From: a virus | Direction: 5' to 3' (one strand) | Virus record (IMG/VR): IMGVR_UViG_3300032249_000373 | Location: 1 to 24,260 of that record | DNA length: 24,260 nt | Notes under the pieces: generated by a model | The model's input: the letters and a program-made list of their open reading frames with translations, nothing else | Databases searched by the model: none | Told to the model about the DNA's origin: nothing | Made by a program: the position numbers and the translations under genes | In this document: piece by piece, positions 1 to 24,260 of the stretch | Position numbering within the stretch: the first letter of the stretch is position 1 | Layout of the letters: each line of letters begins with the position of its first letter

Positions 1-127
1 CTAACAATTCTTTTGCTCTTTCTGTATTGTTATATAGCCATGGATCGTCATCTGAGTTAATTGTTGTAAGGACGGAATCAAGTGCATTAATCATATCGTC
101 TAAATCTTCTTTAATATAACCTAACAT
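1..127 (-). CDS. Small hypothetical protein (runs off window start)
   Basis: Manual translation MLGYIKEDLDDMINALDSVL...; ATG overlaps the upstream stop (TAATG), preceded by GAGGAG. Confidence 0.7.
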   Translation of the reverse strand, partial: MLGYIKEDLDDMINALDSVLTTINSDDDPWLYNNTERAKELL

Positions 128-291
128 TAGTTCTCCTCATCCCACCAGTATTTGACTATTGTATTTAAAGTAGTGTGAATTGCACAATCACAATCCCCAC
201 CGTTCATATTTTCCATGTATTCAAGATGTTGTTCGTTGTCCATATACATCTCATTGACTAGTTCATCAATCGTTCTCATTGTTTGGGTCAT
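127..291 (-). CDS. 54-aa acidic hypothetical protein, leaderless
   Basis: Manual translation MTQTMRTIDELVNEMY...GGDCDCAIH...WWDEEN; ATG 6 nt after a TACAAT -10 box. Confidence 0.75.
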   Translation of the reverse strand: MTQTMRTIDELVNEMYMDNEQHLEYMENMNGGDCDCAIHTTLNTIVKYWWDEEN

Positions 292-297
292 ATATTA

Positions 298-326
298 ATT
301 GTAGCCGAAATCGTGGAAAAATGCAA
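298..326 (-). promoter_or_regulatory. Sigma70-type promoter TTGCAT-17-TACAAT
   Basis: Read directly on the minus strand; TTACGTAA palindrome (331-338) and CRP-like site (347-362) upstream. Confidence 0.7.
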
Positions 327-381
327 CTTCTTACGTAATCGTAAACTGTGTTTAATATCACATTGTCGAAAAATTTTCTTG

Positions 382-455
382 CGATTCCAACGGGACTTGA
401 ACCCGTAGCCTCCACCGTGACAGGGTGGCGATCTAACCAATTGATCTATGGAACC
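382..455 (-). tRNA. tRNA-Asp(GTC), CCA not encoded
   Basis: Acceptor stem GGTTCCA/TGGAATC, anticodon arm CCACC-CTGTCAC-GGTGG, T-arm ACGGG-TTCAAGT-CCCGT, discriminator G followed by CAA. Confidence 0.95.
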
Positions 456-458
456 TTA

Positions 459-487
459 CGAGCAGTTTTAATTCTTGCTCAGGAATT
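459..487 (-). ncRNA. Repeated H-type pseudoknot element, copy 1
   Basis: AAUUC-C-UGAGCA-A-GAAUU-AAAAC-UGCUCG; covaries with four other copies. Confidence 0.75.
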
Positions 488-494
488 TTTTTAG

Positions 495-1511
495 TTATGC
501 AATCTGCAAAGTGCTTTGCACAATCTTTAGCAAACGATTTTTTTCTGCGTTGATAGCAGGGTCAAAACCACTTGCTGATGCTAGGATAGATTCGTTAGAA
601 CCACCACGAGCAGAACGGTACCAGTCAAGGCGTTCTGTTAGTGCATTGAAAGCACCCCACGCATTACCAGCAATCATACCATTAAACTCGCCTGTGTAGA
701 TGTCGTTGATAACATCTACCTTGTTTTCCCATTTCTTGAAAGCACCCTTAGAATCTTTTTCTGGCTTAGGGTATGCAGCAAGAATGATGTCATTGAATTG
801 CTTAGCACTGATTTCTGTTTCAATCATAGCCTTAGCCATGAGGTCAAAAGAATCCATGTACTTATGAGCAAGACCAAGAGTCTCACGAGCAACGGCAACC
901 TTACCAGAAGCGGTCTGAGTGTGGCGAATCTTGAAAGATTGCTTGACACCATTCTTTTTCTTAGTTGTGTTTAGTGCAAGGTTAAGAGTGTTAGCGCACA
1001 CAACACGAACAGGTGTAATGCTTGCTTGAATAGCGATTGAGCCGTCATGTGATGTGTTGATAAGTAAATAAGTCTTTACCTTATCTGCAACACCGTTAGG
1101 GTCTAGGACAGTTTCACGCTCTAGTGCTAATGCACCGAATACGACACGACCACCCTTGATTGAGCCAGCCGTTTCCCAACGACCTCCACCGTCAAGAATG
1201 TTGTCACCGAATGAGAATAAATCTTCATTCTGCATAACATGATAACGCTCACCTACGACACCAAGAATGTCTGTCTGTGTGTTATCTGTTGGATTGGTAC
1301 GCAAAACATACTGGTATGCTTTGTCGCTTGTTAAGTGTGATGGGGTTTCCAAATCTTCCAGACGAACATTCCAACCGTTAAGGCTTGCAGCCTCTAACAT
1401 TTCTGATGTTGTTTTTTCTTCTGTAAATACGGTACCCAATCCATGCCAAGCAGGTTCACGAAATGATGCGAATGATGCCTTACCATTTTGTGATTCTAGT
1501 TCATGTGCCAT
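495..1511 (-). CDS. DUF932 / TIGR03299 phage-plasmid protein (338 aa)
   Basis: MAHELE...REPAWHGLG, LGVVGERYHVMQNE, WETAGSIKGGRVVF, NTSHDGS, TPVRVVCANTL motifs; start moved to 1511, behind an AAGGAG RBS. Confidence 0.9.
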   Translation of the reverse strand: MAHELESQNGKASFASFREPAWHGLGTVFTEEKTTSEMLEAASLNGWNVRLEDLETPSHLTSDKAYQYVLRTNPTDNTQTDILGVVGERYHVMQNEDLFSFGDNILDGGGRWETAGSIKGGRVVFGALALERETVLDPNGVADKVKTYLLINTSHDGSIAIQASITPVRVVCANTLNLALNTTKKKNGVKQSFKIRHTQTASGKVAVARETLGLAHKYMDSFDLMAKAMIETEISAKQFNDIILAAYPKPEKDSKGAFKKWENKVDVINDIYTGEFNGMIAGNAWGAFNALTERLDWYRSARGGSNESILASASGFDPAINAEKNRLLKIVQSTLQIA

Positions 1512-1542
1512 GAGTTTTCTCCTTTTTGTTGTTGTTAATACA

Positions 1543-1572
1543 ATCATACACGAATGGGCTGACAAATGCAAA
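1543..1572 (-). promoter_or_regulatory. Early promoter TGTCAG-N10-TATGAT with TTGCAT -35
   Basis: One of eight copies with identical spacing. Confidence 0.75.
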
Positions 1573-1687
1573 TCGGTATAGTTAGACATAGGGCAATTCG
1601 GACATTTTTCTTGTGATCTTAAACACATGCTCGTAACTTGACATTGACTGGTCAGCCGTGTCGAAAAATTTTTCAAGGGATTGAGCG

Positions 1688-1715
1688 GAGCAGTTTTTAA
1701 ACATGCTCAGGTTTA
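1688..1715 (-). ncRNA. Repeated H-type pseudoknot element, copy 2
   Basis: UAAAC-CU-GAGCA-U-GUUUA-AAAAC-UGCUC. Confidence 0.75.
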
Positions 1716-1729
1716 TTAGTAGCCCCCTA

Positions 1730-2152
1730 CTAAATATCTACTCTGTCAACACTGGATGACAGGTATGCAATTTCTTCACCATATGAAACTGAATCAAAAT
1801 CAATTTCATGAATTGCATTAATTGCTTCTTCTTCATTACGTGCATTGACTGTAACTGAATATTGAACTGTAACTTCCAATTCAAATTCTTTTGTTAATTC
1901 AAAACCGCAAATGTTTGCAATCTCTTCTGCAACACCTTCATCAAAAGTGCCATTCTCTAGCGCTTCTAAGGTCCACTCTTGCATTTCATTACGCATACGG
2001 TTGCGCTCTGCAGCCTCGCCGTATGAACGTTGCGTTACTTCTTGAATGTGCTTTTCTAATTGGTTAATACGATTTTTGTTTTCCACTAACTGTGACTCAA
2101 GAAATTCTCTTGTCATGTAGTGCTTTGCGGTTTCTGTTGTTACCTGGTCCAT
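1730..2152 (-). CDS. Acidic hypothetical protein with N-terminal coiled coil (140 aa)
   Basis: Full ORF with its own promoter and purine-rich RBS. Confidence 0.8.
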   Translation of the reverse strand: MDQVTTETAKHYMTREFLESQLVENKNRINQLEKHIQEVTQRSYGEAAERNRMRNEMQEWTLEALENGTFDEGVAEEIANICGFELTKEFELEVTVQYSVTVNARNEEEAINAIHEIDFDSVSYGEEIAYLSSSVDRVDI

Positions 2153-2184
2153 GGGGGCCCTCTTTCTGTTAGTTGTTTAATTTA

Positions 2185-2214
2185 ATTATACTGGGTACCA
2201 CTGACAAATGTCAA
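2185..2214 (-). promoter_or_regulatory. Consensus promoter TTGACA-18-TATAAT with TGTCAG in the spacer
   Basis: Read directly on the minus strand. Confidence 0.85.
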
Positions 2215-2228
2215 GATCCCCTTACGGG

Positions 2229-2255
2229 GAGTAGTTTATACACATACTCAGGTGT
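2229..2255 (-). ncRNA. Repeated H-type pseudoknot element, copy 3
   Basis: ACAC-CU-GAGUA-U-GUGU-AUAAAC-UACUC; compensatory C-G to U-A change in stem 2. Confidence 0.75.
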
Positions 2256-2310
2256 CTTGTCTCAGGCATACCTACGCATCATGGCATAGGGCTTAGCAGA
2301 AACAAATTAT

Positions 2311-2733
2311 TTAGAGATAACGAGATACCGCTTGATAGGTAGAAGTAGAAACTACTTCCTCGTCTGTCATCTTTAGAATACGAATAGCGTTAGAGATTTC
2401 CTCTTTCTGCTCACGATAGTTATAGACAGAAAATGTCTCAAAGTCTTTCTCAGGCTCTTTAGGCAAGTCCTTGTCTGAAACTGTTAGGTCAAAGTCAATG
2501 TTAAGACTATTGTTCCATGAGCGATAGTTAGTGCGGAAGTTTTCTGCCTTACTGATGTTAGCAAGAGCATAGTCCTGCACTTCCTTCTGCCATGCCTTGC
2601 GTAGCAATTCGTATCGTGCTTCGTTGGCTTCTTGTGATGTGTAGTCAAGTTCTAGTTTATCTAGTGACTTTTGTAGTGCCTCAATTACTCGTTGAGTAGG
2701 TATCTTTACTGAGATTGCTTTTTGTCTTGCCAT
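2311..2733 (-). CDS. Hypothetical phage protein (140 aa)
   Basis: Full ORF, purine-rich leader, same strand as neighbours. Confidence 0.8.
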   Translation of the reverse strand: MARQKAISVKIPTQRVIEALQKSLDKLELDYTSQEANEARYELLRKAWQKEVQDYALANISKAENFRTNYRSWNNSLNIDFDLTVSDKDLPKEPEKDFETFSVYNYREQKEEISNAIRILKMTDEEVVSTSTYQAVSRYL

Positions 2734-2781
2734 CTTTTATTTTCTCTTTTCTTTGGTGGTTTAATTGTTAGGGGGTTGTGT

Positions 2782-2812
2782 TGAGCAGTTTTAGTAGTCA
2801 TGCTCAGGACTA
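2782..2812 (-). ncRNA. Repeated H-type pseudoknot element, copy 4
   Basis: UAGUC-C-UGAGCA-U-GACUA-CUAAAAC-UGCUCA. Confidence 0.75.
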
Positions 2813-2838
2813 AGTTACTATCTAACTGGCTTGTTAGA

Positions 2839-3003
2839 TTACTTAGCCGTCCAAGTTGTGTATCGGTGTGAGCCATTGACATCTAACTTTACACGAACAT
2901 TACCATTTGGTTGTGGGTTAATCTCTACGATTGTTCCTGTGACCTTTGACTTCTGTGTTGTGTATGTGTCGCCTACCTTGTATGTTGCTGTTGCTACTGA
3001 CAT
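2839..3003 (-). CDS. 54-aa small beta protein (SH3/KOW-like pattern)
   Basis: MSVATATYKVGDTY...GTIVEI...VRVKLD; start set behind AAGGAG RBS. Confidence 0.75.
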   Translation of the reverse strand: MSVATATYKVGDTYTTQKSKVTGTIVEINPQPNGNVRVKLDVNGSHRYTTWTAK

Positions 3004-3044
3004 TGTGTTTCTCCTTTTGTTTAGTGTGTTTTGCTTATGTATTA

Positions 3045-3073
3045 AGTGTAACATTTCCTACTGACATTATCAA
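3045..3073 (-). promoter_or_regulatory. Early promoter TTGATA-17-TACACT with TGTCAG box
   Basis: Same spacing as the other copies. Confidence 0.75.
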
Positions 3074-3114
3074 CATTTTTCCTAGATTTCTCACTATTTG
3101 AGACGCTTAGGGTA

Positions 3115-3130
3115 TGTGATTTATGTCACA
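3115..3130. promoter_or_regulatory. Perfect CRP/GlxR-type site TGTGA-N6-TCACA
   Basis: TGTGATTTATGTCACA; one of nine such sites. Confidence 0.75.
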
Positions 3131-3146
3131 TTGGACAGATTGAGGG

Positions 3147-3212
3147 TTATTGTCCACCTGCTATGATTAGTATGATTAGTAACCCTATTACTGTTGCTAT
3201 TACCATTTCCAT
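3147..3212 (-). CDS. 21-aa hydrophobic single-TM peptide
   Basis: MEMVIATVIGLLIILIIAGGQ; GAGGA RBS overlapping the gp88 stop. Confidence 0.6.
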   Translation of the reverse strand: MEMVIATVIGLLIILIIAGGQ

Positions 3213-3218
3213 TTTTCC

Positions 3219-3941
3219 TCATTTCTTAGTTGCAGAAAAAATTATGTCACTCTTAGAGTATACACACAATGAGCAAGAAACGCAAGCCGAGCCCTTTGTG
3301 CTTATGAGTGGTATCTGCTTATTGTTTTCAGGACACTTAGCCCCAGGTCTATTGGTCAATGCCTTTAAGTCTGCTTGTCCTATTAGAAAGTTTTTAGCAA
3401 GGTATGCTAATTTAATTCCATGATCTGTTTTTAATTCCACACCTGTATCTTTATTCTCGCTATCTGTGGAATAGTATAGTGAAAGATTTTCAATACCCTT
3501 CAACATTAGGGCAGCACTCTTAACTCTCGTGTATACCCAGAATTGAATATCAGGATTATTAAGGATGACATGCTTCCATGCGAATGTATAAGTATCGTTA
3601 AAGAAATCGCCGTCCCAATGAATACGGAATAGCATAGGGGCTTCACGCTTTACGCACTCAGCCTTGAAGTCTTTTATCATATCTTCAAGCAATGCTTCAA
3701 TGGTATCGTGATCAGCGTCCTTAATTAATTCCCAATTGTGCAATAAGTTTTTCTTTACTGTTGGGAATACCTTTTCCAATTTGCCTGCATAGCAAACACT
3801 CTCGCAGACAGACGTTGCACCAGGACATGAATAGTTTTTTCCTGCTGGTAATCCGAAAGTGTTAGCGATACTTGCTTGTTTTCCATTTGGTGTAACTGCA
3901 TTTGCTACTTTCCTATCTTTGCTTCTTAGTAGTTTAGTCAT
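3219..3941 (-). CDS. Gp88-like (Gene product 88 family) Cys-rich protein
   Basis: FGLPAG...SCPGATSVCESVCYA, FRIHWDGDFF, FWVYTR, KCPE...CVSCSLC motifs; likely start MTKLLRSKDRK at 3941. Confidence 0.8.
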   Translation of the reverse strand: MTKLLRSKDRKVANAVTPNGKQASIANTFGLPAGKNYSCPGATSVCESVCYAGKLEKVFPTVKKNLLHNWELIKDADHDTIEALLEDMIKDFKAECVKREAPMLFRIHWDGDFFNDTYTFAWKHVILNNPDIQFWVYTRVKSAALMLKGIENLSLYYSTDSENKDTGVELKTDHGIKLAYLAKNFLIGQADLKALTNRPGAKCPENNKQIPLISTKGSACVSCSLCVYSKSDIIFSATKK

Positions 3942-3946
3942 GGTGG

Positions 3947-4087
3947 CTACTCTCTTTCTTTCTTTAATTCTAACATAAGGGACTGACATTTTTTTCTATC
4001 GTATTTTTTCTTATTGGGTACGGCAGAGGCAGCGTTAGACCTACGTAATTCCATAAGCCTACGTAATTCCTCTTTGGTTTTCTTCAT
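3947..4087 (-). CDS. 46-aa very basic leaderless peptide
   Basis: MKKTKEELRRLMELRRSNAASAVPNKKKYDRKKCQSLMLELKKERE; ATG 5 nt after the TAAGAT -10. Confidence 0.65.
   Translation of the reverse strand: MKKTKEELRRLMELRRSNAASAVPNKKKYDRKKCQSLMLELKKERE
3967..3988 (-). promoter_or_regulatory. Early promoter TGTCAG-N10-TAGAAT for gp88
   Basis: Motif spacing conserved; extended -10 TGn. Confidence 0.7.
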
Positions 4088-4092
4088 ACTTA

Positions 4093-4121
4093 ATCTTAAC
4101 AGAATCCTGGGAAAATGTCAA
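4093..4121 (-). promoter_or_regulatory. Promoter TTGACA-17-TAAGAT
   Basis: Read directly; TTACGTAA palindrome just upstream (4125-4132). Confidence 0.75.
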
Positions 4122-4194
4122 ATCTTACGTAAACACGACACGCCCGACTGCGTTCGAAAATTTTGTGCGGGGAAGCACACAAAATCTTTTTTAG

Positions 4195-4437
4195 TTAATC
4201 AGCATCCTCAGTAAAAACATACAACGGAATTAAATCAGTGTAAGAATACTGAGTAACTTCCTTTTCACCAAATTCGTTTTCGGTTTGGATGTCATAGTTA
4301 TCTCCTGTTGAATCACTTTCAATAAAAATAACTTCAACAATGTCTTCACCGATCTTGATTAAATCACCAAGCATAACCTGGTCTGGTGTTAAGTTATCAG
4401 CGTGTAATAATTCCATAGAATTCATTGTAACAGTCAT
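4195..4437 (-). CDS. Acidic hypothetical protein (~80 aa)
   Basis: ORF track; start moved to the ATG coupled to the upstream stop (TAA-A-ATG). Confidence 0.7.
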   Translation of the reverse strand: MTVTMNSMELLHADNLTPDQVMLGDLIKIGEDIVEVIFIESDSTGDNYDIQTENEFGEKEVTQYSYTDLIPLYVFTEDAD

Positions 4438-4438
4438 T

Positions 4439-4504
4439 TTAACGGGTCCCCGCAAGTGCTATAAAAAACAAAAGAAAACCTGCAACGATAAAGAATTCCA
4501 CCAT
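4439..4504 (-). CDS. 21-aa hydrophobic single-TM peptide
   Basis: MVEFFIVAGFLLFFIALAGTR; TAATG overlap upstream, exactly fills the gap. Confidence 0.6.
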   Translation of the reverse strand: MVEFFIVAGFLLFFIALAGTR

Positions 4505-4824
4505 TATTCAAGCCCCAATCCTAATTCAAATCCTAGGTCCTCGTTATAGTCTTCAACGTTTTCAGGCAACCATGGATGCAAGTGGTGTTGCTCAATGATA
4601 GCCCACACTGGAGCGCAGGTTTCATTCTTGTAGTAAATACCGTCTGGCATCTCAATAGTTTCATCCCACAATTCCTGGTGTGCAAAATCAATTGCAGCAA
4701 TGCATACTGGTACCATGCTTAGTGGTACTGGTGGATAGTGATTACCCTGCAAGTGATAACCAATAGCCTGTTCAAGGCTTATGTCAATGTTTTCTGCTAG
4801 ATCCATCGCTGTGTTGTATCCCAT
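4504..4824 (-). CDS. Conserved phage hypothetical protein (HLQGNHYPPVP motif)
   Basis: Full ORF, translationally coupled on both sides. Confidence 0.8.
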   Translation of the reverse strand: MGYNTAMDLAENIDISLEQAIGYHLQGNHYPPVPLSMVPVCIAAIDFAHQELWDETIEMPDGIYYKNETCAPVWAIIEQHHLHPWLPENVEDYNEDLGFELGLGLE

Positions 4825-5042
4825 TATCGTGTTACCACCATTCCTGTTTTGTAAAAAGTTTTTGTGTGCATCTTGCCTGAAGGTTCAGAAAGATTAACTG
4901 TTGCGTATTCGTTAGCAAATCCGTGGTCAATAAACTTTTGATAAACTTCCACGGCAGATAAAGCATCTGAGTAGCGACCAACCCATTTAGGTGTAGGGGC
5001 TGAGTCATAGGTAACTGTTACTGAGTATAGGTATTCGTTCAT
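4824..5042 (-). CDS. Hypothetical protein (72 aa)
   Basis: TAATG coupling, AAGGAG RBS. Confidence 0.8.
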   Translation of the reverse strand: MNEYLYSVTVTYDSAPTPKWVGRYSDALSAVEVYQKFIDHGFANEYATVNLSEPSGKMHTKTFYKTGMVVTR

Positions 5043-5218
5043 TATGCATTCTCCTTATAAAATTCGTTCATGATACTTTCAGCATACCATTCGGTGTATT
5101 CAGTTTCAAGCGACACGCCCTTAGCGCACTCACAAAAATCTGTATCGTATTCACCATGATTATTGCCCCAAAATAGGACACCCTCATCATAGCAATCCAT
5201 GCAATCCCAAGTGTTCAT
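5042..5218 (-). CDS. 58-aa CxxC...CxC zinc-finger-like protein
   Basis: Manual translation MNTWDCMDCYDEGVLFWG...DFCECAKG... Confidence 0.75.
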   Translation of the reverse strand: MNTWDCMDCYDEGVLFWGNNHGEYDTDFCECAKGVSLETEYTEWYAESIMNEFYKENA

Positions 5219-5222
5219 TTAT

Positions 5223-5453
5223 TTACCCCTTTACCTTTACTGCGACTACCGCATAAAAATCATTCCACCGCTTTGGTGAAACTGAGTATCCTGTATAAGT
5301 AGGCTTAACAAGAATACGATACGCTTGGTATTCATTTCCATACCATGCATCATGAGGCGTTGCCTCTTTAATTTCTCCCTCAATGCCACGAGACTTTGAG
5401 CGATACTGTTTTCCTACGAGTAGGCTATCTATTGTATAGGTTAGTGCTGACAT
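5223..5453 (-). CDS. Hypothetical protein (76 aa)
   Basis: GAAAGG RBS; first gene after a promoter. Confidence 0.8.
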   Translation of the reverse strand: MSALTYTIDSLLVGKQYRSKSRGIEGEIKEATPHDAWYGNEYQAYRILVKPTYTGYSVSPKRWNDFYAVVAVKVKG

Positions 5454-5496
5454 TATGTCCGCCTTTCTTTTTCTTTAATTAACTTATTACTATGTA

Positions 5497-5518
5497 ATCC
5501 TATCATGGCAGGCTGACA
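5497..5518 (-). promoter_or_regulatory. Early promoter TGTCAG-N10-TAGGAT
   Basis: Conserved motif and spacing. Confidence 0.7.
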
Positions 5519-5567
5519 AATGTATAGTTACTAGCGAGTAATCTTAAATACTGAGACGCTCAACCTA

Positions 5568-5601
5568 TGTGATAAATCTCACAAATCTAGCCTGTGGATA
5601 A
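5568..5601. promoter_or_regulatory. CRP-type site (5568-5583) and DnaA box (5593-5601)
   Basis: TGTGATAAATCTCACA; TGTGGATAA is the reverse complement of TTATCCACA. Confidence 0.7.
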
Positions 5602-5638
5602 CCCTGTGGAGGACACGCCCGAACGGGTCGAAAAAATT

Positions 5639-5667
5639 TAAGCAGTTTTAGATCATGCTTAGGATTT
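5639..5667 (-). ncRNA. Repeated H-type pseudoknot element, copy 5
   Basis: AAAUC-C-UAAGCA-U-GAUCU-AAAAC-UGCUUA; compensatory G-C to A-U change in stem 2, one A.C mismatch in stem 1. Confidence 0.7.
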
Positions 5668-5685
5668 TGCTTAGCCTCTGCAGTG

Positions 5686-5871
5686 CTAAGACTTTGTTAA
5701 AATTCCATCAACGCAAGCATCATAGAATTTATTTTCATCAAATCTAGGATTATCAGAAGCAAACCATTCGCTAAATTCAAAAACTAATTGGTCAAAATCA
5801 TTTGAGTCAATGTCATCAACAAATTTATTTAGAATTTTTGCAGTTTCTACATAGTCTTTACGTGTCATCAT
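5686..5871 (-). CDS. Conserved phage hypothetical protein (MTRKDY...DNPRFD..KF..AC)
   Basis: Recognisable small phage family pattern; coupled start. Confidence 0.8.
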   Translation of the reverse strand: MMTRKDYVETAKILNKFVDDIDSNDFDQLVFEFSEWFASDNPRFDENKFYDACVDGILTKS

Positions 5872-6024
5872 TTAGTAAGTTTCCACTTTCTCTACATCTG
5901 CGACATTATCTAAACGCCATGTGTTGTTTACAATTTCAATAACTTTTTCAAATGAGTGGGCCTCATACGCAGGGTATGAGACCTCACCATTTACATTACG
6001 CACTGAAAGTTTTACGCCATTCAT
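5872..6024 (-). CDS. 50-aa hypothetical protein
   Basis: Manual translation MNGVKLSVRNVNGEVSYPAYEAHSF...; TAATG overlap. Confidence 0.7.
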   Translation of the reverse strand: MNGVKLSVRNVNGEVSYPAYEAHSFEKVIEIVNNTWRLDNVADVEKVETY

Positions 6025-6230
6025 TAGTCGGCCACCTTTAGAATTGCATAGGACCCGCCTGCGTTAATTTCATCTAGTGCAGATTTAATTCGTGGTGCAA
6101 GTAAATCCTTGAGCATTGACTCAAGCATGATTACACGCATTGACTCCTCTAATGCTAACAGTTGTGCACCGATTGGATGAGTTTCGTCTACTTCTGTCAC
6201 GAAGTGTAGTGAGTGAGGTACTTTTACCAT
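6024..6230 (-). CDS. Hypothetical protein (68 aa)
   Basis: AGGA RBS; operon context. Confidence 0.75.
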   Translation of the reverse strand: MVKVPHSLHFVTEVDETHPIGAQLLALEESMRVIMLESMLKDLLAPRIKSALDEINAGGSYAILKVAD

Positions 6231-6248
6231 TTTTAGTTTTCCTATTCT

Positions 6249-6446
6249 TTAGTTTGAGTTAGTGAGTGTACGAGTGCCACGAATTGTGCCACTAATTCCA
6301 AGAGAGTCGCAAGCGACTTTAACAGATACGCCAACAGGTAATTGTGTTGGGTATTGTGATACGAATTGAGCAACCTGACCTCGTGATGAGAAGTTGATTT
6401 TTTTGGTAGAACCTGAAAAGGTTTCTAGTGTAACAGTGTAAGTCAT
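6249..6446 (-). CDS. Hypothetical protein (65 aa)
   Basis: GAAAGGA RBS downstream of a promoter. Confidence 0.75.
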   Translation of the reverse strand: MTYTVTLETFSGSTKKINFSSRGQVAQFVSQYPTQLPVGVSVKVACDSLGISGTIRGTRTLTNSN

Positions 6447-6478
6447 TGAGTGACTTCCTTTCTTTAAGTGATAAGACT

Positions 6479-6544
6479 ATCCTATCACGGGGGGCTGACA
6501 AATTGGGGCACTTATTCGCTAGGCTCACTGTGATACTGGTCACA
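6479..6544 (-). promoter_or_regulatory. Early promoter TGTCAG-N10-TAGGAT with perfect CRP-type site (6529-6544)
   Basis: Read directly from the sequence. Confidence 0.7.
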
Positions 6545-6597
6545 TTTATTTGCTAGGCTCATTGCCTTGTCTGTCCTTATTTAATTGTTATACTAGA

Positions 6598-6691
6598 AGT
6601 ATAGCAAAGAAATGTCAAAAAGTCAAATCCTAACACGGCGTGTCGCATGTGAGTTACACCACATCTATCCTGTGGATAAGCCTGTGGATAA
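6598..6691 (-). promoter_or_regulatory. Promoter TTGACT-17-TATACT, CRP-like site (6648-6663), tandem DnaA boxes (6671-6679, 6683-6691)
   Basis: Read directly from the sequence. Confidence 0.7.
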
Positions 6692-6704
6692 CTTTTTTCG
6701 AAAA

Positions 6705-6730
6705 TTTTTCAGGGGATCAATCCTGAAAAA
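6705..6730 (-). terminator. Probable intrinsic terminator hairpin
   Basis: 9-bp stem TTTTTCAGG/CCTGAAAAA followed by TTTT on the minus strand, just after the last gene of the operon. Confidence 0.5.
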
Positions 6731-6737
6731 CTTTTTA

Positions 6738-6797
6738 CTAACTATGAATTGCAATAACAAAAGCAAAACAAGTAATTGCGATTAGAATAACTAACAT
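6738..6797 (-). CDS. 19-aa hydrophobic peptide
   Basis: MLVILIAITCFAFVIAIHS; GAGGA RBS and TAATG overlap. Confidence 0.55.
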   Translation of the reverse strand: MLVILIAITCFAFVIAIHS

Positions 6798-6886
6798 TAG
6801 TTTTCCTCAATTTCATTTAGTAAATCCCAAAGTATTGGCTCTAACTCTAACGCAACTGCATCAAGTTTTTCTTGAAGTGTTTTCAT
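6797..6886 (-). CDS. 29-aa acidic helical peptide
   Basis: MKTLQEKLDAVALELEPILWDLLNEIEEN; GAGGA RBS, abuts the upstream stop. Confidence 0.65.
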   Translation of the reverse strand: MKTLQEKLDAVALELEPILWDLLNEIEEN

Positions 6887-7030
6887 TTATTCCTCAATCT
6901 GTCTTTGATAGTAGTCAATTACATGAAAGTCTAATTGTCTCTCAAGTGGCATAGCCTTTAGCCATGAATAGGCAGACTCAAAATCATCTGCCTCTACATC
7001 TACATACAACTCAAAATTAAATACTGGCAT
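6887..7030 (-). CDS. 47-aa hypothetical protein
   Basis: MPVFNFELYVDVEADDFESAYSWL...; AAGGAGGT RBS, TAATG overlap. Confidence 0.75.
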   Translation of the reverse strand: MPVFNFELYVDVEADDFESAYSWLKAMPLERQLDFHVIDYYQRQIEE

Positions 7031-7194
7031 TATTTAACCTCCTTGTATAAAAAGTCCCAAGCCTTACGGCATAACACGATAGATTTGCAGTTATCGCAAC
7101 AGATAACTCCATGAGGGTTAAGGTCTAGGTCATAGACATCTATTGTGGTAGTAACCGCACCACACACGGATTTAATTGGTACATAGGTACTCAT
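7030..7194 (-). CDS. 54-aa Cys-rich (zinc-ribbon-like) protein
   Basis: MSTYVPIKSVCGAVTT...VICCDNCKSIVLC...; ATGA overlap. Confidence 0.75.
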   Translation of the reverse strand: MSTYVPIKSVCGAVTTTIDVYDLDLNPHGVICCDNCKSIVLCRKAWDFLYKEVK

Positions 7195-7373
7195 CTTGTA
7201 AGTCCTTCCTTTCCATAAGTGTTAATAAAATCAGGGAGAGCCATAACGCCCTTGTAGTCTTTACATCTAGGGCAAAATCTATTCCACCCGTCAAATAGTG
7301 TTATGCAGAAAGCGCAGATGTTATCCATAGCGCATAAGCCTTGCTCATCTATAAATTGCATAGTGTCGTTCAT
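7191..7373 (-). CDS. 60-aa CxxC-CxxC zinc-ribbon protein
   Basis: CAFC...CPRC; start moved to the ATGA overlap at 7373. Confidence 0.75.
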   Translation of the reverse strand: MNDTMQFIDEQGLCAMDNICAFCITLFDGWNRFCPRCKDYKGVMALPDFINTYGKEGLTR

Positions 7374-7546
7374 GCTGACACCTTCCAATCTGTCCAAGCA
7401 GGGAATTGTTCTGGGTCACTATCATAGTAGTAACGCTCAATGTTGCTATCGCAAATCATGCATAGTGTGAATTGCTCATCTCCAATTTCTGAGATAGCAG
7501 AAACAAGAGGCTCGTGCCACTTGCATAGTGTGTTTAGTGTAGTCAT
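7370..7546 (-). CDS. 58-aa CxxH...CxxC zinc-finger-like protein
   Basis: MTTLNTLCKWHEP...LCMICDSNIERYY...; GAAAGGTAGG RBS. Confidence 0.75.
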   Translation of the reverse strand: MTTLNTLCKWHEPLVSAISEIGDEQFTLCMICDSNIERYYYDSDPEQFPAWTDWKVSA

Positions 7547-7601
7547 TTTGACCTACCTTTCTTTAAGGGATTTCTGTACCCTTGTTTTTCTTTATACTGT
7601 A

Positions 7602-7820
7602 AGTATAGCAGGGGGGTCTGACAAATTGGAGGGGACAAAAGGTATCAAAACGGACATTGTGAGATTAGTCACATGTGTTTCATGTCACATAGGTTATCCA
7701 CACATGAATGGTCAGACCTGTGGATAACTTTTTTCGACATCCCCTGTGACGGAAATCACAAAAATACTTTACCGACACGCCCGAAAAACAGGCTAATTTG
7801 TCAGTGGTAGGTGCTAGAAT
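7602..7820. promoter_or_regulatory. Divergent promoter pair with three CRP-type sites, two DnaA boxes and a GACACGCCCGA box
   Basis: Minus TGTCAG-N10-TATACT (7602-7623); plus TGTCAG-N10-TAGAAT (7799-7820); CRP 7658-7673, 7674-7689, 7745-7760; DnaA 7694-7702, 7719-7727. Confidence 0.75.
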
Positions 7821-7856
7821 ACTATGTATAAAGATTAACAAAGAAAGGTGTTCCCA

Positions 7857-8003
7857 ATGAATACACTAGAAAGACTAAGAGCAGAGCAACAGGCTCGCTA
7901 CGCTAAAGAGCGTGAGGCTAACAAGGCTAAGATTGAGGCTATGTTTGCCAATAACTCTCGCCCACTAAACAATGCCCACCTATTAGGAAAGGAGGAAAAC
8001 TAA
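7857..8003 (+). CDS. 48-aa helical hypothetical protein
   Basis: MNTLERLRAEQQARYAKEREANKAKIEAMF...; GAAAGGTG RBS. Confidence 0.75.
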   Translation: MNTLERLRAEQQARYAKEREANKAKIEAMFANNSRPLNNAHLLGKEEN

Positions 8004-8167
8004 TGAAAACCAATTTTGAGATTACACAAGAGATTAACACTCTTGCTACTAAGCACTATGGTGATGTATCACTGTCATGGGTTTGGGGTTGTGCACAAGC
8101 ACTACTAACCGCACAACAGTTAGAGTTAATTCTAAACATGCTACTAGAGAAAGAGGCTAGTCAATGA
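8003..8167 (+). CDS. 54-aa hypothetical protein
   Basis: MKTNFEITQEINTLATKHYGD...; AAGGAGG RBS, TAATG overlap. Confidence 0.75.
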   Translation: MKTNFEITQEINTLATKHYGDVSLSWVWGCAQALLTAQQLELILNMLLEKEASQ

Positions 8168-8262
8168 GCGCAATGTACGCACACACTTGTGAAACTTGTG
8201 GGGATACAGGTATCATCATTTTTGATAAAAACGAGACCCGCATAGACCCTTGCAAATGTTAG
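8164..8262 (+). CDS. 32-aa CxxC...CxC zinc-finger peptide
   Basis: MSAMYAHTCETCGDTGIIIFDKNETRIDPCKC; ATGA overlap. Confidence 0.7.
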   Translation: MSAMYAHTCETCGDTGIIIFDKNETRIDPCKC

Positions 8263-8348
8263 AATAAATCGGTGGCACTAGTGTTAGAATTATTGACGGC
8301 ACTAGTGCTAAGATCTTTGCACGCACCCCACTAGTGTGCTCACTAATT
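8257..8348. repeat. Tandem repeats carrying the palindrome CACTAGTG
   Basis: CACTAGTG at 8276, 8300 and 8329; TGTTAGAAT...GGCACTAGTG duplicated. Confidence 0.7.
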
Positions 8349-8466
8349 AAATTATTTATTCTACACAAAAGTATGTATCATACACTTATACAAAATATTC
8401 AGATTTTGGCAAAAGTGGTTTTTATAAAATTTTTCAGATTTTGACGGGGTAGGGTATAATAATCAT

Positions 8467-8607
8467 ATGGCCATACTAGATAACGTAGATAACAATAAAT
8501 ATCCACTATTTGAGACAGAAGCATCTTCTCTGGAGATAAAGGTTTTTTCAGATACATGTTGCAATGGGTGTACTTGCCAAAGCCCATTTGCTCATATAAA
8601 AGAATAA
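8467..8607 (+). CDS. 46-aa protein with CCNGCTC motif, leaderless
   Basis: MAILDNVDNNKYPLFE...DTCCNGCTCQSP; ATG 6 nt after TATAAT (8455-8460). Confidence 0.65.
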   Translation: MAILDNVDNNKYPLFETEASSLEIKVFSDTCCNGCTCQSPFAHIKE

Positions 8608-8609
8608 GA

Positions 8610-9323
8610 CTACTTCTTATCTCTTTCTCTTTGCATTTGTCTGTAGGATCCTTGTCCTATAATCTTTGTTAAAATTTTTGAACGTGAATTAGTAAACATT
8701 TTTTCAAATTTGTCATTATTTGATAATATCTCAAAATTATATTTTGTTCTCTTAAATGGAATGTATTGGACAAAAGCAGATCCTCTTTCAATAAAAACAT
8801 CTTTGTCTTTTGTGTGTAGCATTATTTGTGGATTAACCTCATGATGAACATCTGTGTCAATAATTCCAGGGACTATAGAAAAGTCTTTATTAAAATCAAA
8901 AAATATAGGTAGTTGTAAAACAGAATATCCCTTTGGAGTAATAATTTTCCAAGGACATTGTGCTTTTATTATTGCAACACACTCAGATCCAAGTGGTTCT
9001 GGAACCATGTGATCTAAAAGTTGTTGTTTCGGGTGCATAGACCAATTAAGGTCATTATTTAAACCAGTTTTCCAAAATAACTCATCTGTTTCTGACTGAT
9101 AATGAAGAAGAGAATCTGACCACATTGGAATAATAAAACCTTGAGAAAAATAATCTGGAAAAGAAGGACAGGTTCTAATATTTGGAAAATTATTAAATTT
9201 TTCTGGAACAGGTAAAGATTTCCACCAAGAAGGAATAAATGATTTAGCAGGTCTTGGTTTACACTCTTCAATAGACTCTAGTCCAGGGAACGTAGATACT
9301 ATTTTTATGCTATTGTTTTTCAT
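8610..9323 (-). CDS. DUF6065-like / dUTPase-fold-like phage protein, paralog 1
   Basis: IPSWWK..CPSFPDYFSQGFIIP..PWKIITPKGYS..IVPGIIDTD..QYIPFKR motifs shared with three other ORFs in the window. Confidence 0.65.
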   Translation of the reverse strand: MKNNSIKIVSTFPGLESIEECKPRPAKSFIPSWWKSLPVPEKFNNFPNIRTCPSFPDYFSQGFIIPMWSDSLLHYQSETDELFWKTGLNNDLNWSMHPKQQLLDHMVPEPLGSECVAIIKAQCPWKIITPKGYSVLQLPIFFDFNKDFSIVPGIIDTDVHHEVNPQIMLHTKDKDVFIERGSAFVQYIPFKRTKYNFEILSNNDKFEKMFTNSRSKILTKIIGQGSYRQMQRERDKK

Positions 9324-9326
9324 ATA

Positions 9327-9524
9327 CTACCATTTTCCCACAGGACATTTTGCATTAGCAAGCATTGACTTAGCAGCCATAAAGCAACCACACTTCTTGC
9401 ATGTTTGGGTCTTTGGTCTAAAGAAATCACAGCCTTTACAAATTTCTAATCTATGTGCTGCAACTTCTTCAGGGCTTCTAGGAGATCCATTAAATAGATC
9501 CCAAGGTCTTACGTCATCACTCAT
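9327..9524 (-). CDS. Cys-rich small protein (DUF6171-like)
   Basis: RLEICKGC...CKKCGCFM..K.....KCPVGKW; leaderless after TATAAT. Confidence 0.7.
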   Translation of the reverse strand: MSDDVRPWDLFNGSPRSPEEVAAHRLEICKGCDFFRPKTQTCKKCGCFMAAKSMLANAKCPVGKW

Positions 9525-9671
9525 ATATTCTATTATAGCCTATAAGAGAACTTAAATCCAGTATTAGACATTATTGAGTATAGGGGTAACACTCATGTGT
9601 TGTCTAGTGTTGGTTTGTCTACTCTATTTTCGGCTCAACCTAAATACCGTTTTTTTTGGTACACTTGATAT

Positions 9672-10550
9672 ATGAAGAAATCTATATATGTTTCAATATC
9701 TTGTTTAGGGATTGACAGCCAGTTGCGAACGACTTTAAATACATTATTAAATAATACTTCTAGTGAAACAAAACTGTCAATTGGCATATCTTTTTGCGGA
9801 GACAAAAACTTTGCAAATGAAATAATTAAAGATTTTACCGACGAAAGAATCAAAACGACATATTACGATGCACTTAACAATCTTGGCATAGGCCTAGGAA
9901 GGCTATCTGCTGCATCAATGTATGATAACGAAGACTATTTTTTACAAATAGACGCTCATACATATTTCCCGACTGGATGGGACCAATACTTAATTAATAG
10001 GTTTGAAGATATAAAATATAAAAACAACAATAAGAAAATAGTTTTAAGTGGGTATCTTGGCTGGTATAACGAAGACTCCTTTTTTGATTATCTTGGATAT
10101 ACAAAATGGATAAAGAATAGGTTTATAATAAATAATGACACAATTCCATATTGGGAGTGTGATGTTTTAAATGCTGAACAAGAAGAAGATCTTGATAAAA
10201 ATGGCTTTATAGGCTTAGATAAAATAGTTGCAATGTTCATGTTTGGAGACTCAGAGTTTGCAAAAAATATATGTATTCCAGACTGGGTTTTATTTTGGGA
10301 AGAGGAAATAGTACAAAGTATAGAATTAATAAAAAATGGATTTGACTTAATCTATCCAGGCAAGAAAACTCCATTTTATCATTACTATAGTACAAACAAT
10401 CTGGATAGGCAAAGGTCTATAGATTTTTTACAATTAAACGGACTAACAAAAGAACAATACTACAACATGATGCGTGATAACTTTAGGGGATATTGCGATA
10501 AAAATGATATACTGTTTTATGAAAAAACACTAGGATTTTTGTTAAATTAG
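9672..10550 (+). CDS. GT-A glycosyltransferase, GlcNAc-transferase (PF11397-like)
   Basis: IYVSISC N-terminus, YFLQIDAHTYF..GWD, EE motif and FYHYY; leaderless after TGGTACACT. Confidence 0.8.
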   Translation: MKKSIYVSISCLGIDSQLRTTLNTLLNNTSSETKLSIGISFCGDKNFANEIIKDFTDERIKTTYYDALNNLGIGLGRLSAASMYDNEDYFLQIDAHTYFPTGWDQYLINRFEDIKYKNNNKKIVLSGYLGWYNEDSFFDYLGYTKWIKNRFIINNDTIPYWECDVLNAEQEEDLDKNGFIGLDKIVAMFMFGDSEFAKNICIPDWVLFWEEEIVQSIELIKNGFDLIYPGKKTPFYHYYSTNNLDRQRSIDFLQLNGLTKEQYYNMMRDNFRGYCDKNDILFYEKTLGFLLN

Positions 10551-10578
10551 TTTTAAATAATGATATAATAATCTCATT

Positions 10579-10866
10579 ATGACCACTACCGATTGGGCTC
10601 AATTTATTCTTGCATTGCTCTCAATTGGAGTAATTATAGTTAGTTCAATTCGCTGGTATATAAAAGTTCAAATTAAACCTATAGCAGAAGCCGTAGAAGA
10701 TATCAGAAAAGAAACTAAAACAAACGGCGGTACGTCAATGCGTGATGAAATTAAACAAATTAAAGTTGAGCAAGAAAATGCTAGAGATAAAAGAAAAGCA
10801 ACTAGTGATAAACTAGATCATATGTATGATTTATTTGTTGAGTATGTATCTAAGAATTCTAAATAA
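10579..10866 (+). CDS. Membrane protein, DUF2746-like (possible lysis accessory)
   Basis: N-terminal TM helix, TNGGTSMRDEI motif, coiled coil. Confidence 0.6.
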   Translation: MTTTDWAQFILALLSIGVIIVSSIRWYIKVQIKPIAEAVEDIRKETKTNGGTSMRDEIKQIKVEQENARDKRKATSDKLDHMYDLFVEYVSKNSK

Positions 10867-11075
10867 CTACTATATATAATATATAAGATATCTTTAAAAA
10901 CTTAACTACAGTATATTCTTTTCTTATATATATTTAAGTATACACCAAAAGTTTTTTGTTTTAACCTTTAATACCCTGGCTTATTATAACTTTTTATAAC
11001 AATTTAGTATATAACTTTTTGTTACCACATAAATAACGTTTTGTTATACTTTTATGTATACTGGTATAAATTAAT
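10867..11075. other. Very AT-rich non-coding tract (candidate origin)
   Basis: ~210 bp without an ORF; TA runs and repeated TATAAC/GTTAT. Confidence 0.35.
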
Positions 11076-11086
11076 GTTATAATGTG

Positions 11087-11142
11087 AGTGCTGGCACCCT
11101 AAGTTCTACCCCCACCCCACTGCGCTTAGGGTGTTCAGCATT
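11087..11142 (+). ncRNA. Candidate hairpin sRNA with C-rich loop
   Basis: 17-bp stem with one bulge and a 21-nt loop, between its own TGTTATAAT promoter and the next promoter. Confidence 0.55.
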
Positions 11143-11160
11143 AACTGATATACTGTATTG

Positions 11161-11904
11161 ATGAAATTAGAAAAAAATGAAATTATAGTTTATTGGTGTC
11201 CGTCTGAGTCTGTTATAGATCAAGAAGCCATGTCTTTGTTAGATATGAAGCCAAAACCCTTTATGTCAGATTTTTTAAAAAAAAGAAAAAAAGAAATTGT
11301 TCCTTATCTTGGAGATAAGTTTGGTTCTGGATATCATGTATGTACCGCTCTTCATGAACTAGTTAATAACACATACATTATAAATTCCCCAGTTTCTGTA
11401 GATGTTTCTTTATCTGACGAAGGGTATGTTGATAGGAACAGTTTTGGTCATAACTGGTTTAAAGAAAGAAGTCAGTCTTTTAATAATTCACTTTCCTTTG
11501 ATTTTGGAGTATCTTATGCACTATTTTCAGAAGAGCCACTAGAGGTTAGCCTAACACCCCCTTACATGCATAAATGCTCTCAATCAAATACTGGATTTTT
11601 ATCTTCAGTAAAATGGGACATTTCCTCGTGGTTTAGACCTTTTATTTTTATATATCATATGTGGGATGGAGAAAAATCTATGTCTTTTGTTGAAAATGAG
11701 CCTATAGGGTATTTTCATTTTCACACAGATAAAAAGATAGTATTTAAAGAGTTTAAAATGAATGAAGCCATTACACAGCAACTTATGGCGTGTACTGGTC
11801 ATAAAAATGTAATACCCTGGCAAAAGATGAACCAGTTATACTTAAGGTTTAATCGTGGAATGAAGAAAAGGGTACTTTTAGAAATCAAAAAAAATCTAGT
11901 TTAG
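11161..11904 (+). CDS. DUF6065-like phage protein, paralog 2 (divergent)
   Basis: CTA..YIINSPV..LFSEEPL..LTPPY..WDISSWFRP; ATG 6 nt after TGATATACT. Confidence 0.6.
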   Translation: MKLEKNEIIVYWCPSESVIDQEAMSLLDMKPKPFMSDFLKKRKKEIVPYLGDKFGSGYHVCTALHELVNNTYIINSPVSVDVSLSDEGYVDRNSFGHNWFKERSQSFNNSLSFDFGVSYALFSEEPLEVSLTPPYMHKCSQSNTGFLSSVKWDISSWFRPFIFIYHMWDGEKSMSFVENEPIGYFHFHTDKKIVFKEFKMNEAITQQLMACTGHKNVIPWQKMNQLYLRFNRGMKKRVLLEIKKNLV

Positions 11905-11928
11905 CAATTTATGGTATAATCTAGTATT

Positions 11929-12345
11929 ATGTGCTCTCCTTCAATTGAAAAACTAGGTGCCTCACCAGCCAATATACAATGGACTGTGGTCCGTGGAGAT
12001 AATGCAAACCTTAAAGTAGAATTTTTTGAAGACGACGAAGTTACCCCATATGACACAGGCGCTTGGGTTTTTTCAGCAACAGCCTATGATCCTTCATCTG
12101 ACGTTTTAGATGAACTAGTTGTTGAGACATATGAGGATGGTGTTGTATATATTCTTGCCGACAAAAATATTACTCAAAACTGGGGCGGTACAAAATATAA
12201 GCCTATTGTTGCAGAGTTAAGATTTGACCTTACCGCCACAATTCCTGGAGATGGAGTATCTGGAGGAGGAGGAGACCTTGAAACTGTATGGACTCCTGTT
12301 GTTGGAACAATATGCGTTCTTGGAGATGTTAGTGGAACGCTATGA
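11929..12345 (+). CDS. Virion adaptor-like beta protein (WTVVRGD family), copy 1
   Basis: Similar to 13194 and 19801; TGGTATAAT promoter. Confidence 0.65.
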   Translation: MCSPSIEKLGASPANIQWTVVRGDNANLKVEFFEDDEVTPYDTGAWVFSATAYDPSSDVLDELVVETYEDGVVYILADKNITQNWGGTKYKPIVAELRFDLTATIPGDGVSGGGGDLETVWTPVVGTICVLGDVSGTL

Positions 12346-12422
12346 TAGTTAAAGTAACTTCAAATAAAGCAAATCTTCCATCTGCAGTTAAAGTTGGAAC
12401 AAATATCTATAAAGTAAAGTAA
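12342..12422 (+). CDS. 26-aa coupled peptide
   Basis: MIVKVTSNKANLPSAVKVGTNIYKVK; ATGA overlap, fills the gap. Confidence 0.6.
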   Translation: MIVKVTSNKANLPSAVKVGTNIYKVK

Positions 12423-12431
12423 AATAGATCC

Positions 12432-13169
12432 ATGGCAACTAACATGGAACCACCTCAACCATTAAAGAAAAAAAACTATTTAGACGCTGTAAAGTCTACT
12501 ACTCCACAAGAACTAGATAAGCAGTATATTGCCGTACCTGGTCTTCAGGGTGAAACTGGCCTTCAAGGACCTAAAGGAGATAAGGGTGACAAGGGTGATC
12601 AGGGACCACAGGGACCAAAAGGTGATCAAGGTAAGACTGGTCCCCAGGGAGAGCGTGGAGAGCCTGGTAAGGGAGGAGAAGGCTATGACTCGCCATCTGG
12701 ACAGTATCCAGGTTGGGCATATTACCAAAACAAAATAGATAAGCCAACTCTTTTAGGACCCCAAAGAGGAGATGATGGATGGGTATCTCTTAATTTTTAT
12801 GCAGATCTTGAGTCATCTAATCAAGAGTATATTATAAAAAATACAAACCAACTTTGGTTATCCGATATGAACATTTTTAATTTTAAGGCATTAAGGCTAG
12901 GTGCTAAGGTTGATATAAGATATGATTTTACAATAACTACTGAGTCAAACTATACAGAGTTATGGCTTAGAACATTTAATGAGAAATATTTTAAGTCTCC
13001 AACATCTTATGTAGCAAACCTTAAATACCAGTATTCTTACGATATGTCATTTTTTCAAACATTATATATTGATGACCAAAGAATTAAGTCCTATGGGGCA
13101 AGACCGCAAGCAAGAACAGACTCAGAAAGCAACTTACTGTTAAAAGGCATCTATATTTCAGTTTGTTAA
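12432..13169 (+). CDS. Collagen-like (Gly-X-Y) fibre protein
   Basis: About 15 Gly-X-Y triplets followed by a globular beta domain. Confidence 0.85.
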   Translation: MATNMEPPQPLKKKNYLDAVKSTTPQELDKQYIAVPGLQGETGLQGPKGDKGDKGDQGPQGPKGDQGKTGPQGERGEPGKGGEGYDSPSGQYPGWAYYQNKIDKPTLLGPQRGDDGWVSLNFYADLESSNQEYIIKNTNQLWLSDMNIFNFKALRLGAKVDIRYDFTITTESNYTELWLRTFNEKYFKSPTSYVANLKYQYSYDMSFFQTLYIDDQRIKSYGARPQARTDSESNLLLKGIYISVC

Positions 13170-13193
13170 TGGTATAATAAAGCAGGAGGAATA

Positions 13194-13550
13194 ATGGCAT
13201 TTCCAGGTACTTATAATTTTAGTTATTATCGTGGGGACACGTATCAATTTGTAATCCGTCCAAAAAATTCAAATGGAACTACTTTTGCACTAGACGCTTA
13301 TGCAGGAAATGCAGCCTTCACCATAGCAAATGTCCGTGGAAGTACAGGAACTCAGATTTCAGGAACAGCCACGGTAGATACAGCAAATGACATTATCACA
13401 TGCACGATAACTGGAGCAACTGGTAGAGGCCTTGTTGGAGGAACAACCTATGTGTATGATGTTCAAATTAATAACGGTGCTGGAGTTATTTTTACATTAC
13501 TTACGGGATCGATTACAGTAACAAATGATATCACTGGAGCGGTAGTTTAA
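13194..13550 (+). CDS. Virion adaptor-like beta protein (YYRGD...YVYDVQ), copy 2
   Basis: AGGAGG RBS; BppU-N-like pattern. Confidence 0.7.
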   Translation: MAFPGTYNFSYYRGDTYQFVIRPKNSNGTTFALDAYAGNAAFTIANVRGSTGTQISGTATVDTANDIITCTITGATGRGLVGGTTYVYDVQINNGAGVIFTLLTGSITVTNDITGAVV

Positions 13551-14113
13551 TGCCAGATGTTGTTTTATCAAATGATGATCTAACCGTTTTGGCTGGCCCA
13601 TCAACAGTTGAACTACTTGTTGATATTGGTCCAACTGGAACTCGTGGTAGTAAATTTTTTGTTGGTATTGGAAATCCAAACTCACTTTCTGGATTAGGTC
13701 AAATACTAAATGATATGTATATTGATACAGCACCTGGTCCAAACTATGGATATTTATACCAATATATTTCAACACCTGGTGGTTCTTCATGGGTTGAGGT
13801 TTTACGTGTGAACCCAACAATTTATTCTAAATTACACACAGTAACTTTTGCTTCAGGAACAAGCGCATATGCTGGAAATGGATCTGTAGTTATTCCAATA
13901 ACAGATATATCTACTTCTGCTGGACTTACCGCCGAAAACTTTAATGTTCAATATTCAATCCAAAATACAAAACCACTAGCATCTTCTCTTTCATCTGTTC
14001 AGATATCTGGAACAGATTTAGTTATAAATCTTGAGGCTTCCGAATATGATGGAACTTGGGGTGCCTTTGATGCAGAGGTTTCAGTTCACATTTTTGTATC
14101 GGTTATGATATAA
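13550..14113 (+). CDS. Conserved virion-module protein
   Basis: TAATG coupling; GPTGTRGS and NDMYID...YLYQY motifs. Confidence 0.7.
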   Translation: MPDVVLSNDDLTVLAGPSTVELLVDIGPTGTRGSKFFVGIGNPNSLSGLGQILNDMYIDTAPGPNYGYLYQYISTPGGSSWVEVLRVNPTIYSKLHTVTFASGTSAYAGNGSVVIPITDISTSAGLTAENFNVQYSIQNTKPLASSLSSVQISGTDLVINLEASEYDGTWGAFDAEVSVHIFVSVMI

Positions 14114-14131
14114 TGAACGAGGTGAAATGAC

Positions 14132-14656
14132 ATGGCAGCAGAATCAATAGGAGCACTATACTCCACAAAAATTCCAGGGTATGCAGACAATGCTGATATT
14201 CAGGCTGCATTTAAGTTATATCATTATGGCTCAACAGATTATAATACTGCAAATGCTAATACTGCAAGTTTAGTAAATCCATCTATTGCATATACACTAA
14301 ATGATCTTCAAGGGCAAATTACCAACCTTGATCCAACAGGCTCTGTTTCAAAATCCATAATTGATGCAAAAGGAGATTTGCTTGTAGGTTCTGCAAACGA
14401 TTCAGTAGATAATTTATCTATTGGAAGCAATAATTATGTTTTAACAGCAGATTCAACTCAGACACTTGGATTAAAATGGGCAGCACTTCCAACAGCAAGT
14501 ACAAGTGGAGCAGGAGTAGTTCAACTAACAGACTCAACTTCTTCAACATCAACATCAACCGCTGCAACGCCAGCATCAGTTAAGTCTGCATACGACTTGG
14601 CATCTGCAGCAGCAGAGGCTGGAATTCCAGTCACATTAATGATGATGGGTGGATAA
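14132..14656 (+). CDS. Short tail-fibre protein with Phage_fiber_2-type repeat
   Basis: ASTSGAGVVQLTDST...AATPASVKSAYD repeat; DAKGDLLVG module. Confidence 0.75.
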   Translation: MAAESIGALYSTKIPGYADNADIQAAFKLYHYGSTDYNTANANTASLVNPSIAYTLNDLQGQITNLDPTGSVSKSIIDAKGDLLVGSANDSVDNLSIGSNNYVLTADSTQTLGLKWAALPTASTSGAGVVQLTDSTSSTSTSTAATPASVKSAYDLASAAAEAGIPVTLMMMGG

Positions 14657-14718
14657 AATGTATGTTATAATTAGCATAGATTCGGTGCAAGTGCACAGAA
14701 ATAGAGGAGAAAAAATAA

Positions 14719-15051
14719 ATGCCAACAACATATAAGGTGCTAGGACAGTCAGCACCAGCAAATACATCAGAGGCAACACTTTATACTGTGCCTTCTTTAA
14801 CGCAAGCAGTAGTTTCAACAGTTGCAGTAGCAAATTTAACTGGTACTGCAGCAAATGCATCAGTTAATGTTTGCATCAACGGTGCTGCTTCTTCAAATGC
14901 AAATACATTTTTAAAGACTGTTTCAATTCCAGCCTTGTCAACAGTTACATTTACTGTTGGTATTACAATGGGTGCAGCAGATCTTATCAGAGTCACATCT
15001 GGAACTGGTAACGCACTATCATTCCAAGCATTTGGAAGCGAGATTTCCTAA
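14719..15051 (+). CDS. Conserved small virion beta protein
   Basis: MPTTYKVLGQSAP...LYTVP...LSFQAFGSEIS; GAGGAG RBS. Confidence 0.75.
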   Translation: MPTTYKVLGQSAPANTSEATLYTVPSLTQAVVSTVAVANLTGTAANASVNVCINGAASSNANTFLKTVSIPALSTVTFTVGITMGAADLIRVTSGTGNALSFQAFGSEIS

Positions 15052-15053
15052 TC

Positions 15054-16025
15054 ATGGCAATACGCAGTAATGGATCAATTCAAGCAACAGCAGCAGGAGC
15101 ATCATTTCCACCAAAGACTGTTCCTGGACTAATAGCAACAATTACAGTTGCTACAACTTCAACAACTGCTGCAACTATTACGTGGGCAGCACCTGCAAAC
15201 GTTGGTAGCGGTTCAATTACTGGGTATACACTAGACCGTAGTACAAATGGTTCTTCTTGGACAAATATACTTACAAACTCTAATGTAACAACAACGTCTG
15301 CAACAGGTTTAACAAATGGAACAACATACTATTGGCGTGTTGCTGCAGTTAACGAAGTTGGTACAGGATCTTTTAATCAGGCAGTAGCCCTTCACAAGTT
15401 CGGTCTTGGAACATTTACAACACAAGACTATACATCAGGTGCAACTTGGACATGTCCTGCTGGAGTAACATCAGCAAATGTTACTGTTGTTGGTGGCGGT
15501 GCAGCAGGCTCCAGCGCTGCAGGTGGCGGAGGAGCAAGACCAAGATATTATGAAAATATAGCCGTAACACCAGGAGTTGGTTATAGTATTGTAATTGGAG
15601 CAGGAGCAACACAAGGTAGTTCTTCAGATGGAGGAACAACTTCTTTTGCAACAAATTACACTTCAGCAGGAGGCTCTTATAGTAATAGCGGAATTCACAT
15701 GGTTGGCAATGATGTTGGTCCAATCGCTGGTGCCACACTTGGCTTCCTTGGATGGCGGCAAGGCACAACCATTCCAATGGATACAATGGGTATCGGATGG
15801 AGAACTTCAGGTGGTGGTGGACGTGGAACAGCAACTAGCGGTTCAGAAACTTGGGTTCAAGTAGGAACAGGCGGAAGTAATTCAGGTGCTGGAGGACTTA
15901 ACTATATTGCAGGACAGACTTCTGCACCAGGTTATGCAGCAAGTGGCAATGGAAATGGTGGCGGTGGCGGTAGTCCAGGCGGTGCTGGTACTGGTGGACT
16001 AGTTAGAATTACATATTATGTTTAA
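15054..16025 (+). CDS. Fibronectin type III + glycine-rich fibre/receptor-binding protein
   Basis: ITWAAP..ITGY..GLTNGTTYYWRVAAVN; WTCPAGVT..VVGGG...GGLVRITY. Confidence 0.85.
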   Translation: MAIRSNGSIQATAAGASFPPKTVPGLIATITVATTSTTAATITWAAPANVGSGSITGYTLDRSTNGSSWTNILTNSNVTTTSATGLTNGTTYYWRVAAVNEVGTGSFNQAVALHKFGLGTFTTQDYTSGATWTCPAGVTSANVTVVGGGAAGSSAAGGGGARPRYYENIAVTPGVGYSIVIGAGATQGSSSDGGTTSFATNYTSAGGSYSNSGIHMVGNDVGPIAGATLGFLGWRQGTTIPMDTMGIGWRTSGGGGRGTATSGSETWVQVGTGGSNSGAGGLNYIAGQTSAPGYAASGNGNGGGGGSPGGAGTGGLVRITYYV

Positions 16026-16037
16026 AGGAGAAAAATA

Positions 16038-16400
16038 ATGTCAAGTTCATTTTCAGAAAATTTGTACGCAGTTATAGGTAGTGAAAACATTGTATTAAAT
16101 ATAATTGTCATTGATGCATCTTTAACTGCTGAAGAAGTTGAAAATTTATTGTTATCTCTTGGTGAAAATCTAACATTCGTAAACATTTCTGAAATTGAAG
16201 GAGTTGCTGGAGTTGGTTATGAATACTCTGATGGAAAGTTTACTCCACCAAACCCAGAGCCAGGTACATCAAACTATGTTTACGAAAGTCAAACAAATTC
16301 TTGGATACCAGCAGTTCCATATCCAGAAAATGAACCAGAAAACAAGTATGACTATCATGCTGGTGAATGGGTCATTAGTCCATCATTAAAAATAGTATAA
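16038..16400 (+). CDS. Partner of Gly-rich fibre (possible assembly chaperone)
   Basis: YAVI..NIVLNIIV...AGVGYEY.DGKFTPP..WIPAVPYP pattern; AAGGAG RBS. Confidence 0.65.
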   Translation: MSSSFSENLYAVIGSENIVLNIIVIDASLTAEEVENLLLSLGENLTFVNISEIEGVAGVGYEYSDGKFTPPNPEPGTSNYVYESQTNSWIPAVPYPENEPENKYDYHAGEWVISPSLKIV

Positions 16401-16425
16401 ATAAAATTATTTTGGGGGTAGTATT

Positions 16426-17139
16426 ATTTTTAAAAAAGATAAAAAACTTATTTTTTTACCATTTGATGAGTACGTATCACAATATGGAGAAAAACCAAAT
16501 CCATCATATAAAAATATACCTGAATGGTATAAAGAAACGCCAAGATATAGGTATGGAAACAAGTTTGATGTAGATGATGATGGAATTTCAAATATTGGAT
16601 TAAAGTTTTGTTTGCCATTTTTTGATTCACTCTCTGCTGGATATATGATAAAAACACACTCAGATGTTTTTGTTAAAACAGATGCAGATGGAAACAAAAT
16701 GATAAAGACTGCAGGAACTTATAATATTGTTGAAACTAGAAATAGAGGCATAGTTTCATCCATCCCTGTTCCAGAAAATTATACAAAATTTGATTTTGTT
16801 TGGCAATTAAGTATTGGAACAAAAACACCAAAAGGATATAGTCTTTTGTATACCCACCCACTTAATAGACTTGATCTTCCGTTTTTTACATCAAGTGGAA
16901 TAATAGACTCAGACACATTTAATGATGCAGGTGGATACGGATTTTGTTTAGATAAAAACTTTAATGGGCTTATACCAAAGGGAACTCCAGTAATGCAAGT
17001 TATCCCAATAAAAAGAGAAACATGGAGTCATGAAGTTTCTGATGAGTTTTTAGATCCAAAGTTAAAAAGAATGGACCCAAGATCAAAGTTTTTTGGTTTT
17101 TATAAAAAACATAATTGGTCAAGAAAAGATTATAAATAA
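16426..17139 (+). CDS. DUF6065-like phage protein, paralog 3 (probable ATT start)
   Basis: Frame open from 16405; IPEWYK..KFCLPFFDSLSAGY..KTPKGYS..THPLNRLDLPF..SGIIDSD. Confidence 0.65.
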   Translation: MFKKDKKLIFLPFDEYVSQYGEKPNPSYKNIPEWYKETPRYRYGNKFDVDDDGISNIGLKFCLPFFDSLSAGYMIKTHSDVFVKTDADGNKMIKTAGTYNIVETRNRGIVSSIPVPENYTKFDFVWQLSIGTKTPKGYSLLYTHPLNRLDLPFFTSSGIIDSDTFNDAGGYGFCLDKNFNGLIPKGTPVMQVIPIKRETWSHEVSDEFLDPKLKRMDPRSKFFGFYKKHNWSRKDYK

Positions 17140-17810
17140 TGCCATTAGAGAACTATATAAGTAGTTATAATCCAAATACCATATGTATTGGGTGGGTTTC
17201 TCCAGGCAATGTTGAAAATATTTTTTGCAAAAGTTTGTCTACAGCAATTTTACAAAATCCAGAAATTATTACAGATATTGTTACTGTAGATGGAAATGTT
17301 TTAACAGTTGTAAGAAACGTATTAATAGATACATTTTTAAAAAACACAAGCACAGAATGGCTATTAATGATTGACTCAGATGTTGGGTTTTCTTCAAAAG
17401 ATATACATGAGTTATTAGAGGTTGCAAACCAGGAAAAGGCAAAGGTAGTATCTGGATTATTATTTCTTCAAAGAGCAGCCTGGGATTCACCAGTTTTAGA
17501 GCCAGGAATAGTAAAATTTGTAGATAAGCATAATATTGAAACAATTTGGAATTTTGAAAAAGAATCTATCTTTGAAATAGATGGTGGATCTCTTGGATTT
17601 GTTTTGGTCCATAGAGATGTTTTACTTGATATGAATGATGAAAGAAGTTTTCCTTGGTTTTTTCAAAATGAAGAAAATCAAGTCTGGCAAGGAGAAGATA
17701 TTACATTTTTTAGAAGAGTTAAAGAAAAAGGATATAAAGTTTTTGCAACATCAAAAACAAATCTTTATCATGTAAAAAAGTTTGCACTAAACAAAAACAT
17801 GTATAATTAA
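17139..17810 (+). CDS. GT-A (GT2-like) glycosyltransferase
   Basis: RNVLIDTFL..WLLMIDSD (DxD), GFVLVHRDV, GEDITF. Confidence 0.85.
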   Translation: MPLENYISSYNPNTICIGWVSPGNVENIFCKSLSTAILQNPEIITDIVTVDGNVLTVVRNVLIDTFLKNTSTEWLLMIDSDVGFSSKDIHELLEVANQEKAKVVSGLLFLQRAAWDSPVLEPGIVKFVDKHNIETIWNFEKESIFEIDGGSLGFVLVHRDVLLDMNDERSFPWFFQNEENQVWQGEDITFFRRVKEKGYKVFATSKTNLYHVKKFALNKNMYN

Positions 17811-17812
17811 AA

Positions 17813-18559
17813 TTATTTAAAGTCTTTTCTTTTCCATATTTTTTTAGAATATCTTGATATTTCTAGTCTAAGTAACATATCTTCATCTGTTGACTCTGAT
17901 GAATCTTTTACATTCTTTGTCCAAGAATCTCTTTTAAAAGGAATTATTTGTGCAATAGGGGTTCCACGTTTTAAAATTCCTGTAAAATTATTTTTTAATA
18001 AAAAGGGGAAATTAATAACGCCGTTATATATGTCTGTCTCTACCACAGCAGAAAGAGTGTGAAATGGAAGATCTGTTCTGTTTAGTGGGTGAGTTATAAG
18101 GCAACTATAACCTTTTGGTGTTTTAATAGAAAAATTATTAATAAACTTATACGGTATTTTATAGAACTCAGACCCTACTTCAACATTATATACTTGTCTT
18201 TCATCGTGTAGATCAATAGGACCTGGAACCCCATTTCTCCAAATAATTTTTGGACCAATCTTTCTGTCTAACAACATTACAGATTCTTCAGGGCTACGTT
18301 CTGATATTTCAACATCACAATTTAACAGTATAAAGTATCCAAGGCTAAGTGAGTCTCTAAATGGAAAACATTTCTTAATAGTAAAAGATGTATTTCCATC
18401 ATCTAATAGTTTTACCTTTTTAAATCCAGGAGGAACTGGCTCCATAGACTTAAACCATTCAGGAAGCAAACTAACACACGGCTCTGGAGGTAAAACAGTA
18501 TTGCTGTTAAAACCTCTAGATGTGTCTAATAAAAAAGATATTTTATTATTTTTTAACAT
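17813..18559 (-). CDS. DUF6065-like phage protein, paralog 4
   Basis: LPEWFK..IKKCFPFRDSLSLGY..KTPKGYS..THPLNRTDLPF..GTPIAQIIPFKR. Confidence 0.65.
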   Translation of the reverse strand: MLKNNKISFLLDTSRGFNSNTVLPPEPCVSLLPEWFKSMEPVPPGFKKVKLLDDGNTSFTIKKCFPFRDSLSLGYFILLNCDVEISERSPEESVMLLDRKIGPKIIWRNGVPGPIDLHDERQVYNVEVGSEFYKIPYKFINNFSIKTPKGYSCLITHPLNRTDLPFHTLSAVVETDIYNGVINFPFLLKNNFTGILKRGTPIAQIIPFKRDSWTKNVKDSSESTDEDMLLRLEISRYSKKIWKRKDFK

Positions 18560-18581
18560 TTATAACCCCACCAATCAATCA

Positions 18582-19127
18582 TTACCTAGGAAATTTATTC
18601 ATCCACATTTTAGTTCTAGGAGTTATGCCTTTCCAAGAAGACCAATCTTCTCCACCCCTAGACATGTAGTATGCAATCTCAGCATTTTTGACGGGATTGA
18701 ATAATTCAGCGTTAGAATCAAGATCAAACTTATTTCGTCTATCTGGACCCAAGTTGTCAATCATATTAATCTGAAACATCCCGTAAGATGAGTCCCCTGT
18801 TTTATGGTTTCCGTTAAATGCTAAAGGACGACCATTAGATTCTTTCTTAGCAATAGCCCAAGCCACTACTAAATCATTACCTCTAAACCCAACAAGGTAA
18901 AGAAGGTCTTTTAGTTCAACATCTGTAAGATGTGTTTTATTTTCATAACGTTCTAACATTTTTGCTTTAGAAACAACAAAAGCCACCTTGTGGGTGGCAG
19001 CAGGGTTTTCAGCCTGTTTAATTAGTAAATTATTTTCCGTATTTGATGCACTAGCAAAGTTGCTAAATGGTGCTACAACCCCAACCAATGCTAGGATTCC
19101 AATCCAAGCCTTTTTATCTCTTCTCAT
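18582..19127 (-). CDS. Secreted lysozyme-like lytic transglycosylase (SLT-type)
   Basis: N-terminal signal/TM; AIAKKES (catalytic Glu), SYGMFQIN, LFNPVKN, DWSSW; AGGAGG RBS. Confidence 0.85.
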   Translation of the reverse strand: MRRDKKAWIGILALVGVVAPFSNFASASNTENNLLIKQAENPAATHKVAFVVSKAKMLERYENKTHLTDVELKDLLYLVGFRGNDLVVAWAIAKKESNGRPLAFNGNHKTGDSSYGMFQINMIDNLGPDRRNKFDLDSNAELFNPVKNAEIAYYMSRGGEDWSSWKGITPRTKMWMNKFPR

Positions 19128-19178
19128 AATAAAAACCTCCTAGAGACTAAAAATGCTACTTGTTAGTAGCATGTATTA

Positions 19179-19263
19179 ATTATAACATGAATTTGGCTTC
19201 AAAGTCAAACTTTTGGTAACATTTTGGTAACTTTTTAATTTTCATGCGGGAAAGTGGTATAAT
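19179..19263. promoter_or_regulatory. Divergent promoters flanking a GTAAC-N6-GTAAC direct repeat
   Basis: Minus TTGACT-18-TATAAT; plus TGGTATAAT (19255-19263); repeat at 19216-19231. Confidence 0.6.
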
Positions 19264-19273
19264 AATAAGTACT

Positions 19274-19801
19274 ATGGCTACTGGTGCAACTACTAATTAT
19301 GATCTTCCTTATCCCGTTTTAAGTGACCCCGTAAATGTTCACGAGGACATTCAATCACTTGCAGAACGACTAGAAGATATACTTTCTAATGTTGGTATTC
19401 CGTTTGTTTCTTTAGAAGTTAGAAATGTAACTGGTGCCACAATTGCTAAAGGTACTCCAGTGTATATATCTGGGTATTCAACAAAACCAACAATTGCAAA
19501 ATGTGATTCAGACGATTTAACAACATTCCCAGTTGCTGGAATAACCCAGTCAGCAATTTCAACTGCAACAGATGGAGTTATTATTGTTTCTGGAGTATTT
19601 GAAGGAATCAACACTTCTTCATATACCGCTGGAGAAATACTATATGTTGCAAATGGTGGAGGACTTACAGACACAATTCCAGCAGGGGGATCTGGTGCTG
19701 TAGCAGTAGTTGCTAAATCAAATGCTTCAACTGGAATTATTATTGTTGGACAGCCAAAAGGCAATGGAACATGGGGATCAATGAAAGCAGGTTTAGCATA
19801 A
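19274..19801 (+). CDS. Virion structural protein
   Basis: MATGATTNYDLPYP..VHEDIQSLAE anchor followed by a beta domain; start moved downstream of the promoter. Confidence 0.7.
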   Translation: MATGATTNYDLPYPVLSDPVNVHEDIQSLAERLEDILSNVGIPFVSLEVRNVTGATIAKGTPVYISGYSTKPTIAKCDSDDLTTFPVAGITQSAISTATDGVIIVSGVFEGINTSSYTAGEILYVANGGGLTDTIPAGGSGAVAVVAKSNASTGIIIVGQPKGNGTWGSMKAGLA

Positions 19802-20214
19802 TGGCAATTTATAGAGGTCAAGGCGCATCTACATATGACATTGGAGAGGCCCCACCATTTGTTAATTGGACTATTGTAAAAGGAGATACAGCATCCTTTT
19901 TGGTTTATCTAACAGATGATGCAAGACAGCCTTTAACCATTTCTGATTGGACAATAGAGGCAGAATTTAAAAGACCAACTACTCCAGTTGATCCTCAAAT
20001 AATTACAGATTCTGCAACAATACTTTTTACAATCAATCCAACACAAGACCTAGCCGATGAAGACGGAGAGTTTAAAGTTAACCTAACTGCAGCACAAACT
20101 GCACAGTTAAGAACAAATGACATATTTGACATTGAACTGCGTCTTCCCCAGAATACCCTTGTATGGACAGTTGCTCAAGGTAAGATCACCCTGCTTGAGG
20201 ATGTTACAAACTAG
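19801..20214 (+). CDS. Virion adaptor-like beta protein (WTIVKGD), copy 3
   Basis: TAATG coupling; similar to 11929. Confidence 0.7.
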   Translation: MAIYRGQGASTYDIGEAPPFVNWTIVKGDTASFLVYLTDDARQPLTISDWTIEAEFKRPTTPVDPQIITDSATILFTINPTQDLADEDGEFKVNLTAAQTAQLRTNDIFDIELRLPQNTLVWTVAQGKITLLEDVTN

Positions 20215-20435
20215 TGGCAACTGTTACTATAAATAATAACAATCCCATTACTACAAAAGTCATTGAAAGAGTTTCTTTTCCAAAGGCAGAGATTGTTGAT
20301 TTAAACCGTGGTATAAGAATAAATTCAGTACTACCATTTAGAATAAGATTCACAGCAATACAAATACCAAGTGCTATTGGAAATGTCCCAGCAATTCCTT
20401 TACAGGTAATTGGTTTTTCTAACTATATACTTTAA
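20214..20435 (+). CDS. Small coupled virion-module protein (73 aa, GTG start)
   Basis: TAGTG overlap. Confidence 0.7.
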   Translation: MATVTINNNNPITTKVIERVSFPKAEIVDLNRGIRINSVLPFRIRFTAIQIPSAIGNVPAIPLQVIGFSNYIL

Positions 20436-20456
20436 AATATATGATATAATTCAAGC

Positions 20457-20897
20457 ATGGCTAAAATATCAATTTCAAGCGTAAAGGCCCTGTTTCAGAC
20501 AGGCGATAGACCAACTCAAGCAAACTATGAGGATTTAATTGACAGCGCATCTGCAAGATCAACAGATCTTGGTTCAGACGGTAATAATGAAGTAACAATT
20601 ACTGGCATTGAAAATAGCACAATCTTTGATAATTTTACTGCTTCAGAGTGGAGATCAGTTAAGTATGTGATCTCACTAAAAAAGAGTACTGGAAATAAGT
20701 ACTATACAACAGAGTTAACCATAGTCCCTGACGGTACAAATGATAACGTCAGTGAATATGGAACAGTAGACAATGATGGGAATATTGGCACCGTTAGCGT
20801 CTCTAGGGCAGGCGGCACAGTTAATCTAACTGTAGTTCCAGTGGTGGGTCAGACCCCGATTACCTTACGCTACATGCGTACTGGTTTGAAGGCTTAA
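20457..20897 (+). CDS. Virion protein (FQTGDRPTQ..DLIDS N-terminus)
   Basis: Leaderless after TGATATAAT; C-domain resembles the C-terminus of 20913. Confidence 0.75.
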   Translation: MAKISISSVKALFQTGDRPTQANYEDLIDSASARSTDLGSDGNNEVTITGIENSTIFDNFTASEWRSVKYVISLKKSTGNKYYTTELTIVPDGTNDNVSEYGTVDNDGNIGTVSVSRAGGTVNLTVVPVVGQTPITLRYMRTGLKA

Positions 20898-20912
20898 CCA
20901 AGGAGATAATAA

Positions 20913-22841
20913 ATGGCAACAGTAACAAAAGACTTTAGAGTAAAGGCTGGATTAGTAGTTGAGGGCGCAACCGCAACCGTTGAAGGTCACGATATTCTTA
21001 CAAAGAAAATTGCAGATGCAAAAGGTGATTTACTAGTTGGTACTGCAGATAATGCAATATCACGCCTTGGCGTTGGTAGCAATAATTATATTTTAACAGC
21101 AGACTCAAACGAAGCAACAGGTGTTAAGTGGGCAGCCCCACAAGCAGTTGGTTCATTTGAATCAAGCATTGTTTTTGAAGGTGCTACAGCAAATGACTTT
21201 GAAACAACAATTGCAGTAACAGACCCAACAGCAGACCGCACAATAACATTTCCAGATGCAACTGGCACAGTAGCACTTACTTCAGATGTTACAACACACG
21301 CAAACCTTACTGAAGCACATGGCGCAACAGGCGCTGTAGTTGGTACAACTAACACACAAACACTAACTAACAAAACTTTAACATCACCAAAGATTAATGA
21401 AGATGTTGCACTTACTGCAACTGCTACAGAACTTAACTTAATAGATGGTTCAATAGCAGGAACTGTTGTAAATAGCAAAGCAGTAGTTTATGGTTCAGCA
21501 GGAGAAGTAAATGCTACAACATTACAAATTGCTGGTACATCAATTACGGCATCTGCTGCAGAACTTAACTATGTTGACGGTGTAACTTCAGCAATCCAGA
21601 CTCAATTAGATAACAAGGCTTCATCTTCAGACCTTACAACTCACGGCAACCTTACAGAAGCACACGGTGCAACTGGTGCAGTAGTTGGAACAACAAATAC
21701 ACAGACTCTTACAAATAAGACACTTACAAGCCCAGTAGTTTCAGGACTTGCACTTTCAGATTCAAGCGTTGTTTTTGAAGGATCTTCAGCAGATAACAAT
21801 GAAACTACACTTACAGTAACAAACCCTACAGCAGATCGCACAATCACTTTGCCAGATGCTACAGGTACTGTTGCTCTTACAAACAACAAGTTGGATGTAT
21901 TTGCAGCAACTTCTTCTGCAGAACTTATTTCAGTTATCTCTGATGAGACTGGTACTGGAGCACTTGTTTTTGCTAATACACCAACACTTGTAACACCAAA
22001 CATTGGTGCAGCAACTGGAACATCTTTGGTTCTTTCAGGGGACCTAACAGTTAACGGTACAACAACTACAATTAACTCAACAGAAATCACAGTTGACGAC
22101 AAGAACCTTACACTTGGTTCAGTAGCATCTCCAACAGATGCAGGCGCTGACGGTGGTGGTATTACTCTTAAGGGTGCTACAGACAAGACATTCTCATGGA
22201 TTGATGCAACTGATTCATGGACATCTTCTGAGCACCTAGACTTGGCAACAGGCAAGGTACTAAAGATTAATGGAACTGAAGTTCTATCAGCAACACAGTA
22301 CACTGGAAATGCTGCAACAGTAACAAATGGTATTACTACAGCAAGCAAGATTTCAGCACTGGCTGCAACATCTTCTTCAGAACTTGCAGGAGTCATCTCA
22401 GATGAAACAGGAACTGGTGCTCTAGTATTTGCTAACACACCAACTCTTGTTACTCCAGCAATCGGAGCAGCAACAGGTACAACTCTTGTTCTTTCTGGTG
22501 CACTAACTGCAACAGCAATTACACTTGATAACACATCTGTAGGATCTGCAACAGCAACTGCTGGAACATCAGCAACTACAATTGATACCTGGTCAGCAAC
22601 AACATATTCTGCTGCTAAGTACATTGTTCAAATGAAAAAGGGCGCTGATATTGAAGTAATTGAAGTTCTTGTTGCAGTTACTGGAGAAAATGTTTACCTA
22701 ACAGAGTATGCCAACGTACAAAGCAACACAGAACTTGGAACAACAAATGCTGTTTATTCAGCAGGAAATGTTCTTCTACAGGTAACTGCTGCAGCAGCAG
22801 ATACTGCTGTTAAGATCCATAGAACTTATATCGAAGCATAA
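20913..22841 (+). CDS. Long Thr/Ala-rich tail-fibre-like protein with internal repeats
   Basis: 642 aa, duplicated modules, AAGGAG RBS. Confidence 0.85.
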   Translation: MATVTKDFRVKAGLVVEGATATVEGHDILTKKIADAKGDLLVGTADNAISRLGVGSNNYILTADSNEATGVKWAAPQAVGSFESSIVFEGATANDFETTIAVTDPTADRTITFPDATGTVALTSDVTTHANLTEAHGATGAVVGTTNTQTLTNKTLTSPKINEDVALTATATELNLIDGSIAGTVVNSKAVVYGSAGEVNATTLQIAGTSITASAAELNYVDGVTSAIQTQLDNKASSSDLTTHGNLTEAHGATGAVVGTTNTQTLTNKTLTSPVVSGLALSDSSVVFEGSSADNNETTLTVTNPTADRTITLPDATGTVALTNNKLDVFAATSSAELISVISDETGTGALVFANTPTLVTPNIGAATGTSLVLSGDLTVNGTTTTINSTEITVDDKNLTLGSVASPTDAGADGGGITLKGATDKTFSWIDATDSWTSSEHLDLATGKVLKINGTEVLSATQYTGNAATVTNGITTASKISALAATSSSELAGVISDETGTGALVFANTPTLVTPAIGAATGTTLVLSGALTATAITLDNTSVGSATATAGTSATTIDTWSATTYSAAKYIVQMKKGADIEVIEVLVAVTGENVYLTEYANVQSNTELGTTNAVYSAGNVLLQVTAAAADTAVKIHRTYIEA

Positions 22842-22860
22842 TTAGGGACGGGAGTCAACT

Positions 22861-23313
22861 GTGGCAACAACTAATAGAGACTTTAAAGTAAAGCATGGGC
22901 TATCGGTAGCCGAAGGCGGTACTTTTGGTCAAGCAGTCACAGTTGGCACCCCAACTGAAAATACACACGCAGCAACAAAACTTTATGTAGATAGCCTTGA
23001 CCTTCTTGTTGAAACTGCATCAGCAGCACCAGCAGGTGCCGTAAATGGTCAATTATTTATTGACACAATAGAGAATAGACTTGCCTTTTACTATAATGGT
23101 CAGTGGAACACTGTTGCACTGCTAAATGACACAATTGAAATAGCACAACACATCCACGATACAGCAATTGATGGAACTGGTTTGATTGTTTCAACTTTTA
23201 AAGATGCAGGTTTTTATAATGAGGCTGGCGCTACAGAAGATGCTGGTTTTTATAATACTAACAGTTGGTCTGTCACATATGATGGCGGAATTGCAACAGA
23301 AGTATTTAATTAA
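22861..23313 (+). CDS. Short fibre-like virion protein (GTG start)
   Basis: N-terminus DFKVKHGL resembles 20913; HAATKLYVD motif. Confidence 0.75.
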   Translation: MATTNRDFKVKHGLSVAEGGTFGQAVTVGTPTENTHAATKLYVDSLDLLVETASAAPAGAVNGQLFIDTIENRLAFYYNGQWNTVALLNDTIEIAQHIHDTAIDGTGLIVSTFKDAGFYNEAGATEDAGFYNTNSWSVTYDGGIATEVFN

Positions 23314-23355
23314 AAACTGATATAATATGATCATACACCACTGGAGGAGTAAATA

Positions 23356-24260
23356 ATGGCAACAAGAATGCAACAGCGTAGAGGTACCGCATCACAGTGG
23401 GTTTCCTCTAATAGCGGTAATGGTCCAATCCTAAATGCTGGAGAAATCGGCTGGGAATCAGACACGAATAAATTTAAAGTTGGAGATGGAGTTTCCTACT
23501 GGCTAGACCTAGACTACTTTGCCGACATTAACTCAACAGTTAACCCAGCATTTGGTTCAAGCATTACATTTGAAGGTTCTACAGCAAATGATTATGAGAC
23601 AGTCCTTGCAGTAACAGATCCAACGGCTGATCGTACAATTACACTTCCAAACGTAACAGGAACAGTTATTACAACTGGAAACCTTTCAGACATTACAAAT
23701 ATTGGAGTATTTACTTCAACTATTACAATGGAAGGATCTACAGCAAATGACTTTGAACTTACACTATCTTCTGGAGATCCAACTGCTGACCGTACTATAA
23801 CATTCCCAGATGAAACTGGAACAGTTCAACTTAGAGTTACAGATGTATCTGATACAGAAATTGGCTACCTAAATGGTGTTACTTCTGCTATTCAAACACA
23901 GATGGATACTAAGGCTCCACTTGCTTCTCCAACATTTACAGGTACAGTAACAATTCCAGCAGGTGCAAGCATTTCAGGTTTTGCACCACTTGCAGCACCT
24001 GCACTAACTGGAGATGCAACAGCCGTTAACCTAACAATATCTGGAAACCTAACCGTAAATGGAACTACAACAAACATTAACTCAACCAACCTAGTTGTTG
24101 AAGATAAGAACATTGTTCTTGCTGATGTTGATACACCTACAGATACAACTGCTGATGGTGGCGGTATCACATTAAAGGGTACAACAGATAAGACACTTAA
24201 CTGGGTAGATGCTACAGATGCTTGGACTTCATCAGAAGACTTCAATCTATTAACTGGTAA
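23356..24260 (+). CDS. Tail-fibre protein with Mtd_N-like N-terminal domain (truncated by window end)
   Basis: MATRMQQRRGTASQW...PILNAGEIGWESDTNKFKVGDG; GGAGGAG RBS; frame open to the window end. Confidence 0.9.
   Translation, partial: MATRMQQRRGTASQWVSSNSGNGPILNAGEIGWESDTNKFKVGDGVSYWLDLDYFADINSTVNPAFGSSITFEGSTANDYETVLAVTDPTADRTITLPNVTGTVITTGNLSDITNIGVFTSTITMEGSTANDFELTLSSGDPTADRTITFPDETGTVQLRVTDVSDTEIGYLNGVTSAIQTQMDTKAPLASPTFTGTVTIPAGASISGFAPLAAPALTGDATAVNLTISGNLTVNGTTTNINSTNLVVEDKNIVLADVDTPTDTTADGGGITLKGTTDKTLNWVDATDAWTSSEDFNLLTG

Follow-up and report, generated by a model that had tools for sequence, protein, structure and literature searches.

The early region of an uncultured phage from lake water carries an array of perfect and near-perfect TGTGA-N6-TCACA boxes, which are restricted to early intergenic modules and whose spacing to the promoters indicates a constraint to one face of the DNA helix. 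Judged by sequence and position, they are predicted to be bound by a dimeric regulator of the CRP family, and we consider it probable that a Crp/GlxR-type protein of the host activates the early promoters from them in a class-I-like manner.

The analyzed stretch (the window) comprises 24,260 nt of IMGVR_UViG_3300032249_000373, a genome of 105,870 bp whose ends overlap by 119 bp. The phage encodes a WhiB protein, which makes an actinobacterium its likely host; a scan of genome contigs for this host returned a mis-binned contig and nothing else. Identity with the Streptomyces BE-cluster lineage (Samistivirus, e.g. NootNoot) amounts to 45% for the portal, 53% for the DUF932 protein and 40% for WhiB, and the label "early" derives from synteny with phages of that cluster. 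The family appears to be very abundant, and its members to be large, lytic phages of freshwater actinobacteria.

A pattern scan of the window re-found all nine sites listed in an earlier note on this DNA, five perfect and four with one mismatch (Table 1). Dinucleotide shuffles of the window contained on average 0.01 perfect boxes and 1.40 boxes with up to one mismatch, and the observed counts exceeded those of all 100 shuffles. The claim that every site lies in a promoter module was likewise borne out: all nine fall within early intergenic DNA that amounts to 2,086 nt. A first-order Markov null predicts 0.08 boxes for it and never gave more than two in 2,000 trials (an enrichment of approx. 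100-fold).

Table 1. CRP-type boxes, promoters and adjoining DnaA boxes of the early region (window coordinates unless stated; box centres relative to inferred start sites)
Feature	Position	Strand	Remarks
Tenth CRP-type box, perfect	genome 105456, just outside the window		about -53.5 of a TTGTAA-N17-TATAAT promoter with leaderless ATG
Sigma-70-like promoter	298..326	-	-35 TTGCAT (326..321), -10 TACAAT (303..298)
CRP-type box, one mismatch, TGTGTTTAATATCACA	347..362		centre about -63.5 of the leftward TTGCAT-N17-TACAAT promoter
Promoter, TGTCAG-N10-TATGAT class	1543..1564	-	drives the DUF932 gene (495-1676)
CRP-type box, one mismatch	1612..1627		centre about -83.5 of the DUF932 gene promoter
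Promoter TGTCAG-N10-TACACT	3045..3066	-	-35 TTGATA immediately upstream (3073..3068)
CRP-type box, perfect	3115..3130		centre about -84.5
Possible degenerate box TGTGC-N6-GCACA	4164..4179		about -85.5 of a TTGACA-N17-TAAGAT promoter (4121..4093)
Promoter TGTCAG-N10-TAGGAT	5497..5518	-	extended -10 TG
CRP-type box, perfect	5568..5583		centre about -85.5
DnaA box TTATCCACA	5593-5601		9 nt past the 5568..5583 box
Promoter TGTCAG-N10-TAGGAT	6479..6500	-	drives gene 6249-6446
CRP-type box, perfect	6529..6544		centre about -64.5
Canonical promoter TTGACT-N17-TATACT	6598..6626	-	10/12 matches, TG before the -10, no TGTCAG box
CRP-type box, one mismatch	6648..6663		centre about -64.5 of the TTGACT-N17-TATACT promoter
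Two DnaA boxes	6671, 6683		abutting the 6648..6663 box
Promoter TGTCAG-N10-TATACT	7602..7623	-	leftward arm of the divergent control region
CRP-type box, perfect	7658..7673		centre about -70.5; out-of-phase half of an abutting pair
CRP-type box, one mismatch	7674..7689		centre about -86.5; in-phase half of the abutting pair
CRP-type box, perfect	7745..7760		centre about -74.5 of the rightward promoter
Promoter TGTCAG-N10-TAGAAT	7799..7820	+	rightward

The earlier note had proposed a comparison of the whole genome with shuffled sequence, in which an equal density of sites in coding and late regions would speak against its claim. The 105,870 bp contain six perfect and six one-mismatch boxes, ten of them in a single 8-kb block that spans the genome junction (105456 to 7760). 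Only two, at 54015 and 97427 (one mismatch each), lie elsewhere, namely in the replication/late part of the genome.

Of 12 early promoters found by eye (11 in the window and one at the tenth box), three lack a box with at most one mismatch. The element at 4164..4179 has two symmetric mismatches with the GTG-N8-CAC core intact; it is possibly a degenerate box, or else it could be a terminator hairpin. The transcript of the 298..326 promoter is probably leaderless, since an ATG lies at 291, and this arrangement recurs among relatives.

The identity of the motif was assessed on a set of 448 distinct boxes; it combines those of this phage with those of 80 relatives, whose counts are not phylogenetically independent. 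At positions that played no part in finding the boxes, position 6 is T in a fraction of 0.55 and A in only 0.03, and positions 8/9 are T/A in 0.57. These preferences agree with TGTGATCTAGATCACA; the extended E. coli CRP consensus has a T after TGTGA and a central TA. By sequence, the boxes thus match the CRP consensus even at unselected positions. In one-mismatch boxes the changes fall at positions 5 (115), 1 (55), 4 (18), 2 (14) and 3 (6), so that the edges of the half-site tolerate change and G2 and G4, the bases contacted by CRP, are avoided; in CAP these are contacted by R180, E181 and R185 (PMC10187061). The reading of the motif as the CRP/GlxR consensus is in agreement with the literature (PMC10187061, PMC7999487, PMC4117774), in which mycobacterial CRP and corynebacterial GlxR bind TGTGA-N6-TCACA (PMC4117774, PMC7999487). 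The comparison with relatives also shows that purifying selection evidently maintains the boxes throughout a large phage family; among 39 distinct contexts of orthologous promoters, for example, the box at 6529 stays at -64.5 in 34. Unrelated low-GC phages contain the bare pattern as well, within iteron-like TGTGAA-N4-TTCACA arrays, and matching the pattern is therefore not enough to tell which protein binds.

Start sites were inferred from -10 hexamers (set as -12..-7) and from leaderless ATGs. All nine centres given in the earlier note (-63.5, -64.5 twice, -70.5, -74.5, -83.5, -84.5, -85.5 and -86.5) could be reproduced by hand. The window boxes have a best period of 10.5 bp (Rayleigh R 0.73), matched by 113 of 5,000 uniform nulls after periods of 7-14 were scanned; the box at -70.5 is out of phase. 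The proposed clusters about 10 bp apart were upheld by the relatives (80 IMG/VR contigs), in which the spacing is about 10-11 bp. At TGTCAG-type promoters of these contigs the centres peak at -64.5 (47 boxes), -74.5 (27) and -85.5 (39), approx. 79% of the boxes between -60 and -110 lie in these three narrow bands, and none of 5,000 uniform nulls reached this periodicity. The out-of-phase minority is found at -69.5/-70.5, -76.5 and about -102.5.

Boxes also move between bands in orthologous promoters: that of a 69-aa gene switches between -85.5 and -74.5, and that of a 65-aa gene between -64.5 and -74.5, which indicates that position is constrained to one face of the helix. Canonical TTGNNN-N17-TAnnnT promoters without a TGTCAG box have a like register (-53.5, -63.5/-64.5, -74.5 and about -84), and in the -53.5 class the start site is anchored by leaderless ATGs. 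The 10-11 bp register is thus common to two kinds of core promoter, with every in-phase peak upstream of the -35 and whole helical turns apart.

One part of the earlier claim was less well supported. The earlier note had cited class I activation near -61.5/-71.5/-82.5, but relative to the inferred start sites the boxes lie 2-3 bp further upstream of the -10. E. coli class I CRP promoters (lac type) are activated from about -61.5, -71.5, -82.5 and -92.5. The phage promoters share with them the 16-bp palindrome upstream of the -35, positions one helical turn apart, and usually one box per promoter, with tandem boxes at some; they differ in the positions (-53.5/-64.5/-74.5/-85.5), in their extended -10 (TGn) cores, often with an invariant TGTCAG at -28..-23, and in a presumed host that is an actinobacterium and not an enterobacterium. 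The -35 elements of box promoters are not weaker either (mean consensus match 2.57 with and 2.61 without a box, p 0.8); a 6/6 -35 occurs at no promoter with a box and at 41 without one. The likeness is one of site sequence and position, activation and alpha-CTD contact being hypothetical. The E. coli register need not apply to an actinobacterial polymerase.

Actinobacterial Crp/GlxR regulons (M. tuberculosis Rv3676, C. glutamicum GlxR) share with the phage the TGTGA-N6-TCACA motif (PMC7999487, PMC4117774) and, via the WhiB gene of the phage, the presumed host phylum. In M. tuberculosis, sites are recorded at about -58 to -70 from start sites (PMC4117774, Table 1). Those regulons are chromosomal and mostly made up of imperfect sites; the array described here consists of perfect or near-perfect sites and belongs to the early promoters of a virulent-looking phage.

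In the proposed mechanism, the boxes are most likely bound by a Crp/GlxR-type protein that the actinobacterial host is assumed to have. Bound on one helix face upstream, at about -53.5, -64.5, -74.5 or -85.5, it would aid transcription start by the host sigma-A RNA polymerase in the manner of class I activation, either through contact with the polymerase or by bending of the upstream DNA towards it, or through a combination of the two. We infer host Crp as the binder, activation as the effect and cAMP/energy state as the signal; the cAMP response of actinobacterial Crp proteins differs from that of E. coli CRP, and among these proteins (PMC10187061).

It is also conceivable, though rather unlikely, that the boxes are bound by a phage-encoded or virion-delivered dimeric protein of unrecognised fold, an early autoregulator or timing switch whose likeness to CRP would be coincidental or convergent. 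The early ORFs, almost all orphans, leave room for a novel regulator, and other phages use the iteron-looking arrays mentioned above. However, no match to a DNA-binding family or HTH was found among 20 early ORFs searched (most being orphans), and a Crp-type domain was found neither in this phage nor in the other box-carrying WhiB phages searched. PF13545 and PF00027 (Crp HTH/cNMP-binding domain) had no match in the phage, and PF00325 gave a single weak one (12.6 bits) in an unrelated 56-aa phage protein. An immediate-early promoter, moreover, cannot need a protein that is not yet made, unless this is injected. Phage repressors usually act over the core promoter, an arrangement not seen here, where all of the boxes are centred in the range of about -53 to -86.

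Comparison with other phages bears on this alternative in both directions. Box enrichment is absent in the nearest relatives in culture, Streptomyces phage NootNoot and Rhodococcus phage Grayson, whose hosts have Crp proteins; this would suit a phage-borne binder. NootNoot belongs to a homologous lineage with a leftward small-gene array in terminal-repeat early modules, and its modules resemble those described here in having, per gene, a terminator, upstream repeats, a TGTC-type spacer box and an extended -10. In place of CRP-type boxes its early intergenic modules contain TGTC-N7-GACA palindromes and GGACA repeats, and the boxes would therefore be a trait of the freshwater lineage and not of the whole family. 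Such a like layout with a different palindrome is expected of co-evolving regulator/site pairs. In contrast, identical boxes are clustered in two further WhiB phages, G003 (47.7 kb, GC 59%) and G009 (39 kb, GC 45%), which have no early genes in common with this phage and in which no Crp HTH was found; in G003 they lie 9-10 nt ahead of the -35, at about -52.5 to -54.5. The half-site, the 6-bp spacer, the unselected spacer preferences and the mismatch pattern all match CRP, which again argues against an unrelated protein.

Less likely still, a host CRP-family protein may bind in a role other than simple activation, such as gating or pausing of early expression in response to the state of the host, a DnaA-linked architectural or origin-like hub, or titration of Crp during replication of the phage genome. 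DnaA boxes adjoin several CRP boxes (5593, 6671, 6683, 7694 and 7719), and the divergent region at 7560-7850 is crowded with three boxes and three DnaA-box copies. GlxR acts as both activator and repressor (PMC10187061), and the undiminished -35 elements give no sign of strict activator dependence. Nevertheless, many separate promoters keep strictly to a 10-11 bp register relative to the -10. This suggests a stereospecific link to RNA polymerase at each of them, which titration or an origin role would not require, and steric repression is poor from upstream of -50.

That the palindromes are RNA hairpins (terminators or processing sites) or functionless chance or compositional features is very improbable: they are located past the end of one gene and ahead of the next promoter, hence in read-through RNA, and could form a 5-bp stem with a 6-nt loop, but this stem is too weak to terminate, the half-site is invariant without covariation, one-mismatch boxes disrupt pairing uncompensated, position is conserved relative to the downstream -10 and not the upstream stop codon, and the enrichment over the null argues against chance.

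Activation by host Crp, the preferred reading, has a partial parallel in IHF, a host DNA-bending global factor that acts at the phage promoters Mu Pe and lambda pL. There, too, a host-factor site lies upstream of an early promoter and is phase-dependent; factor and motif are different, and one or two sites are present there, compared with most early promoters here. Our literature search found no published description of CRP-box arrays at the early promoters of actinophages.

The early promoters of phages are generally regarded as strong, constitutive sites for the host polymerase. In this widespread family of lake phages, a putative host-regulator site, conserved and helically phased, is present at most early promoters, and the array suggests that a global regulator of the host helps to start infection. 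If host Crp binds, host physiology would be sensed at the first step of infection, a point of relevance to how phages deal with plankton that are starved and grow slowly, and the natural spacing variants (-53.5 to -85.5) would be of use in studying activation geometry with actinobacterial RNA polymerase. We offer more tentatively, as a possibility that we rate below even, the wider proposal that in this lytic phage family of freshwater actinobacteria, and in at least two independent WhiB lineages, most early promoters are under host Crp/cAMP control via helically phased boxes that often neighbour DnaA boxes, so that the launch of infection reads the energy and replication state of the cell. 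If true, a "wait or go" switch would be built into phages that have no lysogeny module and whose hosts are slow-growing and oligotrophic.

The nine CRP-type boxes (TGTGA-N6-TCACA, perfect or with one mismatch) read from the sequence in the earlier note were all located where it had placed them, and recomputing each centre from the -10 hexamer (taken as -12 to -7) returned the same values. Shuffles of the window lead one to expect 0.01 perfect boxes, or 1.4 if up to one mismatch is allowed, and a Markov null predicts 0.08 for the early intergenic DNA (2,086 nt) in which all nine were observed. Twelve boxes, perfect or with one mismatch, are present in the whole genome. Since 10 of them lie in the block that runs from 105456 across the junction to 7760, including a tenth, perfect box just outside the window, coding and late regions do not share the box density of this block, and the claim of a promoter-associated array stands on this point.

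CRP-type boxes and neighbouring sequence elements (positions in the window unless marked genome; box centres relative to the inferred start site)
Feature	Position	Box centre	Context
Box	347 (start)	-63.5	
Box	1612 (start)	-83.5	
Box	3115 (start)	-84.5	
Box	5568 (start)	-85.5	
Box	6529 (start)	-64.5	
Box	6648 (start)	-64.5	
Box	7658 (start)	-70.5	
Box	7674 (start)	-86.5	
Box	7745 (start)	-74.5	
Tenth box, perfect	genome 105456	~-53.5	10 nt before TTGTAA-N17-TATAAT promoter
ATG of probable leaderless genes	289-303; genome ~105409		6-7 nt past -10 hexamer
DnaA boxes abutting CRP-type boxes	5593-5601, 6671-6691, 7694-7727		early modules
DnaA-box cluster	genome 102351-102404		near 102.3 kb
AATGTCCG-W4-TGTCC	1590-1606, 7640-7655 (minus strand)		between box and promoter
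(G/A)AGCGTCTCA	3099-3107, 5552-5560	-84.5/-85.5	element at ~-66
TCGAAAAA(TTTT) A/T tracts	366, 1661, 5628, 6694, 7730		upstream module edge
Palindrome TTACGTAA	331-338, 4125-4132		directly upstream of -35, canonical promoters 326..298 and 4121..4093
ACGTAATTCC repeats	4040-4075		
GAGCCTAGC(A/G)AATAA direct repeats	6509-6564		flank box 6529

The window makes up the first 24.3 kb of the phage genome (IMG/VR; 105,870 bp, GC 36.6%), which shares 119 bp between its two ends and was therefore either circularly assembled or is terminally repeated. Its genes specify a portal, a prohead protease, tail fibres, six tRNAs and a WhiB-family protein scoring above the Pfam cut-off; WhiB is a marker used for phages of Actinobacteria (PMC10202952, PMC10914622). 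The nearest cultured relatives are the ~130-kb Streptomyces phages of the BE cluster (Samistivirus; identities of 45% for the portal, 53% for the DUF932 protein and 40% for WhiB), together with the Rhodococcus phages Grayson and Peregrin. In these cultured relatives the DUF932 gene lies on the minus strand, 1-2.5 kb from the left end, within a long terminal repeat (as judged from its two places per record), and small leftward genes are arrayed after it. Positions 1-7550 of the window match this layout, and this synteny is the sole basis on which the block is named early. A megablast search of positions 1-8400 against deposited phages gave no match.

Twelve promoters were recognized in the early block. 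In eight, an invariant TGTCAG precedes the TAnnnT -10 hexamer by exactly 10 nt, mostly together with an extended -10 TG; the other four are of the plain TTGNNN-N17-TAnnnT type. Apart from one coincidence at a start codon, TGTCAG-N10-TAnnnT is confined in the genome to these eight copies within 1543-7820; the class is retained in relatives, and in Streptomyces phage NootNoot a TGTC(C) box stands at a similar place. Two of the four canonical promoters are probably leaderless, as is typical of genes in actinobacterial hosts; at the promoter served by the tenth box, the ATG begins 7 nt past the -10. Promoter 6626..6598 may make a 16-codon ORF or a small RNA. A generic sigma-70 scan of positions 1-8400 revealed no overall enrichment (28 matches vs 24 expected), and its top matches alone coincide with the module promoters. 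A box with at most one mismatch is present at 9 of the 12 promoters and absent from the remaining three, one of which (4121..4093) has TGTGC-N6-GCACA at -85.5, a sequence that might just as well form the stem of a terminator.

Conservation was followed in IMG/VR with the DUF932 protein as query, using the best 80 of 394 related stretches (84-96% identity). Wherever the early block was present, the boxes were retained, and so were the TGTCAG promoters. Across 449 distinct promoter contexts, box centres peaked at -64.5 (n = 47), -74.5 (n = 27) and -85.5 (n = 39), and about 79% of the boxes within -60 to -110 fell into three bands that span 23% of the positions. Minor groups were seen at -69.5/-70.5 and near -102.5. 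Within the largest groups of orthologous promoters, a -69.5/-70.5 box almost always directly adjoins one at -85.5/-86.5 and is the inner box of that pair.

Orthologous promoters were grouped by their downstream protein, as grouping by downstream DNA joined unrelated modules through shared ribosome-binding leaders. At one and the same orthologous promoter, different phages carry the box in different bands: the promoter of the 69-aa gene has it at -85.5 in 12 contexts and at -74.5 in seven, that of the 65-aa gene at -64.5 in 34 and at -74.5 in two, and that of the 57-aa gene has either a -86.5/-70.5 pair or one box at -64.5, -74.5 or -76.5. A constraint to one helical face predicts shifts of this kind, by whole turns. 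None of 5,000 uniform nulls reached the periodicity observed in the relatives (best period 9.5-10.5 bp), where each group-position pair was counted once and the pairs are not fully independent, since modules may be paralogous; the window by itself gave a best period of 10.5 bp, and 113 of 5,000 nulls reached the observed value. Canonical promoters without TGTCAG keep the same register (-53.5, -63.5/-64.5, -74.5 and ~-84), the start site of the -53.5 class being fixed by the leaderless ATG, and in a divergent relative (contig L086) the boxes remain and the TGTCAG promoters are gone. Together these two observations tie the box to the -10 element and polymerase, not to the TGTCAG element. The boxes are a real, conserved feature, and the helical phasing proposed for them holds at the level of the family, in a shifted register.

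The positions from -53 to -86, the strict register of ~10.5 bp and the two kinds of core promoter would fit an upstream activator that touches RNA polymerase or bends the DNA towards it in a class I-like manner (for the class I mechanism, see PMC10187061). Compared with the class I optima of Escherichia coli, the phage register lies 2-3 bp further from the -10, and the -35 elements of promoters with boxes proved not to be weaker than those of promoters without, a perfect -35 hexamer being found in none of the promoters with boxes. Because of the shifted register and the -35 hexamers that are no weaker, we describe the boxes as working like class I sites, short of proven membership of that class.

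Several further elements accompany the modules (see the table). Of the nine perfect TTATCCACA DnaA boxes that the genome contains, five directly adjoin CRP-type boxes and three form a cluster that is possibly an origin. The AATGTCCG-W4-TGTCC motif, also present in intergenic regions of contig L006, is the reverse complement of the CGGACA-N4-CGGACA repeats of NootNoot and is kept across the wider phage family, whereas the CRP-type box is not. Both promoters with a box at -84.5/-85.5 have the (G/A)AGCGTCTCA element, which is strongly conserved in relatives. The TCGAAAAA(TTTT) tracts, which often adjoin GACACGCC, might be UP-like or bending elements. Two canonical promoters share the palindrome TTACGTAA, to which the ACGTAATTCC repeats are related, and one box lies between GAGCCTAGC(A/G)AATAA repeats.

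The WhiB protein, the GC content and the lake-type relatives point to a low-GC freshwater actinobacterium as host. In a single scan of genome contigs with the phage WhiB, the sole match was a 4-kb contig (L088, CAYZIG010000046.1; WhiB 67% identical) assigned to a 0.7-Mb MAG of 'Candidatus Saccharibacteria' that has no Crp; the contig is probably a mis-binned phage fragment.

The box pattern equals the consensus of CRP, Mtb-CRP and GlxR (PMC10187061, PMC4117774, PMC7999487). Two features outside the criteria by which the boxes were picked are in line with this consensus. In the spacer, T is favoured at position 6, where A is almost absent, and TA at the centre; changes in one-mismatch boxes fall at positions 1 and 5 and seldom at G2, T3 or G4, and in CAP the residues R180, E181 and R185 contact G2 and G4 (PMC10187061). 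Judged from the sequence, a host Crp is the best explanation as the predicted binder; GlxR needs cAMP for tight binding, and the mycobacterial protein behaves differently (PMC10187061). Full-text literature searches gave no paper that describes CRP boxes in early promoters of actinophages. A novel phage-encoded regulator may bind the boxes instead, a reading that survives because the 20 early ORFs tested are mostly orphans; Pfam and PHROG scans of these ORFs gave no match to a regulator or DNA-binding family. As for a phage-encoded Crp, searches of the genome for a Crp-type HTH or cNMP-binding domain (PF13545, PF00027) found none, and the sole PF00325 match (12.6 bits) was to an HTH protein of 56 aa, encoded at 68.6 kb, that is not a Crp. 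An RNA hairpin was rejected, since the arms are invariant and do not covary, which favours a protein site.

To see whether the box extends beyond this phage family, IMG/VR was scanned for pairs of perfect boxes separated by 1-30 nt, with the reversed palindrome as control. At least 117 stretches were found vs 54 for the control, only about twofold or more by raw count, and four or more perfect boxes were present in 46% of the box matches listed vs 7% of the control matches. Many matches are further members of this phage's family (GC 36-40%, TGTCAG promoters, shared proteins), and contig G011 was rejected as an independent lineage owing to its early genes in common with this phage. NootNoot and Grayson have no box enrichment; equivalent modules of NootNoot carry TGTC-N7-GACA palindromes and GGACA repeats. 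The richest arrays, in contigs L129 (IMGVR_UViG_3300045988_163471), L168 and L110 from low-GC unrelated phages, consist of TGTGAA-N4-TTCACA at ~29-bp spacing, with up to 17 perfect repeats in 7 kb. They resemble iterons that serve another protein and were left out as support for CRP boxes; a search for WhiB in L129 and L168 found none. G011, these arrays and the two cultured relatives that lack enrichment all speak against reading too much into the spread of the box beyond the family.

Two matches from outside the family, the WhiB-encoding phage contigs G003 (47.7 kb, GC 59%) and G009 (39 kb, GC 45%, complete), have no early gene in common with this phage, and no Crp HTH was found when they were searched. 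Both have boxes clustered within a few kb. A 170-bp region of G003 (43686-43852, L266), in which five CRP-type boxes are interleaved with GGTTGCTCGAGAGCCTCTC repeats, looks like a dense regulatory hub. Four boxes of G003 lie 9-10 nt before the -35, at about -52.5 to -54.5, the arrangement also seen at the tenth box. That unrelated actinophages carry the same box in the same geometry favours a factor shared by their hosts.

Follow-up and report, generated by a model that had tools for sequence, protein, structure and literature searches.

Among compact H-type pseudoknots are the -1 frameshift stimulators of BWYV, PEMV-1 and ScYLV and the T-even gene 32 pseudoknot, the 5' operator that gp32 binds in autoregulation. 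At gene boundaries, sense-oriented structures such as the RNase III sites between phage T7 early genes, REP-type intercistronic stabilisers and the MALAT1 triple helix with mascRNA end up as the protective 3' end of the upstream message, that of MALAT1 being made by RNase P cutting at the abutting tRNA-like mascRNA. To our knowledge, none of these boundary structures is a 28-nt pseudoknot and none is common to bacterial phyla.

Two further families are small pseudoknots. The coremin motif (xrRNA-C) and its Watson-Crick variant xrRNA-WCC occur in plant, fungal and insect RNA viruses, and the loop-closing pair of coremin must be C-G, U-A being tolerated and G-C lethal (Dilweg et al. 2019, PMC6546385; 2023, PMC10520033, PMC10321173). 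STAXI (RF01728), whose function is unknown and for which a role as single-stranded DNA has been considered, is restricted to Enterobacterales and is built of two or three units in tandem, with UUCG tetraloops (Weinberg et al. 2010, PMC2864571).

Here, we describe a pseudoknot recurring in a lake phage, analysed over a window of 24,260 nt (the whole stretch of DNA under study) and over the complete 105,870-nt genome. A degenerate pattern for the core, CT[GA]AG[CT]A-N4-12-AAACT[GA]CT[CT], searched on both strands, matched five times on the minus strand of the window and never on its plus strand (Table 1), which recovers all five copies reported by the first-pass annotation. The whole genome held these five and a sixth on the plus strand, outside the window, against 0 and 1 matches for the reversed-pattern control. 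All copies are sense-oriented relative to the neighbouring genes, and the spacing of 7 to 55 nt after a stop codon given for the window copies was measured as such.

Table 1. Pseudoknot copies and adjoining features (window coordinates, except copy 6, in genome coordinates). S, stem; L, loop.
Feature	Position	Strand	Core match	Upstream stop codon (nt to stem 1)	Stems	Remarks
tRNA-Asp(GUC)	381-455	-				Begins 4 nt after copy 1
Pseudoknot copy 1	460-487	-	460-482	495-497 (7)	S1 AAUUC/GAAUU, 487-483 with 474-470; S2 480-476 with 464-460	Pattern match; R1 46.4 bits, E 3.4e-10; L1 482-481 (CU), junction nucleotide 475, L3 469-465 (AAAAC)
DUF932 gene	495-1511	-				3' UTR contains copy 1
Pseudoknot copy 2	1688-1715	-	1688-1710	1730-1732 (14)	S1 UAAAC/GUUUA	Precedes the DUF932 promoter module
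CCCC-GUAA-GGGG hairpin and promoter	2185-2230	-				Hairpin 2230-2217, directly after copy 3; promoter of next gene with 12/12 consensus, TTGACA at 2214, TATAAT ending 2185
Pseudoknot copy 3	2229-2255	-	2229-2251	2311-2313 (55)	S1 ACAC/GUGU; S2 GAGUA/UACUC	
Pseudoknot copy 4	2783-2812	-	2783-2807	2839-2841 (26)	S1 UAGUC/GACUA	Longer L3; mid-operon, ~50 nt before ATG at 2733
Pseudoknot copy 5	5640-5665	-	5640-5662	5686-5688 (20)	S1 AUC/GAU; S2 AAGCA/UGCUU	Followed by AAAUUUUUU and a promoter module
Pseudoknot copy 6	79,484-79,510	+	79,489-79,510		S1 UGUC/GACA	

The element is a compact H-type pseudoknot of 27-30 nt, a structural reading that is strongly supported. It combines a stem 1 of 3-6 bp, free in sequence and closed by C-G, a loop 1 of C(U), a stem 2 of 5-6 bp (usually GAGCA/UGCUC), a single nucleotide at the junction and a loop 3 that is rich in A and terminates in AAAC. 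As the first-pass annotation had read from five copies, stem 1 differs yet pairs in every one, the sixth included, stem 2 varies in a compensatory manner (GAGCA/UGCUC, GAGUA/UACUC, AAGCA/UGCUU), and CU and AAAC are invariant, both in the phage and in an alignment of 141 sequences. A sequence-blind descriptor, with no stem sequence fixed, found 361 sense and 8 antisense matches in 80 related contigs (5-21 in reversed controls); in these contigs, stem 1 took 39 different 4-mer sequences and stem 2 nine combinations of strands, all of which pair. Covariation in the wider alignment supports both stems, with a score of 0.428 against 0.157 in shuffles, both partners changed at 9 of 10 pairs and 92% of alignment cells paired, against 77%. 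Across IMG/VR, the compensated stem-2 variants GGGCA/UGCCC and GAACA/UGUUC each occurred in at least 119 stretches, as opposed to 5, 19 and 11 for the matching single mismatches. The pair closing the loop of stem 1 was C-G in 138 of the 141 sequences, U-A in 2 and G-C in 1, and G-U pairs were frequent (35/141 at one stem-2 pair). Since nested folding alone is weak (-4 to -7 kcal/mol), any stability must come from the pseudoknot.

This family is not private to the phage, contrary to what its five copies had suggested at first. The same 24-nt core was found in diverse phages and in MAGs and genomes of many bacterial phyla, and it defines one very widespread family present in hundreds of unrelated phages, in mobile elements and at some chromosomal loci. 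That it belongs to no known family holds for Rfam 15, no model of which matched the element at the sites scanned (STAXI included), and our literature search found no paper describing it.

The plant-virus coremin pseudoknot is the closest known relative. Both are tiny elements, usually located in 3' UTRs and intergenic regions, with a first hairpin of 3-5 bp, a C-G closing pair, a loop that begins with a pyrimidine (C in the phage element) and ends A-D (D = not C; here A-(A/U)), then two tolerant nucleotides and AAACU, essential in coremin and invariant here. In both, the loop is proposed to form a pseudoknot with the nucleotides following AAAC, and the A-run to make A-minor contacts with stem 1. 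Despite these matching core features, the phage element is not a member of coremin, because it lacks the second hairpin (hp2), without which coremin does not stall Xrn1. In addition, its second loop nucleotide is an invariant U where coremin requires G, its 8-nt loop forms a Watson-Crick stem 2 of 5-6 bp instead of 2-3 pairs, it is anchored to the upstream stop codon, and its hosts are DNA phages and bacteria, without Xrn1. Like the luteovirus-type and gene 32 pseudoknots, it measures ~28 nt, its loop 1 of 1-2 nt starts with C and crosses stem 2, a single nucleotide bulges out where the helices meet, and its loop 3, rich in A, runs along stem 1 to a terminal AAAC. By contrast, its stem 2 is longer and it is multi-copy per genome; unlike the luteovirus-type stimulators, it follows a stop codon and lacks both a slippery heptamer and a -1 frame that ribosomes could enter. 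It resembles STAXI as a small pseudoknot unit near antirestriction, ssb, topoisomerase and integrase genes of mobile elements, and differs from it in tandem organisation, tetraloops and host range.

Throughout the family the element is sense-oriented, and it is anchored to the stop codon that precedes it. In the phage clade, stem 1 begins a median of 14 nt after the stop codon, and it started within 4-8 nt in 33/80 and 14/78 members of two independent viral samples. All three stop codons are used upstream, and the next start codon follows at widely varying distances (20-152 nt between the 10th and 90th percentiles). Behind the element lies the next promoter, a U-tract, a tRNA or the next ribosome-binding site. 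Boxes of the -10 type occurred within 45 nt downstream in 14% of cases, against 1.9% of controls. U-tracts (at least 6 T in the 9 positions immediately behind stem 2) were about 7-fold enriched (21% against 3% in bacteria, 11% against 2% in the clade) and reached 26/78 in one viral sample; one such copy sits at a convergent gene junction. A tRNA began 2-9 nt after stem 2 at ~13 separate junctions representing at least nine tRNA identities, where 0.05 per 80 would be expected. The neighbouring genes are mutually unrelated, with 16 Pfam families, none of them in more than 2 of 52 downstream genes. In the phage itself, copies 1, 2, 3 and 5 each precede the promoter of the next gene, which for copy 3 comes just behind the hairpin, so that mRNAs initiated at these promoters do not carry the element. 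Location at a transcript end, as first supposed, is not the rule everywhere: copies 4 and 6 stand 24-55 nt before the next start codon, copy 4 with no obvious promoter in between and copy 6 after a promoter. Many family members similarly lie 12-60 nt before the next ribosome-binding site.

The explanation that fits best, to which we give about an even chance, is a module in the 3' UTR that would both create the 3' end of the upstream message and cap it. Each copy would be an RNA element of its upstream gene, as the stop-anchored spacing, the broad distance to the next start codon and the copies upstream of promoters suggest. RNA 3' ends would be made a few nucleotides after stem 2 by means differing between sites, a proposal supported by the U-tracts, the abutting tRNAs, the convergent-junction copy and the fact that no ordinary intrinsic terminator was found at the five window sites. 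Termination at the U-tract, with stem 2 acting as the terminator hairpin, could serve at some sites, trimming back from a downstream end at others, and RNase P cleavage wherever a tRNA abuts, in functional analogy with MALAT1; for instance, a cut at the 5' end of tRNA-Asp would leave an upstream mRNA ending in copy 1 plus GUAA. The remaining tail would be too short for the grip of 3'-to-5' exonucleases, and the folded pseudoknot would protect the coding region, set back from the stop codon only as far as a terminating ribosome requires. Close spacing could also partly reflect genome compaction. The folds and enzymes of the T7, REP and MALAT1 systems are unrelated to those considered here. Against a capped end, two RNA contigs of relatives run through the position of copy 4 (the RNA data being assembled contigs), and coremin, the nearest characterised relative, blocks a 5'-to-3' enzyme, the opposite polarity. 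Members placed before a ribosome-binding site, copies 4 and 6 among them, would be internal to a polycistronic RNA, where the "end" could only be a decay barrier or a partial terminator. A plain roadblock, furthermore, would not need a near-identical stem 2 and both loops across phyla, a sequence conservation that hints at a specific partner or at a precise tertiary fold with another purpose. The four functions first offered for the element fare unequally in this context, which favours a putative 3' nuclease block or termination/processing signal; the lack of any kinship among neighbouring genes weakens the case for a ligand aptamer, and the dispersal of copies as single units that for a ToxI-type decoy.

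Other readings account for part of these observations. A counterpart of coremin-type exoribonuclease-resistant RNAs would stop 5'-to-3' decay (RNase J) arriving from the upstream cistron and shield the downstream gene, tRNA or tRNA array. The match to the mutagenesis-defined coremin core (PMC6546385, PMC10520033, PMC10321173), with a Watson-Crick stem 2 as in xrRNA-WCC, and the ribosome-binding site or tRNA behind many copies speak for it, and the counterpart of copy 6 in one relative (G001) begins ~6 nt after a TATAAT box and could therefore be a transcript 5' end. We nevertheless consider it unlikely, as a second hairpin follows stem 2 no more often than in controls (4-6% against 12-14%), the anchor is the upstream stop rather than the downstream start, four of the six phage copies precede the next promoter and would be missing from most downstream mRNAs, and copies at U-tracts or at the convergent junction have nothing downstream to shield. 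Quite unlikely, in our view, is a translational insulator acting on the ribosome at the mRNA entrance while the stop codon is in the A site, which would uncouple neighbouring genes by blocking post-termination sliding or re-initiation downstream, or by suppressing read-through. Spacer lengths do peak at 4-8 nt and fall off abruptly below that, a geometry shared with recoding pseudoknots; L1/S2 of the motif contains a UGA or UAA, on which some ORFs end; and pseudoknots of the coremin type halt scanning ribosomes and promote -1 frameshifting, also in a screen in E. coli (PMC10520033, PMC10321173). However, the window spacers do not keep this geometry, the use of all three stop codons and a motif UGA in no fixed frame with the upstream stop argue against it, no conserved extension frame follows, and the tRNAs, U-tracts and promoters directly behind the element are left unexplained.

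Conservation across phyla would call for a universal partner or none, as in a cleavage site for a universal RNase (P, E, Y or Z), or a self-cutting RNA, that splits polycistronic transcripts of mobile elements into units. In the alignment, the step between U8 and G9 at the outer end of stem 2, with a mostly-A 3' "discriminator" (+1 A in 59-65%), would resemble the RNase P -1/+1 context, and a hammerhead ribozyme occupies the same kind of gene boundary in one prophage. We judge this very unlikely: at ~28 nt and with only ~9 invariant positions the element is smaller than any known natural self-cleaving class, it lacks a CCA and anything resembling a T-loop, it matches no ribozyme model of Rfam, and the hammerhead co-occurs once in 58 scanned loci. 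The same conservation, the H-type topology of preQ1-I with invariant loop nucleotides, and a 5'-UTR-like subset in which a U-tract directly after stem 2 precedes a ribosome-binding site would suit a small aptamer tuning read-through into the next gene by a universal metabolite or defence signal. Beyond the unrelated genes on both sides, such sensing is made highly improbable by the lack of any Rfam riboswitch match even at E<=10, a junction loop of a single A/U with no obvious pocket, a 3' strand of stem 2 that does not overlap Shine-Dalgarno sequences, and the anchoring of most copies to stop codons. Finally, the element could act as single-stranded DNA, in an attC-like recombination site or a short-repeat cassette boundary for modular early-gene shuffling: copies occupy consecutive intergenic regions directly after the stops of small, variable genes, gene content between them varies among relatives, and two lie only 47 nt apart in one relative. 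Yet orientation tracks the direction of transcription on both genome arms, G-U pairs are frequent, the U-tracts and tRNAs behind the element are transcript-level features and the element is present in RNA-library contigs, which renders a DNA site extremely improbable.

Among the lake metatranscriptome contigs, one covering a gene of a relative ends inside the 3' strand of stem 2, a weak hint only that a 3' end lies there.

The genome of this uncultured phage (105,870 nt, of which the window is the first 24,260 nt; 37% G+C, with terminal repeats in the assembly, from lake-type samples) carries six copies of a short H-type pseudoknot. A degenerate pattern matched five times on the minus strand of the window, on which the genes at 1–9,500 run, and never on its plus strand; a whole-genome pattern scan added copy 6, on the plus strand amid plus-strand genes, with 0 and 1 matches for the reversed-pattern control. 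The copies share one layout, in which a 5' strand of stem 1 (S1) ending in C is followed by a CU loop (L1), the 5' strand of stem 2 (S2, RRRYA), a single A or U, a G with the 3' strand of S1, an A-rich loop (L3) ending (N)AAAC, and the 3' strand of S2 (URYYY). All six S1 sequences are distinct and all are paired, and S2 takes the forms GAGCA/UGCUC, GAGUA/UACUC and AAGCA/UGCUU, with copy 6 reading GAGUA/UGCUC with a U-G pair. The upstream ORFs of copies 1 to 5 stop 7, 14, 55, 26 and 20 nt before S1. Stem pairing, copy number, strand and stop distances thus agree in every particular with the first-pass annotation, which had described five minus-strand pseudoknots with differing but paired first stems, each shortly after a stop codon. 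A megablast comparison of GenBank phages with the first 8 kb returned no match.

The protein of the neighbouring DUF932 gene, used as a search query, yielded 80 related contigs at 90–98% amino-acid identity. On these contigs, a descriptor fixing only L1 as CU and the end of L3 as AAC, and accepting any S1 of at least 3 bp and any 5-bp S2, returned 361 matches in gene sense and 8 antisense, against 5 and 21 in reversed-sequence controls. The sense matches contained 39 distinct S1 4-mers, and their S2 forms included GAGCA/UGCUC, GAGUA/UGCUC, AAGCA/UGCUU, GAGUA/UACUC, GAACA/UGUUC, GGACA/UGUCC, GGCCA/UGGCC, UAGCA/UGCUA, AGACA/UGUCU and GGGUA/UGCCC. In a gapless alignment of 141 distinct copies, 92% of the cells were paired versus 77% in shuffles, the covariation score was 0.428 versus 0.157, nine of the ten pairs changed on both sides, and pairing dropped to 32–40% when partners were slid by 1–3 columns. 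Because this alignment had been selected for pairing, we added an IMG/VR-wide mismatch test, in which the compensated form GGGCA...UGCCC was found in at least 119 stretches against 5 for the G.A and 19 for the A.C mismatch, and GAACA...UGUUC in at least 119 against 11 for the A.C mismatch. Furthermore, S2-only patterns, which took in nothing of S1 beyond its closing pair, gave matches with an S1 of at least 3 bp in 80/81 and 78/82 cases (~14% expected by chance). A21, A22, A23, C24 and T25, as well as C7 and A13, were invariant in the 141 sequences, the positions before AAACU being variable; nested folding recovered only the S2 hairpin (-4 to -7 kcal/mol). Taken together, the descriptor, the alignment and the compensated-versus-mismatch counts bear out the H-type pseudoknot with covarying stems, and, within the reach of comparative analysis, establish the two helices, the strand and the invariant nucleotides of the loops. 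The predicted structure is secure.

The element extends well beyond this phage. Each of five complete clade genomes holds 5–8 strong copies, clustered in the early region beside the DUF932 gene and occasionally found elsewhere. A scan of prokaryotes (one genome per species, with the commonest sequence form as query) returned at least 80 loci; among the matches listed, the 24-nt geometry was identical to that of the window in 56/82, and an S1 of at least 3 bp, in many sequences, was present in 66/82. Labels among the matches listed include Saccharibacteria, Aminicenantes, Calothrix, Lachnospiraceae, Lactobacillaceae, Alistipes, Akkermansia, Omnitrophota, Polynucleobacter, Brucella and one Methanobrevibacter-labelled MAG, among others. 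The genes beside these prokaryotic copies are small and mostly unknown, and the named ones are of types usual in phages and mobile elements (ArdA, ArdC, DUF2958, DUF7249, HTH regulators, head-morphogenesis and scaffold proteins). The first-pass annotation could place the element in no family it knew, and no model of Rfam 15 matches any copy, whether in the window at E ≤ 10 or in 58 family loci at gathering score; the Rfam matches near copies or elsewhere in the scanned loci were tRNAs, one hammerhead, SAM riboswitches, a group I intron and GP20-b. A literature search on phage and bacterial pseudoknots after stop codons, phage xrRNA and RNase J retrieved no description of it. The original observation was thus real but understated: what this phage carries is its share of a gene-end pseudoknot family that is very large and uncatalogued.

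The element is tied to the upstream stop codon. Its orientation is always sense to the flanking genes, on both genome arms; in the clade the median distance from stop to S1 is 14 nt, and only 18/349 copies lie inside a same-strand ORF. In the bacterial sample the spacer peaks at 4–7 nt (17/33 copies with a nearby ORF), while spacers of 4–8 nt were found in 33/80 of one independent viral sample and only 14/78 of the other; in the bacterial and viral samples it almost never falls below 4 nt. A spacer of ~5 nt is the closest at which a structure escapes unwinding by a ribosome with the stop codon in its A site. TAA, TAG and TGA are all used before the element, and the next start codon follows at widely varying distances.

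Downstream neighbours are of four kinds, of which the tRNA junction is the most telling context feature. A tRNA-Asp lies 4 nt after copy 1 and is kept in essentially all 80 relatives with spacers of 3–9 nt, a tRNA-Arg lies 5 nt after the pseudoknot at a second site in a relative, and a tRNA-Ser lies 5 nt after it in an Eggerthellaceae contig. Two viral samples supplied ten more junctions (Asn, Lys, Leu, Tyr, Thr, Asp and Pro, with Gly in a mismatch-control locus), and one junction tRNA heads an array of 11 tRNAs. The distance is 2–9 nt overall, and ~0.05 such junctions would be expected by chance per 80 elements. Promoters follow copies 1 (past the tRNA), 2, 3 and 5, and -10 boxes occur within 45 nt downstream in 14% versus 1.9%. 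The stereotyped promoter module seen after copies 1 (past the tRNA), 2 and 5, as well as near 4160, consists of a AAAWTTTTTCGAC A/T tract, TTATCCACA boxes, TGTGA-N6-TCACA palindromes and a CATTTGTCAG...TATGAT-type promoter, and is relevant here because it puts the pseudoknots upstream of the promoter of the next unit. A U-tract immediately follows S2 in 21% of bacterial copies versus 3%, in 11% of clade copies versus 2% and in 26/78 of one viral sample. Only 10–33% of family members have such a tract, but this is about 5- to 7-fold over the two measured backgrounds; one U-tract copy faces a convergent gene, and copy 5 alone in the window has such a tract (AAAUUUUUU). The fourth kind is the ribosome-binding site of the next gene, many copies being internal to operons. 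A consensus scan found no ordinary hairpin-plus-U terminator at the five window sites. By contrast, the pseudoknot-free gene ending at 4195 has an imperfect hairpin, UUUUGUGUGC...GCACAAAA, followed by UUUU, so that this early region alternates between two kinds of gene end.

A 3' end of the mature upstream RNA a few nucleotides past S2 is implied by the promoters, the U-tracts, the tRNA 5' ends and the convergent genes alike. From this context, we give roughly even credence to the element being a 3'-UTR module by which the upstream message is marked and capped at its end. At U-tract sites, the pseudoknot probably replaces the hairpin of a terminator; at tRNA sites, RNase P would make the 3' end of the upstream message, and at the other sites exonucleases would trim back to the pseudoknot. 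The resulting tail of 2–9 nt behind a stable fold would be too short for 3'-to-5' exonucleases to engage, RNase II, RNase R and PNPase needing a longer one. A 3' end made by RNase P at an abutting tRNA-like structure is known from MALAT1/mascRNA. Two metatranscriptome contigs cross the position of copy 4 and one ends in S2 of another copy, although contigs cannot show ends, strand or level; early-gene coverage in RNA runs with relatives is a hint only, as these are contig-level data in which coverage holes carry no meaning. Further weak points of the 3'-end reading are the many copies internal to operons and the near identity of S2 and of both loops in different phyla, which hints at either an exacting tertiary fold or a specific partner. 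A bolder and distinctly tentative proposal is that the element represents a new factor-independent, pseudoknot-type terminator or 3' cap sealing bacterial messages, a prokaryotic equivalent of the xrRNAs of viruses and of the triple helix of MALAT1, common to phages and mobile elements of most bacterial phyla, that would stop nucleases, and perhaps ribosomes, mechanically and, with an abutting tRNA, would yield RNase P-made, pseudoknot-capped mRNA 3' ends.

Should this 3'-end reading be right, a sequence of 28 nt taken from the consensus would constitute a portable, host-independent module setting mRNA ends and half-lives, tunable through the free choice of S1. The same reading would account for the punctuation of early transcripts in AT-rich phages, where ordinary terminators are few, and would tie the xrRNAs of plant viruses to an ancient fold of prokaryotes. 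Whatever its function proves to be, the RNA family is very widespread, covaries strongly and has no Rfam entry. Adding one would improve the annotation of phages and mobile genetic elements, because the element marks true gene ends and strand, and would supply structural biology with thousands of natural variants of a minimal triplex pseudoknot.

Among characterised RNAs, coremin (xrRNA-C), a motif of RNA viruses including those of plants, comes closest. Its first hairpin of 3–5 bp is closed by C-G, with U-A tolerated and G-C inactive (PMC6546385); the corresponding pair here (columns 6/15) is C-G in 138, U-A in 2 and G-C in 1 of the 141 copies. Both RNAs also have in common a loop-to-spacer pseudoknot, an A-run along S1 and the AAACU spacer, invariant here after variable positions and in coremin comprising the essential A16-A17-C18-U19 after two tolerant nucleotides (PMC6546385). 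The coremin loop follows YGAD or YGNNAD, with Y first, a required G second, A penultimate and a last nucleotide other than C. Here the first and penultimate positions are the invariant C7 and A13, and the last is T in 200, A in 132, C in 23 and G in 2, whereas the second is an invariant U. In addition, coremin resists Xrn1 only with a second hairpin of 4 bp or more (hp2) immediately behind the spacer, whereas a hairpin of at least 4 bp starting 0–3 nt after S2 occurs in only 6% of bacterial and 4% of clade copies versus 14% and 12% of random positions, and in the window only behind copy 3. The second loop nucleotide and the missing hp2 rule out membership, and the element is therefore not filed under coremin. 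By analogy, it may work like coremin, and the polarity of its action could be opposite. The main rival to the capping of 3' ends, an xrRNA blocking RNase J, belongs beside this likeness and appears unlikely to us. An insulator directed at ribosomes comes next in our ranking, as a slightly less likely reading that has in its favour the 4–8-nt spacer between stop codon and S1 and the effects on ribosomes reported for coremin.

That the element is itself a site of processing or self-cleavage is improbable, and a ligand aptamer is very improbable. A gene-specific riboswitch or leader was rejected since the flanking genes are unrelated to one another, and preQ1-I (RF00522) since it has no Rfam match in the window at E ≤ 10 and has a junction loop of 4–6 nt with a ligand-pairing C in the 5' UTR of queuosine-related genes, whereas a single A/U forms the junction here and the neighbours are diverse. 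Least probable of all is the boundary of a single-stranded DNA cassette. The likeness to luteoviral pseudoknots drawn by the first-pass annotation holds for the architecture and does not extend to the recoding context, as a -1 frameshift pseudoknot of that type needs a slippery heptamer 5–8 nt upstream in a translated frame and an overlapping -1 ORF, whereas every window copy has a stop codon 7–55 nt ahead of it and no conserved -1 frame behind it; the A7 run that precedes copy 1 is itself located past the stop codon. SECIS-like or stop-specific recoding was discarded, all three stop codons preceding the element and the motif's own UGA lying in no fixed frame. The comparison with ToxI-type decoys did not survive either, this type III antitoxin consisting of tandem identical repeats beside a toxin endoribonuclease gene, whereas the copies here are single units 0.5–3 kb apart with different S1 sequences. 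STAXI (RF01728), which consists of 2–3 tandem pseudoknots with UUCG loops (PMC2864571), matches neither in the window at E ≤ 10 nor in the 58 family loci at gathering score.

Coordinates of the features discussed in the window, the phage genome and family loci
Feature	Record	Position	Strand
Genes of the early region	Window	1-9,500	-
Promoter module	Window	340-7830	-
Hydrophobic mini-ORF	Window	3150-3215	-
Hairpin-type gene end	Window	4160-4195	-
Copy 6	Phage genome	79,489-79,510	+
Locus of copy 6	Phage genome	79,003-80,248	+
Same locus	L006	1015-2257	+
Pair of copies in a relative	L077	5231-5337	+
Hammerhead-ORF-pseudoknot unit, Alistipes finegoldii contig	L096	964-1348	-
RAGATH-1 hammerhead of this unit	L096	1272-1348	-
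Pseudoknot of this unit	L096	964-987	-
Pseudoknot and GP20-b RNA	L399	2863-2950	-

A few loci present individual features. Within the motif, a stop codon falls at the L1/S2 boundary (U8-G9-A10, UGA; UAA in the AAGCA variant). In a few chromosomal-looking loci, near Peptidase_C26/GATase, Fur-family and nucleoside-phosphorylase genes (L110, L118, L122, L137 and L152, from Aminicenantes, Thermodesulfobacteriota, Spirochaetota and 'Deltaproteobacteria' MAGs), Cys-rich ORFs of ~20–38 codons ending '...AHCxEGCxxxS' terminate exactly on this stop. In the Alistipes finegoldii contig, the hammerhead, a 73-codon ORF and the pseudoknot follow one another on one strand, so that the ORF is bracketed by a ribozyme 5' and a pseudoknot 3'. 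In the locus L399, the pseudoknot is followed at 5 nt by a GP20-b RNA (RF03003), which is a candidate cis-regulator found 5' of portal genes. Two copies with different S1 lie 47 nt apart with no intervening ORF in the relative L077, perhaps as the remnant of a gene cassette since lost; the repeated module may also favour modular shuffling of early genes. In the window, a strongly hydrophobic 21-codon mini-ORF (MEMVIATVIGLLIILIIAGGQ) sits directly 3' of a GP88-family gene. Finally, copy 6 is located 64 nt past an Hsp20-family gene, preceded by a TAGGCTATAAT box and two mini-ORFs and followed by the next ATG 24 nt on; in its counterpart in the relative G001, the TAGGCTATAAT box stands only ~6 nt before the pseudoknot, which could therefore be the 5' end of a transcript there.
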